A program made the position numbers and the translations under genes. From an uncultured Spirochaetales bacterium (GTDB taxonomy: Bacteria; Spirochaetota; Spirochaetia; Sphaerochaetales; Sphaerochaetaceae), in assembly GCA_902773355.1 (NCBI GenBank), contig CACYEI010000030.1, forward strand, positions 30,822 to 94,821: a DNA stretch of 64,000 bases, written 5' to 3'. Positions within the stretch are counted from its first letter, which is position 1; the number at the start of each line of letters is the position of its first letter. The notes under the pieces are model-generated. The model was not told where the DNA came from. It saw only the letters and a list, made by a program, of their open reading frames with translations, and did not search any database. Shown here in pieces: positions 1 to 64,000 of the stretch.

Positions 1-1254
1 TTTTATAAAGACACGTGTAAATCTGATATAGTAAACTGCTTTTTGACTCTTTCATCTAAAAACTATATTGAATTAATAACAACAGCAGCAACTCATGCTT
101 TCCTACCACTATATCAGGAATTTCCACAGGTAATAAATGCTCAAATTGAAACAGCTATCATTCAATATAATGAAATATTTTCAAAATCATGTAATGGTTT
201 TTGGCTTCCTTATTGTGGATATTATCCAGGACTTGAACATATACTTTTTCATAACGGTATAAAATGGACATCTGTAGCAGCTCATTCTTTAATTCTAGGA
301 AATAAAATACCTATAAAAGGAAATTATTCTCCAATATGCACCCCAAATGGTCTATGGTGTTTTCCAAGGGACCATGCATTAACTGGTTTAGTTTGGTCAG
401 CAACTAATGGATATCCTACATCATCTGATTATAGGGATTTTTACAGGGATATAGGTTATGATCTTTCATTAGACTATATTAAACCATTTATTCATGAACC
501 AGATGTACGTGTTTTTACTGGATTCAAATATTATAGCGTAACAGGAAATACTTCAAAAAAACGAATATATGATTTTGAAATTGCAAAAAAGTTGGCTGAA
601 ATCCATTCAAATAATTTTATTTATAATCTTAAGACACGTGGAAAAACTGCAGAAAAAATAAATAAATCAGATCCAATTTTTACCTTAAGTTTTGATGCAG
701 AACTGTTTGGCCACTTTTGGTATGAAGGTGTAGGCTGGCTTGAATATTTAATTAGAAACATAGCAAAAGATAAAGAATTAGAACTTACTACTCCGTCTGA
801 TTGCATAGATTATCTAAGTAGAAAAAACGAGAAAATTCAAATTATGAACCCTGCATATTCCTCTTGGGGAGTAGGAGGTTTTTCTCAAGTTTGGCTTGAT
901 AATGAAACAAATTCATTTTTAATGAATCATATTACTAAGGCAATAGAAAAAATGACTGACCTGGCAATAAGATTCTCTAATCAAAAATCAATAACAGAAC
1001 GTTTTTTAAATCAAGCTGCAAGGGAAACTCTTCTACTTATGTCTGGAGATTGGCAGTACATACTTAGAAATAAAACAAGCTCTGAATATGCCAAAAAAAG
1101 AGTATATGGACATATACAAAATTTAAATCTGGTTTATGAAAGTATGTCTTCCTCAAGCGTGAATACCGCTTGGCTTGTAAAAGCAGAACGAAAAAATAAT
1201 ATTTTTCCACATATAGACTATAACATATTTAATAGAAAAAATTATGAATTATAA
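1..1254 (+). CDS. Glycoside hydrolase family 57 protein (alpha-glucan branching enzyme-like), 5' end outside window
   Basis: Frame 1 has no stop from nt 1, so the ORF runs off the window edge. ATHAFLP and FDAELFGHFWYEG motifs are typical of GH57/DUF1957 enzymes. Confidence 0.75.
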   Translation, partial: FYKDTCKSDIVNCFLTLSSKNYIELITTAATHAFLPLYQEFPQVINAQIETAIIQYNEIFSKSCNGFWLPYCGYYPGLEHILFHNGIKWTSVAAHSLILGNKIPIKGNYSPICTPNGLWCFPRDHALTGLVWSATNGYPTSSDYRDFYRDIGYDLSLDYIKPFIHEPDVRVFTGFKYYSVTGNTSKKRIYDFEIAKKLAEIHSNNFIYNLKTRGKTAEKINKSDPIFTLSFDAELFGHFWYEGVGWLEYLIRNIAKDKELELTTPSDCIDYLSRKNEKIQIMNPAYSSWGVGGFSQVWLDNETNSFLMNHITKAIEKMTDLAIRFSNQKSITERFLNQAARETLLLMSGDWQYILRNKTSSEYAKKRVYGHIQNLNLVYESMSSSSVNTAWLVKAERKNNIFPHIDYNIFNRKNYEL

Positions 1255-1690
1255 GAAAAATGTAAAATCATATATATGTAAAGATGAAGATGAAATGCTC
1301 AAACTTGGTAAAGAATTTGCATCTAAACTTAAAAAAGGCGATGTTGTATCCTTAAGAGGCAGTTTGGGTTCCGGAAAAACTGTTTTTGTAAAAGGTGTAG
1401 CAGAAGGTCTAAAAATATCTGATAATATCACAAGTCCCACATTCACTCTAGTTCAGATATATAATAACTCACAACTCCAGATGAACCATCTTGATTTATA
1501 TAGACTTAATTCTGAAGAAGATTTTTATAACATAGGTGGAATGGATTTCTTATCCCCAACAGGCATAACTTTAATTGAATGGACAGAGATAATTAATGAG
1601 ATATTACCTGATAATACCTATTTTATTAATATATCAATTCTTGATAATCTAAATAGAGAAGTTACAATATCTTTTAAGGAAAACGAATGA
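1244..1690 (+). CDS. tsaE: tRNA t6A37 biosynthesis ATPase TsaE (YjeE)
   Basis: 148 aa with Walker A GSLGSGKT and TsaE size and layout. The TGA stop overlaps the next ATG (ATGA). Confidence 0.85.
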   Translation: MNYKKNVKSYICKDEDEMLKLGKEFASKLKKGDVVSLRGSLGSGKTVFVKGVAEGLKISDNITSPTFTLVQIYNNSQLQMNHLDLYRLNSEEDFYNIGGMDFLSPTGITLIEWTEIINEILPDNTYFINISILDNLNREVTISFKENE

Positions 1691-3267
1691 GAAACAAATA
1701 CAATATTCTTGCCATAGACACATCCAACAATAATCCTTTTATCTGTATAAAAACTGTTGATGGTATTTTTAAATACAATTTAAATGAAAGAAATACCTCA
1801 AATGATATAGCTCAAAAAACATTAGATTTAATAAACAAATCTTCTATTAAAATAAATAACCTGGATTTACTTATTTGCACATCAGGACCAGGATCATTTA
1901 CAGGGTTACGAATAGGAATGTCATTTCTTAAAGGTATTTCCGCTGCATTAGGAATACCGCTTGTTTCTGTCAGCTGTTTAGATTTATTGAAAGAAAGTTA
2001 TTTAAACAAATATAAGGGAAATGAATGCATTTTAGTTCCTATAATAAAATCAACACCAAATAGATTTTATTACTCAATAAATGAAGCTACAGAAAACAGT
2101 AAAACGTATTTAATAAATGAATTAAAAAGGCTACATAAAAAGATAGTTTTAATTGGGGATACTTCATTAGAAATGAGCCAAATAGATGATACAGAAAATA
2201 ATATAGAATTATCTAATGAAGGATATGACGAAAAAGATTTAATTAAACTTGGTATAGAAAAATACCTATTATTGGGAGGGGATAAAATGACAGAAGGTCC
2301 TGTTTATATAAGAGAATCTGAAGCAGAAAGAACTAAAAAAAACAATCAATATTTAGATTCATTGCCTCATTATGATGTAATAATAATAGGAGCAGGGCCT
2401 GCAGGCTTATCATGTGGGCAATATTCAAGCAGGGCTGGTCTAAAAACACTAATAATTGAGGAAACATCTATTGGTGGTCAATTAAGTATTATTGATAAAA
2501 TTGAAAATTATCCAGGTTTAAATGAAATTAATGGCTATGAACTTGCCATGCTTTTTTCTAATCAAGCTACAAATTTTGGTTGTGAAATCACATATAACAG
2601 GGTTAATGAAGTTCAGAAAATAAAAGATAAATTCTTTAAAATTACATGTAGTGACAATAGTACAGAATTCACATCTAAAGCTGTAGTAATTGCCACTGGA
2701 GCCAAACACAAAAGTCTTTCAATTCCAGGAGAAAAAGAACTGATAGGACATGGAGTAAGTTATTGTGCCACATGTGATGGACCATTTTTCAAAAATAAAA
2801 AAATACTAGTCTGTGGCGGTGGAGATAGTGCTGTTCAAGAAGCCATATATTTAACAGGTCTGACTGATGATTTAACAATATGTCATAGAAGAGATACATT
2901 TAGAGCGCAGAAAGCACTGGTAGATAAACTGGTTAATACAAAAAAATGTAAATTTAAAATGAAAGAACAAATTGTCAGTATAAATTCAGAAAATGGAAAA
3001 GTTAAATCAGTAACATTTAAAAAAGATGGTGAAACGTATTCTGAAGAATTTTCAGCTGTTTTCATCTTTATTGGCAGTACTCCGTCCTCAGATTTTATAG
3101 ATGTGGAAAAGACAGAAGATAAATATATAATTACAAATGAAAAAATGGAAACTTCTATAAAGGGAATTTATGCTATTGGAGACGTCAGAAACACAAATTT
3201 TAGACAAATAGTTACTTCAGCTTCTGACGGAGCAGTCTGTGCTCATATTATAAAAGAAACTTTATAA
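1687..3267 (+). CDS. TsaB (YeaZ)-like domain fused in frame to thioredoxin-disulfide reductase
   Basis: The N-terminal ~220 aa carry SGPGSFTGLRIG and a PVYIRESEAE end typical of TsaB. The C-terminal ~300 aa carry YDVIIIGAGPAG, redox-active CATCDG, GGGDSA and GDV motifs of TrxB. It is a single uninterrupted frame. Confidence 0.8.
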   Translation: MRNKYNILAIDTSNNNPFICIKTVDGIFKYNLNERNTSNDIAQKTLDLINKSSIKINNLDLLICTSGPGSFTGLRIGMSFLKGISAALGIPLVSVSCLDLLKESYLNKYKGNECILVPIIKSTPNRFYYSINEATENSKTYLINELKRLHKKIVLIGDTSLEMSQIDDTENNIELSNEGYDEKDLIKLGIEKYLLLGGDKMTEGPVYIRESEAERTKKNNQYLDSLPHYDVIIIGAGPAGLSCGQYSSRAGLKTLIIEETSIGGQLSIIDKIENYPGLNEINGYELAMLFSNQATNFGCEITYNRVNEVQKIKDKFFKITCSDNSTEFTSKAVVIATGAKHKSLSIPGEKELIGHGVSYCATCDGPFFKNKKILVCGGGDSAVQEAIYLTGLTDDLTICHRRDTFRAQKALVDKLVNTKKCKFKMKEQIVSINSENGKVKSVTFKKDGETYSEEFSAVFIFIGSTPSSDFIDVEKTEDKYIITNEKMETSIKGIYAIGDVRNTNFRQIVTSASDGAVCAHIIKETL

Positions 3268-4260
3268 TCTAAAACTTGAAGTAGCATCCAATTCCAATGA
3301 AGATGTGATACCATCTTTTAAATACATATAACCTAAACCAGCAACCATGGCAGCATTATCAGTACATAACTTTAATGAAGCTAGAGAAACATCATAACCA
3401 TCATTTTTTAAATCTAAAAGAGATGCTCTAATTAAACTATTAGCACTCACCCCTCCACCAGCTGAAACTCTTTTTAATCCAGTATCTTTCAAAGCTTTTC
3501 TAACTCGTTTCATAATCATACCAACTGCAACTCTTTGAAATGAAGCACAAATATTTTCATTTGTTACTTCTTTCCCAGTAGAAAAATATTGTAGCTGATT
3601 GATAACTGCTGTTTTCAAGCCACTAAAAGAAACATCATATTTATGAAGTGGTTTTTTTATTTCTGAACCAGGAAACATAAATGACATGGGATCTCCTTTC
3701 TGAGCCAATGAATCTACTATAACTCCACCTGGATATCCTAAATTATAATGCTTAGCCACTTTATCATATGCTTCTCCTATAGCATCATCAACTGTAGAAC
3801 CTAATATTTCAATTTTATCATAACTTAGAACATTACATATAAATGTATGTCCCCCACTTAAAAGTACACCAAGATAGGGATAATCCATAGAATGTTCTAT
3901 TTGAGGAGCAAAAAGATGAGCTCTTATATGATCAATTCCCACTAACGGTTTATTTAATCCTAAAGCAAGACCTTTAGCAAAATTAACACCAACAAGTAAC
4001 GAACCCAATAAACCAGGATGAGAAGTAACAGCTATTCCATCTATTTTATCTAAGGAAATATCAGCTTTTTTTAAAGCAGCTTCCAAAACCTGTCTAATCC
4101 AGCAAACGTGAAGCCTGGATGCTATTTCTGGAACAACACCATTATATGGTTTATGTAAAACAATCTGACTTGCAATAATATTTGAATGAATGTATTTAGC
4201 ATCCTCCACTAGTGCTATACTACATTCATCACACGATGTTTCAATTCCTAATATAATCAT
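3262..4260 (-). CDS. tsaD: tRNA N6-adenosine threonylcarbamoyltransferase TsaD (Kae1/Gcp)
   Basis: 332 aa with ILGIETSCDE start, SGGHT and GGVSAN motifs. It is convergent with tsaE-tsaB. Confidence 0.92.
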   Translation of the reverse strand: MIILGIETSCDECSIALVEDAKYIHSNIIASQIVLHKPYNGVVPEIASRLHVCWIRQVLEAALKKADISLDKIDGIAVTSHPGLLGSLLVGVNFAKGLALGLNKPLVGIDHIRAHLFAPQIEHSMDYPYLGVLLSGGHTFICNVLSYDKIEILGSTVDDAIGEAYDKVAKHYNLGYPGGVIVDSLAQKGDPMSFMFPGSEIKKPLHKYDVSFSGLKTAVINQLQYFSTGKEVTNENICASFQRVAVGMIMKRVRKALKDTGLKRVSAGGGVSANSLIRASLLDLKNDGYDVSLASLKLCTDNAAMVAGLGYMYLKDGITSSLELDATSSFRL

Positions 4261-4445
4261 TAAAAATCATCTTCATTATATCCTGGAGTTCTGACACTTA
4301 CATGTTTACCAGCAAAATACATGGTAAAAAAAAGTTCATCTTCAGCACTGGAAGATACATCATCTATATAATTGGCTAAATTCAAGGTAATAGGTAAACC
4401 ATAAACCCTGGCCCCTGTTCTAGAATTATTCTTAATTAAATCCAT
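4260..4445 (-). CDS. Small hypothetical protein, translationally coupled to tsaD
   Basis: 61-aa ORF whose TAA stop overlaps the tsaD ATG (TAATG). No recognisable motif. Confidence 0.35.
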   Translation of the reverse strand: MDLIKNNSRTGARVYGLPITLNLANYIDDVSSSAEDELFFTMYFAGKHVSVRTPGYNEDDF

Positions 4446-4483
4446 ATACTTAAAATAAAAAAAGAAAGGCTTATAGTCAACTA

Positions 4484-5740
4484 TTATACTACTTTATTTA
4501 ATTTTTCTGAACAAGAAAAAACATTTTCAAAAAACAACTGTATTTTATCCAGATCTAAAACTGAATAGGCTATTCTTATCAACTTAGAACCAAAAGAAAC
4601 TAATCCAGTAGAATATTGCCTTAATAATGTAAGTCTTAAAGTTTCTGCATCAACAGACGTCAGAAAGCTCATAAAATAACCGCTGTTAAAAGGAAGAACA
4701 GTTAATCCACTATCTTTATATTTCCCCATCATATCATTAATAACATCTTTAACCATATTATATCTTTTTTTCAATTCATTTTTTGCGTATTCTTTTTCCT
4801 GATTATGTTTTAAATTCATCATAGAGTGATATAAAATATTTTGGGCACATGTATTGGAATTAGAAATATTACATCTGATTGCACCTAAAGTTTTACTTAC
4901 AAGTTCATCAAAAAAAGATGTGTCAGCACAACCATATGTAATAAAACCTATTCTAAACCCCCATGCTAGCTCTTCCTTAGTTGCACCATCACACTTTACT
5001 GCTAATATATTTGAATCCAAATTATATAACATGGAAAAAAGGGACTTTTTAAAAACATAATCTTCATAAAAAAGTGAAAAATAGGCATCATCAATTATCA
5101 CAGTAAACTTTATTCCATCTCTAGCCTTTTCTTTCAAAAAATCAGTTATTTTTTTTGCTTCTTTTTCCTGAAGTGTAAAACCTGTAGGATTATTAGGAAA
5201 ATTAAATAAAATAACAATCTTTTTACTTTTTATGGAATTAATACAATTTTTAAAAGAAGAAATATTAAAATTATTTCCATCAAACATTGTAAAAGTATGT
5301 TTCTTAGCCTGAGTTTGAATATCTATAATCAAATTATAATTTTCCCAGTAATACTCTGGTAAAACTACATCAGTATCTTTTTCAGCAAAAAGAGAAAATG
5401 TCAAGCTTAATGAATTTGTTATTCCAGCTGTAACAATAGGTAATGTTATATTATCTTTATTACTTATCTCATTTACATTAATTATATGATTAAGCCAAAT
5501 TTCTCTTAATTTCTTATTACCTCCAATAGGAGAATAAGAATAAATTTCAGATGGTATTAAACTATTAGAAAAATAATTCATACTACTATCTAAATACATA
5601 ATAGATCCATTTAATTTAGCCACTCCAGCAGTAGCATTCAAATCTTTGCAGTACTCAACCGCCTGAGCATTTTGAACTAAAATACCATTTGGCAAGTATA
5701 CTCTTTTACCAAAAGAAGATAAAAAATCATTAAGACTCAT
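4484..5740 (-). CDS. Class I/II PLP-dependent aminotransferase
   Basis: 418 aa with NFPNNPTG motif and overall aspartate/aromatic aminotransferase layout. Confidence 0.75.
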   Translation of the reverse strand: MSLNDFLSSFGKRVYLPNGILVQNAQAVEYCKDLNATAGVAKLNGSIMYLDSSMNYFSNSLIPSEIYSYSPIGGNKKLREIWLNHIINVNEISNKDNITLPIVTAGITNSLSLTFSLFAEKDTDVVLPEYYWENYNLIIDIQTQAKKHTFTMFDGNNFNISSFKNCINSIKSKKIVILFNFPNNPTGFTLQEKEAKKITDFLKEKARDGIKFTVIIDDAYFSLFYEDYVFKKSLFSMLYNLDSNILAVKCDGATKEELAWGFRIGFITYGCADTSFFDELVSKTLGAIRCNISNSNTCAQNILYHSMMNLKHNQEKEYAKNELKKRYNMVKDVINDMMGKYKDSGLTVLPFNSGYFMSFLTSVDAETLRLTLLRQYSTGLVSFGSKLIRIAYSVLDLDKIQLFFENVFSCSEKLNKVV

Positions 5741-5762
5741 GTAACATTCCTGTCATAAAATT

Positions 5763-6893
5763 TTAAAATAATAATTCCTGTGTTAATGAAACATATCTGT
5801 TATTATCAGATAATGTTTTAATCATATATGAGCTATCTAATCTTAAATCTTTAACCAAAGATATAAGTAAATCTTCTGAAATTAAATTCTGTTCATTAAA
5901 AAGATACATTAACGCTTTTTCAGCAATAAGTGACTGCTTTAAACTAGCCAAATATACATCTTCATTTCTATTACCTTTATACCTACCCTGTAAACTACTA
6001 CATAAAAGACTTTTATTTATATTAGATTTTAAAAATGAAAGTTCATTTCTTAAAGGTTTAATATTACCTGTACTTGCTTCTTGTGCTAATGGTTTTAAAG
6101 TAAAAAAAGTATATTCTTTTCCAGGTAAAAAATGATGCTCATCACATCTGGCCTGATAATTAGGAGATACAGAACCTGTTTTCTGTTTATCCCCACCAAC
6201 AACAATTAATGGATCAAAATACAATGCAGGAGATTCTACTCCATCTATATTGTAGTACCTATATGTATAAAAAGCATCATTTATACAACTATTATGCTCA
6301 CAATAAGCTGTCAGAGGAATAACATCTGTAGCCATATCAAGCATTAAACGAGCTGTGGAATTAAAAATATCCCTTCTAAAGTTCAGTATTAAAGTAGGAA
6401 AAATAAACATTATTCCTCTTTGAACGCTTAGATTTCTTACTACATATGCTAATCTTTCATCAAAAAAACCAGCTTCATCAATTATATATGTACCAACAGT
6501 AGGATTTTCTTTTACAACTTCATCAAAATCAAAAGAATTTGAAATTCTAGCAATATTATTACCACATCTTATATAACCACTTCTAAAAGCCAAAGCATCA
6601 TCAGGGTATTCAGTAAACCTAACAGAATCAATCTTATTTCTTATAAAAAAAACATTTCTTCTGTCAGTATCTCCAAATGATGTAATGTTTTTTACATCTT
6701 CTCCTTTAGATTTGGCTATATTTGCATCTCTCCAAACTCTGGCAGCATACTCAGTCTTACCACTACCCATAGGACCTATAAGAAGCACTCTTCTTCCAGG
6801 TCTAGTAAAATCATAATGAGAAAAAGTGTCATGGATTTCCAAAATTGGAAATCCAAGACTTTTTAAAAAATCTTCTTTAAACTTATTTGGCAT
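5763..6893 (-). CDS. Thymidine-kinase-fold P-loop protein with N- and C-terminal extensions
   Basis: GPMGSGKT Walker A, IIDEAGFF (TK has IDEAQFF), and Cys/His pairs CEHNSC ... CDEHH where TK has its zinc lasso. 376 aa versus roughly 190 aa for a typical TK. The start overlaps the deoC stop by 11 nt. Confidence 0.6.
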
Positions 6894-7530
6894 CTGAAAC
6901 TATTTTAACAGAAGCACTACAACCTAATCTGTTAGCACCTGCATTTATCATAGCCAATGCCGTCTTATAGTCTCTAATTCCACCAGAAGCTTTTACACCA
7001 ATATTCTCTCCCACTGTTTTTCTCATAAGAGAAACATCATCAACATTAGCTCCTGATTTTGAGAACCCTGTAGATGTTTTTACAAAATCAGCACCAGCTT
7101 TAACACTTAATTCACAAGCTCTGATCTTTTCTTCTTCTGTCAACAAACATGTTTCAATAATTACCTTTAAATGAGCACTGCCACATGCTTTTTTTACTGC
7201 TTTAATATCTTCTAAAACTAAATTATCTTTTTTATCTTTAAGATAACCTATATTTATGACCATATCTATTTCACTACTTCCATCAGAAACTGCCTGCTTA
7301 GCTTCAAATGCCTTAGCAGGTGTAGCCATAGCTCCAAGAGGAAAACCCACTACAGTACAAACATTAACAGATGTTCCTTTTAATAATTCTGAACAAAGTT
7401 TTGTATAGCAAGATGAAACACAGACAGAAGCAAAACTGTAGTTTTTTGCTTCATCACATAATTTAGTAATCTGTTCTTCTGTAGCTTCTGGAGCTAGTAA
7501 AGTATGATCTATGAAATTATTCAGTTCCAT
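6883..7530 (-). CDS. deoC: Deoxyribose-phosphate aldolase
   Basis: 215 aa with [24 protein letters not shown] and KASGGIR motifs. Confidence 0.92.
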
Positions 7531-7551
7531 AAGTGCACCTAAAAGTAATAA

Positions 7552-8733
7552 TTAAAGATTAGATTTTAATAAATAGATTTCAAAAGAATTCAACCCTATA
7601 TCTCTTAAATATTCTTCTGCTTCTTTAACTAAATCAGATGTTTCTAATGAATCCACGTTAAATGCCTGCTGTAAACTTTCTACAATATTACTGTTAGCTA
7701 TAGCATCATATTTTCTAGTACCTTTCTCAACACCATAATAGTTGTAATATGTTTCCATATAATCACTTATTACTTCCTCAAGTGTTGCACCTTTAAGACA
7801 TTCTAATAAAGCTGAAACAAAACCAGCTCTATCCTTTCCTTCTGTACAATGAACCAAATAAACACCCTGATTAGTAGCCATAAATCTTAAACCATCAGCC
7901 AAACCTTTTTTAAAATCTTCTGATGAAAAATCTACTCCAAGATTTAAATAAATAACATTTTGCTGACTGTAGTATGTATTTAAAAATTCTGCTCTTTTTT
8001 CTGCAGTCTCTTTATTATCTGCTAAATTTAAGATTACAGTAACACCTGCATCTTTTATTGCCTTATCAGCATATGTATTTCTTCCAAGTTCTGCATTCAC
8101 AGGATTTGAACTTCTATAAAGATTCTTCATATTAGATGTATTTACTTTTCTAAAGTTGGCAAACTGTTCATCTGTTAACATTGAATAATCATCCCTATTA
8201 TTTGTCCTATTAAGGTCATGTATAGAATATTCTTCTAAATATCCACCTTTGTCCTCAAGTGTAAAACTTATCTCAATTGGAAATGTTACACCTTCATTTG
8301 CTGTCCAATACCAAGTCTTATCTTCATTTGTTGTTTTTGTTCCTAAACCATAAGCAGTAGTGAAATCACCCATATTTATAGCTAATGATATGTAACCAGC
8401 TGGATTACCTGAATCATCTTTTCCCATAATTACGGCTGTTTTCCCAGAATCTACATATGAGTATGTAGGCACTACTGGAATGATAATTTCTTGATTAAGA
8501 ACAGTTACTTTTACTAAATCTCCCCATTCAAAACCAACTGAAGTAAAATCAGAAGCTGTTGTTTTTGTATTTAGATTACCATACTTAGTGGTATATGTAT
8601 CTGACAAATCTCTTATTTCAGTCCTTATAGTATTATTTTTTCTGTCATTTACTCTATCCAGTAAAGAACAACTGACTAAAACAACTGCCACCAAAGCAAA
8701 TAAGAAAACGCAAAGTGTAAGTCTTTTTTTCAT
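7552..8733 (-). CDS. Lipoprotein with C-terminal Y_phosphatase3-type (CX5R) tyrosine-phosphatase-like domain
   Basis: Start moved to the ATG at 8733 (AGGAG 7 nt upstream; MKKRLTLCVFLFALVAVVLVSC signal/lipobox). HCTEGKDRAG active-site loop. Paralogue of 11079..12191. Confidence 0.7.
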   Translation of the reverse strand: MKKRLTLCVFLFALVAVVLVSCSLLDRVNDRKNNTIRTEIRDLSDTYTTKYGNLNTKTTASDFTSVGFEWGDLVKVTVLNQEIIIPVVPTYSYVDSGKTAVIMGKDDSGNPAGYISLAINMGDFTTAYGLGTKTTNEDKTWYWTANEGVTFPIEISFTLEDKGGYLEEYSIHDLNRTNNRDDYSMLTDEQFANFRKVNTSNMKNLYRSSNPVNAELGRNTYADKAIKDAGVTVILNLADNKETAEKRAEFLNTYYSQQNVIYLNLGVDFSSEDFKKGLADGLRFMATNQGVYLVHCTEGKDRAGFVSALLECLKGATLEEVISDYMETYYNYYGVEKGTRKYDAIANSNIVESLQQAFNVDSLETSDLVKEAEEYLRDIGLNSFEIYLLKSNL

Positions 8734-8758
8734 ATTATAACTCCTAAAAAATTTAAAA

Positions 8759-8858
8759 GGGAACAAATCACCTGAATCTCACCACTAATCCACTTACCGT
8801 TGCTACTTCCCAGTTCTGGCGGGGTTGGGCAGAAAGCAGTAGCACAGAATCTGTTCCC
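8759..8858 (-). ncRNA. ffs: 100-nt structured RNA, candidate SRP (4.5S-like) RNA; the alternative is a cis-acting leader of the downstream lipoprotein gene
   Basis: Starts about 7 nt after a consensus promoter. The 5' GGGAACAGAU pairs with the 3' AUUUGUUCCC, and UUUUAAAUUUUUU follows. The apical ACU-GGGA-AGU hairpin is flanked by AGA (5') and AGCA (3') internal-loop residues, as in SRP domain IV. The rest can form an irregular long hairpin. Confidence 0.5.
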
Positions 8859-8864
8859 AATAAA

Positions 8865-8893
8865 ACTATATTAAAAAAAATTTACTATGTCAA
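8865..8893 (-). promoter_or_regulatory. Sigma-70 type promoter (TTGACA-17 nt-TATAGT)
   Basis: On the minus strand, -35 TTGACA (8893..8888), an exact 17-nt spacer and -10 TATAGT (8870..8865). The predicted start is at the G of GGGAACAG (about 8858). Confidence 0.7.
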
Positions 8894-8921
8894 ACTAAAC
8901 ATGGTGTAACCATATTTTTTC

Positions 8922-8952
8922 TTGTAATTAGACCAAGTATGTGTTATATAAT
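8922..8952 (+). promoter_or_regulatory. Possible sigma-70 promoter for the EF-G paralogue
   Basis: TTGTAA, 17 nt, then TATATAAT upstream of the AGGAGG RBS at 8977. Confidence 0.35.
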
Positions 8953-8985
8953 TTAAAGATTATAGCTCTTATTTCAGGAGGGAAA

Positions 8986-11079
8986 ATGTCCACAAACATT
9001 AATAACATAAGAAATATCACAATTGCTGGTCATAACGGCACGGGAAAAACATCATTAACCGAACAAATACTATTTTATACAGATAAAATTGCCAGAGCAG
9101 AACAACCTGAATCAGGTAAAACAACCAGTGATTTCACAGAAGAAGAAATAGCAAGAAAGATTTCTATCCATAGTGCATTAATATCATTGGAATGGAAAAA
9201 TAAATCTGTAAACTTTCTAGATACACCTGGAACTTCTGACTTCACTGGTGAAGTAATCAGTAGCTTCAGAAGTACAGAATGTGCATTAATGGTAATTGAC
9301 GCAAGAGATGGGGCTCAGATAGAGACTATTAAACTTTGGAGAAATCTTAATTCTAGAAATAAACCTAGGGCTGTTTTTTTAAACAAAATGGACAGAGATA
9401 GAGTTTCTTATGATGATACATTTAATCATTTAAAAGAAGAATTTAAGGTTTCATTTGTTCCAGTAACCATTCCTATGGGAAATGGTCCTGAATTCAAAGG
9501 CGTAATTGATTTAATTGAAAACAAAGCTTTTACATTCATACCAGGTCAAAAGGAAAAAATATCAGACATACCTGAACAGTATTCATCTGAAGTTGAAACA
9601 TATAGAAGCGTACTTGTAGAGGCTGCAGCTGAAGGTGCTGATGATTTGATGGAAAAATTCTTTGAAACTGGTGAATTGTCACCTGAAGAAATACATAGAG
9701 GAATTTGTGAAGGTTTGAAAAATAATGTATTAGTTCCAGTCTTTTGCGGTTCTACAATGAATGGCAGTGGAATTACACCTCTACTTGATTTTATTTCTGA
9801 AAATTTCCCATCACCTGCTTCATCCTCTGAAATAGTAATAAAAGAAGATGGGACAGAAGAGATAATAAAATTCAAGCCAGAAGGAATTGTATCTGCATTC
9901 TGTTTTAAAACAACAATTGACCAATTCTCTGGAAAGCTATCATTTTTAAAAGTAGTAACAGGTGTCATCAATGGAGATACAGATTTAATCAATACTGAAC
10001 TTGGAAAAAAGGAAAAACCTGGAAAAGTCTATAAAGCAATAGGAAAAAAATTAATAGAAACAGACTCTCTTTCTGCTGGAGAAATTGGTATCATTACCAA
10101 AAGTAGCATAACATACACAAATGCTACATTAGTAGGATCTCCGGATTGGAAATATAAATTCAAAGTTTTAAAACTTCCTAATCCAATTTATTCTTTAGCC
10201 ATATCTGCAGCAGATAAAAAATCTGAAGATAAAATGAATGAATCTCTTCATAAAATAACTGAGGAAGATTTAACATTTGTAGTAACCTACAATGAAGAAA
10301 CCAAGCAGTCCACAGTTTCAGGTATGGGTGAATTACACATAAATATGACTTTAGATAAAATTAAGGAAAAACAAAAAATACAAATTCTTACAAAACTTCC
10401 TAGAGTTGCCTATAGAGAAACCATAACAAAAAAATCAGGTATAGTAGAATACACACATAAAAAACAATCAGGGGGACATGGACAATACGGTAAAGTATTG
10501 ATAGAAATTCAACCTATAGAGCGTGGAACCTTCTACTCTTTTGAAAATATAGTTAAAGGTGGTTCAGTTTCCAAGGGATACGTACCAGGAATAGAAAAAG
10601 GATTGCATGATCAAATGGAAGAAGGTTTTCTAGCAGGCTATCCTATGGTAGATATTGGAGTTACATTAGTTGATGGTAAAGAACACCCTGTTGATTCTTC
10701 TGAAATGTCTTTTAGATTAGCAGCAAAAGGAGCCATGAAGGCTGCTATAGAAAAAGCTGGGCCTGTTCTCTTAGAGCCTTTTGCTAAACTTTCTGTTTTT
10801 ATTGACAGTAATAACTTAGGAGACATTCTTTCTGACCTATCATCTAAAAGAGGCAGAGTACTAGGACAGGAAGATTTAGGTGGTAACATGGTTCAAGTTA
10901 ATGCAGAAGTACCACAGGCTGAAATGTTAAATTACGCTATTGATTTAAAATCCATGACATCAGGTACTGGGTCATTTGAACTTGCATTTGACCATTATGA
11001 GACATTAACTGGGAAACTGGCAGAAGATGTAATTAAAGCTTCAAAAGCATTAGCAGAAGAAGAAAACAAGGACAAATAA
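8986..11079 (+). CDS. Elongation factor G paralogue, EFG-II type
   Basis: Start set at the ATG at 8986 (AGGAGGG RBS). All five EF-G domains are recognisable. G1 is GHNGTGKT, G3 is DTPGTSDF (no catalytic His) and G4 NKMD is retained. Confidence 0.85.
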   Translation: MSTNINNIRNITIAGHNGTGKTSLTEQILFYTDKIARAEQPESGKTTSDFTEEEIARKISIHSALISLEWKNKSVNFLDTPGTSDFTGEVISSFRSTECALMVIDARDGAQIETIKLWRNLNSRNKPRAVFLNKMDRDRVSYDDTFNHLKEEFKVSFVPVTIPMGNGPEFKGVIDLIENKAFTFIPGQKEKISDIPEQYSSEVETYRSVLVEAAAEGADDLMEKFFETGELSPEEIHRGICEGLKNNVLVPVFCGSTMNGSGITPLLDFISENFPSPASSSEIVIKEDGTEEIIKFKPEGIVSAFCFKTTIDQFSGKLSFLKVVTGVINGDTDLINTELGKKEKPGKVYKAIGKKLIETDSLSAGEIGIITKSSITYTNATLVGSPDWKYKFKVLKLPNPIYSLAISAADKKSEDKMNESLHKITEEDLTFVVTYNEETKQSTVSGMGELHINMTLDKIKEKQKIQILTKLPRVAYRETITKKSGIVEYTHKKQSGGHGQYGKVLIEIQPIERGTFYSFENIVKGGSVSKGYVPGIEKGLHDQMEEGFLAGYPMVDIGVTLVDGKEHPVDSSEMSFRLAAKGAMKAAIEKAGPVLLEPFAKLSVFIDSNNLGDILSDLSSKRGRVLGQEDLGGNMVQVNAEVPQAEMLNYAIDLKSMTSGTGSFELAFDHYETLTGKLAEDVIKASKALAEEENKDK

Positions 11080-12191
11080 TGAGAAAAAAATTTTTTATAA
11101 TTTCAGTTTTAATATGTTTATTTACTATAGGTGTTTTTGCTGAATCAATAAAAGAGAACCGAAATGGACTGGAAGTATTGAAAGGTAAAGTAACAGAAAT
11201 AGAAAAGTACGGACATGCACTATTAGATATTACCATAGAAAAAACATTTTACTTAGGTTATGAACTTGGAGATTCAGTTAATGTGGTTTTTGATAACGGA
11301 TATACTTTAACGGATATACCATTATTTGATGGATACTACGTAGATAGGGGAATGCCACTGCTCAGAGCATATCCAACACATAAAAATATTGCCGTATGTA
11401 TAAACTATGGAAAATTAAATGAGGAAGGAAATATTAATGTTAATGATAAAGTCACTATTTCCTTAAACCAAAAAGGTAAGTACTTGGCTGATGAACTTTT
11501 AAATTCGCTGGTTTATTCAAATGAAAGAAAAGATTATTCTTCGGACAGTGAATTTGCCAACTTTAGAGAGATAAAGATTGGTGCTATAAAAAAAGACAGA
11601 TTGTTCCGATCTGCAAGTCCTATAGATAATGCCAACAATAGAGCCAGTTATGCAAACAATCTTATGGCCAGTGTTATAATAAGAAGTGTTTTAAATTTGG
11701 CAGATACTGAAGAAGATGTAAAGCAGCACATAAACAACTCCTCTTTTGACAGTAATTATTATCTGAATCTTTTTGAATCAGGAAGCGTAATAACCTTAGG
11801 TCTTCCAATTGACTACTATTCAGATAGTTTTGGTGAAACACTGGTTTCAGGAATAAAGAAATTATCTGACATGCCAACTCCTTATTTGATTCATTGTACA
11901 GAAGGTAAAGACAGAGCAGGTTTTGCAAGTGCACTTTTAGAAGCGTTATCAGGTTGTACTGAAGATGAAATAATTACAGATTATATGGAATCATTTAAAA
12001 ACTACTATAAAATAACAAAAGAAAACAACCCAGAAAAATATAATGCAATTGTTGATAAGAATATTGTTCAAATGTTAAATGTAATTAAAGGAACCAATGC
12101 AACACTTGAAACTGGAGCTTATACATATTTGAAAAAATACGGAATGACTGATGATCAGATAATAAATCTGATATATAAACTAACATATTAA
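11079..12191 (+). CDS. Secreted protein with Y_phosphatase3-type (CX5R) phosphatase-like domain
   Basis: The ATG overlaps the EF-G paralogue stop (TAATG). Signal peptide ...IGVFA/ES. HCTEGKDRAGFASALLEAL active-site region closely similar to 7552..8733. Confidence 0.7.
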   Translation: MRKKFFIISVLICLFTIGVFAESIKENRNGLEVLKGKVTEIEKYGHALLDITIEKTFYLGYELGDSVNVVFDNGYTLTDIPLFDGYYVDRGMPLLRAYPTHKNIAVCINYGKLNEEGNINVNDKVTISLNQKGKYLADELLNSLVYSNERKDYSSDSEFANFREIKIGAIKKDRLFRSASPIDNANNRASYANNLMASVIIRSVLNLADTEEDVKQHINNSSFDSNYYLNLFESGSVITLGLPIDYYSDSFGETLVSGIKKLSDMPTPYLIHCTEGKDRAGFASALLEALSGCTEDEIITDYMESFKNYYKITKENNPEKYNAIVDKNIVQMLNVIKGTNATLETGAYTYLKKYGMTDDQIINLIYKLTY

Positions 12192-12213
12192 ATAAACAAT
12201 ATAATCAAAATTG

Positions 12214-12257
12214 AAAAAAATAGTGGCGATTATATTTCAATCGCCACTATTTTTTTC
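12214..12257. terminator. Bidirectional rho-independent terminator
   Basis: Perfect 11-bp stem ATAGTGGCGAT/ATCGCCACTAT (12220-12230 / 12240-12250) with a 9-nt loop, an A7 run before it and a T7 run after it, between convergent genes. Confidence 0.8.
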
Positions 12258-13023
12258 TAAAAGTGATCTCACTAATACATGACTCTTCTTTAGTTGTATT
12301 ATTAAACAAGATAAACCCCAAATGAAATTCATCTATTTTATAAACTTTAACAATAACTTCATTGGTATTATGAACTTCATGATTCCATGCAATATCAACA
12401 AATGAAGGACTATAGGATTTATAATAACTTTCAGGCAATGCATTTATAAACCAATCCAAGTAAACAATATTATTAATATGATTGTTAATATCCGTATCAT
12501 AATATGTTATTTGAGGAATATAAGAAGAAATCTCAGGTAAATTTTTAAAAAAAGATGAATTAATCTTAGGGTCTCTTTCTTTTAAACTTAAAATTTTATC
12601 ATCTTCTTTTAGAGTTGGAACTAAAGCATCTGATATTTCATTCATACGCTGTGGCATATGATTATCAATATTTAATACAGCCCAAACAGTTTTTGCAGAA
12701 AAAAGTTCATTATTCTTATCATCTAAAGCATAAACTATTCTTGGACCAAAAAACCCTGTAGATTTAGATATGCCTGTTGTTACATGAATTAATTCCTTCC
12801 ATGAAGCATATCTGTTTATAGTCATTGTAGTTCTTAGTACAACCCATGTTTTACCTATTTGATTTAATTCAGGAAGAGAAACATGCCTAAAAGCTGCATG
12901 AAGCCCCGCTGTTTCCTGCACTATCTGAAAATAAAAACGTAAAAAGGAATGATACGAGGCATCACAACAATATGTTGAAACATTATAATCTACATGAAAA
13001 AGATTATCTCTATCAAAATACAT
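12247..13023 (-). CDS. Acyl-ACP thioesterase
   Basis: 258 aa with double hot-dog layout. The N-terminal QETAGLHAA and WVVLRT segments are typical of the FatA/FatB-like family. Confidence 0.65.
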   Translation of the reverse strand: MYFDRDNLFHVDYNVSTYCCDASYHSFLRFYFQIVQETAGLHAAFRHVSLPELNQIGKTWVVLRTTMTINRYASWKELIHVTTGISKSTGFFGPRIVYALDDKNNELFSAKTVWAVLNIDNHMPQRMNEISDALVPTLKEDDKILSLKERDPKINSSFFKNLPEISSYIPQITYYDTDINNHINNIVYLDWFINALPESYYKSYSPSFVDIAWNHEVHNTNEVIVKVYKIDEFHLGFILFNNTTKEESCISEITFRKK

Positions 13024-13559
13024 CAGTAATTTTCTGAATTCACTTCAAAATAAGACTGTGGATGTTCACAAACAGGACATGATTCTGGAGCTTTTGTACC
13101 AACAATTATATGACCACAATTTCTGCACTTCCAAATCTTTACTTCTGATTTTTCAAATACTTTTTTAGTTTCAACATTATTTAATAACGCTAGGTATCTT
13201 TCTTCATGATGTTTTTCTATCTGTCCAACCATTCTAAATTTTGCAGCTAAAGCAGAAAAACCTTCTTTTTCAGCAGTTTTAGCAAAATCTTCATACATAT
13301 TTGTCCATTCAAAATTTTCTCCTTCCGCTGCTGCTTTCAAATTTTCTGCAGTACTGCCTATCCCTTCTAATTCCTTAAACCATAATTTTGCATGTTCTTT
13401 CTCATTTTCTGCTGTTTCCAAAAAAATAGCAGAAATTTGCTCAAAACCTTCCTTTTTAGCCTTAGATGCAAAATAAGTGTACTTATTTCTGGCCTGAGAT
13501 TCACCTGCAAATGCAGCTAATAAATTCTGTTCTGTTTTTGTTCCACTATACTTATTCAT
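13023..13559 (-). CDS. rbr: Rubrerythrin
   Basis: 178 aa with a ferritin-like N-terminal domain (E..H pairs) and a C-terminal rubredoxin CRNCGH...CPVCEHP. Confidence 0.9.
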
Positions 13560-13573
13560 AATTCCTCCAATTA

Positions 13574-16018
13574 TTAAATAATCTCTATAACTTTATAATC
13601 CTGACCTTCAATTACATTTTTTAACTGTAGATCAGTTACATTTTCATTTACTGTAACATGTGCCTCTCCTGTTTTATATGACACTTCAGCATTAGACAGA
13701 CCTTTTATAGTTAATAAAGCTTCTCTAACTCTTTTTTCACAGTGTGCACATGACATACCTTCAATTTTTATTTTTTTATTCACAATAAACTCCTTAGGTC
13801 TATTATAGTCTTTATTATTAAAAATATGAACTAGATTTAATCTTAGAGCATTCATACACACGCAAAAACTGGACAAACTCATGGCCAATGCTCCATACAT
13901 AGGCTTTAATGTAAAACCAAATAAACCCATAGCCATAGGGATACAGATAATATTATATATAAATGCCCAAAATAAATTTTCATAAATATTTTTAATAGTG
14001 TATTTACTGAGCTTAATACTAGCAGGAAGAATATCTAGTGTATTTTTCATCAATACAATATCCGATGAATCAACAGCTATATCTGAACCAGAAGAAACAG
14101 ATATACCTACATTTGCAGCCATAAGAGCAGGTGAATCATTTATTCCATCTCCAACCATTGCTGTAACGTTTTTTTCTGATAATTTTTTAACAATTTCAGT
14201 TTTTCCATCTGGTAAAACTGAAGAAAACACTTCATCTATATTAGCTGATTTAGCTATAGCATTTGCTGTTTTTTCATTATCTCCTGTTAACATTACTACT
14301 CTAATTCCCATCTTTTTTAATTCTAATACAGAAGATCCAGCATCTGTTTTCAATTCATCCCTTATTCCAATAATACCAACTATATCATTATTTTTTGAAA
14401 ACACTAAAGGTGTCTTTCCTTCATCAGATAATCTAGAAACAAGTGAACTTGTTTCTTCATCAACATGTAACACAGACTCAATATACTTTAAGCTTCCACC
14501 TCTTAATATAGATTTGTCTTTCATCATTATACCTGATAAACCATTTCCTAAATGAACCTTAAAATCAGAAAGATCAGAAACTGTTTTATCTCCATAAAAA
14601 GCTAATATGGCATAAGAAATAGGATGTTCGCTCTTTTTTTCTAATGAAGAAGCATAAAACATCAGGTCATTTTTAGAATAACCTCCTAAAGGAATGATAT
14701 CTGTTACAGAAGGCTTGCCTATTGTTATTGTTCCTGTTTTATCTAATGCAATAGTCTTAATTTTCCCTGCTGTTTCTATAGATTGTGCATTTTTAAAAAG
14801 TATTCCATTTCTAGCTCCAAGCCCTGTACCTACCATAACAGCTAACGGTGTAGCCAAACCTAAAGCACAAGGGCAACTAATAATTAAAACAGTAATTGCT
14901 CTTTCCAAAGCATAGGATACTGTATAATCTAAAAACAAATATACAAGCATGGTAATAATGGATAAAAGCAAGATACATGGAACAAAATAAAATGATATTT
15001 TATCTGCAATTCTTGAAATTTTTGGTTTAGATACACTGGCATCTTCAACCATTTTTATTATTTTTGAAAACAATGTATCACTACCCGTTTTAGTTGCAAT
15101 ACATTTTAAATAACCGTTACAGTTAATACTAGAAGCATTAACGTTATCACCTTCTTTTTTTTCCACAGGTATGCTTTCTCCAGTTATAGATGATTCATCT
15201 AATGTAGAAAAGCCATCTATAACTATTCCATCAACTGGAACATAGTAACCTGGCTTTAGAATAAAAATATCATTTGGTTTTATTTCTTCTACTGAAACTT
15301 CAACTTCTTTATCATCTTTTACTATTATTCCCGTTTTAGGTGATAAACTAATCAGCTTATCTAATGCAGACTTGGTTTTCCCTTTGGATATAGCTTCCAA
15401 TAGTTTACCTAATGTAATAAGCGTAACTATTGTGCTTGAAGACTCAAAATAAACATCTATTACAAAAGGTTGATTCTGTAGATAGATAAGCAAAAACAAA
15501 ATATATAATGAATATATATATGAAATACCAGAGCCTAATGCTACTAATGTGTCCATATTTGGTGCAAAATGCATCAGTGCCTTAAACCCGTTAATAAAAA
15601 ACTTTCTATTGATAATTAAAATTACGGATGTAATAAGGAATTCCAAAAAAACCATACATACATAGTTTTCAAAAACAGTAGGAACAGGCCATTTTAACAT
15701 CATATGACCCATGGACATATACATTAAAACCAACAATAAACCTAAAGAGATAAAAAGTCTTTTTTTTAAAACATTGATCTCACTATCTTTAATTTTTTCT
15801 TCATTATTTTTTATGCCATTTTCTTTGGCTGAATACCCTGCGTTCTTTACTGCTGTAATTATTTTATCAGAACTTGCAGAACCTTTAGTAACCATAGTAT
15901 TTGTTAATAAATTTACACTGCAATATGATACACCTGAAACCTTTGAAACAGCTTTTTCTATTCTAGCACTGCAGGCAGCACAACTCATCCCTACAATATC
16001 AAACTTTTTTTCATCCAT
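13574..16018 (-). CDS. copA: Copper-translocating P1B-type ATPase with N- and C-terminal HMA domains
   Basis: [14 protein letters not shown] (N-terminal HMA), [29 protein letters not shown], and a second complete HMA ([11 protein letters not shown]) at the C-terminus. Confidence 0.92.
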
Positions 16019-16030
16019 TTTTATTCCAAA

Positions 16031-16102
16031 TGACCATGACTGGGTTTGAACCAGTGACCCCTACCGTGTGAAGGTAATGCTCTCCCACTGAGCTACATGG
16101 CC
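16031..16102 (-). tRNA. tRNA-Val (anticodon CAC), no encoded CCA
   Basis: The minus strand folds as a cloverleaf: GGCCATG TA GCTC AGTGGGA GAGC A TTACC TTCACAC GGTAG GGGTC ACTGG TTCAAAC CCAGT CATGGTC A. The anticodon loop is TT-CAC-AC. Confidence 0.9.
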
Positions 16103-16107
16103 ATAAT

Positions 16108-16135
16108 AAGAAAAGACAGTGCAAAATGCACTGTC
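16108..16135 (-). terminator. Hairpin plus U-run after rpsU (terminator or partial terminator)
   Basis: 9-bp stem GACAGTGCA/TGCACTGTC with a 3-nt loop, followed on the minus strand by TTTTCTT. It abuts the tRNA 5' end. Confidence 0.6.
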
Positions 16136-16139
16136 TAAA

Positions 16140-16349
16140 TCAGTAAGATTTAGAGGAAAAACCTTTTTTATTTTTTTTCATTTGTTTTCTTGCAAGAGCT
16201 TTTTTCTTTCTATGCTCTATAGCAGAAGGCTTTTCAAAGTACTGTCTAAGTTTAAACTCTCTTATGGTACCTTCTTTCTCTACTAAACGCTTAAAACGCT
16301 TTATTGCTTTTTCCACAGATTCATTTTCTTCACATTTTATATATGCCAT
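16140..16349 (-). CDS. rpsU: 30S ribosomal protein S21
   Basis: Start set at the ATG at 16349 (GGAGGTGA RBS). MAYIKCEENESVEKAIKRFKR... and the basic C-terminus are typical of S21. Confidence 0.9.
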   Translation of the reverse strand: MAYIKCEENESVEKAIKRFKRLVEKEGTIREFKLRQYFEKPSAIEHRKKKALARKQMKKNKKGFSSKSY

Positions 16350-16415
16350 ACTTCTAATCACCTCCTCTGTCCGAAGACTCAAGAATAATTAATGATAATT
16401 CCATTAAATGGTATT

Positions 16416-19118
16416 TTAGTCAAGATTTATTGCTGCTTGAGCACAGGCTAATCTGGCTATAGGAACTCTGTATGGGGAACAGGAAACGTAGTTTAACCCT
16501 ACTTTCTGGCAAAAAGCTATAGTTTTAGGATCTCCACCATGCTCTCCACAAATACCAAGTCTGATATCTGGTTTAACTGAACGCCCAAGACCTACGGCCA
16601 TATTTAAAAGTTTGCCAACTCCTTCAACATCTATAGTGGCAAATGGATCATATTCATAGAACTGTTTATCTGAATCATTTACATAATGTCCTAAAAAGGA
16701 TCCTGCATCATCTCTTGAGAAACCACATGTCATCTGCGTTAAGTCATTTGTTCCAAAACTAAAGAACTCCGCTGTCTGTGCTATTTCATCTGCAGTAATT
16801 GCTGCTCTTGGAACCTCTATCATAGTACCTATTTCATAAGGTACTGCTACACCTTTTTCCTTGAATATTTGCTTAATTACACTTTCTGCATGTTCTTTAC
16901 AGAACTCAAACTCTTTATGATTACCAACTAATGGAATCATAATTTCTGGATAAACTTTTATTCCTAAATTTTGTACATTTATAGCTGCTTCAATTATAGC
17001 TCTAACCTGCATGGCAAGTATTTCTGGATAAATAATTGCAAGACGGCATCCTCTGAACCCAAGCATTGGATTAAATTCATGTAATGCTGAACATTTTTTA
17101 GATATCTCTTCTACACTTATACCAAGTTTTAAAGACATTTCATGTCTAGTTGTACTGTCATTTGGTAAAAATTCGTGCAGTGGTGGATCAAGAAGTCTTA
17201 TAGTAGCAGGAAGGCCTTTTAATTCTTTAAACATGGCCTCAAAATCATCTCTCTGCATAGGAAGTATTTCAGATAAAGCCTGCTCCCTTTCAATTCTATT
17301 ATTTGCCAAAATCATCTTTCTCATGCTGATTATTCTTTGACCACCAAAAAACATGTGCTCTGTTCTACATAATCCAATACCTTCAGCACCCAGCATTACT
17401 GCCATATGTGTATCTTGAGGAGTATCTGCATTAGTTCTTACTCCCATGGTTTTAATTTCATCTACATATGACATGAACTTTTTATAATTCTGAAACAACA
17501 TAGAAGATTTTTCTGGCATAGAGCCATTTAAAACCTGAACTATTTCAGAATCTTTGACATCTATTTTGTCTGCGTATACTTCACCTGTGAAACCGTCTAT
17601 TGAAATATAATCTCCTTCTTTAACCATAATTCCATTCACTTCAAAGCATTTCTTTCCCAGATTAACAACTATTTCACCAGCTCCTGAAACGCATGGACAT
17701 CCCATTCCTCTGGCAACTACAGCAGCATGACTGGTCATACCTCCTCTACAGGTGACTACTCCTTTAGATACAGCCATCCCTCCAATATCTTCAGGACTTG
17801 TTTCTGTTCGTACAAGAATAACATCTTTTCCTAATGCTGCCTGTGCTTCTGCTTCGTCTGCAGTAAAATATACCTGCCCACAAGCTCCACCAGGTGAAGC
17901 ATTCAAACCTTTAGTAACAGGTTTAAGTTTTTTTGCTTTTATATATGCATGATCTAAAACAGGTGCAAACAACTTATTAAATTCAGAAGCTGGAACCCTA
18001 GATATTGCTGTTTTTTTATCAATAAGCCCCTCTTCTACCATTTCTACCTGTGATCTTAACCATGAAAATATGGTACGTTTTCCACTTCTGGTCTGAAGCA
18101 TGAAAAGTTTACCTTCCTGTATGGTAAATTCCATATCTTGCATATCATGATAATGTTTTTCAAGTGTTTCTCTTATTCCACATAGTTGTTCGTAAACTTC
18201 AGGATTAACTTTACAAAGCGTTTCTATAGACTGTGGAGTTCTAATACCAGCCACAACATCTTCACCCTGTGCATTCATTAAATATTCACCATAAAAATGA
18301 TTATCTCCTGTAGCTGGATCCCTAGTAAATGCAACACCTGTTCCTGATGTTTCTCCCATATTACCAAAAACCATAGTCTGAACATTTACAGCAGTTCCTA
18401 AAAGGCCCCTGATATCATTCATTCTTCTGTATTTTATGGCTCTGTCGTTATTCCATGATCTAAAAACGGCATCTATAGCTTTAAATAACTGCTCTTCTGG
18501 ATCAGTAGGAAAATCTTCTCCTGTATGACGTTTATAAATTCTCTTATATCTTTTTACTAAATTCTGCAAATTTTCCGTTGTTAATTCATAATCCCATGTC
18601 AGATTTTCTTCATCTTTTACATCTTGAATAGCTTCCTCAAATTTTTCATGAGGAACTCCCATAACTACATCACCAAACATCTGTATGAATCTTCTGTAGC
18701 TATCCCATGCAAACCTTGGGTTTGACGTCTTTTTAGTCAATGCCTCTACTGTATCTGGATTTAATCCTAAATTTAAAACCGTATCCATCATTCCAGGCAT
18801 AGACTGAGCTGCCCCTGAACGTACAGAAACTAAAAGTGGATTCTTTGCATCTCCAAATTTTGCAGACATGGTTTTTTCCAGTCTTTTCAAATTTAGTAAA
18901 ACCTCATCTTTCAAACCCGCAGGATATTTACCTTCATGCGTAGAAAAATAATCACATGCTTCTGTACTAATTGTAAAACCTGGCGGAACTGGTAAACCTA
19001 TTCCTGTCATTTCAGCTAAGTTAGCACCTTTCCCACCTAATATATCTTTCATGGAAGCAGTTCCCTCAGCACTACCATTTCCAAAAAAATAAACCCATTT
19101 CTTTAACTGTTTAGCCAT
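16416..19118 (-). CDS. ppdK: Pyruvate, phosphate dikinase
   Basis: 900 aa with GGKGANLAEM, GGMTSHAAVVARG (phospho-His loop) and a C-terminal PEP-utilising TIM barrel (GTNDLTQ, LGICGE). Confidence 0.95.
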   Translation of the reverse strand: MAKQLKKWVYFFGNGSAEGTASMKDILGGKGANLAEMTGIGLPVPPGFTISTEACDYFSTHEGKYPAGLKDEVLLNLKRLEKTMSAKFGDAKNPLLVSVRSGAAQSMPGMMDTVLNLGLNPDTVEALTKKTSNPRFAWDSYRRFIQMFGDVVMGVPHEKFEEAIQDVKDEENLTWDYELTTENLQNLVKRYKRIYKRHTGEDFPTDPEEQLFKAIDAVFRSWNNDRAIKYRRMNDIRGLLGTAVNVQTMVFGNMGETSGTGVAFTRDPATGDNHFYGEYLMNAQGEDVVAGIRTPQSIETLCKVNPEVYEQLCGIRETLEKHYHDMQDMEFTIQEGKLFMLQTRSGKRTIFSWLRSQVEMVEEGLIDKKTAISRVPASEFNKLFAPVLDHAYIKAKKLKPVTKGLNASPGGACGQVYFTADEAEAQAALGKDVILVRTETSPEDIGGMAVSKGVVTCRGGMTSHAAVVARGMGCPCVSGAGEIVVNLGKKCFEVNGIMVKEGDYISIDGFTGEVYADKIDVKDSEIVQVLNGSMPEKSSMLFQNYKKFMSYVDEIKTMGVRTNADTPQDTHMAVMLGAEGIGLCRTEHMFFGGQRIISMRKMILANNRIEREQALSEILPMQRDDFEAMFKELKGLPATIRLLDPPLHEFLPNDSTTRHEMSLKLGISVEEISKKCSALHEFNPMLGFRGCRLAIIYPEILAMQVRAIIEAAINVQNLGIKVYPEIMIPLVGNHKEFEFCKEHAESVIKQIFKEKGVAVPYEIGTMIEVPRAAITADEIAQTAEFFSFGTNDLTQMTCGFSRDDAGSFLGHYVNDSDKQFYEYDPFATIDVEGVGKLLNMAVGLGRSVKPDIRLGICGEHGGDPKTIAFCQKVGLNYVSCSPYRVPIARLACAQAAINLD

Positions 19119-19291
19119 TTTTTTCTATTTCCTTAAAATATCAAGATTTCAAAATTCGTTCATATGTTCTTTATAGAGTATTGTTTATAAATGTTGAATT
19201 TATGTCAATTAAAACATCATGCCATGGTTTACTAAAAAAAACTAATTTGTATAATTTTATTACCAATTTTGTAATTTTAAGGGGGTGTATC

Positions 19292-20653
19292 TTGGTAGAA
19301 GTTGAAAAATCCCTAATGAAACTAATTGAAAACAAAAAATATACTGCATTAAAGGAAGTTCTTTCTACTATTAATCCTTCTGATATAGCTTCTGTACTTG
19401 ATGACTTAGAAGAACAGCAGATTCTGATTATTTTTAGACTTCTTCCTAAAGAACTTGCAGCTGATACTTTTGTAGAAATGGAACCAGAAAATCAGGAATT
19501 ATTAATTAAAAGTTTCAGTGATTTGGAGTTAAAACAGGTTCTATATGATTTATATGTTGATGATGTTGTAGATATTGTTGAAGAAATGCCTGCAAATGTT
19601 GTAAAAAGAATCCTTGACAATACTCCTAATAATAAAAGAAAAGATGTTAATCAAATTCTAAAATATCCTGAAGACTCTGCTGGTTCTGTAATGACTACAG
19701 AGTATGTTTCTTTAAGAGCCAACATGACTGTAGGCGAATCCATCTCTCATATCAGAGCTAACGGCGTAAACAAAGAAACCATATATACATGTTATGTAAC
19801 CGATAACAGAAAACTTGTTGGTTTAGTAACTATTAAAGATTTATTATTGGCTAAAAATGATCTTCTTTCTGTATCTGAAATTATGGAAGAAAATGTAATT
19901 TCTGTAAATACACACACAGATCAGGAAGAAGTAGTACAAATGTTCAGTAAGTATAATTTTTTAGCTATTCCTGTTGTTGATTCTGAAAACAGAATGGTAG
20001 GAATTATAACAGTAGATGATGCTATGGATGTTATGGAAGAAGAAGCAACTGAAGATATGGCTATTATGGCTGGTATGACACCATCAGATAAAACATATTT
20101 ACGTTCAACATCTCTAGATCTTTTTATTCATAGATTCCCATGGCTGTTAATTCTTATGGTTTCAGCAACTTTTACAGGCTTTATAATTACCAATTTTGAA
20201 AATGCTTTATCTCAAATGGTTATTCTTACCGCTTTTATACCCATGCTTATGGATACAGGAGGTAATTCAGGTTCCCAAAGTTCTGTAACTATAATCAGGG
20301 CACTAAGTTTAGGGGAAGTGGATTTTTCTGATATTTTTAAAGTAGTAAAAAAAGAAGTACTAACAGCAATACTTTGTGGTTTGTCTTTATCTATAGTATG
20401 CTTTGGTAAAATTATGCTTGTTGACAGATTACTTTTAAATAATCCAGATATTACTCCGCTTGTTGCATTGGTAGTATGTGTGACCATGGCTTTAACAGTT
20501 ATAGTTGCCAAGATAATTGGTGCAACATTACCTATTATTGCTAAAAAACTTGGTTTTGATCCAGCTGTTATGGCTAGCCCATTTATTACAACAGCAGTAG
20601 ATGCATTATCTTTACTAATATATTTCAGTATTACCAAAACTATTCTTTTGTAA
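19292..20653 (+). CDS. mgtE: Magnesium transporter MgtE
   Basis: MgtE N-domain, tandem CBS and a C-terminal membrane domain (MDTGGNSGSQS). Start placed at the TTG at 19292 after the AGGGGG RBS, with the ATG at 19316 as the alternative. Confidence 0.88.
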   Translation: MVEVEKSLMKLIENKKYTALKEVLSTINPSDIASVLDDLEEQQILIIFRLLPKELAADTFVEMEPENQELLIKSFSDLELKQVLYDLYVDDVVDIVEEMPANVVKRILDNTPNNKRKDVNQILKYPEDSAGSVMTTEYVSLRANMTVGESISHIRANGVNKETIYTCYVTDNRKLVGLVTIKDLLLAKNDLLSVSEIMEENVISVNTHTDQEEVVQMFSKYNFLAIPVVDSENRMVGIITVDDAMDVMEEEATEDMAIMAGMTPSDKTYLRSTSLDLFIHRFPWLLILMVSATFTGFIITNFENALSQMVILTAFIPMLMDTGGNSGSQSSVTIIRALSLGEVDFSDIFKVVKKEVLTAILCGLSLSIVCFGKIMLVDRLLLNNPDITPLVALVVCVTMALTVIVAKIIGATLPIIAKKLGFDPAVMASPFITTAVDALSLLIYFSITKTILL

Positions 20654-21566
20654 TATTTCTATTCTCAGACATCAAGTTTATATATGCAGACTGCATGGCA
20701 GAGAAACCTTCCCCAAGCACCATATAGGTATTCTGTATAGTCATAAATGCCGTTGGATCTTCTTCATGAACAATTCTTGATATAGTAGAAATCTGTCTGT
20801 TATATATAACAGCTATCAGCATATGTCTTTCTTTATTTGTATATATGCCCCTACCTACAAAATCTGTTCCGCCATGATGAAGTTCAGAAATAACTCTTCT
20901 GCCTATTGCCTCAGTTTTATTACTGAAGATATAAACTGTTTTAGCATAGCTATTTCCCATGGATAAAACAACAAAATTAATTACTTCTGATGTAACAAAT
21001 ACATTTATTAAGGAAATTAAACCACGTTCAAAACCAAAAACAAAAACACCAATAAGAATGATTAAACCATCAATAATCATCAAAGAAGTTCCTGTGGATA
21101 AAGGTGTATATCTATTAAGTATCTGAGCCAGTATATCTGTTCCGCCTGTGTTAGCCCCTGTTCTCATAACCAAACCTATTCCACCGCCATAAAGAACTCC
21201 TCCAAAAACGGAAGACAATAAAACATTTACTTCAGAAGAATAATTTAAAAAACCTTTATATGAAGTAAGCTGCCCAAAAAAAGTTATCCATAGTGCAAAC
21301 AGAATATTCCCTATCATACTTAGAATGCCGTATTTTTTTCCAAATACCTTGATTCCTAAAATATATAAGGGAACTGAAAGAATAATTACTGTAATTCCTA
21401 CATCAAATCCAGTTATATGATAAATAATAGTAGATAAACCACTAACTCCACCACTTGCAACTTTAGCAGGTGTAATAAAGCATGCTGAACCAAACCCTGT
21501 TACAGCAGTTCCAAATAAAATCAGAAGATAATCTGTCAGTTTGGAACCATTTTTTAATTTAGGCAT
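20640..21566 (-). CDS. YitT family membrane protein (DUF2179 C-terminal domain)
   Basis: 308 aa, polytopic, with the GGVSGLSTIIYH motif and a soluble C-terminal domain. Confidence 0.75.
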   Translation of the reverse strand: MPKLKNGSKLTDYLLILFGTAVTGFGSACFITPAKVASGGVSGLSTIIYHITGFDVGITVIILSVPLYILGIKVFGKKYGILSMIGNILFALWITFFGQLTSYKGFLNYSSEVNVLLSSVFGGVLYGGGIGLVMRTGANTGGTDILAQILNRYTPLSTGTSLMIIDGLIILIGVFVFGFERGLISLINVFVTSEVINFVVLSMGNSYAKTVYIFSNKTEAIGRRVISELHHGGTDFVGRGIYTNKERHMLIAVIYNRQISTISRIVHEEDPTAFMTIQNTYMVLGEGFSAMQSAYINLMSENRNITKE

Positions 21567-21597
21567 CTTATATTCTTGAAAAAATTTATTATCAGAT

Positions 21598-23076
21598 TTA
21601 CTCAGCTGTAGTAATCACTTCAGCATCATCTTCTACTGTAGTTTCTGTAGTAGCTTCTGTATTTATTGGGTTTTCAGCACTTGTTGTGTTTTCTGTACTT
21701 TCTGTACTTTCTGAACTCTCAGAAGACTCAGAAACATTTGTAGAATTATTTTTCAATAACCTGTTATTCTGAATTATCTTATCTACTAGGTCTATTATCT
21801 TAGGTAATGCCAAATTTTCATGTTTTTCACTCCCAAGTACAGCATTTCTCATATCCCCGTAAATGTTAAGAGCACCATTGACTTCAAATAAGAATTCTGA
21901 AATTGATCTGCTTGAATATGAAGGTTCCTCCTGCTCAGCAGTCTGTTCAGTGGTTTCACTTTCTTGCTCAGTTTCTTCACTGGCTGATAAATCACTATGT
22001 AATGAATCACCACGTACAGCGGTTACCCTAACAATCAAATAGCCTTCACTATTAGATAATTCTATTGGACTAAAGACATGACCTAATTCAGCAGAATGTA
22101 ATTCTTTAGCCAAATCTTCAGTATATACACTGTTTAGTTTACCTAATGAATCACGTGCACTTACCCCATATATATATGAAGAAGATGATACATTTACCGC
22201 TGCGTTTTCAACTGTAGTAATTCCACTAGAATAAATATCTGCTGCTTCCTCAAAATTAGTTTCTGCTAATGAAAGTGCTGAAGCTAAAACATTTTCATCT
22301 ATATAAGCCTTTATCAATTCAGGTTCATTTTGAAATATATATTCTTTTATTTCATCTACTGTTGGTTCAATTTCATTCCCTTCTTCATCAATATTTTTTG
22401 TCATAGATGAAATATCATAATCTTGAGCTAAATAATCTGGATATACATGATAATCTATTACAAAATATTCAAAACTTCTGGTATTATCTGCAATTTCACC
22501 AATAACATCTTTTTCAACCTGTGTTAAATTAGGTGTCTGTATATCTTCTACCACTACAGTATATGGATAATTTTTTTCATAAAAGGTTCTGATAACCTGT
22601 CTTTGCTGTGCTCTGGTATTTCTGTAAACTTCATCATCATACCCAGTCCCATTTGTTGAATAAACTCCAGAATCAACTATAGTCTTATTAACCAAATCAT
22701 TTGAAAAGCCAATACCAGCTTTTTTAGCCATCTGATTTACAGCCTGAAAGATAAGCTGTTGTTGATATGCAGAATAAAAAGAATAAATCATCTGGGTAGA
22801 ATCTTCATGTTCGGATGCAGTTTGAAATGAAGTATCCCCATTTATTGTTTCACTGAATACGTTATATGGCTCATATTTAACAGCCTCTTTATTATAGTAA
22901 CCATAAACTGTTGAATCATCTGTGTTTTGTCTAATTATAACCAAAAAATAATACAGCCCACCAACCATTAACAGAGCCAAAACAGCTATGATAATAGTTG
23001 TAAGAATTCTTCCTGGAGTCCATTCATTTTTCTTTTTATTTCTTTTCTTCACTTCTGTGTCGGTTTTATCAGACAT
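21598..23076 (-). CDS. Membrane-anchored hypothetical protein with acidic S/T/E-rich tail (possibly PpiD/SurA-like chaperone fold)
   Basis: Basic N-terminus plus one TM helix, a long periplasmic region, and low-complexity SESSESSESTESTENT and EETEQESETTEQTAEQEE segments. Confidence 0.45.
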   Translation of the reverse strand: MSDKTDTEVKKRNKKKNEWTPGRILTTIIIAVLALLMVGGLYYFLVIIRQNTDDSTVYGYYNKEAVKYEPYNVFSETINGDTSFQTASEHEDSTQMIYSFYSAYQQQLIFQAVNQMAKKAGIGFSNDLVNKTIVDSGVYSTNGTGYDDEVYRNTRAQQRQVIRTFYEKNYPYTVVVEDIQTPNLTQVEKDVIGEIADNTRSFEYFVIDYHVYPDYLAQDYDISSMTKNIDEEGNEIEPTVDEIKEYIFQNEPELIKAYIDENVLASALSLAETNFEEAADIYSSGITTVENAAVNVSSSSYIYGVSARDSLGKLNSVYTEDLAKELHSAELGHVFSPIELSNSEGYLIVRVTAVRGDSLHSDLSASEETEQESETTEQTAEQEEPSYSSRSISEFLFEVNGALNIYGDMRNAVLGSEKHENLALPKIIDLVDKIIQNNRLLKNNSTNVSESSESSESTESTENTTSAENPINTEATTETTVEDDAEVITTAE

Positions 23077-23133
23077 GTTATCCTCTTAAAAACAATAATT
23101 GACTGTTTGAAATTATTCAAAACTGTGAAGAAA

Positions 23134-23162
23134 ATATTACAAAAATGTTTTTTAACTGTCAA
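23134..23162 (-). promoter_or_regulatory. Sigma-70 type promoter (TTGACA-17 nt-TAATAT)
   Basis: On the minus strand, TTGACA (23162..23157), a 17-nt spacer and TAATAT (23139..23134), about 55 nt upstream of the ATG at 23076. Confidence 0.6.
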
Positions 23163-23312
23163 TCTATAACACTGCATTTTGTTTATTTGAATTTTGTTTG
23201 TATATTTATCATATCCATTGCATAAATGAACAAATATGTAGATGAACAAATTTAATGGAAAAATAATGGAGAAAATTTTATTAAAGGTAAAATATGAATT
23301 TTAGGAAATAAA

Positions 23313-23582
23313 ATGAATAAATTACTTTATAGGTTTGAAATGTTAATCTTAGCCTCTGAAAAAGATGAAAACACAGAACCACTGTGGTTAAGATTTTATA
23401 TCATACAAATGACTTTTTATATTTTTATTAATGAAAAATCATGTCTATCAAAAGATCAAGTTCATGAAGCATATCTAAAAATCAAGGAAGAATACAATGA
23501 ATTGAAAAAATTTATGAAAAAAAATGAGTTCAGTATAAAAAATGTTGATAATTTAATAAAAAGTATAAAAATATTTTCATAA
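23313..23582 (+). CDS. Hypothetical protein
   Basis: 89-aa ORF with an AGGAAA RBS and no recognisable motif. Confidence 0.3.
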   Translation: MNKLLYRFEMLILASEKDENTEPLWLRFYIIQMTFYIFINEKSCLSKDQVHEAYLKIKEEYNELKKFMKKNEFSIKNVDNLIKSIKIFS

Positions 23583-23615
23583 ACATCATTTTTGAAATTA
23601 CCATATTTCAAACCC

Positions 23616-23670
23616 CATTTGAGTAAAAAAGAAACAAAATAATAAACAAATTTTTCATTTGAGTAAAAAA
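23616..23670 (+). repeat. Two perfect 15-bp direct repeats CATTTGAGTAAAAAA with 40-bp phasing (candidate enhancer/UAS)
   Basis: Copies at 23616..23630 and 23656..23670, 60-115 bp upstream of the -24 element at 23730. Confidence 0.6.
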
Positions 23671-23729
23671 TAACCATTTTTATAAAGAAATTATGATTAT
23701 ATTTAAATTACCCCCTCTTTTTTTTATGT

Positions 23730-23745
23730 TGGCACAAAATATGCT
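23730..23745 (+). promoter_or_regulatory. Sigma-54 type -24/-12 promoter
   Basis: TGGCAC-AAAAT-ATGCT. The GG and GC are spaced as in the TGGCAC-N5-TTGCW consensus, 22 nt upstream of the ATG at 23768. Confidence 0.7.
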
Positions 23746-23767
23746 TATTTAATTTACAGAGGTTTAA

Positions 23768-24646
23768 ATGAGAACAAAAAATTACAATGATGAATCTGAT
23801 ATTAAATTTAATAACAAAGAGGAAGAAACAAGAGATTCACTTAATACTTATATCCATGAAATAGAAAAAATATCACTTTTAAATCCAAAAGAAGAATATG
23901 AACTGGCATTGAAAGCAAAATCTGGGGATAATGAAGCTAGGGAGAAACTATTAAATTCTAATTTAAGATTTGTAGTAAGTGTAGCTAAATCCTTTCAGAA
24001 CAGAGGATTACCATTAGAAGATTTGATAAGTGAAGGTAATATAGGATTAATAAATGCCATAGATAAATTTCAACCTGAATTAGGCAATAAATTTATAAGT
24101 TATGCTGTATGGTGGATAAGACAGTCAATAATTAAAGCTATTGGAGATAAATCAAAATTAATCAGACTTCCAATGAATAGAAATGTACAGCTAAATTCAA
24201 TTCAAGCAGCAAAAGCTCTTTTGGAAAAAGATGGCAGCGAGGCAACAATTGAAGAAATTGCACAATCTTGCGGAATAGATGAAGACAATGTAAGTTCTCT
24301 TCTTAACATATCAAATAATGTCTGTAGTTTAGATGCACCACTAACAGAAGATGAAAGCCATACCTTTGGTGATATTCTTGAAGATAAGGCAGATGGTCCA
24401 GATGAAATTCTGCTAACCAATTCATTAACTCAAGCTATTGATAATATAATGTCTAATTTTACTGAACGTGAAAAAAATATCATAATACTAAGATATGGTC
24501 TGCATGGAGCTAAACCTCTTAGCTTGAAGGAAATAGGAGAAATATACGGCCTCTCTAAAGAAAGAATCAGACAGATTGAAAAAAAGATAGTTTTCAGACT
24601 CTCAAAAGATGAAAGTGTTGCTGATTTAAAAGCCTATATAGCTTAA
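23768..24646 (+). CDS. Sigma-70 family RNA polymerase sigma factor (RpoS/RpoD-like, regions 1.2-4)
   Basis: 292 aa with NLRFVVSVAK, EGNIGLINAIDKF, YAVWWIRQSI (region 2) and LSKERIRQIEKK (region 4.2). Confidence 0.88.
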   Translation: MRTKNYNDESDIKFNNKEEETRDSLNTYIHEIEKISLLNPKEEYELALKAKSGDNEAREKLLNSNLRFVVSVAKSFQNRGLPLEDLISEGNIGLINAIDKFQPELGNKFISYAVWWIRQSIIKAIGDKSKLIRLPMNRNVQLNSIQAAKALLEKDGSEATIEEIAQSCGIDEDNVSSLLNISNNVCSLDAPLTEDESHTFGDILEDKADGPDEILLTNSLTQAIDNIMSNFTEREKNIIILRYGLHGAKPLSLKEIGEIYGLSKERIRQIEKKIVFRLSKDESVADLKAYIA

Positions 24647-24786
24647 ATGCCATGTTTCACTACTTTTTATAACACGTTCTCAAAAAAATAAAATAAAGAT
24701 TTGATTCTGCAAGTATTCTAATACTGTAGTAATTTCATAAAAGTGCAAGAACTTGCAAAAATTTTATCCCAAGACCTATAAGATGA

Positions 24787-24936
24787 TTAAAAGAAAAGTC
24801 TTTATTAAAAATAGATGACAGCTTTAGAAAAATAATTATAGTAAGAAATAATATAAAAAAATGGATGGATCAAAAAGGTGTCCTTATTCTAAGCCTAAAA
24901 GAATTTCTTTTAAATCCAGATTCAATTAAAAGCTAA
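24787..24936 (+). pseudogene. C-terminal remnant of an AAA_14/DUF4143 ATPase paralogue
   Basis: A 49-codon open stretch, ...IDDSFRKIIIVRNNIKKWMDQKGVLILSLKEFLLNPDSIKS*, resembles the C-terminal end of the neighbouring ATPase. There is no upstream coding sequence. Confidence 0.5.
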
Positions 24937-25294
24937 TAAATCCAAACACTATTCTAACTTTTTATATGTATCTGGAAAATGCTCTTAAAGCGTTTGTAAC
25001 TTTCCCAATTTTAAAATCAGAACCTAATTCAAGACATGTGAAAAGAAATTTTCATATGAAATAAAATATCCAATTTGTCCCTGTAAGTCTGTAACAATAT
25101 CATCTTCTCTTAAATTATTCTTAAATTCTTCTTCAGACCAACCCATGTCATTACAATATTTTAGTTTTTTCCGCCAGCTGTTTTTTATTCATACTTCCAA
25201 TAGATCATTTTCAACAAAACAGTTATAAAATCTTTGTTTAAGAAAATTAGAAAAAAAAACATATTTTAGAAAAATGTGTAAAAATATAAAATAT

Positions 25295-25331
25295 GTGTCA
25301 CAAAATCAAAAAAATATTGAATTTGTGACAC
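25295..25331. repeat. 10-bp perfect inverted repeat GTGTCACAAA / TTTGTGACAC (candidate operator or hairpin)
   Basis: Arms at 25295..25304 and 25322..25331 with a 17-nt spacer, 47-83 nt upstream of the ATPase ATG. Confidence 0.5.
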
Positions 25332-25377
25332 TCAACAGATACAATCTATGTGAATAAAGAAATTGGATAACCTTAAA

Positions 25378-26611
25378 ATGGAGATTATTAGAGAAAAATA
25401 TTTAAATGAAATAAGACGTTTCTATGACTCAAACCTTATAAAAGCTTATAAAAGTTATAACTGGCGTTAGAAGATGTGGAAAATCAATAATTCTTAAACA
25501 AATTGAAAGTGAATTGTTATTAAAAAATCTTATTTGTTATGACCATATTATTACTATCAATTTTGAAGACATTAAATATGATAAATTGAATACATATAGA
25601 AAATTAAACGCTTATATACTTAAACAAATAAAAGACAAAAAAAAATATTATATACTATTAGATGAAATACAGCATGTTAGACAATTTGAAAAAGTGCTAT
25701 CATCCCTAAAAGCAACTCAAAATGTTTCTATTTTTGTTACTGGTTCTAATTCAAAATTATTATCTGGTAGATTAGCAACTTTACTTGTTGGTAGATGTAA
25801 AGAATTTAAAATAATTCCTTTTACATATTCTGAATATTTAGAATATTTTGAAAAAAATAGGATAGAATTAAAAAATAATCCTCTAAGTGATTATTTGAAA
25901 TATGGTGGGATGCCACAAAGATTAGATTATAGTGAAGAAAAAGATATAATTGAATATCTTAAATCTGTTTATAATGGAATTGTTAATAAAGATATATGCA
26001 ATTCTAAATCTCATATTAATAAAGAAACATTCAATATTATTTCAAAATACATAATGAATAATACTTCAAAAGAATTTTCAACACAGAACGTGGTTGATTA
26101 TTTCAATAAATATAATAATAGTAATTTAGATAGAAAAGTTGTTTACAGATATTTAGAAAAACTAGAAGAAGCATGCCTAATATCTAGAGTTCATAGATAT
26201 GATATTGCATCTAAAAGGAATTTAAAATCTATAGAAAAGCAATACGCAATTGATAATGGTTTCATACTTGCATGTTCTGAATCAAACAATGTGATTTTAT
26301 CGCACTTTCTTGAGAACGCTATTTATAATGATTTAGTATTTAAAGGTTATGATATAAAAATAGGTAAAACATATAAAGGTGAAATAGACTTTGTTGCAAT
26401 TAAAGATTCTAAAAAATGCTTTATTCAAGTTGCTTATTTACTTTCAGATGAACAGGTAATTCAAAGAGAATTTGGAGCTTTTAAATCTATAAAAGATCCA
26501 TCACCTAAGTATGTTCTTTCTCTAGATGATTTTGATATGTCAAGAGACGGTATTACGCATATTAATATCATAGATTTTTTGCTTAACAAAAAAGAATTAT
26601 ATTTATCATAA
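25378..26611 (+). pseudogene. AAA_14/DUF4143 family ATPase, frameshifted by a 10-bp tandem duplication
   Basis: The ATG at 25378 gives MEIIREKYLNEIRRFYDSNLI, then a stop at 25468. CTTATAAAAG is present twice in tandem (25435..25454). Removing one copy restores ...NLIKVITGVRRCGKSIILKQIESELLLKNL..., joining Walker A in frame to the 365-aa ORF. Confidence 0.8.
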
Positions 26612-26659
26612 TACGCCATAAAAAATATTTTTAGTTATTGACATAAAAATCACATGATA

Positions 26660-26800
26660 TTATTGCAAATGTGGGAAACCGCAGAATTATATTCAATCAA
26701 CGTATGCAATACCTAATAAAGAAAAATGGAGCAGGAACAGGCTTCATTAATTCATATTCCTGATTCATTTAAAAAAATAATTGTAATTTTGGTTTACACT
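26660..26800 (+). pseudogene. Second C-terminal remnant of an AAA_14/DUF4143 ATPase paralogue (frameshifted)
   Basis: The fragments NYIQSTYAIPNKE and EQASLIHIPDSFKKIIV, in two frames, parallel CFIQVAYLLSDEQ...KSIKDPSPKYVLSL of the neighbouring copy. Confidence 0.4.
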
Positions 26801-26820
26801 TTTCTGAACAAAAATCTAAA

Positions 26821-27648
26821 TTAAATGGAATTAAAATATAAACTTTTTAATAATAGATACCTGTTATATTTTTCTTCTTTTAAAAAATGAACTTCTCTAC
26901 TTTGAAGTACTCCATTATCATAATTTTCATATTTATTTAATTGAGCAGAAGTCAAATCATACACCTTATTATCTATAACATTAAAGCAATGAATGCTTCC
27001 ATCTTCATGAGCAGTTCCATAAACATCACCACCTAATAAATCCTGTACAAGAAAAGATGTTACAGAACACTGACCAAGTGTTCTATTTAAGGCAGTCCAT
27101 TTATTCTGCATTCTAGTAGCACAGGTTTTACGGCTCCACAAATCAAATAAAGCACAGTAAATACTAAAAACTTTTTTATCTGTTTCTGTAGACAAAGAAA
27201 AACCTTTATAGTTTAACACATCATTAAATAAATTTTTACACCCTTTTTCTATCAAATTAAAGACTTTTAAAAAATTTCCTGAATACCATGGATCTTCTAT
27301 ATTTTCATTTTTTAAAAGTAATGAAATTTTTCCATCCGGATCATAATCAGTCATATGTAAAATATTACTTAAGTTATTATTATCCATAACTTTTATTAAA
27401 CTGAACTGTTTATAATCATACTTATCAATTTGTCTGGCTTTATGATTTATATTTTTAATTCCATGCATATTCAACATTTTTACGGCAGGAGGATACACAG
27501 AATTTCCTATTTCTTCTGTACTTGTAGCAGCACTATCAATCTGAAAATATTTACTTAAGCCAGCCTTAGTTACTATATCCTGAAACACATATTGAGCCAT
27601 AGGACTTCTACAAATATTACCATGACATACAAATAAAACTTTTATCAC
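26821..27648 (-). CDS. Low-molecular-weight protein-tyrosine phosphatase fused to a YunG-like C-terminal domain
   Basis: VCHGNICRSPMA (CX5R-S) and the DPWY general-acid loop lie in the first ~150 aa. The last ~120 aa carry GQCSVTSFLVQDLLGG, resembling YunG-family proteins. Confidence 0.7.
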   Translation of the reverse strand: MIKVLFVCHGNICRSPMAQYVFQDIVTKAGLSKYFQIDSAATSTEEIGNSVYPPAVKMLNMHGIKNINHKARQIDKYDYKQFSLIKVMDNNNLSNILHMTDYDPDGKISLLLKNENIEDPWYSGNFLKVFNLIEKGCKNLFNDVLNYKGFSLSTETDKKVFSIYCALFDLWSRKTCATRMQNKWTALNRTLGQCSVTSFLVQDLLGGDVYGTAHEDGSIHCFNVIDNKVYDLTSAQLNKYENYDNGVLQSREVHFLKEEKYNRYLLLKSLYFNSI

Positions 27649-27717
27649 TGTAAATCCCTTTTTATAATCATATTTTTTACAGTCTTATTAATTTTTTAAT
27701 CATAATCAATAGAGGTT

Positions 27718-27749
27718 AAAAAAATAGGGTTAGAGATAATCTCCAACCC
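27718..27749 (-). terminator. Rho-independent terminator after hsp20
   Basis: On the minus strand, GGGTTGGAGA-TTA-TCTCTAACCC (one G-U pair) followed by TATTTTTTT. Confidence 0.7.
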
Positions 27750-27819
27750 CTGAGGTATTTATGACTCATATAAAACACACAGAGTCATTAAAAGTTACAA
27801 AATTATTTGTTATTCTTAA

Positions 27820-28230
27820 TTATTTGTTAATCTTAACTTCAATTTTTTTAGGTTGCTCTACAGGTTTTTTAGGTAAGGTTACTGTTAAGATACCATTCTT
27901 AAATTCAGCTGAAATAAGAGATTCATCTACACTTTCAGGAAGTGAGAAAGATCTATCAAACTTAATATAACTACGTTCTTTAATAATAAACTTCTTATCA
28001 TCTTTTTTTACAGATTTTTCAGAAGAAATATGAAGAACATGTTTTTCAACATTAACATTAACATCATCTTCTGAATATCCTGCAAGCTCTGCTTCCACAT
28101 AATAAGCATTTTCATCTTCTATTACATCCACTGATGGAATCTTACTATTCTTAACACCCCAGTTCCCAAATACATTATTAAATAAAGTCTCAAAATCATT
28201 ATCATTAGTTCTAGTCATCATATAATTCAT
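27820..28230 (-). CDS. Hsp20/alpha-crystallin family small heat-shock protein
   Basis: Start set at the ATG at 28230 (AGGAG 8 nt upstream). The alpha-crystallin domain carries AELAGYSEDDVNVNV and NGILTVTLPK motifs. Confidence 0.9.
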   Translation of the reverse strand: MNYMMTRTNDNDFETLFNNVFGNWGVKNSKIPSVDVIEDENAYYVEAELAGYSEDDVNVNVEKHVLHISSEKSVKKDDKKFIIKERSYIKFDRSFSLPESVDESLISAEFKNGILTVTLPKKPVEQPKKIEVKINK

Positions 28231-28284
28231 AATCACATCTCCTATTTTATAATTTCTATCAGTTTAAACTGACACTTATGTCTT

Positions 28285-28300
28285 AGCATTTACTGTGCCA
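28285..28300 (-). promoter_or_regulatory. Sigma-54 type -24/-12 promoter upstream of hsp20
   Basis: The minus strand reads TGGCAC-AGTAA-ATGCT, with the same spacing and the same ATGCT -12 element as at 23730. It lies about 55 nt upstream of the hsp20 ATG. Confidence 0.65.
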
Positions 28301-28546
28301 AGTTTTAAAAATATAGTTGTATATATAAATTTTATCATATTAAACAATTTTATTATCTGTTCAATTCTCTTTTAATGTATCTTTTTTACCCATATGGTAA
28401 AAATTACACAATTTATGAGTAATTTATACTCAATCAAATAATAATAAGTTTATATAACTGGATTTATAACTGAAAACCTCATTTTCTGTTCAGTTTTTTT
28501 AAATAAAAAAGATTATAGAAATAAAAGAACTTAACAGGAGAAACAT

Positions 28547-30547
28547 ATGAAAAAAAGTATAAGCATATTTTTTTCTTTTCTATTACTAATATGTATGTAT
28601 TCATGTGCTGATGAATACAGCAGTGGTACTATGCATCTCTATATACATAGTGATGAAATAGCTAAAACAATAAAATTAGATGACAGCATTTCAGATATAA
28701 CAAAATTTTCAGTTTCTGGCATAGGACCTGGCGGAAAAACTTTCACTGTAGATTCTACAAGTTCATCTATAATAATAGAAGGATTACCTTTAGGAAACTG
28801 GGAAATTAAGGCTAATGGCTATAATACAAAAGGAAAGATAATTGCAACAGGCTCTTTAAATTTTACACTATCTGGTAATCAAGATCCTCAAACTATCAAC
28901 TTAAATACTATTTCAGGTACAGGTTCTCTACAATTACGTTATGAATGGAATGAAATTATGGAAAATTCTACTGTAGAAATAGAAATGTATAGTAATAACT
29001 ACCATGACTGTTATTTAAAGAAAACACTTGTAGTTCCCCCTTCTTCTTCTAATATATCAGTTAATTTTACAAACCTGCCTTCAGGTTACTATTTATTAAA
29101 GAGCAAACTAAACAACAATAATGTAACATTTGGAGGATGTGTAGATGCTGTTAAAATAATTAATGGAGAAAAAACTACAGGAATCATTAATTTTTCTGAA
29201 GAAGTTAATTCTGATTATAAAGAATTATATATCCCATATATAAATGGTTCCCCGCTCACAGCTCACATATCAGGACTTTCAAAAATTAATTCAACTAAAG
29301 ACCTTCAGTTAGAACTAATCTTAGACAAACAGTATGACCCGTCTTATAACTATATACTACAGTGGTACTTGGATGGTGTTCTTATAGAAGAAACAGATTT
29401 AAAAATAAATGAAAACAACATAAGTATAAACTCAAATTCAGGTATGCATATCTTAAATGCAGTAATGTTAAACAGAGAAAAGCATATCTGTGGATCTCTA
29501 ACAGAGAAATTTAAAACATCAGTTACAGGTAAAACTGGCGTACCAGTAAAAGATGGAATAATTACTGCTTTGACAAACAAAAACCTAATTATTGATAACA
29601 CGTCAAAATTTGGTTTATTACCAGACAATAAATGCGTAGTTGTAACACCAGATAGAGGAATAATGCAATTATTCAGTATAGTAAACTCTAGACCTGTAGT
29701 AGAACAAACTTTAACAGCATCAGAAAAAGGAACAGAATGGCTTTATGACACTACTGCCTTATTTTCAAATAAGGACATGAACATGTTTCTTCTAAATGAT
29801 TACAAAATAAACATGGATTACATGTTCTATAATCCATCCACTGGAAAAATAGAAAATGCACTACTTGGTGACAATATATTAAGACTAGAAGGGTCTACAA
29901 ACATACCTAGTTTCTGTGAATTTAATGGAACTAGATATGCCACTTTTATTCCATCTGAAGATGGAGGCGGGGTAATAGCTTCAATAGACAGCAAATGCAG
30001 TAAAGGCTATCAGGTTGTCTCTAGTAATTCAGGGCCATATTTATGCTGTGTATTAGATGTAAATGCCTCCATTGGTCCAAAAATTATGAAAGGCTATGAC
30101 GACAAAATTGTACTTTCAGGTTCCGGTACTTCCATATATTCAGCATCTTTTAATGGTACACAAAGAACAAGTAAATGGTATGAATCAAAAATAGGTATAT
30201 CTGATATTACAGATTTTATATTCTTGGACCGAACAAATATATTAGTAACAAACGGAAATAGAATTGTTCACTGCAGATATAATATTGGAAGTCAGACATG
30301 GAATAGTATTACATCTTTTGAAGCTAATGTTAAACATCTGATTAGTGGAAATACATCTCAATATTTTTATATATGTGATTCAGATAACAATATAATAACA
30401 TATTCAAATAACTATTATGCCTTTAATAAACTGGATACAACCTGTTTAGAGGAAGATATTGTAAAAATAATGATAACAACAGATAACCATATGTTATGCC
30501 CATGCAGTGATGGTTCTATTGTTATTTTAACAATTATAGAGGATTAG
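28547..30547 (+). CDS. Large lipoprotein, function unknown
   Basis: GGAG RBS and signal peptide with Cys (LLICMYSCADE). The N-terminal half is beta-rich and Ig-like by composition. No catalytic motif recognised. Confidence 0.6.
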   Translation: MKKSISIFFSFLLLICMYSCADEYSSGTMHLYIHSDEIAKTIKLDDSISDITKFSVSGIGPGGKTFTVDSTSSSIIIEGLPLGNWEIKANGYNTKGKIIATGSLNFTLSGNQDPQTINLNTISGTGSLQLRYEWNEIMENSTVEIEMYSNNYHDCYLKKTLVVPPSSSNISVNFTNLPSGYYLLKSKLNNNNVTFGGCVDAVKIINGEKTTGIINFSEEVNSDYKELYIPYINGSPLTAHISGLSKINSTKDLQLELILDKQYDPSYNYILQWYLDGVLIEETDLKINENNISINSNSGMHILNAVMLNREKHICGSLTEKFKTSVTGKTGVPVKDGIITALTNKNLIIDNTSKFGLLPDNKCVVVTPDRGIMQLFSIVNSRPVVEQTLTASEKGTEWLYDTTALFSNKDMNMFLLNDYKINMDYMFYNPSTGKIENALLGDNILRLEGSTNIPSFCEFNGTRYATFIPSEDGGGVIASIDSKCSKGYQVVSSNSGPYLCCVLDVNASIGPKIMKGYDDKIVLSGSGTSIYSASFNGTQRTSKWYESKIGISDITDFIFLDRTNILVTNGNRIVHCRYNIGSQTWNSITSFEANVKHLISGNTSQYFYICDSDNNIITYSNNYYAFNKLDTTCLEEDIVKIMITTDNHMLCPCSDGSIVILTIIED

Positions 30548-30551
30548 AAAA

Positions 30552-31097
30552 ATGAATAAAGTAAAAAAAATTTTTCTATTTCTTCTAATTCTTTTCTGCC
30601 ATATTCAACCTTGTTTTTCAGAAGAAAAAAATCAAATACTGGGAGTATCTGCTGATTTAGGGATTATCCAGGATCTATTTCTAAAACATCATTCTAACCA
30701 ATTTTCATTAAGTTTCAGATATGCACCTGATAGTGAATTTGAATTCAGATTACCTCTTACACTAACTAACTGTAACAACCAAATTTTTCTGGATGGTGCC
30801 ATATTTGTATGTTACTACCCATTTAAAATTAAAACAGGGTTATTTTTTGGCATATCTCTTATTCATTTTGGTAGAGAAATTGGGAAAAACAATAATGATA
30901 CAAATTTTACACCATTAAATGAAATGGCTGTGGGATGAAATATAACCATACCTCTTGGTTTTTTTATTGAACCTGTACTTTTAATTAGAGATCCGTCTGG
31001 GACTTTTTCAGATGAATACTCCTCTCTTAGAGGCAGTTTTGATTCATACAGCACTTTTAGAGCACGATTAAACGTGGGCTGGAAGTATAAATTTTAG
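30552..31097 (+). pseudogene. Small outer-membrane beta-barrel-like protein interrupted by an in-frame TGA
   Basis: A signal peptide plus a 128-aa ORF ends at the TGA at 30936..30938. The same frame continues open for 52 more codons and ends ...RARLNVGWKYKF*, an OMP-type C-terminal aromatic signal. The context GTG GGA TGA AAT is one transition away from TGG (Trp). Confidence 0.55.
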
Positions 31098-31111
31098 TTT
31101 ACGGAGGGTAT

Positions 31112-31993
31112 ATGACTAAAAAACAAAAAAGCATTTTTAATTATTGGATTGCTGTAATTCTTTTATTTGCCATGTGTTCATGTAATTTGAACATACTTCC
31201 AAATAACAAACAAAGGTATTCAGATTCAACCATTAAAACAGTAGTTTCTAAAGCTATTGATTCGGAAATGGAATACATAAAACCTAATCTGGAACCTGAA
31301 TTACAAGCAAAAATTGACAACAGTACTAAAGGTAAACCCTTATCTGGGAAACAGATAGTTGATCTAATTTTAGATGAGAAATCAGGACATGACTATGTAG
31401 AATTCTGTTTTGCTGTAGAAGAAAGTACTGTTTCAAATAACTCTGAATATGTTGTTGACAGTGCAAAAAATTTATTAAGTGAAAGAGAATACGCTGATTT
31501 GGAAATACAGATAAACGAAGCAGAGAAAAAAATGACCATAATGGCTGATGAATTTGCTAAAGGTCTTCCTGCTGATCAACAACATGCATTTTATAAAGAC
31601 CTTAAATCACTAGTAACCAGATCAATAGTTCTTCTGACCGCAGGTATAGTTTACATGGCAATACCTGATATTGTTCTATGGGGCAAGATAAGTGCTGCGG
31701 CTGCAATCTCTATAGGTGCAGGACTTGTTTCATTATCAATTATGACTATCTATGAAAAATACAAATTCAAAGACTCTGATAACAGCAAAGAAGATAAAAC
31801 CTTTAAAGAATGGCTTGAAGAATTAATAGCTGTTCCTAAAGCAGATTTTGCCATTACCACTTCAGTTACAGCTATAGCTACTTGCATAAGTGAAAGTCCT
31901 ATAGTGAAAGGTATTGTAATTATTGTTTTTGCCTGTACAAATGCATTAGAAATGGTATTAACCATGTTGAAAAAATATAATTTTAACGCATAA
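31112..31993 (+). CDS. Lipoprotein-signal protein with C-terminal hydrophobic helices, function unknown
   Basis: GGAGGG RBS and LLFAMCSC lipobox-like signal. The C-terminal third carries Gly/Ala-rich hydrophobic segments (ISAAAAISIGAGLVSLSIM). Confidence 0.55.
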   Translation: MTKKQKSIFNYWIAVILLFAMCSCNLNILPNNKQRYSDSTIKTVVSKAIDSEMEYIKPNLEPELQAKIDNSTKGKPLSGKQIVDLILDEKSGHDYVEFCFAVEESTVSNNSEYVVDSAKNLLSEREYADLEIQINEAEKKMTIMADEFAKGLPADQQHAFYKDLKSLVTRSIVLLTAGIVYMAIPDIVLWGKISAAAAISIGAGLVSLSIMTIYEKYKFKDSDNSKEDKTFKEWLEELIAVPKADFAITTSVTAIATCISESPIVKGIVIIVFACTNALEMVLTMLKKYNFNA

Positions 31994-32005
31994 ATTAAAT
32001 CTAAA

Positions 32006-32033
32006 GCTGACTACTAAAAAAAAGTAGTCAGCA
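32006..32033. terminator. Hairpin between convergent genes
   Basis: 10-bp stem GCTGACTACT/AGTAGTCAGC with an A8 loop. The flanking U-runs are weak. Confidence 0.4.
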
Positions 32034-32057
32034 TCTTAAATTAAGGACAATACATAA

Positions 32058-32292
32058 TTAACCCAACTGTTCTATTAAATAATTTTCATATCCTATTTCT
32101 TTTATTAGATTCAAATGCTGTCTTACCCAGTTATAATGCTCTTGCTCATCTATTATAAACTTCTGAATCATATTTTTTGTAATAAAATCATCATCAAACA
32201 AAGATAAAGATTTACTCATTTCAGATAGAATGTTGCTGTGAATTTCCAAACCAACCCTTTGCATATTCTCTTAATAGTTCAATTTTTGTCAT
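32058..32292 (-). pseudogene. Bacterioferritin-like C-terminal half (truncated and apparently frameshifted)
   Basis: The 68-aa ORF aligns by eye with helices C-D of Bfr (IIDEQEHYNWVRQHLNLIKEIGYENYL versus E. coli [28 protein letters not shown]). An AGGAG-preceded ATG at 32292 opens a different frame that stops after 23 codons. Confidence 0.45.
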
Positions 32293-32314
32293 TTTATAAA
32301 CTCCTATTATTAAA

Positions 32315-32827
32315 TTATAAATTTTCAGCAAATGATTCTATTTCACTTAATTTGGATTCTGAAACCTTACCCATCCCCGAATTTGTAATGATTCCTAAAT
32401 CTGAGATACCCATGTAATTAATCATATCTTTATACATGGATATGGCACTAGTATATACACCTTCTGAACCAGAAGTTAATAATAATACTGCTTTGTTAGC
32501 TTTAGGAGGTTTACCTATAGCATAAACTCTTTGAATAGCACTAACAATCTGTGCAGTCATACCAAAGTAATAAATTGGAGAAGCATAAACTATCATATCC
32601 GCATCAAGATATCCCTGCATGACTTTATCCATATCATCCCTTTGTATGCATTTTCCTTCACCTTTTCCATGACAGTATTCACAACCTAGACAACCAGATA
32701 TTTTAAGTTTTCCAACCTGTATTTCATTTATTTTATAGTCTTTTTTTGATAAACCATTTTTAAAAGCCTTAATCATATCAGAAGTATTATCTGTTCTTGG
32801 ACTACCATTTAAAATTAAAACATTCAT
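32315..32827 (-). CDS. Flavodoxin-fold NAD(P)H-dependent FMN reductase-like protein
   Basis: Start set at the ATG at 32827 (AGGAGG RBS). MNVLILNGSPR is typical of the family. Cys cluster CLGCEYCHGKGEGKC. Confidence 0.7.
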   Translation of the reverse strand: MNVLILNGSPRTDNTSDMIKAFKNGLSKKDYKINEIQVGKLKISGCLGCEYCHGKGEGKCIQRDDMDKVMQGYLDADMIVYASPIYYFGMTAQIVSAIQRVYAIGKPPKANKAVLLLTSGSEGVYTSAISMYKDMINYMGISDLGIITNSGMGKVSESKLSEIESFAENL

Positions 32828-32864
32828 ATTATTCCTCCTGAAATAATCTATATTAATTAATATT

Positions 32865-33602
32865 TTATTCAATATAATATGTATCAATATAACTGATTTT
32901 ATCACTGGATTTTACCAATTCATATTTACCAGTTTTTTTATTTAATATCTTAAGAGAATAAATTTTTTTTGATTCATAATCCCTAAAAATTAGATATTCA
33001 TTTCCGTTTATATTGTTTTTTTTAAGCTCTAGAAACCTAGGTTCACCTGCATAACCTTTATCAGTTGGATATATAGTCAACACTAACGTATCTACATTTT
33101 CCTCCCATGTCTCTAGCTTATCATACATTAACATGTATGGTGATATTAAACTGTATTCTGAATTCTTAGGGAAGTTAAACCATATTTCTCTGAAATCCAA
33201 ATCATAGTCTTCATCATCTTCTATTAAATCAGTTTTATAAATAACTTGATCATCTGAACTAATATACATATTCCTAATTCCTTCTTTATCATTTGAAGGT
33301 ACCAATTGAAGAAGATTTTGATCTGCTGATAAAATCAATTCACATTCACTTTCACCATTAATATAAACTTTGACTGACCATGATTTTTCTTCAAGCTCAC
33401 CCCAGTATTTTTCAGAAACTTTAAATTCTTTAGATAAAACTTTTTTATCTTTTTCAAAACTTAAAAATGTATTTTTATTAAATAATTGCTCATTTGCATC
33501 TTCCAAATCTAAAACAATACTTACTTCATTTGAATTCTTATTACATGAAAATGCTAAAATCAGGAAAAAAAACATGCTTAAAACTATCAATATCTTTTTC
33601 AT
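32865..33602 (-). CDS. Lipoprotein, function unknown
   Basis: Signal peptide with lipobox ILAFSC. No recognisable domain. Confidence 0.55.
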   Translation of the reverse strand: MKKILIVLSMFFFLILAFSCNKNSNEVSIVLDLEDANEQLFNKNTFLSFEKDKKVLSKEFKVSEKYWGELEEKSWSVKVYINGESECELILSADQNLLQLVPSNDKEGIRNMYISSDDQVIYKTDLIEDDEDYDLDFREIWFNFPKNSEYSLISPYMLMYDKLETWEENVDTLVLTIYPTDKGYAGEPRFLELKKNNINGNEYLIFRDYESKKIYSLKILNKKTGKYELVKSSDKISYIDTYYIE

Positions 33603-33654
33603 ATATATTCTCCATTAAAATAATAAATTTAATAACCAATTTAACACTAAAACA

Positions 33655-34875
33655 CTAATATGATATTGATTCCATTATATTCCAAAAATCAGGAAATGAA
33701 ACATTTGTACATTTTTCATTTTTTAAATAAACATCACCTTTACACAGTGCAGATAAAACACTTAATGCCATAGCTATTCTATGGTCATTATAGGAATCTA
33801 GTATTCCACCGTGAAGTGTTTTATTAGGATAAATTTTTATAGAATCAACTGTTTGCTGTGTTTTTATACCCAATATATTCAAATTTTCAGAAATAACTTT
33901 AATTCTATCTGTTTCTTTAATGCGTGCATTTGCAACATTTTTAAAAAGCACTGGTCTTTTAGCCTGAGTGGCTGTACAACACAACACAGGAAGAGAATCT
34001 GGAAAATCACCAATATCAAAAACTGATTTTTCATCTTTCATCATACTGTCTATAACCTCAAATGCTTTATAATCAGCCTGAAGACGGTCTGTGAAAAAAT
34101 TATCAAAAACAATTTCTGAAGAAGTTAAAACCTTTAATGCATAAAAAGGAAGAGCTGAACTCATGTCAGGAGGAATTATATAATTATCCTTAACATATTT
34201 TTCAGATCCAGAAAATCTATAAAAAGTCAGATCTTCTGATACATAATAGCTGATATTATTCATCTTTAAATATGACAATGTCATTTCAATATATGGCCTT
34301 TCACATAAGTTAGAAACTGTAAGTGTAGATTCCCCATCTAATAACGGCATAATAAGTAATAAAGCCGAAACAAACTGACTGGTTGTACAATTAATAATAA
34401 TATCCGATGCAAGAGCTTTACCTTTTATAAAATATGGGAGGTACCATTCTTTACTGTTATCAGATTTTACAGATATCAAAACACCCATCTTTTTTAATGC
34501 ATTCAGAAGACCTTTTACTGACCTACTACTTAATGAAGAATCACCTGTAAAATGAACTTTAAAATCAAATAAAGAAGACACAGCTGTTGAAAAAAAAAGT
34601 GTAGTACCTGAATTACCACAATCAATATAAACTTCATCAGTATTTTTTAGACTACTGGAATCAATAATAACTGAATACTTATTTATTATAATATCAGCTC
34701 CCATTTTAGAACAAAAAGAAAGTGCCATTTTAGTGTCATCTGATATTAAAGGATTATTTATAACTGTTTTACCAAATTTTAAAAATGAAAAGAGAATTGA
34801 TCTTATTGTATGACTTTTTGAAGGTGGAATATGTATATGACCATTAAACTTTTTGCCTGCAAATAATTTTTTCAT
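33655..34875 (-). CDS. aroA: 3-phosphoshikimate 1-carboxyvinyltransferase (EPSP synthase)
   Basis: 406 aa with PPSKSHTIRS, GNSGTT and DHRIAMALSV motifs. The ATG overlaps the addA stop (ATGA). Confidence 0.88.
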   Translation of the reverse strand: MKKLFAGKKFNGHIHIPPSKSHTIRSILFSFLKFGKTVINNPLISDDTKMALSFCSKMGADIIINKYSVIIDSSSLKNTDEVYIDCGNSGTTLFFSTAVSSLFDFKVHFTGDSSLSSRSVKGLLNALKKMGVLISVKSDNSKEWYLPYFIKGKALASDIIINCTTSQFVSALLLIMPLLDGESTLTVSNLCERPYIEMTLSYLKMNNISYYVSEDLTFYRFSGSEKYVKDNYIIPPDMSSALPFYALKVLTSSEIVFDNFFTDRLQADYKAFEVIDSMMKDEKSVFDIGDFPDSLPVLCCTATQAKRPVLFKNVANARIKETDRIKVISENLNILGIKTQQTVDSIKIYPNKTLHGGILDSYNDHRIAMALSVLSALCKGDVYLKNEKCTNVSFPDFWNIMESISY

Positions 34876-37800
34876 AATTGAATGACTTTTACTGGGTTTT
34901 CCGGATCCCTTAAATAAAAAATATAACCACTTATTTTTTTTGACGGCTTTAAAGAATGTACAGCTTGCACATATTCTGTAATCTGTGGGATATAAACCTT
35001 ATCCGTTTTTATTAATGAAGTTTTAAAATCTACTATTATAAACTCATTTTCATTTTCTGCTATAAAATCAATTATACCTTCCTTATACAGATCATTTTTT
35101 GAATCATACATTGTGTACGGGACTTCAGAATTTATGATAAAACAGCTTTTTAAACCTTTATAAAAACTACTATTAAAAAAATTATCTGAAAGAATATTTG
35201 CAGATTTATCATATTTTTCATTATTTATCATGTAGGTATTTTTCAAAGTACAGCTTATTAAGTTGTGAACATAAGTTCCAAAATCTTGTTGTAGTAAATT
35301 AGCCTTTAAATAATTATCTATAGGTAATTCTGTAAAATATATATTCTTTTTATCATCTGAAAAAAATTCTTCTTCTAAAGATGTAACTGATATCTCATTT
35401 CTTTGATAGTTTGGATTAAATTCTATAGTTTTATCATACCATATTTTATTGGCTTCCAAATCTTCTTTTTTAATTCTACCAGTTGACCTGGTATTTTCCT
35501 TTTTTATTTTTTTATAGGTTATTTCCTGAATTAAATGTTTATCTACATCAGTTTTTCTGCATTTATCAAACAAAGTCTTAAATGTTATTAAACCAGTATC
35601 TTTTTCTTTATCTTTATTTTTACTACTGTCTGATTTACTACTGTCTGACAAAATCAAATGGTAGCACGCTCTGGTTACAGCAACATAAAATAATCTTTTA
35701 GTTTCTGCGTTTTCGTGCTCTATCTCTATATCTTTTAAAATTACCTGTGGTGGGACTAACTTTTTATCACTTTCTTTTTCGCATATTTCCATACATGGAA
35801 GATATAAAAAACCATCTTCCATAACTGCCCTTAAATTAGATGTATCATTTTTTTTACTAACTTGCATCTGAGCTATTATTACTATAGGAAATTCAAGCCC
35901 TTTGGACTTATGGACTGTCATGATTGATACTGCATTTTCAGAGTCCTGTAATATTTTAAGTTCCCTCTTCTCCGCTGTTTTATTTAAACTGTCTGATAAT
36001 ATTAAAGATCTTAAATAATCAATAAATTCAGATAAACATTTTCTCCTTTTTTCAAAATCACAACCTAAGGCAAAAAGCCATTTAAAATGCTCTTCATAAA
36101 CCTGATTATCAGGATTAGAAATAATAAAATTTCTATAACCCATATCCAAATAGATGTAACTCAATACTTCTGTAATGGTTTTTTCCATACAATAATTCTT
36201 TAAAATTTCAGAATTATAGAAACTACCTAAAGGACTGTTCTTAACTGCCATTTCAGTTAACTTATCAGGATATATAGTACTACTTATGATAGAATAAAAA
36301 TCAGATACCAATGCTTCCTTATATACAGATTTAAGTTCATCTGAATGATATGGAATTCCTTGAAGTTTAAGAGCTTTTTCTATCTTTCCCTGATTTGTTG
36401 TTTTAGTTAATAAAATACATATATCACTGTATGTAGGCCTTACCAACATACCGTCTTTAGATGGTATTAAGAATTCATCAGTTTTAAGAATTTTTTCACT
36501 AATAAATTCAGCCAAACTAAATGCTTCAGATTCAATGTTATCAGCATCTTCTGATTCATCTGAATTATTATCTTCCGTTTCCTCTTCCATATGATGATAA
36601 ATTATTTTAGGCTCTACTGTGCTTTCATGTTTATATTTTAATGGTGAAAAATCAGATTCATAATTTTTTTCATTATTTTCTCCCATTATTATTTTAAACC
36701 ATCTATTAAATTCCTGAACTAAAAACTGTTCACTTCTAAAATTCTCTTCTAATTCTATAAATTCCCCACCAGATTCTGAAATAGTTTTTTTTACTTCTTT
36801 AAAAACAGAAACATCTGCACCTCTAAATCTGTATATGCTCTGTTTTTCATCTCCAACCATAAAAAGCTTACCTTCAGTTAAATCAGTAGAAGCATTATTT
36901 TCACATAATAAATAAAATAGTTTTTTAAAGTCATCATTATTATCTTGAAATTCATCAGTCATTACATATTTGAATTTATTTTTATAGTAATTACGTATCT
37001 TTAAATCTTTTAACAAAATATCTATAGCCAATTTGATAATATCCGAAAAAGTCAAAATATTATTATTTCTTTTATATTTGTTAACTTCTTTTTCATACAG
37101 AGAAATAAGGCTGTAAAAACAATAGATAAATTCTTTTTCATTAAGCACGCTTTCAAGACTTATAATATGCAAAATGGATTTTCTCTTAATTTTATCTCTA
37201 AGAGCTTTTATATAATCAGCATTAACTTCTTTAGAACTGATTCTAGTACTAGTTTTATTGCAAATTTGGTCATAAAGTGAGCACAATTCTGAAAAATCAT
37301 ATCCTTCAGAAGATAATAAATCTAAGAGCTTATTATACAGATATAAGTTTTCACCTTTTTCCAGCCCAGAGTCTATATATTCTTGCAGATCTTTTACGGT
37401 ATCTCTTTTTTTCAGACTAAGTAGTTCACCAATTTTTTTTATATATATATTTGTTGAAATATCTGGATCCATTTCTGAAACAATATTAAACATGGCATTG
37501 TTAGAATCTGCTAAGCTGATGAAAAAATTTATAACATCAGATACAGAACATATGGAAAAAATTTTTTCAGCAAAATCTTTATATATATCTTTATTCAGTT
37601 CTGTTTTCAGTAAGGATAAGGTAATTTCATTTAAATTTTTTCTAAAATCATCATTATCAACTATAGAAAAGGAAGGCGAAAAACCGTAATCAATACATTT
37701 ATTTCTAACTATAGTAGAACAGAAACTATCAACTGTAGAAATACTGGCATTTAAAAAACGTGTTAGTTCTTCATTTGGACATTTGTTGTCTTTTATATCC

Positions 37801-38015
37801 TGAACAAGCAGATCCCTGATTCTTTTTTTCATTTCTGCTGTTGCTTTCTTTGTAAATGTTATAGTTAGAATTTCATCTGAATGAGCAAGTTTTTCTTCTA
37901 CCAGACGCACGTATCTATAAGATAAAACTGTAGTTTTTCCACTTCCTGCTCCAGCAGAAACTAATGCATTTTTATTTGTATTTATGGCTTTTAATTGGCT
38001 TTCTGTAAATATCAT
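34872..38015 (-). CDS. addA: AddA/RexA-type helicase-nuclease (UvrD family helicase with C-terminal PD-(D/E)XK nuclease)
   Basis: GAGSGKTT Walker A, TDEFQD (DEXQ box), VHKSKGLEF, YVAVTRA, and a C-terminal GIIDFI...IVDFKT nuclease motif. Confidence 0.85.
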   Translation of the reverse strand: MIFTESQLKAINTNKNALVSAGAGSGKTTVLSYRYVRLVEEKLAHSDEILTITFTKKATAEMKKRIRDLLVQDIKDNKCPNEELTRFLNASISTVDSFCSTIVRNKCIDYGFSPSFSIVDNDDFRKNLNEITLSLLKTELNKDIYKDFAEKIFSICSVSDVINFFISLADSNNAMFNIVSEMDPDISTNIYIKKIGELLSLKKRDTVKDLQEYIDSGLEKGENLYLYNKLLDLLSSEGYDFSELCSLYDQICNKTSTRISSKEVNADYIKALRDKIKRKSILHIISLESVLNEKEFIYCFYSLISLYEKEVNKYKRNNNILTFSDIIKLAIDILLKDLKIRNYYKNKFKYVMTDEFQDNNDDFKKLFYLLCENNASTDLTEGKLFMVGDEKQSIYRFRGADVSVFKEVKKTISESGGEFIELEENFRSEQFLVQEFNRWFKIIMGENNEKNYESDFSPLKYKHESTVEPKIIYHHMEEETEDNNSDESEDADNIESEAFSLAEFISEKILKTDEFLIPSKDGMLVRPTYSDICILLTKTTNQGKIEKALKLQGIPYHSDELKSVYKEALVSDFYSIISSTIYPDKLTEMAVKNSPLGSFYNSEILKNYCMEKTITEVLSYIYLDMGYRNFIISNPDNQVYEEHFKWLFALGCDFEKRRKCLSEFIDYLRSLILSDSLNKTAEKRELKILQDSENAVSIMTVHKSKGLEFPIVIIAQMQVSKKNDTSNLRAVMEDGFLYLPCMEICEKESDKKLVPPQVILKDIEIEHENAETKRLFYVAVTRACYHLILSDSSKSDSSKNKDKEKDTGLITFKTLFDKCRKTDVDKHLIQEITYKKIKKENTRSTGRIKKEDLEANKIWYDKTIEFNPNYQRNEISVTSLEEEFFSDDKKNIYFTELPIDNYLKANLLQQDFGTYVHNLISCTLKNTYMINNEKYDKSANILSDNFFNSSFYKGLKSCFIINSEVPYTMYDSKNDLYKEGIIDFIAENENEFIIVDFKTSLIKTDKVYIPQITEYVQAVHSLKPSKKISGYIFYLRDPENPVKVIQL

Positions 38016-38024
38016 TTGATTCTT

Positions 38025-38660
38025 TTATACACTCTTTGTTCTTTTGAATTTTTCATTTTTATTGTAATGAATAAATTTAAAATCACACATTTCATCCCCT
38101 TTTGATATTGTTTTTGTTCTAATAAAGTCAGTTCTTGGAAGCTCTCCATAAACTATAATATCATTATAACAGAATTTAGGACCAAATCTATCAAAACCAT
38201 ATTTTGAAAATATTGGTTTATATATACATTTTTTACACTCAAATCTAAATTCATTTTTAGGTAAGTCTTTATGCCATGTATATGCCCATCCAGTACCGCT
38301 TCCTACTCTGAATCCAAAAGGAACCAGTTTCTTAATTAATGGCCAAAACCATCCATATTTAGCCAACTTCTGAAATTTTTCTCTTTTCACTTGCATGTAA
38401 CTATACATGGTATCAAATATCAAATTTTCGGCTTCTGTTTCTGATTGACCTCTTTCAACCAAAAAGTCAAACAAAGCCATGCATGTAAAAATATTGGATA
38501 AATGCCTATAATTGCCCTTATCACAGAATTCTTCATTATCATTTATACAATAATTTATTTTTTTTTCAATTGTTTTTATGTCCTGTCCATTTATATTGCT
38601 AAGATATTTTACAAATCTGGACTTGAATAACATTTTACGTCCATCATATTTTTTATACAT
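38025..38660 (-). CDS. ATC-hydrolase-family-like protein (L-2-amino-thiazoline-4-carboxylate hydrolase family)
   Basis: 211 aa. The C-terminal FCYNDIIVYGELPRTDFIRTKTISKGDEMCDFKF resembles that family's signature. From memory only. Confidence 0.45.
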   Translation of the reverse strand: MYKKYDGRKMLFKSRFVKYLSNINGQDIKTIEKKINYCINDNEEFCDKGNYRHLSNIFTCMALFDFLVERGQSETEAENLIFDTMYSYMQVKREKFQKLAKYGWFWPLIKKLVPFGFRVGSGTGWAYTWHKDLPKNEFRFECKKCIYKPIFSKYGFDRFGPKFCYNDIIVYGELPRTDFIRTKTISKGDEMCDFKFIHYNKNEKFKRTKSV

Positions 38661-38702
38661 TTACAAATCTTCCACAGAAAAGTAACATATTTTTATTATT
38701 AT

Positions 38703-39053
38703 CTAATGATTATGCCCTTCATGAGAACAGGAATGCATGGCATTTGGATTTCCAACTAAGCTACCATCTTTAAATGCTCTAATTACATTTTTTACATCCC
38801 CAACTGCTCCTGGTATTAAGTTAAGACCTGATGATGTAACAGCTTTAGCTCCATGAGAACCAATTCCGCCACAAATTAGAGTACTTACTCCTAATGATTT
38901 TAGATATGGAACTAAATCATGATGGCCATAACCTCCATTATCTATTACTTTTTCTTCATTTGATTCAGTATCAAATATATAAAAATACTCAGTTCTCCCA
39001 AAATGTTGAAATACACTGTTTGTTTCTTTTTCATAAGTAATTGCAATCTTCAT
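38703..39053 (-). CDS. NifB/NifX-family (dinitrogenase FeMo-cofactor-binding fold) small protein
   Basis: 116 aa with FGRTEYFYIFD and LICGGIGSHGAKAV typical of the family, plus a His/Cys-rich tail. Confidence 0.7.
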   Translation of the reverse strand: MKIAITYEKETNSVFQHFGRTEYFYIFDTESNEEKVIDNGGYGHHDLVPYLKSLGVSTLICGGIGSHGAKAVTSSGLNLIPGAVGDVKNVIRAFKDGSLVGNPNAMHSCSHEGHNH

Positions 39054-39136
39054 TATTTTATAATCCTTATAATTTTTATTAATTTTCTAAATTATACCAT
39101 AAAAAAAAACTTTTTATGTACACTAAAATAATAATT

Positions 39137-39475
39137 TTATAGATTATAAAACTCACTTATAAAGGTACACCAGTCTGTTTCTTTATAAAAATCTATTAAA
39201 TTCTCTGTGTCAGTTTTGATATCAGTTTTATAAAGATCAATAAGATCATTTGTATATGGAAAATTTATAGATAATCCATAAGCTGATTCATAATCCATAG
39301 TTCTATATGATGAAATAATTATTTCTTTTAAAAGGTTAGATAAACTCATTAAAGTTTCATTATATAGCAGTGATTTATCAACCAATTCTACTAAATCACT
39401 GTACTCAATTTATACTGAATCTAATTTAGTTAAATTATTTCTTAATAATTCCAACTCTTCATAGTTCAAAGCCAT
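39137..39475 (-). pseudogene. Remnant ORF with in-frame TAA; the C-terminal part resembles the end of clostripain (C11)-family peptidases
   Basis: The ATG at 39475 gives MALNYEELELLRNNLTKLDSV, then a TAA (39412..39410), and the same frame continues into the 82-aa ORF. YGLSINFPY...ETDWCTFISEF resembles C11 peptidase C-termini, but no catalytic domain is present. Confidence 0.35.
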
Positions 39476-39549
39476 TAAACTATGACATAGAATATTAAAT
39501 TCATCATTTATTTTTAATAATCCAATATGCTATTTAAACCTGTCAAATT

Positions 39550-42114
39550 TTATTTAATTACAAAACGTTTTCTACAGATGGAGGAGTAATCACATTCTGA
39601 ACATGATTTTTCTGAAGGTGTGGCTTTAATCACCCCGCATTTTAAACCTTTAACATATTCTTCTATGGCATCATCTATTTCAGATATCATATTTGATAAG
39701 TCTTCAGTACTTTTCCAGCCTTTAGAAAAAGAAGCTTTTTTTATACTATAATATGACCCCATAGCTATGTTTGAATCAGGAAATATGGTTTTTAATGCCT
39801 TAGAATAAAATAAAAGCTGTAAATTATCATTTGGTACTATATTTGTTTTTATATCTAAAACTATTAAATTATTTGAATTATCTTCTTTTAATAGACAATC
39901 AATTCTACCTTTTAAATTATAATCATTAAAAGGTTGATCAAATGAAAATTCTGTTTCAGAACTGTAATCACTGAAAGCTAAACCTATTTTTTTTTGTAAC
40001 AGCTTTGGAAAAAGCTGCAACTTATTCTTATAAAAAAAATAAGCACCAGTATAATAAAGCTTTACTTCATCTGATTTATCTTTTAAAGAATTGAACATAC
40101 TTTTATAGAGAATTGAATTTAAATCAGTATTTTTATTTTTTAAATAAGATTCTAAAACGTTATGTAAAATATCACCTAAATCTCTTGTATCCAGAAAAAC
40201 AATATCATAAGATAGCCTTTCCACTTTTAATTCATGTTTGATATAAAACCTTAAAGGACATTTCAAGTAGTCGGATAATCTTGAATACGTAACTAAATTT
40301 TCATAATCAGCATAAAAGACCACATCTTTATTAATAGACTGAAATACTGTACTCATTGCTATGTAGAATCTTTCTTTTTGTACTGGAATAGCATAAGTAT
40401 TATTAAAACATAAATTTTTATTAAATAATGATTTCTCATATTTATATGGATCAGCATAACCTAATTCATCATTTATATATAAAAAACCATGAGGTAGTGT
40501 AACATCCGAATCATATGTTTTAATTGAAGCTGATAAAAACAAATTTTCTTTATGCCATAAGTAAGAATTGATAATATTTTGAGTAATCTCTTTTTTATTA
40601 TCTTCTAAAATCTTAGGATTAAAAGAAAAAGAAAAATCATTTAGAACAATAGATGCATCATCTTCATTTAAACCTACAATAAAATGATATTTAGACCATA
40701 TTCCGCAATCAGTAGGAAAATCATATACTTTAATTCCTTCTTTTACTGTGTTTTCTGTATATTTAGTTTGCTGTAAAACATTTAATAAAATAGCCAATAT
40801 TGGTATTTCACCAATAACATTGGTATCTTCAATATTAATCTTATCTAGAATTTCCATTATCATCTGATGAGCCCTAAGTTCAGAAGAATTAACTGCATTA
40901 TCAAAATAGTCCTTTATGAAAAATTCTTCTATAAACCCATATAATGATTGCTGAAATGTTTTTTTATCACTTGTAGTTGCTATAACAGAAATATAACTGA
41001 TTAGAAGTGAAATTCTTTCATATAATGATGTATAAAAAAACATCTTCAAATATTTTTTTTCAAGATATAATATTTTATTATCAAGCGCATATCTGATAAC
41101 TTCTGAAGTAAACTCTCTATCTTTAAATAAAAATGATGGCTCTGACAAAAATTTTCTCATCTTTGAAAATTCAAATGAAGAATTATAAAGATCATAAAAA
41201 ACAGTTAGCAATACACCTGTTTTATATTCAGACAATAGATAACCATGTATGTAGTTAAGTTTAATCCCATATAAAAGGGATTCATAATTCAGATAAGAAA
41301 AAGCTGATTTGGATAATAATGTAATACAAATATCATCAGCTTTTACTCCGTTTAATAATAATTCAAAAATCTTTCTTACCGTATTATTAAGTTCTAGATA
41401 AGTATTTTTATATACATGTAAAGGTAATTCTTCAATATCATTTTCAATAACTTCATAACCATATTTTAGAACATAAGATATTTCTGTACTAAGAAATGAA
41501 GATGGAAAAACAAATACATATTCATTAATATATTTTGAATAATCAGCTTTAATAAGATTTGGATCAATAAGATTTTTCTTTTTCAAATATTCTACCCAAT
41601 TGGTTCCAATTAAACTAATATCTTTTTTTAACTTATCATCTGATATGGTATCCATATCATTACAGTAAACTTTTATAATCTTATCAAAATTTTTAATTAA
41701 GTCATTCAGAAAAATATTCCTATTAAAAGAAAAAATTCCATTATTTTGTTCTGTATTCAATTCTAAATAATTTGGTTCTGCATATTTTGGAATAAAATAA
41801 TTCAGTTCCTTTTCTTTAAGTAAAATCATCAAAAAAACAACTTTATCTGATAATACAACTCTATTATTTACATCTGAAATATTTTTTACTTTATTAACAA
41901 AAGTATCAAATGAGATAAATTTATCATGGAAAACAGCCTTATACGGATTCAAAAAACTAACGTATTTTATAAAAGATTTAGCCGTAGCCTGACCTGGAAA
42001 TACTAAAGTTTTACCAGTATTGTAAAAAGAGATAATTTTTTTTGTAAGTTCATTTAATGCATCTTTATTTAACACATCTTCATTTAACATATCTTTTTCT
42101 ATACCTAAATTCAT
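39550..42114 (-). CDS. addB: AddB/RexB-type nuclease subunit (inactive helicase-like N-terminus, PD-(D/E)XK nuclease with Fe-S Cys cluster)
   Basis: 854 aa with no Walker A (FPGQATAKS). The C-terminal CPLRFY ... VLDIKT ... CSECDYSSICRK is the four-Cys AddB nuclease/Fe-S pattern. Confidence 0.8.
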   Translation of the reverse strand: MNLGIEKDMLNEDVLNKDALNELTKKIISFYNTGKTLVFPGQATAKSFIKYVSFLNPYKAVFHDKFISFDTFVNKVKNISDVNNRVVLSDKVVFLMILLKEKELNYFIPKYAEPNYLELNTEQNNGIFSFNRNIFLNDLIKNFDKIIKVYCNDMDTISDDKLKKDISLIGTNWVEYLKKKNLIDPNLIKADYSKYINEYVFVFPSSFLSTEISYVLKYGYEVIENDIEELPLHVYKNTYLELNNTVRKIFELLLNGVKADDICITLLSKSAFSYLNYESLLYGIKLNYIHGYLLSEYKTGVLLTVFYDLYNSSFEFSKMRKFLSEPSFLFKDREFTSEVIRYALDNKILYLEKKYLKMFFYTSLYERISLLISYISVIATTSDKKTFQQSLYGFIEEFFIKDYFDNAVNSSELRAHQMIMEILDKINIEDTNVIGEIPILAILLNVLQQTKYTENTVKEGIKVYDFPTDCGIWSKYHFIVGLNEDDASIVLNDFSFSFNPKILEDNKKEITQNIINSYLWHKENLFLSASIKTYDSDVTLPHGFLYINDELGYADPYKYEKSLFNKNLCFNNTYAIPVQKERFYIAMSTVFQSINKDVVFYADYENLVTYSRLSDYLKCPLRFYIKHELKVERLSYDIVFLDTRDLGDILHNVLESYLKNKNTDLNSILYKSMFNSLKDKSDEVKLYYTGAYFFYKNKLQLFPKLLQKKIGLAFSDYSSETEFSFDQPFNDYNLKGRIDCLLKEDNSNNLIVLDIKTNIVPNDNLQLLFYSKALKTIFPDSNIAMGSYYSIKKASFSKGWKSTEDLSNMISEIDDAIEEYVKGLKCGVIKATPSEKSCSECDYSSICRKRFVIK

Positions 42115-42170
42115 TAATACTCCATTTGATACAACTTATAATAAATTATATTATTACCACTAAGTATAAT

Positions 42171-42998
42171 ATGAATAAAAGAAGAATTATAAAACATTTA
42201 TTTGGACTTGTATTAGCATATATTTTATATCTATTACTTTCATATTTTATTTCTTTTACATTTAAAAAATCTCCTACATATGAAGAGAGACTAATATACA
42301 CTGCATTTAATTATCTGATACTGATTTCAAGTATTCTGATTACAACAAAATATTTTATTAATTTCCCAATAAAAAAACTATTTGGAAGCTTCTCTTTAGC
42401 TAAATTTACGTACACTTTTATTTATTATTTCTCTATTCTAACTGTTACAGAGTTTATCTGGATGCTTCTATATCCTAATAACTTCAAATACACATTTAAT
42501 AATGATTTTTTTATTATAAAATGGGCATGTACACTCATTACACTAAGTTTCTCTGCTATGGCAGAAGAACTAATATTCAGATCTGTTATAGGATACTTTA
42601 TATCAGATGAACTTGAAACTAGAACTAAAATACAACTTATATATTGTTTTTTTTCAGGACTCTTATTCTCCCTTGCTCATTTTTTAAATCCAGAAGTTAT
42701 AGGATTAAAAGCTATCTATGCCATGTCATTTTATTTTATTATGGGATTTTCCCTTATGTATATTTATCTAAAAACAGAATCTATTTATATTCCATTTGCT
42801 ATCCATTTGGCTAATAATTTAGTATCTGCGTTCCTGTTTTCATATCCTGATGCAGTTATTAATACAAATTCATTATATACACAATATAATGGAATAAATA
42901 TAATCTTACTGTTACAAACCATTTTTTGTATGGTATTAACAATACCTTTCATAAAAAAATGTTTATTTAACAATGAAAACAATACAGAAAACATATAA
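42171..42998 (+). CDS. CPBP family intramembrane glutamic endopeptidase (CAAX protease/Abi fold)
   Basis: Start set at the ATG at 42171 (MNKRRIIKH...). Motifs EELIFRS, FSLAHF and HLANN. Confidence 0.8.
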   Translation: MNKRRIIKHLFGLVLAYILYLLLSYFISFTFKKSPTYEERLIYTAFNYLILISSILITTKYFINFPIKKLFGSFSLAKFTYTFIYYFSILTVTEFIWMLLYPNNFKYTFNNDFFIIKWACTLITLSFSAMAEELIFRSVIGYFISDELETRTKIQLIYCFFSGLLFSLAHFLNPEVIGLKAIYAMSFYFIMGFSLMYIYLKTESIYIPFAIHLANNLVSAFLFSYPDAVINTNSLYTQYNGINIILLLQTIFCMVLTIPFIKKCLFNNENNTENI

Positions 42999-43010
42999 AA
43001 GGAACATATA

Positions 43011-43925
43011 ATGGAATTACAGAAAAACATACTTCTATTTTTAGCTTCACTCAGAACACCTTTTTTAAATCAACTTGTTGAGTTTATTACAATGTTGGGA
43101 GAAGAATTTATTCTTTTATCCATTTCACTTTTTATTTTTTGGTGCACCAGCAAGAAAAAAGGATTTACTATTTCATTTGTACTTATGACTAGTATTTTTA
43201 CCATGCAGATTATTAAATCAATCATAAGATTTCCCCGCCCATGGCAGGTTTATCCGGAAGAAATTAGAAGTTTAAGGAAAAGTACTGCCACAGGCTATTC
43301 CTTTCCAAGCGGACATACTACAATGGCAACTTCATTTTATGGCTGTTTATCTAAGGTATATAAAAAAAAGCTGTTGTCAATTCTTTGTGGCATTTTAATT
43401 GTTTTAATAGGACTATCTAGACTTTATCTAGGTGTTCACTGGCCACTTGATGTAGTAGGTGGATTATTGCTTGGTTTTATAATTACATTTACTCTCACGC
43501 AAGTTTTTGAACGTATATATGATAATAAAAAATTAATTTTAAAAATATTTCCAGTAATTGCATTATTATTAATTTTTGCTAGCTTATTTATATCAATTCT
43601 CTTAAACAATGCATTAATTAATTATGATGCTTTCAGTGATCTTTCTAAAAGTACTACTATGTTTGGAGCTCTACTTTTGGGTTTTTCATTAGAAGAAAGA
43701 TTATGTAAATTCAATACTGACGGCAGTATGATAAAAAAAATAATAAGATATATTTTAGGAATATTAGGAGCTTACATATTTTTAGTCTTATCAAAAAAAC
43801 TATTTATAAATAATCCCATAACATCATGGATTAGATATTGCTTAACGGGAATATGGATTACTTTTATCTGGCCTTTTATTGGAAGCAAACTAAAACTTTT
43901 TTCTACTGATTATTCTGGTAAATAA
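43011..43925 (+). CDS. PAP2-family membrane phosphatase
   Basis: KSIIRFPRP, PSGHT and SRLYLGVHWPLDV motifs, with extra C-terminal TM helices. Confidence 0.8.
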   Translation: MELQKNILLFLASLRTPFLNQLVEFITMLGEEFILLSISLFIFWCTSKKKGFTISFVLMTSIFTMQIIKSIIRFPRPWQVYPEEIRSLRKSTATGYSFPSGHTTMATSFYGCLSKVYKKKLLSILCGILIVLIGLSRLYLGVHWPLDVVGGLLLGFIITFTLTQVFERIYDNKKLILKIFPVIALLLIFASLFISILLNNALINYDAFSDLSKSTTMFGALLLGFSLEERLCKFNTDGSMIKKIIRYILGILGAYIFLVLSKKLFINNPITSWIRYCLTGIWITFIWPFIGSKLKLFSTDYSGK

Positions 43926-45009
43926 TTCCACCACAAAGCACAGAATCATCTTTATATAAAACTAAACTTTGACCTGGTGTACTACCAAATACACCGTCTT
44001 CAAAGAAGGCTTTTATTATAAAACTATTGTCTTTTTTATAAATCCTAGCATTACAGGCTTCCAGTGCTCCATTTGAACGTATCTTAGCTTGGCAGCTAAC
44101 AATAATTTCATTTTGACATTCTTCTTCTGATAAAGAAACAAAATTAACATCAGTTGCATAAACTTCATAAGATAAAACAAAATCTCTTTCTCCAACTGTT
44201 ACAGTATTACTATCAGAATTAATTGAAATAACATATAAAGGATTTGGCCAGGCAATACCTAAACCTTTTCTTTGACCTATGGTATAGTTCCAATAGCCCT
44301 CATGTTCACCCAGAACGGTCCCGTCTTTATATAATATTTTTCCCTTTTGCGGGCTGACATCAAGCAAATCAGAATACGGTCCACTATAAAAATCCTGACT
44401 TTCTTTCTGATTTTCATCATGAAAACCTAATTTAAAATCTATTTCTTTTACCTGTTTCTTAGTAATATCCCCTAATGGAAATAAAACGCTACTAAGCTGA
44501 TTCTGACTTAATCTGTAAAGAAAATAACTTTGATCCTTAGATAAATCTAAAGCTCTTAATAAATCATACCTGCTCCCATTCTTTTTTATTCTAGCATAGT
44601 GACCTGTAGCAAAAAAATCAAAATTTATACCTGATTTTTTTGCTTCTGTAATCAATGCTCCAAATTTAATCTTTTGATTACACCATACACATGGATTAGG
44701 AGTTCTTCCATTTAAATATTCATTTCTAAAATTTAAAAGAATATTTTTTTCATATTCTTCTGACACATCAAGTACTACATGTTTTATACCAAGAACTTTA
44801 CATATATTCTGTGCTTTATAAATATCACTGTCTTCATTTGGAGAAAAGCATGCATCTCCATGAATAAAGGAACTGAACTTTCTGTCAGCTTTCCATAATT
44901 TCATGGTTATACCTGTAACATTATAACCTTTTTCCTTTAAAAAATATGCAGATACGGAGGAATCTATCCCACCGCTCATACCTACTAATACATCTACCTT
45001 ATTGTCCAT
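43903..45009 (-). CDS. mnmA: tRNA-specific 2-thiouridylase MnmA
   Basis: Start set at the ATG at 45009 (MDNKVDVLVGMSGGIDSSV PP-loop). The ORF-track start at 45105 would overlap cinA. Confidence 0.88.
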   Translation of the reverse strand: MDNKVDVLVGMSGGIDSSVSAYFLKEKGYNVTGITMKLWKADRKFSSFIHGDACFSPNEDSDIYKAQNICKVLGIKHVVLDVSEEYEKNILLNFRNEYLNGRTPNPCVWCNQKIKFGALITEAKKSGINFDFFATGHYARIKKNGSRYDLLRALDLSKDQSYFLYRLSQNQLSSVLFPLGDITKKQVKEIDFKLGFHDENQKESQDFYSGPYSDLLDVSPQKGKILYKDGTVLGEHEGYWNYTIGQRKGLGIAWPNPLYVISINSDSNTVTVGERDFVLSYEVYATDVNFVSLSEEECQNEIIVSCQAKIRSNGALEACNARIYKKDNSFIIKAFFEDGVFGSTPGQSLVLYKDDSVLCGGIIYQNNQ

Positions 45010-45089
45010 TTTTTCTACTTCTACAAATTTGTTAATATATTTAACAACAATATTATATGCAACTTCACTATTATGCCATATGAATGAAC

Positions 45090-46331
45090 TTACACAAAAG
45101 TCCAAAGTTTGGTTATTTCAGATAAATTTAATTTTGGATAACATAAATACAGTCTGCAAAGTATTAAGGCACATACAGCGTAACGTCTTCTACATAAATC
45201 TCTGTCTTTTATACTGAATTTTATTTTTACAGTTTGAACTTCATTATTATTTGATTTAAAACCCAAACACAAAGTTGCTCTTTCATCAGCGTAGCCTGTA
45301 GTAGAAATTGATACAGAAGTGTTTGAAATAGTGTTTATTCCTAAAACCATAGCCTTAGCAGTTTCTTCACTTACTGGGCTGTATTTGTCTATAACCTCTT
45401 TAGGTACAGATAAAATCCTTATCTTAGCATTATTATGATAACTAGCTACCCCTCCCCAAAAATAATCAGAACTTCCACTTTTATCTGTTAAGAGCTTAGC
45501 AATAAGTCCAGATGTACAGCTTTCAGCACAACTTATAGTTAAATGATTTTTTTTCAAATAATCAGTAAGAAGTTCTGAAGCATTTACATTATCAGATTCA
45601 TAGATAAGATACGGACCAACCAAATTTCTCAGATTATCAATAAACTCATCTCTATTTTTCTTATCATCACCATAGACATAAAGATTAACTGAATATTGAG
45701 AAAATCTGGTTCCCCAGCTTACTCCATTAACACTAGCCATTTGACATAATTCTTCCAGTTTAGCCTCTGAAATTAAGAATACAGTATAAGAATCAGGCAA
45801 ATTCACGCTTGAGTCATATTTTTTTAGAAAAGGGACAACAAAAGATAAAAACATGTCCTGCATTTCTACTGGAGGTCCTGGAAGACAAACTAATGTAACA
45901 TTATTATTTTTATAATCAACAGTTTTTATAAAACCAACAGCTGTACCATTTGGATTTGGCAAAACCGTAAAACCACTTGGAATCATAGCCTGTACTTCAT
46001 TTGCTCCAAAAGCTCTGCTATCAAGTTTTTTTAATAATGTTAAAAATACTTCATCATTTTTTTCTAATGGTGATTCTGTAACCATGGCTACTGATTTCCT
46101 AGTAATATCATCTGATGTTGGTCCTAAACCACCTGTTGTAATTACTAAATCATAATTTTTTAAATCTAAGTCCAAAACAGAATTAATTGAATAATCATCA
46201 GGCACTATAGTTGATTTTTCCAATCCAAAACCTAATATCTTAAGTTGATTAGCCAAAAAAGAAACATGCCTATCTGTTATGTCTCCACGTAATATTTCTG
46301 ATCCTATAATAATACAACTTGCTGATTTCAT
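45090..46331 (-). CDS. cinA: CinA family protein (MoCF-like domain plus nicotinamide-nucleotide amidase domain)
   Basis: 413 aa with IIGSEILRG, TTGGLGPTSDD and a C-terminal SCAESCTSG motif. Confidence 0.85.
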   Translation of the reverse strand: MKSASCIIIGSEILRGDITDRHVSFLANQLKILGFGLEKSTIVPDDYSINSVLDLDLKNYDLVITTGGLGPTSDDITRKSVAMVTESPLEKNDEVFLTLLKKLDSRAFGANEVQAMIPSGFTVLPNPNGTAVGFIKTVDYKNNNVTLVCLPGPPVEMQDMFLSFVVPFLKKYDSSVNLPDSYTVFLISEAKLEELCQMASVNGVSWGTRFSQYSVNLYVYGDDKKNRDEFIDNLRNLVGPYLIYESDNVNASELLTDYLKKNHLTISCAESCTSGLIAKLLTDKSGSSDYFWGGVASYHNNAKIRILSVPKEVIDKYSPVSEETAKAMVLGINTISNTSVSISTTGYADERATLCLGFKSNNNEVQTVKIKFSIKDRDLCRRRYAVCALILCRLYLCYPKLNLSEITKLWTFV

Positions 46332-46337
46332 TATGTT

Positions 46338-48095
46338 TTAATTATTTTTAAATTTCTTTTTTAATTTCTTTTTTAAGAAACAGCAACAAAATCTATAACA
46401 TGAAAAAACTATAATGAATATTAAGATTATAAAACTGAATATCTTTACTGGTAAATCTGAAACATTTACATATAAAGTACTTAATTCACTTTCATAAATG
46501 GGTACGGAATAAAGCTTCCAGCCTTCCTTAAATGGCTGCATTTCATCTTTAATTTCACCATAAGCCGTAATTAAACATGTAATACCGCTATTAGTACCTC
46601 TTAGTGTAGATTTTCTTGTTTCCACAGATCTGAATACTGCCATAGCTGCATGCTGATATTCAGCAACAACTGATTTAGACCAATTATCATTTGTCATATT
46701 AACAAGCAAATTTGCACCATTTTTTACAAATTCAGCACAAATATAACCAAAGACATCCTCAAAACATATAGGTGTAGAAAAAGTAATTCCATTAGATGTT
46801 TCAAAAACTACTGATTCAGTACCTTCTTCCCACCAATGATAATCATGTTTTTTTAAAAACTGATAAAAATGGGGCATTAATTTTTCATAAGGAAAGTGTT
46901 CAGTAAACGGAACCAAGTGTTGCTTTGTATAGGTTTGTTTTATTATACCATCATCAAAAAGTATTACTGAATTATAATCTACCTTATTATTCCAGTCACC
47001 AGCTTCAGTGTATGGCTCATCTGTCCCCTCAGCAAGAACACTAGTTGGATTGCCTGTTAAAAGCGGAATATTTAACTCTGTACCAAACTTTACAAAAGAG
47101 GAAACCAATTTTTGAATTTTTCTGAGATAGTCAAAATCATAACCTTTTCCATCACCCGTATAAGGATACTTTGTATACCAACTAACAGATGGTACAAATG
47201 CTGTCTCAGACCATACAACCATATCAACATCAAAACTAAAACTTAAAGCTTCTCTAGTTTCAGCTACCAACGTATTGAAATTATGTTCATAAGTCTGAAA
47301 TCCACCACTCCATGAATCTGCATTATGTTGAACTGCAACTACTTTAAAAGTTTTATCAGGTTTTTTGTTTACCCAATAAGATAATGTTATTACTCCATAA
47401 ACTATTTGAAACAAAAAAAGTACAACATAAAAAATTAGTGAAAATTTGTTTTCCTTAATTAATTCAAAAATTCCAGCAGATGATTTACATACCGTTTTAC
47501 TTAATCTGCAACATAAGAACTTACCCAAAAAAGCTTGGGGAAAAACAAGCATAAATGTTAAAAGCCAAATGCCGGAAAAATCAGCTATTTGAATTAAAAG
47601 TCTATAGTTATAGACAGAATAAGCTATACTTCCATATGGATAACCAGCAAACCAGCTCTGAGAAAGATAGGCATAGGCAACCCAAATAAAAGACTGTAAT
47701 ATAAAACTAAATTTATCCGAAAAAAACTTATCTGCAGCCTTTAATGCAAAAAATAGCAAAACCATTTCACAGGCTTTTATAATCTGAACTATTAAGTTTG
47801 CATATGGATGAAAAGAAGAAAGCCAGTAATTAAAAATCCAATAAAAAACAAACCCATATAAAAAACCGTAAAACCCTACACATCTCCATGATGTATTAGT
47901 AATTACAGCAAATAAGGGTATGAGTGCAAAAAAAGCTAAAAAACCTAAACCATGGATACTGATTAAACTTGGAAATGAAAAAGCAAGTAAAACAGATGAA
48001 AATAAAAGCAAAGAAACCTCAAATAAAATAGATCTGAGGTTCCTTTTAACAATTATTTTTTCTTTTCTTATATTTATTTCTTTAAAAAATGACAT
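46338..48095 (-). CDS. lnt: Apolipoprotein N-acyltransferase
   Basis: Polytopic N-terminal half and a CN-hydrolase domain with WSETA (Glu), a Lys region and ICFEDVF (Cys). Confidence 0.85.
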   Translation of the reverse strand: MSFFKEINIRKEKIIVKRNLRSILFEVSLLLFSSVLLAFSFPSLISIHGLGFLAFFALIPLFAVITNTSWRCVGFYGFLYGFVFYWIFNYWLSSFHPYANLIVQIIKACEMVLLFFALKAADKFFSDKFSFILQSFIWVAYAYLSQSWFAGYPYGSIAYSVYNYRLLIQIADFSGIWLLTFMLVFPQAFLGKFLCCRLSKTVCKSSAGIFELIKENKFSLIFYVVLFLFQIVYGVITLSYWVNKKPDKTFKVVAVQHNADSWSGGFQTYEHNFNTLVAETREALSFSFDVDMVVWSETAFVPSVSWYTKYPYTGDGKGYDFDYLRKIQKLVSSFVKFGTELNIPLLTGNPTSVLAEGTDEPYTEAGDWNNKVDYNSVILFDDGIIKQTYTKQHLVPFTEHFPYEKLMPHFYQFLKKHDYHWWEEGTESVVFETSNGITFSTPICFEDVFGYICAEFVKNGANLLVNMTNDNWSKSVVAEYQHAAMAVFRSVETRKSTLRGTNSGITCLITAYGEIKDEMQPFKEGWKLYSVPIYESELSTLYVNVSDLPVKIFSFIILIFIIVFSCYRFCCCFLKKKLKKKFKNN

Positions 48096-48101
48096 GACAT
48101 T

Positions 48102-48359
48102 TTAAGCTAAAGAATTATACCTGTGACTCATTCTGGATTTTTTTCTGGCTGCAGTATTTGGATGTATAACACCTTTTCCCGCTGCAGTATCTAAAAGTTT
48201 GGCACTTAAAGTCATAGCTTCCAATGCTTCTTCCTTATTTCCTGCAGCACAAGCTGAATCAAACTTCTTTATAGCCGTTCTAAATGTACTCTTGGTTTGT
48301 CTATTTCTCATTCTTCTTTCTTTAGACTGTCTGTCTCTTTTCTGTGCTGAACGTTTCAT
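48102..48359 (-). CDS. rpsT: 30S ribosomal protein S20
   Basis: 85 aa, basic, with KRSAQKRDRQSKERRMRN typical of S20. Confidence 0.9.
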   Translation of the reverse strand: MKRSAQKRDRQSKERRMRNRQTKSTFRTAIKKFDSACAAGNKEEALEAMTLSAKLLDTAAGKGVIHPNTAARKKSRMSHRYNSLA

Positions 48360-48418
48360 TTATCCTCCAAACAATAATTCAAATTTGATATTTTGAAAGT
48401 TTAAGTAAATACAACAGT

Positions 48419-49183
48419 TTATTCAATAGAATACGCCTCAAATGTTACATTTGTATTAACAGTTACTGAAAGTGTCCCAGATGGTGTTTCTGTTTCATAA
48501 AAAGATGCTGTATCATTGGAAGCGGTAAGTGCAATAGTTTCTTCCATGTAAGATCTTTTGGTAGAAGTAGTAGAATAGCCTTCTGTTATAGAAACAGGAG
48601 ATGATAACATTAAAGAAGCACTTTTAGCATACGTTTCTGCTTTTTTTTGTGCATCTTCATATGCAAGTTTTCTAGCACTAATTATAGCCTGTGAATTATC
48701 CTGAACGCCAAAAGAAACGCTATATAAAGAAATACCAGAAACACTTGTTCCTAACTCATCCGCAATACTACCAAATTTATTAATATCTTTTAATTTAACA
48801 TATAATGACTGATTTACCTGCTCTCCATCTTTTATTCTTTCATTGTTTTCCCAATGATATACTGTGTTAAAATTTAAAGAATCAGTACTAATATCCTTAT
48901 CTTCTATGTTGTTTTTCCTAAGTATAGATAAAATTTGTGATATTTTTTTATTTGTGTTCTGCTGAGCTTCTCCAGTAGTACGTGCTGTTTCGCTTACACT
49001 TATATAAAAACTTACCATATCTGCTTCCAAATTAACGGTACCAGTACCAGAAACAGAAATAATAGTAGATGATTTATCATCAGAAGAATTATCTAATCCA
49101 GAACTTGAACAAGAAAAACATATTGTTATTAAAACTAAACAAATAAATAAATAAAATAATCCTTTTTTTATATTTTTTTTCAT
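48419..49183 (-). CDS. SIMPL (DUF541) domain lipoprotein
   Basis: Start set at the ATG at 49183 (MKKNIKK...). Lipobox ICFSC. VSGTGTVNLEADMVSFYISV and the C-terminal sheet region are typical of SIMPL. Confidence 0.7.
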   Translation of the reverse strand: MKKNIKKGLFYLFICLVLITICFSCSSSGLDNSSDDKSSTIISVSGTGTVNLEADMVSFYISVSETARTTGEAQQNTNKKISQILSILRKNNIEDKDISTDSLNFNTVYHWENNERIKDGEQVNQSLYVKLKDINKFGSIADELGTSVSGISLYSVSFGVQDNSQAIISARKLAYEDAQKKAETYAKSASLMLSSPVSITEGYSTTSTKRSYMEETIALTASNDTASFYETETPSGTLSVTVNTNVTFEAYSIE

Positions 49184-49203
49184 AATAATCAAAACCCCAT
49201 ATA

Positions 49204-49821
49204 TTAAAAATTAATCATATCCTGAAATTTTAAATAATAAAACAAAGCTATAAGCATACTTCCATTAGTATTATGCTCAGCTCCCATATTTAAAAAGGCA
49301 TCTTTTTCTGATATTAGCATAACTTCTATATCTTCATTTTTGTCAAATTTCTGTTCACCTGTAAAATATAAATCTTCTGCCAGAAAATAATTTCCTATTA
49401 CAGACATAAAAGCTGGATTTGGATTTATTTTTCCAATCTGTGTTATTTTTTTTGCTACAAGCCCAGTTTCTTCTTTTAGTTCTCTTAAAGCCGCAGTTTT
49501 TGCATCTTCACCATCTTCTACTATACCTGCAGGAAACTCTAAAGTAACTTCACAGCTTCCATGTCTAAACTGATTTTCAACAACAAAAAATCTATCACCA
49601 TTATTATCTATAAATAGTGGTATGATATTTACCCAGTTTTTAGATTTTACCTGAACAAATTCTCCTTTTCTAACTCCATCTGGATGTTCTCTATACACAG
49701 TGTTAACATCAAAAAGCGGAGTTTTTATACTGCTTTTTAGATTACAGTCTTTCCATGACAAAATTGATTTAGATATTTTACCTGAATATAGACTAAAATC
49801 TGAAATACTAAGTTTATGCAT
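49204..49821 (-). CDS. NUDIX hydrolase (ADP-ribose pyrophosphatase-like)
   Basis: Nudix box GIVEDGEDAKTAALRELKEETG. Confidence 0.8.
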   Translation of the reverse strand: MHKLSISDFSLYSGKISKSILSWKDCNLKSSIKTPLFDVNTVYREHPDGVRKGEFVQVKSKNWVNIIPLFIDNNGDRFFVVENQFRHGSCEVTLEFPAGIVEDGEDAKTAALRELKEETGLVAKKITQIGKINPNPAFMSVIGNYFLAEDLYFTGEQKFDKNEDIEVMLISEKDAFLNMGAEHNTNGSMLIALFYYLKFQDMINF

Positions 49822-49833
49822 AATGCTAAAATA

Positions 49834-51078
49834 TTAAACCAGTTTTTCCATTACAGGGACACAGGCCATAAGAACACCTGCAGCTACAGCTGAACCAATT
49901 ACACCTGAAACATTAGGTCCCATGGCATGCATAAGTAAAAAATTCTGCGGATCTTCTTCCTGCCCAACCTTACTAGCTACACGTGCTGCCATAGGAACAG
50001 CAGAAACCCCTGCTGCACCAATTAAAGGATTAACAGGATGTTTTTTATCTATCTTGTTCATAATTTTAGCTATAAGTAAGCCAGCCGCCGTACCTATTGA
50101 AAATGCTACGGCACCTAAAGCAAGAATTCCTAAGGTTTCACCTCTTAAAAAATGTCCAGCTTCCATTTTAGAACCTACTGATAGACCTAAAAAGATAGTA
50201 ACAGTATTCATTAAAGCATTACTTGCCGTATCTGAAAGTCTGGAAGTTACACCACATTCTTTTAAAAGATTACCAAACATGAGTGCTCCAATTAATGGAG
50301 TAGCACTAGGTAAAAGTATGGCACACAGGAGTAACACTGAAAGAGGGAAAACTATTTTTTCAGTTTTAGAAACAGGTCTAAGTTGCTGCATTCTAATTTT
50401 TCTTTCCTCTTTGGTTGTAAGTAATTTCATGATAGGTGGTTGAATTACTGGAACTAATGCCATATAAGAATACGCAGCAACAGCTATAGGGCCAAGCAAA
50501 TCTTTAGATAATCTGGATGTAACAAATATAGCTGTAGGTCCATCAGCTCCTCCAATGATTCCTATACTTGCAGCATCATGAAGCGTATAAGTTAATCCTG
50601 GTATAAGATTTAATGCTAACGCACCAATTAACGCAGTAAAAATTCCAAACTGAGCTGCAGCACCTAAAAGTAATGTTTTAGGATTAGCTATAAGAGGACC
50701 AAAATCTGTCATAGCTCCTACACCAATAAATATCAACACTGGAAACAAACCAGTATTAATCCCTGCATCAAATAGAACTTTAATAAAACCTATGGCTCCC
50801 TGAGCCCCTGCTTCCATGCTTGGATCTATCCCAGCTATATAAGCAAAAGGAATATTTGAAAGAATACATCCCATTCCAATTGGAACTAATAATAAAGGCT
50901 CAAAACCTTTTTTTATAGCTAGAAAAAGGAGTAAAAGCCCTACCAATATCATAACAACATTACTCCATCCAAAAAGAGTAGCCTCTGTACCATAAGTTGA
51001 AACAATTTCTGAATTGCCTAAACCTAAAAAGCCATAGAGACCTGTTGTTTTCCACAAGTTTAATAGATACGTACCCAT
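49834..51078 (-). CDS. oadB: Sodium-translocating decarboxylase beta subunit
   Basis: 414 aa, polytopic, strongly OadB/GcdB/MmdB-like ([36 protein letters not shown]). Confidence 0.9.
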
Positions 51079-51091
51079 CTAATTACACCCC

Positions 51092-52933
51092 TTAAGCTAT
51101 AGTTAATAATAAATCACCAGCATTAAGTTGCTGACCTTGTGTAACATTAACTGAAGTAATTGTACCGTCACATGGTGCAAATATTTCATTTTCCATCTTC
51201 ATAGCTTCCATTACCATAACAACTTGATTCTTTTTTACAGTCTGTCCACTCTTTACTTCTAGCCTTAGAACCAGTCCTGGCATAGGAGCAGTGACTTCTG
51301 TTTTTTCTCCATTACTTGCAGCTTTATCATTATTTGATTCTATTTTTGTTTCATTTCCAGATGTTTTTAGAGAAGAATCTATAGCATTTTTATTAATTCC
51401 AAACTCAACACTTAAAGGATAGCGTACTCCATTTACTAAGACGGAATCTTTTTCTATCTTCACACCATAAAAACTATTATTTACTTTTACAGTATATTCA
51501 CCTGATGTTTTTAAAAGAGACTCTTCTTTTGTCATCTTTCTTACACCGTTAACCTTAGATTTACCAGTTAAAAATAAAATACCTTTTTCCTTACAAGATG
51601 CAGCAATAAAGATATTTTCATCTGTAATAGGAAGATTTTCTGCTTTCAACATTTCTATAGCTGCCTTTCTTCCTTTCTTTGGATCTTCTTCATTAAGCTC
51701 TACAACTTTTTTTGTAGTTGGCTGCAGCTTTAACTGTTCAGAAGCAATTTTAACAACTTCAGGATCTGGAGACACTGGCGTTTTACCAAAATAACCTAAA
51801 ACCATTTTCCCATAGCCTTCAGCAATTTTTTTCCATGAACCAAACATAACATTATTAAAAGCTTGTTGAAAATAAAACTGGGAAACAGGAGTTACAGAAG
51901 TACCAAAACCACCCTTTGCTACAGTTTCCCCCATGGCTGCAACAATATCAGGATATTTATCCATTAGGTTATTATCCCTTAACATCTGGGTATTTGCCGT
52001 AAGAGCTCCACCTGGCAAAGGGAAAAAAGGTATATTTGGATTTACTGTAGTAGCTTCTGGAGGTAAAAAATAATCTTCCATACATTTTTTAAAAACATCT
52101 TCAGCCTTTTGAACGGCATGAATATCTATTCCTAAATCATACTCAGTACCTCTTAAGGCATGCCACATAGTTACAATATCTGGCTGACATGTTCCACCTG
52201 AAACTGGCTGCATAGACAAATCAAGCTGATCTGCTCCTGCAGCAAGTGCACTCATATACTGCTGAACACAGCATCCTGCTGTATCATGGCTATGCATAAC
52301 AATTTTTACATCTTTTCCTACCAATTCTCTTGCTCTTTTTATTGTTTCATAAATCACATGTGGAGTAGATGTACCAGAAGCATCTTTAAAACATAAACTG
52401 TCAAATGGAATTCCTGCATCCAAAATCCCTCTTAATACCCTTTCATAGAAATCAGGATCATGAGCTCCCGTAGTTCCTGGTGGTAAACTCATCATGGTTA
52501 CAGTCATTTCATGCTTTAAACCCGCATTATGAATGGAATTACCGCTGTCAACAAGGTTGTTTACATCATTTAATGCATCAAAATTTCTTATTGTAGTTAT
52601 TCCATGTTTCTTAAAAAGTTTAGCATGAAGATCTATAATATCTTTGGTTTGGGAATCTAAGCCTACTACATTTACACCTCTGGCTAATGTTTGTAAATTA
52701 GCATCAGGACCTGCAGTACGTCTAAACTCATCCATCATTTCAAATGCATCTTCATTGCTATAAAAATAGAGTGACTGGAATCTAGCACCACCACCAGCTT
52801 CAAAATGTGTTATTCCTGCCTTTCTTGCAGCATCTACTGCAGGCATAAAATCATTTGTAAAAACTCTGGCACCGTAAACAGATTGAAATCCATCTCTGAA
52901 TGCAGTACACATGAAATCTATTTTTTTTGACAT
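51092..52933 (-). CDS. oadA: Oxaloacetate decarboxylase alpha subunit (carboxyltransferase plus biotinyl carrier domain)
   Basis: TAFRDGFQS, HSHDTAG and a C-terminal biotinylation motif EAMKMENE. Confidence 0.88.
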   Translation of the reverse strand: MSKKIDFMCTAFRDGFQSVYGARVFTNDFMPAVDAARKAGITHFEAGGGARFQSLYFYSNEDAFEMMDEFRRTAGPDANLQTLARGVNVVGLDSQTKDIIDLHAKLFKKHGITTIRNFDALNDVNNLVDSGNSIHNAGLKHEMTVTMMSLPPGTTGAHDPDFYERVLRGILDAGIPFDSLCFKDASGTSTPHVIYETIKRARELVGKDVKIVMHSHDTAGCCVQQYMSALAAGADQLDLSMQPVSGGTCQPDIVTMWHALRGTEYDLGIDIHAVQKAEDVFKKCMEDYFLPPEATTVNPNIPFFPLPGGALTANTQMLRDNNLMDKYPDIVAAMGETVAKGGFGTSVTPVSQFYFQQAFNNVMFGSWKKIAEGYGKMVLGYFGKTPVSPDPEVVKIASEQLKLQPTTKKVVELNEEDPKKGRKAAIEMLKAENLPITDENIFIAASCKEKGILFLTGKSKVNGVRKMTKEESLLKTSGEYTVKVNNSFYGVKIEKDSVLVNGVRYPLSVEFGINKNAIDSSLKTSGNETKIESNNDKAASNGEKTEVTAPMPGLVLRLEVKSGQTVKKNQVVMVMEAMKMENEIFAPCDGTITSVNVTQGQQLNAGDLLLTIA

Positions 52934-52946
52934 ATTATACCTCTAA

Positions 52947-53207
52947 TTATTTAGCTTTATCATAGGCCACAGCAATTGCTGCAGCTATTTCAGCTTCCTG
53001 AGCTGAAGTAGAATGGTTTAAACTCTGAGTTGCTTTAGAATTTGGGACGTCTGTACTCTTTTTCTCCATTTTAGTTACAATTTTAGATATAATTTTTGTA
53101 GAAAAAACCAAAATTGTAAGAAAGAGAAAAACTATCCCCATCCCTAAAACCATCATAATCAGTCCATTACCTATCTGCTGATTAAAAACAATAGATTGAA
53201 GGATCAT
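52947..53207 (-). CDS. oadG: OadG-family decarboxylase gamma subunit
   Basis: 86 aa with a single TM helix (GMGIVFLFLTILVF), at the first position in the operon. Confidence 0.75.
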   Translation of the reverse strand: MILQSIVFNQQIGNGLIMMVLGMGIVFLFLTILVFSTKIISKIVTKMEKKSTDVPNSKATQSLNHSTSAQEAEIAAAIAVAYDKAK

Positions 53208-53235
53208 TTATTACTCCATAAAAATTAAATTGAGA

Positions 53236-53277
53236 AGAAAAAGGTTGCAATTTTTAGTTAAAATAAGAATTGCAACC
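53236..53277 (-). terminator. Rho-independent terminator after rpsG
   Basis: On the minus strand, a 10-bp stem GGTTGCAATT/AATTGCAACC with a 15-nt loop, then TTTTTCTTCT. Confidence 0.6.
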
Positions 53278-53298
53278 ATACTTTAAAGAAATAAATAT

Positions 53299-53769
53299 TT
53301 AAAATCTGATATGGCTAAACGCCTTATTTGCTTCAGCCATTCTATGCATATCTTCTTTTTTCTTGAAAGCTGTTCCTGTATTTGAATATGCGTCTAGCAT
53401 TTCAGAAGCCAGCTTCTCAGACATACTTTTACCGCTTCTACCACGTGCAGCAGCTATAATCCATCTCATAGCTAAAGCCTCACGCCTAGCTTCTCTTATT
53501 TCTGTTGGAACCTGATATGTAGCTCCACCAACTCTTTTAGATTTGACTTCTATAACAGGTTTAACATTTTCTAATGCTTTAGTAAAAACATCTAAAGCTG
53601 ACTCACCTGTCTTTTCTCCCATAATCTTCATAGCACTGTAAAGGATACGAGTACTTACAGACTTTTTTCCATCCAACATCATCCTGTTTATAAATTTTTC
53701 AACTGTAACACTATTATAAACAGAATCTGGAAGTACTGTTCTAACTGGAGCATTTGTTCTTCTTGACAT
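53299..53769 (-). CDS. rpsG: 30S ribosomal protein S7
   Basis: 156 aa, MSRR...PDSVYNS...[25 protein letters not shown]. Confidence 0.95.
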
Positions 53770-53784
53770 TACAAAACCTCCTTA

Positions 53785-54159
53785 TCAAGCCTTAGGCTTT
53801 TTAGTTCCGTACTTAGAACGGCTTCTCTTTCTGTCTGTAACACCCTGTGTATCTTTAGAACCACGTATTATATGATATCTGACACCAGGAAGGTCCTTTA
53901 CTCTTCCGCCTCTGATAAGGACAACTGAGTGTTCCTGAAGATTATGACCAATTCCAGGAATATACGCAGTAACCTCTGTACCTGTTGACAAACGCACCCT
54001 AGCTACCTTTCTTAGAGCTGAGTTAGGTTTTTTAGGTGTAACTGTCATAACCTTAGTACACACCCCACGCTTCTGAGGGCATCCCTCCAAAGCTGGGGAT
54101 TTTGTTTTGGATTTAGGAGTTGATCTACCCTTTCTGATCAACTGATTAATTGTAGGCAT
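53785..54159 (-). CDS. rpsL: 30S ribosomal protein S12
   Basis: 124 aa, [12 protein letters not shown]...[16 protein letters not shown]. Confidence 0.95.
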
Positions 54160-54283
54160 AATTAGCCCCTCCTCACCGTAAACAGCGCTACACTATAAAA
54201 TGTACATCTGCTGAATACGCAAATAAAACTAGCATACGCTAACTTTTAAAAATTTTTAATTTCAAATTATGTTAATTAAAATA

Positions 54284-57200
54284 TTAATCAAAATCTTCAT
54301 AATCTGCAACACTGTCAGAATTATCTTCATAAACAAATTCTGAATTCATAAGTGATAAATCATCAAAAGAATCATCACTTTCTTCTTCATCGCTGTCTTT
54401 ACTTATTTCTGCATTAGTATAGACATAATTACGAGAATTATCTTTCAGCTTAACATCTCTATATGATTTTAAACCAGTTCCCGCAGGAATAAGATGACCT
54501 ATAATAACATTTTCCTTAAGCCCTCTAAGTTCATCCATACTTCCAGCAATAGCTGCATTAGTTAGAACTCTTGTAGTTTCCTGGAATGAAGCAGCACTAA
54601 CAAATGAATCAATTGAAAGAGATGCATGTGTTATACCTAATAAACATGGTCTAGCTACAGCAGGTTCTCCACCTTCTCTTATTACTCTGGCATTCTCTTC
54701 ATGGAAAGCAAACTTATCCACTTTTTGACCTTGAATAAACTTTGTATCACCTACTCTTTGAATTTCTACCTTTTTCAGCATCTGTCTTACAACAATACCT
54801 AAATGTTTATCGTTTATATCTACACCCTGAAGTCTATAAACCTCCTGTACTTCACTTAATAGGAACTGTTGAAGTTTATTTTCTCCGTTAATAGACAAAA
54901 TATCATGAGGATTTATATTTCCATCACAAAGTCTTTCTCCTGCTTCCACATGATCCCCATCTCTAACTAGAATATGTTTTCCAATCATTATCATGTGCTT
55001 ATGTGGAATACCAAAATCATCTATAACATCAATCTCACGTTTACCCTTAACTATCTTTCCAAAAGATATTTCACCTGATACAGCAGCAAGTACGGCTACA
55101 TTTCTAGGCTTTCTGGCTTCAAATAACTCACCAACTCTTGGAAGACCACCAGTAATATCTTTAGTTTTAGCTCCAGCTGTCAGAAGTTTTGCAATAATCT
55201 GTCCTTTTTTAATTTTGGAACCTTCCTCTACCTGTATATATGAGGAACCAGGCAACAAATAAGAAGAAATAATCTTACCTTTCTCATCTGTAAACGGCTC
55301 ACCATCTTTATCAGTTATTACTAAAGCAGGCTCTGCAGATTCTATGACATGGTCAGTTACACGTAATCCTATTGTACCTGTTTCTTCATTAACTTCTCTT
55401 ACAAGAGTAGTTCCAGCTACCAAATCAACAAATTTAACTATACCATCAAATTCACTGATAATAGGCTCAGAGAAAGGATCAAATGTAATAAGAGGTTCTG
55501 AAGCAGGCACATATTGATATTCTGAAATATGAAGTTCAGCACCAGTTCTAGCTGTAATCTTTTCTTCAGCTCCTAAAACATACACTTTATCTTTAGTTAT
55601 TTTGACTATTCCACCTTTTGCATTACAAACAAGTTCATTTTTACCGCTTAAACCTATTACAGTTTTACCTTGAATTTTATCTCCATCGCTAACACTAAGT
55701 TTTGTAATAGCTTTAACATCAAAATTATCCAAAACATTTCTGTAAAAAATGTTTCCTTTTCTGGTAAACAAAGTGGCTTCAGGGAGTTTTTCATCTTTAT
55801 CAGCTTTACGGAATATGGTACTCCCTGTAATTTTTTCTATAAATACAGGATGATTAAGTGTTATCTTATTTTCCTCAGCACTTGTACTAGCTGTACCTCC
55901 TACATGGAAAGTCCTCATGGTAAGCTGAGTTCCAGGCTGTCCTATGGACTGGGCAGCTATAATACCTACAGCTTCACCAACTTCCACAGGCCTGTTAGTA
56001 GCTAAATTCCTACCATAACATTTTTTACAGACACCATGTTTAGCTTCACAGGTTAAAACTGATCTAACTAAAACTCTTTCAACACCTGCTTCTTCAATCA
56101 TCTTTGCTTCTTCATCTGAGATTTCATGATCAGCTGGTACAAGAATTTCTCCTGTCGTAGGATCCTTTACATCCTCTAAAGTGTATTGACCAATAATTTG
56201 CTCAGATAAAGATGATATAATATCTTCATTATCTTTTATTGCAGCACGTTCAATACCGTTTATTGTTCCACAGTCTTCAATATTAACTACAACATCTTGA
56301 GAAATATCTACAAGTCTTCTGGTTAGGTAACCAGCTTCTGCTGTCTTTAATGCTGTATCTGAAAGACCCTTTCTAGCTCCGTTTGTTGAAATAAAGAATT
56401 CTATAATGGATAATCCTTCTTTAAAATTTGATTTAATAGGAAATTCAATAATATCACCATTTGGCTTAGCCATAAGTCCACGCATACCACCTAGCTGCCT
56501 GATTTGGTTTTTAGAACCTCTAGCTCCTGAATCAGCCATTAGAAATAAAGGATTAAAACCGTCCTGACTATTTCTCATGTCTTCCATAAGTTTATCTGCC
56601 AAAAGATCATTGGCCTCAGACCAAGTACTTACCAATGTGTTATATCTTTCTTCCTGTGAAATCTGACCAGAATGGTACTGCCTTAACACTTCTGCCTGTT
56701 TTTTATTTGCAGCCTCAATTATTTCCTTCTTTGCTTCTGGAATAATCATATCACTTAAACCTATTGTTGCACCAAAAACAGTAGCATATTTATAGCCTAC
56801 ATCTTTAATGGCATCAACAAGTTCACAAACCAGATAATTTGTACTAGTTTTAAGTGCTTTGGATATTAACTTCTTTAATTCTTTATCTCCAAAGCATTTA
56901 TTCATGTCTTCCTGAAAAACTATTCCAGGAACTTCTGGCAAAGCATCTGAAAATAATAATCTACCTGCAGTAGTATAATTTTCAGGATCCTTTGGATACG
57001 TAAACCTATATCCATCAGGCATGGTAAAACCAATTTTAGAATTATAGGATAAAACATTATTTTCAATAGCTAAAACAACTTCATTAATATCATCGTAATA
57101 TTTTCCTTCGCCCTTATCTCTATCCTTTACCCTAGTAAGATAGTTAATACCTAAAACCATATCCTGAGATGGATAAACTATTGGTTTACCATTTGCCGGG

Positions 57201-58687
57201 TCTAAAAGATTGGTAGCACTTAGCATTAAAGTCCAACATTCAAGCTGAGCAGCCTGAGTTAATGGGACATGAACTGCCATTTGGTCTCCGTCAAAGTCAG
57301 CATTAAAAGCATGACAGACTAACGGGTGCAGTTTAATAGCTTTACCATCTACCAGCACAGGTTCAAAAGCCTGTATTCCTAATCGGTGTAATGTTGGAGC
57401 TCTATTTAGCAGAACAGGATGTTGTTTAACCACTTCATCCAGAACACCCCAAACTTCAGGAAGTTCTTGCTCCACTATCATTTTAGCTCTTTTGACATTA
57501 GAAGCAGTTCCACTTTGAATAAGTTTTCTCATTAAGAACGGTTTATAAAGCTCTAATGCCATTTTAGAAGGCAAACCACACTGGTGAATACGTAATTCAG
57601 GACCTACAACAATTACAGAACGCCCTGAATAATCAACACGCTTACCTAAAAGATTTTGTCTGAATCTCCCCTGTTTACCCTTAAGCATATCTGCCAAAGA
57701 TTTAAGAGGTCTGCTATTAGCTCCTTTTACAGCACTTCTTTTACGTTTTGAATTATCAAATAAAGCATCTACTGCTTCCTGAAGCATTCTTTTTTCATTT
57801 CTAATAATAATATCAGGAGCATGTAATGCTATTAATCTTGTAAGACGGTTATTTCTGTTTATAACTCTTCTATACAAATCATTCAAATCACTTGTAGCAA
57901 ACCTACCACCATCTAGCTGAACCATTGGTCTTAAATCTGGAGGTATGACAGGTATAACAGAAAGAATCATCCACTCTGGTTTGTTCCCAGAAGAAAGAAA
58001 ATTTTCAACAACTTCTATTCTTTTGATAAGTTTTTTATCTACCTTATCACCTTTTTCTCTCATTTTTTCTCTAAGTTCAGCTGAGATAGAACTAAGATCT
58101 AAGTTTGCTAACAGAGTTCTTATTGCTTCTGCACCCATACCGGCAGAGAATGAATCACCTAATAAATCCTTTAATTTAATATATTCTTCTTCCGTTAAAA
58201 GCTGCATCTTTTTCAGCTCTATGGTATTATTAGGACCTAATTCTATCTGTCTTCCCTCATTTTCTTCTCCAGGGTCAGTTACAATATATTTTTCATAATA
58301 TAGAACGCTTTGAAGTGCATTTTTACCCAAATCTAATAAATATCCCATTCTTGATGGAACACTTTTATAGTACCATATATGAGAGACAGGAGATGCTAGA
58401 GTAATATGTCCCATCCTCTCTCTTCTCACTTTAGTATCTGTAACTTCAACTCCGCATCTATCACAAATAACGCCTTTATATCTTATACTTTTAAACTTAC
58501 CGCAATAACATTCCCACTCTTTAGTAGTTCCAAATATTTTTTCACAGAACAGTCCTTCCCTTTCAGGTCTAAGTGTTCTGTAATTTATAGTTTCAGGTTT
58601 CTTTACTTCTCCATAAGACCAGGCTAAAATCTGATCTGGGGAAGCAAGTTTTATCATTACACTGTCAAAATCCTGAATATCTTTCAT
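54284..58687 (-). CDS. rpoC: DNA-directed RNA polymerase subunit beta'
   Basis: 1467 aa with the zinc motif [23 protein letters not shown], the catalytic [12 protein letters not shown], a large trigger-loop insertion and an acidic tail. Confidence 0.97.
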
Positions 58688-58703
58688 TTAAATTACCCTC
58701 CAC

Positions 58704-61700
58704 TCAGTTCTGTCCACGTTTTTTTATTATCTCTTCATCACGCTCTGTTAAAGCCACAGGTTTTCCTTTTGAGTCATATACACTCATATCTAAAGCAAGC
58801 CCTCTGATTTCCTGAACTAAAACATTGAATGCCTCAGGCATTCCTGCATTAATTGAAGGTTCTCCTTTAACAATGCTCTCATAGGTAGAAACTCTACCTT
58901 TCATATCATCACTCTTAATAGTCAAGAGTTCTTGTAATGTATTAGCTGCACCATAAGCTTCTAATGCCCAGACTTCCATCTCTCCTAACCTCTGACCACC
59001 AAACTGAGCTTTTCCTCCTAATGGTTGCTGAGTCACTAAGGAATAAGGTCCTGTACTTCTAGCATGCATCTTATCATCTACCAAATGATGTAACTTCAAG
59101 TAGTAGATATAACCGCAGAAAACCTTATTTACAAAAGGTAATCCTGTTCTACCATCATATAAGGTAACTTTTGAATTTGTTGGTAATCCAGCTTCTTTAC
59201 ATTTATCTTCTATTTGTTGCATAGATGCACTTTGGAAGACAGGAGAAGAATACCACTGATCTAAATTAACTGCTGCCCAGCCTAATTGGGTTTCCATTAA
59301 CTGACCAATATTCATTCTAGAAGGTACACCAAGAGGATTCAAGCAAACATCAAGTGTTGTTCCATCTTCCATAAACGGCATGTCTTCCTCTGGAAGAATT
59401 CTGGATACAACACCCTTATTTCCGTGCCGTCCTGCCATTTTATCACCCTGCCTAAGTTTACGCTTTGTAGCAATCAATACTTTTATGGTTTCATCAACTC
59501 CTGGAGCCAGTTCATCTGAATCAGACTTCTTAAGACGCTGAACATCTATAACTATACCTTCTGTCCCATGAGGAACTTTTAAAGAAGAGTCTCTTACATC
59601 CTTAGCTTTTTCACCAAAAATGGAATTCAGCAACCTAAACTCTGGTGTTAGATCAGATTCACTTTTAGGAGTAACCTTTCCCACCAAAATATCACCAGGA
59701 TGAACCATGGTACCAATATTTATAATACCATTATCATCTAATTTCTTTAGTAAAGACTCACTTGCATTAGGTATATCCCTAGTAAGTCTTTCTGAACCAA
59801 GTTTAGTTTCCCTGACATCTATAGAAAATTCGTGAATATGTATAGACGTATAAATATCTTCTTTTACCACACGTTCCGAAATCAAAACAGCATCTTCATA
59901 GTTATAGCCATTCCATGGAACAAAACCTACAAGAATATTTCGTCCAAGTGCTAAATCTCCCCTGTCAGTAGCAGGACCATCTGCTATAACATCACCTGCA
60001 TAAACATCCTGACCATAATTAACAATTGGAACCTGAGTAAAGCACGTATCCTGATTAGTCCTCTGAAATTTCTGAACTACATATTTATCTATCTGTGCAA
60101 CTTTAATCTCGTTTGGTGAAGTCATTACAACATAACCGTCAACCAAACTTTTAAATTCATTTTTTTCAACTGTTTTTTCAGCCTTCTCTTTTACATCTTG
60201 AACCAATATTTGTTTTGCAGAAACAACATCTCCAACACTAACCAAAAAATTCCTACTGTATTCTTTTTTATCATATGCTGGAAGATCCAAACTAACTATA
60301 TCTGAATCAGGAGCAATAACAATGAATTTGTCTGATAAATGAATTAAATAGCCTGTAGAATTGTTTCTTATTTCTTTACGTCCATTCTTAGCTAAAAGAA
60401 TTTCTTTAGAATTCAGTCTCATCCCAAATTTAAAATCTTCTGCTAACTCGTATGAGGAAATATCATAAATTTCAAGATTAGAAGGAGCCACTATGATTAA
60501 TGAAGAAGAAACATAAATAACTTTACCGTTATTTTGAGCCTTAATTAAAACCCCAGAATCCATAGCAGTTTTATGTTCCATTCCAGTTCCCACTCTTGGT
60601 GCTTCAGGGAAAACCAGCGGTACAGCTTGACGCTGCATGTTAGAACCCATAAGTGCCCTGTTTGCATCATCATGTTCCAAAAATGGAATTAAAGAGGCAG
60701 CAACAGAAACTACCTGTTTCGGAGAGACATCCATATACTTAATTTCCGGATCATCTGCTCTTCTAGTTGTATAATCACCCTTATTTCTTACAGGTATATC
60801 TTCTTCAGCAAATGAGCCATCTTTATTTAATTTTGCATTAGCTTGAGCAATAAAATACTTTTCTTCATCATTTGCATCCAAATACTTAACTTCCCTTGTG
60901 GCCACTCCTCCCACTACTTTTCTATAAGGTGTTTCAAGAAAACCATACTTATTAACTCTAGTATAATTAGCCAAGGAAACTATCAAACCAATATTTGGTC
61001 CTTCAGGTGTTTCAATAGGACACATACGTCCATAATGTGTATAATGAACATCTCTAACTTCAAATCCAGCCCTATCTCTATTAAGCCCTCCTGTTCCCAA
61101 AGCAGTCAATCTTCTCTTATGGGTCAGTTCTGCTAATGGATTAATCTGATCCATAAACTGTGAAAACTGAGAAGTACCAAAAAAATCCTTTATTGTTGCA
61201 ACAATAGGCTTATTTGAAATCAAATCCTGAGGCCTCATAGCCTGCTTCTGATCATCCTGAGTAGTATTCATTCGCTCCCTGGCTGTTCTTTCCATTCTAG
61301 AAAAAGCGGCCTTAAGCTGCTGAGTTAAAAGTTCTCCAACGCTTCTGACTCTTCTGTTTCCAAGATGATCAATATCATCTATTGTTTCTTCATGAATATA
61401 TACTTTAATAAGAAAATTCATGGTATCAACAATATCTTGCGGATGTAATGTCACATCATCTTCATCACATACAACATCTTCACCTGCATGAAATTTTTTC
61501 TGGAGTTTATATCTACCTACAGATCCCAAATCATAACGTTTAAGAGAAAAGAACATGCTATTTAAGTCCTTTTCAGCTTTTTCCACAGCAATCACTTCAC
61601 CTGGCATAAGAACTGAATAAATGGCAGAAAGAACTTCTTCTTTTGTTGGTTCATCACTTTCTTCACCTTTAGTATATTTGGCTGCCTCTATTGAAAAACA

Positions 61701-62630
61701 ATTCAAAATCATATCACTATGTAATGTATCTGGTTCTGAAACATCCATATTAACCAAATCCAATGAAGTAATGCCTAAACCTATTAAATTTTCTACATCA
61801 GGTAAAAGAAGTTTATCCCCAGCCTGATATACTTTTGTATTTACTTTTTTATTACCATCAACAATATCTGCATAAACATCTTTGGCAAGATAATTATCCA
61901 CTAATTCATCTTTATGCTGTTCAAGATCTGTAACGTTTTTTATCTTATAGAAGGAATTAATGATAGATTCTCTGCTATCTATTCCTATAGCTCTTAGGAA
62001 GAGTGTTCCAAGAACTCTTTTTTTTCTATCTATTTTAGCATATATTGCATTTTTCTTTTCATCTATTTCAAACTCAAGCCAAGAACCTCTGTATGGAATT
62101 ATTCTAGATGAATAGACAAATTTATCCTTTTCTGAAGATCCAGTTACCCTTTCATAAGAAAAAATAACACCAGGAGATCTGTGAATCTGACTTACAACAA
62201 CACGCTCAGCACCATTTACAATAAAGGTACCACGCTTAGTCATAAGAGGGATATCTCCCATAAAAATCTCTTTCTCTCTAATCTCATCATTTGCAAGAGA
62301 TAGAGTAATAACAGCTTTTAAAGGTACGCTATAGGTACGACTTTTTTTCTTACATTCTATTTCATTATATTTTACATTATCAAAATCTAAAGAATAAGAA
62401 ATGAAATCCAATACCATTTCAGAATTAGGTCCATAAATAGGAAAAACTGATTTGAATACATCCTGTAGTCCAACACTTGGATCTAACGGCTCTCCAGCCT
62501 TTAATTTTTCACTCTGTAAGAATTTTTCATATGAATTCTTCTGTATACTGATTAAATCCGGAAGCTCACAGACTTCATCAAAATCATCTCCTAGATACAG
62601 CCTATCTATAACTTTGGCATCTTTGGCCAT
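58704..62630 (-). CDS. rpoB: DNA-directed RNA polymerase subunit beta
   Basis: Start set at the ATG at 62630 (GGGGGT RBS; MAKDAKV...). Conserved GPNIGLI, RSNQDTC-like and [10 protein letters not shown] motifs. Confidence 0.97.
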
Positions 62631-62666
62631 AAATACCCCCATCAGTTGTTATGAGTAAATTAGAAG

Positions 62667-62697
62667 AAAACTCCTGTATGAAAAATACAGGAGTTTT
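62667..62697 (-). terminator. Hairpin between rplL and rpoB (attenuator/partial terminator)
   Basis: 12-bp stem AAAACTCCTGTA/TACAGGAGTTTT with a 7-nt loop, followed on the minus strand by CTTCT. This is the classical position of the rplL-rpoB attenuator. Confidence 0.7.
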
Positions 62698-62710
62698 TAA
62701 ATATTTAGGA

Positions 62711-63094
62711 TTACTGGATTTCAACTACACAGCCTTCAGCTTCAAGTTTACCTTTAATCTCCTCTGCTTCAGCTTTGGAAACTCCTTCTTTTACCTTACC
62801 TCCAGCTTCTACTAAATCCTTAGCTTCTTTTAAGCCAAGCTCTGGAACCACACCTCTAATAGCTTTAATAGCACCAATCTTCTTAGCTGGATCAAAGCTT
62901 TTCAAAATAACATCAAATTCTGTTTTTTCTTCTACTTCTTCAGCAGCAGCTCCTGGGGCTGCTCCCTGTGCTACAACTGCTGTAGCAGCGGTTACACCAA
63001 ACTTTTCTTCCATGGCCTTTATAAGGTCTGAAACCTCTAACACAGTCATGTTAGCAATAGCTTCTAAAATATCATCTTTTGTAATTGTAGCCAT
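62711..63094 (-). CDS. rplL: 50S ribosomal protein L7/L12
   Basis: 127 aa with an Ala-rich hinge and the C-terminal [20 protein letters not shown]. Confidence 0.95.
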
Positions 63095-63156
63095 ATTAAC
63101 TTCTCCTTAAATAATATTAACGTTGATAGCAGGTTACTTTGAAGACTAACAACGTT

Positions 63157-63675
63157 TTAATTTCCTGAATTATTTTCAAGTTTTTCTTTATATGCCAATA
63201 GTGTGGCAGCCACTTTTTGAACAGGTGCTAGCATAGTTCCCATAAGCATACTTATGAGATCTAATCTTCCCGGTAACTTAGCAAATGCTTCAACACTAGA
63301 TGCATCCATAGCATTACCATCTAAATAACCACCCCTAACTTTTAACTTATCTCCAGTATCTTTCTGAGCATCTACTACTATTTTTGCTATTGGATTCTGA
63401 TCCGTACCCTTAATTAGAATCACTGCCGTAGGACCAACAAGATTATTTGTTATAGAATCATATCCAAGTTCATTAAAGGCAATTTTAGCATAACTATTTT
63501 TTACAACTCTACAAAAAGAATTTTTAGCCCTTAAATTTTTTCTAAGTTCAGTTATCTCTGAAACAGTAAGTCCTCTATAATCAGCAAATATAAATCCATC
63601 AAAACCAGAAAATTCATCTTTCAACTGTTTTACTGAAGTTTCCTTAGCCGTATTTACTCTTGTTTTATATTCCAT
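63157..63675 (-). CDS. rplJ: 50S ribosomal protein L10
   Basis: 172 aa with DYRGLTVSEITELR typical of L10. Confidence 0.93.
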   Translation of the reverse strand: MEYKTRVNTAKETSVKQLKDEFSGFDGFIFADYRGLTVSEITELRKNLRAKNSFCRVVKNSYAKIAFNELGYDSITNNLVGPTAVILIKGTDQNPIAKIVVDAQKDTGDKLKVRGGYLDGNAMDASSVEAFAKLPGRLDLISMLMGTMLAPVQKVAATLLAYKEKLENNSGN

Positions 63676-63687
63676 ATCATCACTCCA

Positions 63688-64000
63688 TTAAAGAATAGTT
63701 TTGAAATCTAGTGAAATTCCAGGTCCCATAGTTGAAGCAAAAGAAACACTTTGGACAAAATCCCCTTTGGCATCTGATGGTTTTCTTCTTACCACTTCCT
63801 TTATAGCTGCTTCGGCATTTTCAGCTATTTTTTCAAACGGCATGGAAACTTTCCCTATAGCCATGTGGACTACACCTGTTTTATCAGAACGGAATTCAGT
63901 TCTACCCTTTTTCAATTCTGCTAACGCCCCTTTTATATCCATGGTTACTGTCTGGGTTTTTGGGTTAGGCATAAGACCTCTTCTTCCTAAAATTGGTCCT
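63688..64000 (-). CDS. rplA: 50S ribosomal protein L1, 5' end outside window
   Basis: The frame stays open to the window edge ([19 protein letters not shown]...). This is the C-terminal part of L1. Confidence 0.9.

Follow-up and report, generated by a model that had tools for sequence, protein, structure and literature searches.

A predicted sigma-54 promoter with putative tandem enhancer dyads upstream of the gene for an RpoS-like sigma factor of an uncultured Spirochaetales bacterium

Analysis of a 64-kb stretch of DNA from an uncultured, AT-rich Spirochaetales bacterium (hereinafter, the window) indicates, with a probability that we put at roughly 0.8, that the expression of a group-2 (RpoS-like) sigma factor gene is controlled from positions 23616-23768, which combine a sigma-54 promoter with tandem dyads that would be bound by an activator protein. 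This reading is supported by several lines of evidence: the elements exceed the chance expectation, they are conserved and keep a fixed spacing, and in related genomes, activator genes are linked to the sigma factor gene. The predicted features of the locus are the following:

23313..23582, + strand: conserved small ORF, 89 aa, with homologues at the same position in relatives
23621..23635, + strand: UAS-1, distal predicted enhancer site, GAGTAAAAAAGAAAC, a degenerate copy of the dyad GTGTCAAAATGACAC (11/15 consensus positions)
23661..23675, + strand: UAS-2, proximal predicted enhancer site, GAGTAAAAAATAACC, 40 bp from UAS-1 (9/15 consensus positions)
23730..23745, + strand: -24/-12 promoter (sigma-54 type) of the sigma factor gene, TGGCAC-AAAAT-ATGCT, identified from the sequence read, chance statistics and conservation
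23756..23767, + strand: 12-nt leader (predicted), ACAGAGGTTTAA, which would start near 23756 and contains a ribosome-binding site, GAGG (23759-23762)
23768..24646, + strand: group-2 (RpoS-like) sigma-70 family factor gene, 292 aa (Pfam Sigma70_r1_2, r2, r3 and r4)

The product of the downstream gene contains sigma-70 regions 1.2, 2, 3 and 4, in line with its assignment as RpoS/RpoD-like in an earlier reading made from the sequence alone (hereinafter, the sequence-only reading). Its best NCBIfam match is RpoS (TIGR02394), with 256 bits, under the cut-off of 378.7 bits for this model, and the best family models are those of proteobacterial RpoS, likewise with scores under their cut-offs; a relative is named RpoD/SigA (Spirochaetales bacterium) by NCBI.

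The sequence TTGGCAC-AAAAT-ATGCT occupies positions 23729-23745, with the GG doublet at 23731-32 and the GC doublet at 23743-44, that is, at the canonical 12-nt offset, and the 3' end of the promoter is separated from the ATG of the sigma factor gene (23768) by 22 nt; the element, the doublet spacing and the distance to the start codon are all as described in the sequence-only reading. Compared to the TGGCAC-N5-TTGCW consensus, the promoter has a single mismatch, with A replacing the first T of TTGC (ATGCT instead of TTGCT). The TGGCAC-N5-WTGCW pattern is found twice in the window against 0.10 occurrences expected (0 of 100 shuffles reach two), and both copies are intergenic and oriented toward the downstream gene, the second one preceding the hsp20 gene.

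Among the homologous sigma factor loci of spirochaetes, a -24/-12 site was detected in 19 of 23, counting one -12 variant: it is located just upstream of the sigma factor gene in 15 of 19 distant loci as well as in L009 (the -12 variant), and in all 3 closer relatives. No such site was found upstream of any of the 61 non-spirochaete homologues (from Bacteroidota, Gemmatimonadota, Ignavibacteria and others). A search of 317 kb of spirochaete sequence, on both strands, for the strict pattern TGGCAY-N5-[ATC]TGC[ATC] yielded 22 matches, 18 of which are directly upstream of a sigma factor homologue and one upstream of hsp20, with three located elsewhere. In the closest relatives, L084 and L085 (67% identity), the site reads TGGCAC-AATTT-ATGCT and lies 23 nt from the ATG, with the flanking sequence diverged. 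The loci with the conserved elements encode sigma factors with 44-67% protein identity and span 30-69% GC; the candidate cascade is seen in loci labelled Treponema, Sphaerochaeta, Rectinema and Brevinematales and in unclassified Spirochaetales, and in 9 spirochaete loci, the sigma factor gene is adjacent to groES. Collectively, the doublet offset, the above-chance frequency, the placement and orientation, and the conservation at homologous loci are those of a sigma-54 -24/-12 promoter, in support of the claim of the sequence-only reading.

The short gap in front of the sigma factor gene is conserved as well: the distance from the GC doublet or -12 element to the ATG is 22-25 nt also in L084, L008, L018, L021, L015 and L082, consistent with the unusually short leader that had been proposed. 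The predicted leader is unstructured (z = +0.64), and one clade of homologous loci appears to be leaderless.

The two perfect copies of CATTTGAGTAAAAAA noticed at the outset were confirmed at 23616 and 23656, an offset of exactly 40 bp, with the similarity between the two 40-bp repeat units extending over 37 nt (81% identity). Thus, the repeat itself is real, but the 15-mer originally taken as the unit is displaced: the predicted functional 15-bp element is located 5 nt further to the right. UAS-1 overlaps the original 15-mer (23616-23630) and has homologous elements in L084 and L087. Allowing for one mismatch, CATWTGRGTAAAAAA is found in 3 copies in the window against 0.21 expected, and the third copy precedes the second sigma-54 site by approximately 85 nt. 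The family consensus, GTGTCA-AAA-TGACAC (GTGTCAAAATGACAC), is a perfect 15-bp dyad, of which the copies upstream of the sigma factor gene in the window are AT-drifted, weak matches with little symmetry left. A dyad weight matrix trained on the distant loci only, with the window and L084 left out, ranked UAS-1 18th and UAS-2 71st among the 127,972 positions of the window, and the hsp20 dyads 1st and 5th.

Across the loci, two or three copies of the conserved dyad precede the -24 element by 60-270 bp, with a spacing of exactly 40 bp in nearly all cases. Within 270 nt in front of sigma-54 sites, the density of dyad matches of at least 11/15 is 6.5 per kb, compared to 0.17 per kb elsewhere, a 38-fold difference. 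The distance between paired dyads is exactly 40 bp in 11 of 13 pairs, with more 40-bp pairs in L006, L007, L011, L031 and L104; altogether, this spacing is common to the window, L084, L087, L104, L004, L006, L007, L011, L013, L015, L018, L020, L021 and L031, and is kept even though the encoded sigma factors are only 44-67% identical. In the window, the combination of the dyad with a sigma-54-like site is found at only two places, upstream of the sigma factor gene and upstream of hsp20. The centers of UAS-1 and UAS-2 are located approximately 128 and 88 nt, respectively, before the predicted transcription start. The presence of at least two sites beyond about -60 and the strict co-occurrence with sigma-54 promoters are properties expected of an enhancer and, together with the constant spacing, favor the earlier proposal that the repeats are putative enhancer sites. 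Two other assignments of the dyads were considered and rejected: operators of a divergent groES gene (there is no groES nearby in the window or in L084, and the hsp20 loci share the elements), and a CtsR box, suggested by a likeness to GGTCAAA (the site is an inverted rather than a direct repeat and is located far upstream of the promoter).

The second place where the promoter and the dyads coincide is the following locus, on the opposite strand:

27820..28230, - strand: hsp20 (small heat-shock protein) gene (Pfam HSP20; NCBIfam Hsp18/Hsp20)
28285..28300, - strand: second sigma-54 type promoter, TGGCAC-AGTAA-ATGCT, upstream of hsp20, found by motif search and conserved in homologues
28377..28409, - strand: two predicted enhancer dyads upstream of hsp20, GTGTAATTTTTACCA (28409-28395) and GGGTAAAAAAGATAC (28391-28377)

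The promoter is located about 55 nt from the hsp20 start codon, and the two dyads are spaced 18 bp, not 40 bp, apart. The test set for this gene consisted of 7 usable homologues from metagenomes (59-71% identity, 43-47% GC) that are independent of the sigma factor loci. All 7 have TTGGCACGGTAAATGCT-type sites upstream (a -12 variant in L099) and two dyads 40-41 bp apart, two of these dyads being perfect 15/15 matches to GTGTCAAAATGACAC, and the A in the -12 element (ATGC) is conserved across all hsp20 promoters. We propose, from these shared elements, that hsp20 is a second member of a regulon that also includes the sigma factor gene, 4.5 kb away.

A candidate for the protein that binds the dyads emerges from the relatives. 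In L087, L020 and L104, genes for a histidine kinase and an NtrC/AtoC-type activator are located 3-5 kb from the sigma factor gene; the linked activators have the Response_reg/Sigma54_activat/HTH_8 architecture with an intact GAFTGA motif, and the partner kinase is cytoplasmic and, in some cases, contains a PAS domain, so that the pair resembles Hk2/Rrp2. Contigs of matching length suggest the same linkage in three further relatives. A motif search for GAFTGA and the RpoN box detected neither an activator nor rpoN in the 64-kb window, neither gene is present in the 7 kb of the contig past its end (71 kb of the 101.5-kb contig altogether), and no RpoN box was found in any homologous locus retrieved. 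A search for homologues of the L087 activator gained the third linked locus in a relative and did not retrieve the gene from the organism represented by the window. The AAA+ enhancer-binding protein postulated in the sequence-only reading accordingly finds its support in the linked GAFTGA/HTH_8 activators of the three relatives.

Under the sigma-54 reading, RNA polymerase containing sigma-54 would bind the -24/-12 element (23730-23745) as a closed complex, and an NtrC/AtoC-class response regulator (Rrp2-like, with a partner kinase) would bind 23621-35 and 23661-75, with the site centers 40 bp apart. The bound activator would then form the active oligomer, loop to the promoter and open it with ATP, and transcription would start near 23756, yielding an mRNA whose leader, about 12 nt in length, starts at the ribosome-binding site. 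Because hsp20 would be driven by a promoter and dyads of the same design, one signal could switch on both a chaperone and a sigma factor that widens the response, in a sigma-54 to sigma factor cascade. We infer that the genome encodes sigma-54 together with the activator, that the dyads are bound by this activator, and where transcription starts. Judging from Treponema denticola, the inducing signal probably is proteotoxic or oxidative stress. Several observations count against this scheme, namely, the absence of rpoN and of an activator gene from the 71 kb of the contig covered, the weakness and low symmetry of the dyads upstream of the sigma factor gene in the window (11/15 and 9/15), the 18-bp spacing of the hsp20 dyads, the ATGCT form of the -12 element, and, in Borrelia, the single case studied by experiment, the action of Rrp2 without an enhancer (PMC1976401) and the initial assignment of the upstream repeats to BosR (PMC3037356).

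An unlikely, although not negligible, alternative is that the sigma-54 promoter is real but the dyads are bound by another regulator (a repressor or co-activator of stress genes of the HrcA/CtsR/HspR type, or a Fur/BosR-like protein), with the activator acting from solution. The regulated genes indeed are stress genes (hsp20 and the sigma factor gene, which in 9 loci is found beside groES), the half-site GGTCAAA resembles the CtsR heptad, and a single perfect copy of the BosR-type repeat TAAATTAAAT is located at 23747-23756, between the -12 element and the predicted start. In addition, no binding of Borrelia Rrp2 was detected in the 238 bp that precede rpoS, and this protein has been described as enhancer-independent, an activator without a known DNA site (PMC1976401), and the requirement for BosR in Borrelia was first ascribed to the binding of direct TAAATTAAAT repeats (PMC3037356). 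Against this alternative, the dyads never overlap the promoter and lie at a variable distance of 60-270 bp upstream, an enhancer-like rather than operator-like placement; they are found only together with sigma-54 sites; their number, 2-3 per locus, suits the assembly of an activator oligomer; and HTH_8 activators are genetically linked to the sigma factor gene. The inverted 6-N3-6 geometry with an A/T center is that of NtrC-type HTH_8 sites and not that of the direct repeat bound by CtsR. The TAAATTAAAT copy is not conserved in L084, nor does the window show any enrichment of this word, and the copy is therefore treated as a chance occurrence rather than a functional site.

Less likely still, transcription of the sigma factor gene might depend mainly on read-through from the small ORF or on a sigma-70-type promoter that escaped recognition, the -24/-12 element being of minor importance. 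In all loci that have a homologue of it (48% identity in L084, 35% in L087, E = 1.6e-13 in L104, and weak matches in L005 and L020), the small ORF, for which there is no Pfam or NCBIfam family match, immediately precedes the sigma factor gene in the same orientation. A search between the small ORF (23313-23582) and the sigma factor gene detected no terminator, so that read-through into the latter is possible, and a long transcript from the upstream flg genes is also known for rpoS of Borrelia (PMC1976401). Weak sigma-70-like matches (9/12) are present at 23545-23572, and AT-rich DNA contains many -10-like words. Yet a scan of the + strand between 23583 and 23767 detected no sigma-70 match of at least 10/12, in agreement with the view of the sequence-only reading that this interval has no convincing TTGACA/TATAAT pair, and the conservation of the -24/-12 element and the dyads across loci with such low sigma factor identity (44-67%) and so broad a GC range (30-69%) is left unexplained. 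Read-through might well occur alongside transcription from the sigma-54 promoter, but it does not account for the conserved elements, as that promoter does. A scan of 22900-28700 against Rfam yielded just sub-threshold chance matches.

Finally, the origin of the -24/-12 match and the repeats by chance in AT-rich intergenic DNA, or as a functionless residue of a 40-bp tandem duplication, which would fit the 81% identity of the repeat units over 37 nt and the chance-level frequency in the window of sigma-54-like words with up to two mismatches (24 vs 20 expected), is effectively refuted by the excess of the near-exact pattern (2 vs 0.10) and, above all, by the comparative data: more than 20 independent loci, and a second gene family, show the same position, orientation, motif and 40-bp spacing.

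Among the characterized systems close to the sigma-54 promoter and dyads described here is the Hk2-Rrp2-RpoN-RpoS cascade of Borrelia burgdorferi. Both cases involve a spirochaete in which a canonical -24/-12 element directly precedes a short group-2 sigma-70 family gene, an NtrC/AtoC-class regulator paired with a cytoplasmic PAS kinase (a pairing known here from the relatives) (PMC1976401, PMC12472547), and possible read-through from a gene that lies in front in the same orientation; this likeness is at the sequence level, the sigma factor gene being RpoS-like by family models. The differences are that the Borrelia cascade is described as enhancer-independent, in contrast to the conserved tandem dyads, the predicted enhancer, of the present locus, and that no conserved equivalent of the BosR repeats of Borrelia was seen here, where the co-regulated gene would be hsp20. 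In 2024, the role of BosR itself was recast as one in controlling the stability of rpoS RNA (PMC11109971). Borrelia RpoS controls host-adaptation genes rather than a general stress response, and the pathway has been repeatedly called unique (PMC12472547). Given the conserved enhancer and a BosR-type repeat that is neither conserved nor enriched, the locus in the window appears to represent a Borrelia-like cascade but not the same variant.

The predicted enhancer itself is reminiscent of the NtrC-type enhancer of enteric glnAp2, where tandem NtrC sites are located upstream of a sigma-54 promoter and the regulator has the receiver/AAA+/HTH_8 architecture. The two share at least two dyads of the 6-N3-6 form with an A/T-rich center, about 80-150 bp upstream of the -24/-12 element, and differ in the half-site (GTGTCA here vs TGCACC), the spacing (40 bp here vs approximately 32 bp) and the targets, a sigma factor and a chaperone here as opposed to nitrogen-assimilation genes. 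A small heat-shock gene with a sigma-54 promoter, as predicted for hsp20, is also present in E. coli (ibpB), that is, in a different phylum; ibpB is not part of a sigma cascade and is not known to share an enhancer with a sigma factor gene.

In Treponema denticola, heat, oxygen and osmotic downshift each induce both the sigma-70 family gene TDE0937, located next to groES, and the Hsp20 gene TDE1029 (PMC2965109). The position of TDE0937 beside groES (TDE0934) matches the synteny of the 9 spirochaete loci, and the connection proposed here rests on this synteny and on inference. Joint induction of TDE0937 and hsp20 would be expected if both had this type of promoter and enhancer; our literature search found no published link of TDE0937 or TDE1029 to sigma-54 or Rrp2. 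No target is known for Rrp2 of T. denticola, which is predicted to be a sigma-54 activator, and Hpk2/Rrp2 has been described as unstudied (PMC12070737).

These comparisons suggest that the sigma-54-to-RpoS cascade, described as a peculiarity of the Lyme disease agent, occurs widely among spirochaetes. What is new here is a defined predicted enhancer, which Borrelia rpoS reportedly lacks, the cascade itself being of an already known kind. The odds appear about even that the sigma-54 to RpoS-like cascade is an ancestral stress module of Spirochaetota, in which an Hk2/Rrp2-type activator would act through GTGTCA-N3-TGACAC dyads 40 bp apart to switch on hsp20 and a secondary sigma factor. If so, Borrelia would be a derived case in which the enhancer was lost, the dyad could reveal why the DNA-binding domain of Rrp2 stays important in Borrelia, and the oxygen-sensing Hpk2/Rrp2 regulon of T. 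denticola would include TDE0937 and TDE1029.

The Rrp2-RpoN-RpoS pathway of Borrelia is central to the biology of Lyme disease, and the same wiring predicted in free-living and gut or oral spirochaetes would offer an evolutionary origin for this pathway, together with a candidate for the sequence that Rrp2-type activators recognize and for the rule that governs its spacing. For T. denticola, it would provide a candidate mechanism for the unexplained stress co-induction of the sigma factor and Hsp20 (PMC2965109) and the first predicted regulon for Hpk2/Rrp2 (PMC12070737).

The window, at 30.7% GC, is rich in AT and matches ENA metagenome contig ERZ1029115 k87_347122 (101.5 kb). The sigma gene, which starts with the ATG at 23768, encodes a 292-aa protein of the sigma-70 family. 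Because regions 1.2, 2, 3 and 4 are present and RpoS models are its top NCBIfam matches (with scores under their cut-offs), this protein is, judged from its sequence, a group-2, RpoS-like sigma factor; a relative is named 'RpoD/SigA' by NCBI. The gene and its surroundings include the following features:

23313-23582, forward strand: ORF of a small protein
23621-35, forward strand: sigma-gene dyad 1, GAGTAAAAAAGAAAC
23661-75, forward strand: sigma-gene dyad 2, GAGTAAAAAATAACC
23729-23745, forward strand: -24/-12 element TTGGCAC-AAAAT-ATGCT, with GG at 23731-32 and GC at 23743-44
28300-28285, reverse strand: second sigma-54 site, TGGCAC-AGTAA-ATGCT, directed at hsp20 (27820-28230)

The sequence-only reading had described the -24/-12 element correctly in sequence, coordinates and its gap of 22 nt to the ATG, and its failure to see a convincing TTGACA/TATAAT pair agrees with our search, which found no sigma-70-type promoter matching at least 10 of 12 positions between the upstream ORF and the ATG. 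Sigma-54-like words with two mismatches allowed occur in the window at chance level (24 versus 20 expected), and near-exact TGGCAC-N5-WTGCW occurs twice versus 0.10 expected. The predicted leader of the sigma mRNA is unstructured.

We compared 80 genomic loci encoding homologues of the sigma protein (19 from spirochaetes and 61 others). TGGCAY-N5-YTGCW is present up to about 170 nt upstream of the homologue in 15 of the 19 spirochaete loci and in none of the 61 others, which come from Bacteroidota, Gemmatimonadota, Ignavibacteria and other groups, in keeping with the sigma-54 promoter proposed initially. A sixteenth spirochaete locus, L009, has the -12 variant TTGTA, and the three loci without a site encode proteins with long N-termini resembling other paralogues. 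The relatives nearest to the window are labelled uncultured Spirochaetales, Treponema and Sphaerochaeta; the closer ones (L084/L085, L087 and L104) were obtained through protein look-ups, outside the 80-locus set, and L087 and L104 also carry the site. L084/L085, with a sigma protein 67% identical to that of the window and the same PPDK-MgtE-YitT synteny, retain TGGCAC-AATTT-ATGCT at an identical 23-nt distance from the ATG within diverged flanks. TGGCAY-N5-[ATC]TGC[ATC], the strict form of the pattern, has 22 matches in 317 kb of DNA from spirochaetes, 18 directly before a sigma homologue and one before the window hsp20. The predicted short leader, initially considered unusual, is a family trait: the GC doublet lies 22-25 nt from the start codon in the window and in L084, L008, L018, L021, L015 and L082. 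In L087 (9974-10004), from the clade with 275-aa sigma proteins, this distance is 12 nt with no ribosome-binding site, which implies that mRNA from the sigma-54 promoter would be almost leaderless in this clade.

Almost all loci contain, ahead of their sigma-54 sites, one to three copies of a 15-bp dyad with the consensus GTGTCA-AAA-TGACAC, for example:

L004: GTGTCATAATGACAC
L020: three copies
L084: GCGTAAAAATGACCC
L087: GGGTAAAAATGACCC and GGGTCATAATGACCC

The two perfect copies of CATTTGAGTAAAAAA at 23616 and 23656, read initially as activator sites, are present, and the two 40-bp repeat units are 81% alike over 37 nt; they represent the same element as the conserved dyad, but the frame has to be corrected, the 15-mer being a reading 5 nt to the left. 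By sequence comparison, the window dyads are AT-drifted forms of the consensus. Dyads are spaced by exactly 40 bp in L087, L004, L013, L015, L018, L020 (twice), L021 and L031, and by 40 bp additionally in L006, L007, L011, L084 and L104; the spacing in L082 is 35 bp, and 11 of 13 pair distances equal 40 bp. The density of matches of at least 11/15 is 6.5 per kb within the 270 nt that precede the promoters, versus 0.17 per kb elsewhere. A weight matrix trained with the window and L084 left out ranked the hsp20 dyad 1st, the adjacent hsp20 dyad 5th and the sigma-gene dyads 18th and 71st among 127,972 window positions, and a dyad is combined with a sigma-54-like site at two places in the window only, the sigma gene and hsp20.

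Thus, hsp20, 4.5 kb from the sigma gene, shares both elements with it: besides the second promoter copy it has CATATGGGTAAAAAA, which is related to the 15-mer and lies about 85 nt upstream of that copy. A metagenome scan with the window Hsp20 yielded seven usable loci (59-71% identity, 43-47% GC), none used in deriving the dyad consensus. Six of these have a site of the type TTGGCACG-N4-ATGCT, and the site of L099 is a variant whose -12 sequence is GTGCA. Two dyads 40-41 bp apart are present in every one of the seven, and in two of the seven one dyad is a perfect GTGTCAAAATGACAC. The window hsp20 leader (28228-28275, reverse strand) contains the palindrome TCAGTTTAAACTGA and then a stem that flanks the ribosome-binding site; the leaders of L093-L097 (e.g. 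L095 1425-1503) keep a GTTGGTTG...CCAACGG stem and a stem over GGAGG (z = -3.7). Such hairpins may act as an RNA thermometer on top of sigma-54 control.

In L087, L020 and L104, genes for a histidine kinase (with a PAS domain in L104) and a response regulator precede the sigma gene by 3-5 kb, and contigs of matching length suggest activator-sigma gene linkage in three further relatives. The regulator combines an HTH_8 domain with Sigma54_activat, in which the GAFTGA motif is intact, scores highest with the AtoC, NtrC and ZraR models, and is 72-80% identical among many Spirochaetales and Sphaerochaetaceae assemblies; neither this activator nor rpoN was found in the window or in the contig sequence past its end. 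NtrC sites have a 6-N3-6 dyad geometry with an A/T centre, matching the present dyad, and we infer that the linked activator binds the dyads. Borrelia Rrp2 has been assigned to the same activator class (PMC3162934). The dyads could instead bind some other regulator, but three observations argue against this: the dyads lie far upstream at variable distances, they occur exclusively with sigma-54 sites, and HTH_8 activators are linked to the sigma gene. In many Gemmatimonadota loci (L016, L026, L034, L035, L039, L040, L052, L057, L061 and L079), a gene for a sigma-54 activator (GSFTGA) precedes the short homologue of the sigma-70 family by 1-5 kb, and no -24/-12 site was found before the sigma gene.

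The RpoS-like sigma gene is always directly preceded, in the same orientation, by a gene for a small protein (89-152 aa; motif PLW-RFY-IQMT) without a match to Pfam or NCBIfam families. This small protein could be a partner of the sigma factor or regulate it. In the closer relatives the ORF of the small protein lies at:

L084: 7796-8107
L087: 9571-9900
L104: 15931-16389

In L084 and L087, this ORF extends at its 3' end into the candidate enhancer dyads. Read-through from this ORF into the sigma gene is possible because a search found no terminator between the two, but it would leave the conserved elements unexplained. The comparative data rule out chance or neutral duplication as the source of the -24/-12 element and the repeats. 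Beyond the sigma gene, 24647-25513 (870 nt) contains no ORF of at least 50 aa, tRNA or Rfam match, gene callers giving 30-40-aa ORFs only. L002 (7249-9526) and L003 (1944-2866), which come from two other samples, carry an identical sigma gene; their downstream AAA_14/DUF4143 ATPase gene (window counterpart, 25514-26611) is split (90 + 142 aa) and followed by DnaG-type zinc-ribbon and phage integrase genes, consistent with strain-level variation through mobile-element insertion.

In B. burgdorferi, a mapped sigma-54 promoter drives rpoS; Rrp2, termed enhancer-independent, showed no binding up to 238 bp upstream (PMC1976401). BosR, with TAAATTAAAT repeats, is the other rpoS regulator (PMC3037356), recast in 2024 as an RNA-binding protein (PMC11109971). 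A perfect TAAATTAAAT at 23747-23756 (reverse strand), between the -12 element and the predicted start, is probably a chance match in AT-rich DNA given its absence from L084; the word is not enriched, with four perfect copies in the window. In T. denticola, the authors of one study reported RpoS homologues to be missing, and TDE0937 (sigma-70 family, beside groES) and the Hsp20 TDE1029 to be co-induced by heat, oxygen and osmotic downshift (PMC2965109). Nine spirochaete loci show the same groES-adjacent synteny; our literature search found no paper tying TDE0937 or TDE1029 to sigma-54 or Rrp2. Given these published facts, the window element, known from its sequence, would work similarly to the Borrelia cascade and yet is distinct from it, with a defined candidate enhancer and a chaperone co-target.

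Collectively, the comparative data support the sigma-54-controlled sigma gene and possible cascade first proposed, and we estimate a probability of roughly 80% that a sigma-54 promoter and an NtrC-type enhancer form such a cascade. What is new is the conserved motif with its spacing rule, together with evidence against the cascade, termed unique in a 2025 review (PMC12472547), being Borrelia-specific.

Follow-up and report, generated by a model that had tools for sequence, protein, structure and literature searches.

A conserved sigma-54-type promoter with a putative upstream activator site before the hsp20 gene of a Sphaerochaetaceae bacterium

The comparative data presented here made it quite probable that the hsp20 gene in this stretch of DNA is transcribed from a sigma-54 promoter equipped with an upstream activator site, that it is activated by an Rrp2-like regulator, and that it is co-regulated with a gene for an RpoS-like sigma factor. 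The whole stretch that was analysed, 64 kb in length, is referred to as the window. It comes from the reduced, 1.18-Mb genome of a gut spirochaete of the Sphaerochaetaceae, with 30% GC and a completeness estimate of 97.8%, and the named relatives of its Hsp20 locus were Sphaerochaetaceae and spirochaete MAGs from the rumen and the human gut.

The hsp20 promoter and transcript

The features of the hsp20 locus, in window coordinates, are as follows.

27726 to 27750, minus strand: intrinsic terminator, an 11-bp stem followed by a T run
27820 to 28230, minus strand: hsp20 coding sequence, 136 aa, alpha-crystallin type (PF00011, E=1.6e-25)
28239 to 28243, minus strand: Shine-Dalgarno sequence AGGAG, 8 nt before the ATG, read from the sequence
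28257 to 28274, minus strand: predicted transcription start (about 28274, placed 12 nt after the C of the GC) with a 7-bp stem-loop at the 5' end
28285 to 28301, minus strand: sigma-54 promoter TTGGCAC-AGTAA-ATGCT, with GG at -25/-24 and GC at -13/-12
28383 to 28403, no strand assigned: TTTTTACC-ATATG-GGTAAAAA, a perfect inverted repeat with 8-bp arms that separates the putative enhancer from the promoter, read from the sequence
28416 to 28432, no strand assigned: putative upstream activator site TGAGTATAAATTACTCA, that is, TGAGTAT-AAA-TTACTCA, a perfect palindrome

An hsp20 orthologue (45-71% identity) was detected in 55 of 61 related genomes. The list of open reading frames also contained an alternative start, the GTG at 28236, but the ATG at 28230 was judged the better start because the GTG is too near the Shine-Dalgarno sequence. 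In a long alignment of hsp20 upstream regions, relatives carried GGAGG at the position of this Shine-Dalgarno sequence, and the 8-bp repeat TTTTTACC-ATATG-GGTAAAAA was not conserved. With the terminator at 27726 to 27750, hsp20 is monocistronic. A divergent lipoprotein gene starts at 28547, and the palindrome lies about 115 bp from the start of this gene.

On the minus strand, the promoter reads T (28301), TGGCAC (28300-28295), AGTAA (28294-28290) and ATGCT (28289-28285), and it is located 54 nt upstream of the hsp20 ATG. The spacing between the GG and GC dinucleotides is exactly 10 bp, and the single departure from the consensus is an A in place of the T that precedes the GC. An earlier note on this DNA had described the promoter, the hsp20 ATG, the inverted repeat and a palindrome in the 5' untranslated region (UTR), and rereading of the sequence confirmed all of these positions.

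Matches to TGGCAC-N6-TGC were more frequent than expected by chance: two were found in the window, compared with 0.17 expected from shuffled sequences, and seven were found in the 1.18-Mb genome, compared with none for a reversed-pattern control. A genome-wide search of this kind had been proposed in the earlier note. Only three of the seven sites proved to be intergenic and to point at a downstream start, and these were the sites before the RpoS-like sigma gene (window position 23730), before hsp20 (28300) and before a candidate small RNA on another contig (C50). The remaining four were located within coding frames, or overlapped crude open reading frames with no gene start close downstream. 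In the case of the C50 site, the predicted downstream product was a short terminated transcript, the candidate small RNA, and the repeat located upstream differed from the hsp20 palindrome. An Rfam scan of this candidate returned nothing credible.

The main evidence for the hsp20 promoter came from its conservation. Upstream regions of hsp20 were fetched for 30 family loci from relatives that carry an orthologue. In 24 of these, TGGCAC-N6-TGC preceded the gene by 40-110 nt in the right orientation, and three more loci had a TGGCAT variant, which brought TTGGCA[CT]-N6-TGC to 27 of 30. When the 24 family orthologues were aligned, TTGGCAC and TGC were invariant while the flanks drifted, and the resulting consensus, TTGGCACGCTTnTTGCWT, was that of a textbook sigma-54 promoter. 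The promoter was also present in 14 of 15 independently fetched loci from named Sphaerochaetaceae and gut MAGs. For the other families of the class, TTGGCA[CT]-N6-TGC in the correct orientation was found at all 20 hsp20 loci (20 genomes); by our estimate, about 0.014 chance matches were expected per region. The earlier note had singled out conservation of the GG and GC dinucleotides as a check on its proposal, and these positions were invariant throughout the family and the class, in more than 45 orthologous regions whose flanking DNA could not be aligned. As judged from sequence comparison, this class-wide conservation is the decisive evidence for the promoter.

The same pattern of invariant dinucleotides in unalignable DNA bears on a different view of the locus, namely, that a sigma-70-type promoter in the A/T-rich DNA upstream of the gene directs hsp20 transcription and that the -24/-12 match arose by chance or is a relic. 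We gave this view very little credence. Several 9-of-12 sigma-70-like matches do lie upstream of the gene (e.g., TGAACA-18-TATGAT at 28363-28334), but their number was not above that in shuffled sequences (10 versus 6.9 +/- 2.6 expected). In relatives, an A/T block resembling TATAAT is also conserved at a distance of 20-40 bp on the upstream side of the -24 element, but no conserved -35 element goes with it. A second, basal promoter of the sigma-70 type for hsp20 is possible.

A sigma-54 promoter calls for the corresponding sigma factor, and the earlier note had made the presence of rpoN a point on which its proposal turned. The genome search located an intact rpoN gene (PF04552, 2.2e-43; open reading frame of 472 aa; RpoN box ARRTVNKYR) adjoining lptB, as well as two enhancer-binding proteins. 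Thus, the proposal of a sigma-54 type promoter before hsp20 was supported by a near-consensus match, a frequency above chance, conservation and the presence of rpoN. One detail of that proposal was not borne out. The note had given weight to the ATGCT form of the -12 element, but this form is not a special signature: among the 24 orthologues, TGC was preceded by T (13 cases), A (6) or G (5). ATGC also occurs among the E. coli sigma-54 promoters listed in PMC2831329, for example, that of fdhF.

As for other types of heat-shock control, no match to HrcA (PF01628) was detected in the 97.8% complete genome, and a genome search for CIRCE (TTAGCACTC-N9-GAGTGCTAA, up to two mismatches per arm) returned a single poor match on another contig. 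HrcA/CIRCE control of hsp20 was rejected on these grounds, and no rival heat-shock control of this type was found.

The palindrome TCAGTTTAAACTGA, which the earlier note had placed in the predicted 5' UTR, is indeed present at 28272-28259, inside the 7-bp stem-loop. The hairpin had a folding energy of -6.1 kcal/mol, compared with -1.3 for shuffled sequences. Hairpins with different stem sequences (e.g., GTCCGG/CCGGAC, GTGTCC/GGACAC, CGGAT/ATCCG and TCAGG/CCTGA) were found at the same place in approximately 14-16 of the 24 orthologues, and the first 30 nt folded better than shuffled sequences (mean z of -2.7, Wilcoxon p=5e-5) and better than upstream control windows (p=3e-6). Because the structure is kept while the sequence varies, a role in the RNA seems probable. 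The hairpin occupies positions +1 to +18; the AGGAG, at +32 to +36, stays unpaired. An RNA thermometer (ROSE or fourU) was rejected, as the hairpin touches neither the Shine-Dalgarno sequence nor the AUG; a scan of positions 27700-28600 against Rfam yielded no family at E<=1 except for one noise match elsewhere. Because the Shine-Dalgarno sequence is free and no Rfam thermometer was found, the hairpin is most likely a 5'-terminal stabiliser that would protect hsp20 mRNA from 5'-end-dependent decay. The position of the hairpin also lends indirect support to the predicted +1.

The upstream palindrome and the linked sigma gene

The centre of the palindrome at 28432-28416 lies some 150 bp ahead of the predicted transcription start, and about 115 bp of A/T-rich DNA separates the palindrome from the promoter. 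The perfect form, TGAGTA-N5-TACTCA, is unique in the genome. When up to two mismatches were allowed, no enrichment was seen in the window (4 found versus 4.09 expected). Because of this lack of enrichment, TGAGTA half-sites by themselves were not taken as an argument, and the case was built on homology to relatives.

In the hsp20 upstream regions of the 24 orthologues, the palindrome aligned with a conserved palindrome, TGTGTCAAAATGACACA, and the conserved form in relatives, which was found before both hsp20 and the sigma gene, was TGTGTCA-N3-TGACACA. At hsp20, the conserved palindrome was mostly located 90-140 bp upstream of the -24 element, with a few loci at up to about 230 bp, and some relatives had a second copy about 93 bp further upstream. 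The motif TGDGWC-N5-GWCHCA had 32 matches in 80 loci, compared with about 0.35 by chance according to our estimate, and every match whose position was compared with the gene coordinates proved to be upstream of hsp20 or the sigma gene. A looser form of the motif was also present in four class-level hsp20 loci. The claim that the inverted repeat is an enhancer-like element was thus upheld by its homology to the conserved palindrome of relatives, and these alignments suggest that the palindrome is most likely the upstream activator site of the hsp20 promoter.

The corresponding features of the sigma gene locus are as follows.

23620 to 23676, plus strand: TGAGTAAAAAAGAAACA and TGAGTAAAAAATAACCA, degenerate enhancer sites with a spacing of 40 bp, ahead of the RpoS-like sigma gene
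23729 to 23745, plus strand: sigma-54 promoter TTGGCAC-AAAAT-ATGCT, before the RpoS-like sigma gene (23768-24646, 292 aa)

The sigma gene is 3.6 kb from hsp20. Its 292-aa product had RpoS, not RpoH, as its best NCBIfam match, at 4.6e-76, which is below the cut-off of the model; this protein and RpoD were the only sigma-70-family matches in the genome at E<=1e-40. A -24/-12 match in the right orientation was present upstream of the gene in 29 of 30 sigma-gene orthologue loci. In this genome, CATTTGAGTAAAAAA direct repeats are located at 23620 and 23660, 40 bp apart, and they aligned with paired TGAGTCAAAATGACACA-type palindromes, spaced by 40 bp as well, before the sigma gene in relatives.

The earlier note had connected hsp20 and the sigma gene through their shared TGAGTA half-sites. 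This connection between the two genes was correct, as homology to relatives showed, but it was not significant within this genome or window alone. The broader proposal, that the two genes belong to one regulon governed by sigma-54 and an enhancer-binding protein, was supported by the shared promoter type and by the homologous palindromes in relatives.

We considered it quite improbable that the palindrome is something other than an enhancer, such as the operator of an unrelated dimeric regulator or a part of the divergent lipoprotein gene, with the hsp20 promoter being activated from solution. Such a view could draw on Borrelia, for which published reports describe enhancer-independent activation of rpoS by Rrp2, on the distance of just 115 bp or so between the palindrome and the start of the divergent gene, and on the relative G020, in which the hsp20 site is degenerate. 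However, the palindrome accompanied hsp20 and the sigma gene regardless of their neighbours, and in most loci its distance from the -24 element was 90-155 bp. Moreover, it was often present in two copies, about 40 or 93 bp apart, which is typical of activator sites, and the Rrp2-like activator described below has kept a conserved Fis-type helix-turn-helix (HTH).

The palindrome at the 5' end of the predicted transcript was also evaluated as a second activator site because the GTGTCC...GGACAC stem of relatives is enhancer-like. This possibility was rejected. The spacing of the GTGTC-GACAC core is about 9 nt in the stem, compared with 5 nt in the enhancer, the stems vary while pairing is kept, and the stem has not followed the GTC-to-GTA change that is seen in the enhancer half-sites of this genome.

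The candidate activator and the proposed mechanism

The genome contains exactly two full enhancer-binding proteins, each with a REC domain, an AAA+ domain and a Fis-type HTH (HTH_8); their PF00158 matches scored 1e-70 and 8e-69. Each activator gene is located directly after its own histidine kinase gene, one pair on contig C68 and the other on contig C72. The C68 activator (451 aa) has the sigma-54 contact loop GSFTGA, where the canonical sequence is GAFTGA, and its Fis-type HTH is conserved. Its partner kinase (389 aa) has HisKA and HATPase domains and no evident hydrophobic or membrane segment; the N-terminal region looked PAS-like by eye, and Pfam gave no PAS match. The C72 activator (449 aa) has the canonical GAFTGA loop, and its partner is a histidine kinase with a membrane segment.

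Several lines of evidence pointed to the C68 activator. In at least 20 relatives, other families included, its orthologue shares a contig and a strand with the sigma gene, at a distance of 3-8 kb. Relative G020 (1.2 Mb; completeness estimate of 100%) has only one true activator, which is of the C68 type, and it has kept the sigma-54 promoters of both hsp20 and the sigma gene. In the genome under study, the strong enhancer half-sites are TGAGTA instead of TGTGTC, and the recognition helix of the C68 activator is GRKTLAKKL instead of GRKTLxRKL; this R-to-K change was unique among 18 sequences, as the 17 relatives all have R at the seventh position. The co-variation of helix and half-sites is suggestive as support for the C68 activator and no more, because TGTGTA half-sites also occur in some relatives that have kept the R. 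Taken together, the sequence data indicate that the protein acting at the hsp20 palindrome is most likely the C68 regulator, which we likened to Rrp2 by its architecture and synteny.

It appears unlikely that the sigma-54 promoter is served instead by the second activator, that of C72 with its membrane kinase partner. The two activators have identical REC-AAA+-HTH_8 architecture, and it is the C72 protein that carries the canonical GAFTGA loop. On the other hand, G020 has kept both promoters without the second activator, synteny with the sigma gene was seen for the Rrp2-like gene only, and the C72 helix (SRRTLIxKI) has not changed along with the enhancer half-sites of this genome. The C50 promoter, with its different upstream repeat, would be a more natural target for the C72 activator.

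No transcription starts from a sigma-54 promoter before its closed complex has been remodelled by an enhancer-binding protein that hydrolyses ATP. In the mechanism that we propose, a stress signal, probably proteotoxic or oxidative, would be sensed by the cytoplasmic C68 kinase, which would phosphorylate the Rrp2-like regulator. As a dimer or oligomer, the regulator would bind the palindrome at 28432-28416, reach the sigma-54 holoenzyme by looping the A/T-rich DNA of about 115 bp, and open the hsp20 promoter. The same regulator would switch on the RpoS-like sigma gene in parallel via its two homologous sites. In this way, one signal could give rise both to Hsp20 as an immediate chaperone response and to a secondary cascade through the sigma factor. 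The hsp20 transcript would begin at about 28274 with the 7-bp terminal hairpin, which may protect the mRNA. The motifs, their conservation and the presence of rpoN and of the activators were observed directly; the parts of this scheme that we infer are the transcription start, the acting activator, the signal and the role of the hairpin. With about three promoters in a 1.18-Mb genome, the predicted sigma-54 regulon illustrates how far such a regulon can shrink.

Comparison with known systems

The hsp20 promoter and its putative enhancer are real, well-conserved sequence elements; sigma-54 control of small heat-shock genes has precedents, and no new mechanism is involved. Almost no sigma-54 targets have been characterised in spirochaetes beyond Borrelia. 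The present analysis supplies hsp20 and the RpoS-like sigma gene as a set of predicted targets, together with a candidate binding motif for an Rrp2-type activator across the class.

The earlier note had called the arrangement unusual for a small heat-shock gene. It is less unusual than claimed, given the precedents in E. coli ibpB and in chaperone clusters of Bacteroidota and Planctomycetota. The E. coli ibpB gene, like hsp20 here, is a small heat-shock (alpha-crystallin) gene behind a -24/-12 promoter. The main control of ibpAB is by sigma-32, and we know of no dedicated activator or enhancer for the sigma-54 promoter of ibpB. That promoter is secondary and lies inside the ibpAB operon, with a weak match (TGGTAA) at -24, whereas the spirochaete hsp20 promoter is near consensus, is apparently the main one and has a defined putative enhancer. 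The ibpB promoter was described by Kuczynska-Wisnik et al. 2001 (cited in PMC2831329), and ChIP shows RNA polymerase with sigma-54 bound at this site.

The second precedent comes from a 2025 PSSM survey, which reports predicted sigma-54 chaperone clusters that include IbpA/Hsp20 (COG0071) in Bacteroidota and Planctomycetota, phyla described there as being without classical sigma-32 or HrcA control (PMC12316311). For Spirochaetia, the same survey reports different enriched clusters, and this chaperone cluster is not among them (PMC12316311). In contrast to the Bacteroidota and Planctomycetota regulons, the target here is hsp20 only, not dnaK or groEL, and it goes together with a gene for an RpoS-like sigma factor.

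In Treponema denticola, a sigma-70-family gene (TDE0937) and an Hsp20 gene (TDE1029) are part of a core stress response that is elicited by heat, oxygen and osmotic downshift, and the microarray study that reported this proposed TDE0937 as a possible stress regulator in an organism in which RpoS and sigma-B homologues are missing (PMC2965109). By analogy, this co-response offers circumstantial support for a regulon of hsp20 and the sigma gene. Conversely, the target set described here would give the TDE0937 proposal a mechanism (PMC2965109) and would explain why the sigma-70-family gene and Hsp20 of T. denticola are induced together by heat, oxygen and osmotic stress. The C68 kinase-regulator pair appears to have the same architecture as Hpk2-Rrp2 of T. 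denticola and Hk2-Rrp2 of Borrelia. Of the T. denticola pair, Hpk2 is a haem PAS kinase that senses oxygen, and Rrp2 has been described as 'unstudied' (PMC12070737).

The putative enhancers also resemble classical NtrC-type enhancers (e.g., those of NtrC at glnAp2) in being palindromes, located 90-155 bp upstream of a -24/-12 promoter and often paired, for an activator of the REC-AAA+-Fis-HTH type. The motifs are different. The NtrC site is TGCACC-N5-GGTGCA, whereas the site here is TGAGTAT-N3-TTACTCA and that of relatives is TGTGTCA-N3-TGACACA. A further difference is that no HU/IHF-family gene (PF00216) was detected in this genome, so that looping assisted by such a protein was rejected.

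By analogy, the closest known system is the Hk2-Rrp2-RpoN-RpoS cascade of Borrelia burgdorferi. Both systems have an NtrC-type regulator encoded beside a kinase, which in the genome studied here is predicted to be cytoplasmic and may be of the PAS type, and both have a sigma-54 promoter before an RpoS-like gene. In Borrelia, rrp2-hk2 (BB0763/BB0764) is near rpoS (BB0771), a layout that we take to be the same as the synteny of activator and sigma genes in the relatives. The systems differ in that a small heat-shock gene is predicted to be a second direct target here; to our knowledge, Borrelia has no sigma-54-dependent small heat-shock gene. They also differ in that Borrelia Rrp2 acts at rpoS without an enhancer, as the literature that describes enhancer-independent activation has it, whereas a conserved palindrome is present at both target promoters here.

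These comparisons led us to a tentative idea, in which our confidence falls a little short of even. Namely, hsp20 and the RpoS-like gene may together represent the original targets of a stress switch, made up of Hk2, Rrp2 and sigma-54, that is found throughout the Spirochaetia and acts via TGTGTCA-N3-TGACACA, and the Borrelia virulence cascade may be a derived, enhancer-less remnant that lacks the hsp20 target. In the genome studied here, the change in the recognition helix (R to K) would have gone hand in hand with that in all of the strong half-sites (GTC to GTA). If this idea is correct, then this 1.18-Mb genome would offer a small natural case of activator-enhancer co-evolution.

DNA between the hsp20 promoter and its putative enhancer

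The DNA between the predicted σ54 promoter of hsp20 and the enhancer palindrome contained the following repeat:

Window 28383-28403: perfect 8-bp inverted repeat, TTTTTACC-ATATG-GGTAAAAA

This repeat was not conserved in relatives. The hsp20 orthologues shared a conserved A/T-rich, partly palindromic block between promoter and enhancer (loci L007-L033), and in alignment A2 of the hsp20 upstream regions (columns about 405-440) it had the consensus TAAT-N3-TTATAATATAAAAAATTA and was located 20-40 bp 5' of the -24 element. The conserved block may bend the DNA, bind a second protein or serve as a σ70 -10 element; no conserved -35 element accompanied it in the orthologues aligned in A2.

Leader regions of hsp20 and the sigma factor gene

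In the hsp20 5' UTRs of relatives (loci L010, L018, and L019-L030), short stems were located on either side of the GGAGG Shine-Dalgarno sequence, which suggested that this sequence is presented in a hairpin loop. The stem sequences co-varied among relatives (TTAC/GTAA, GCAC/GTGC, ACAC/GTGT, and GAC/GTC), and the stems were weak or absent in G000, the genome that supplied the window. For the RpoS-like sigma factor gene (promoter and leader, window 23729-23768), the predicted 5' UTR was only ~12 nt and the Shine-Dalgarno sequence AGAGG was at about +3 to +7 of the predicted transcript; thus, there would be almost no room for post-transcriptional control.

A third σ54-like promoter

Outside the window, another G000 contig, C50, carried a third intergenic candidate:

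C50:4970-5100 (locus L175:371-500): σ54-like promoter CTTGGCACAAAAAATGCATATT and short predicted transcript

The predicted transcript 3' of CTTGGCACAAAAAATGCATATT was ~90 nt (fold z -4.8), displayed the anti-Shine-Dalgarno-like CCUCCUUUU in a hairpin loop and ended in a strong intrinsic terminator, with alaS directly downstream. It had no match in Rfam. An ORF on the opposite strand was 29 codons long and had a good AGGAGG site. This element would be either a σ54-dependent small RNA or a small gene.

HU/IHF proteins, HrcA and activators

Neither an HU/IHF-family gene (PF00216) nor HrcA (PF01628) was detected in the whole G000 assembly, which is an estimated 97.8% complete. A bacterium without any HU/IHF homologue is unusual, and the missing homologue may reflect a detection or assembly gap. 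One activator was located as follows:

C68:3421-4773 (L002:1084-2439): Rrp2-like activator

The σ54 contact loop of the second activator, on contig C72, was GAFTGA, and that of the Rrp2-like activator was GSFTGA, in contrast to the canonical GAFTGA.
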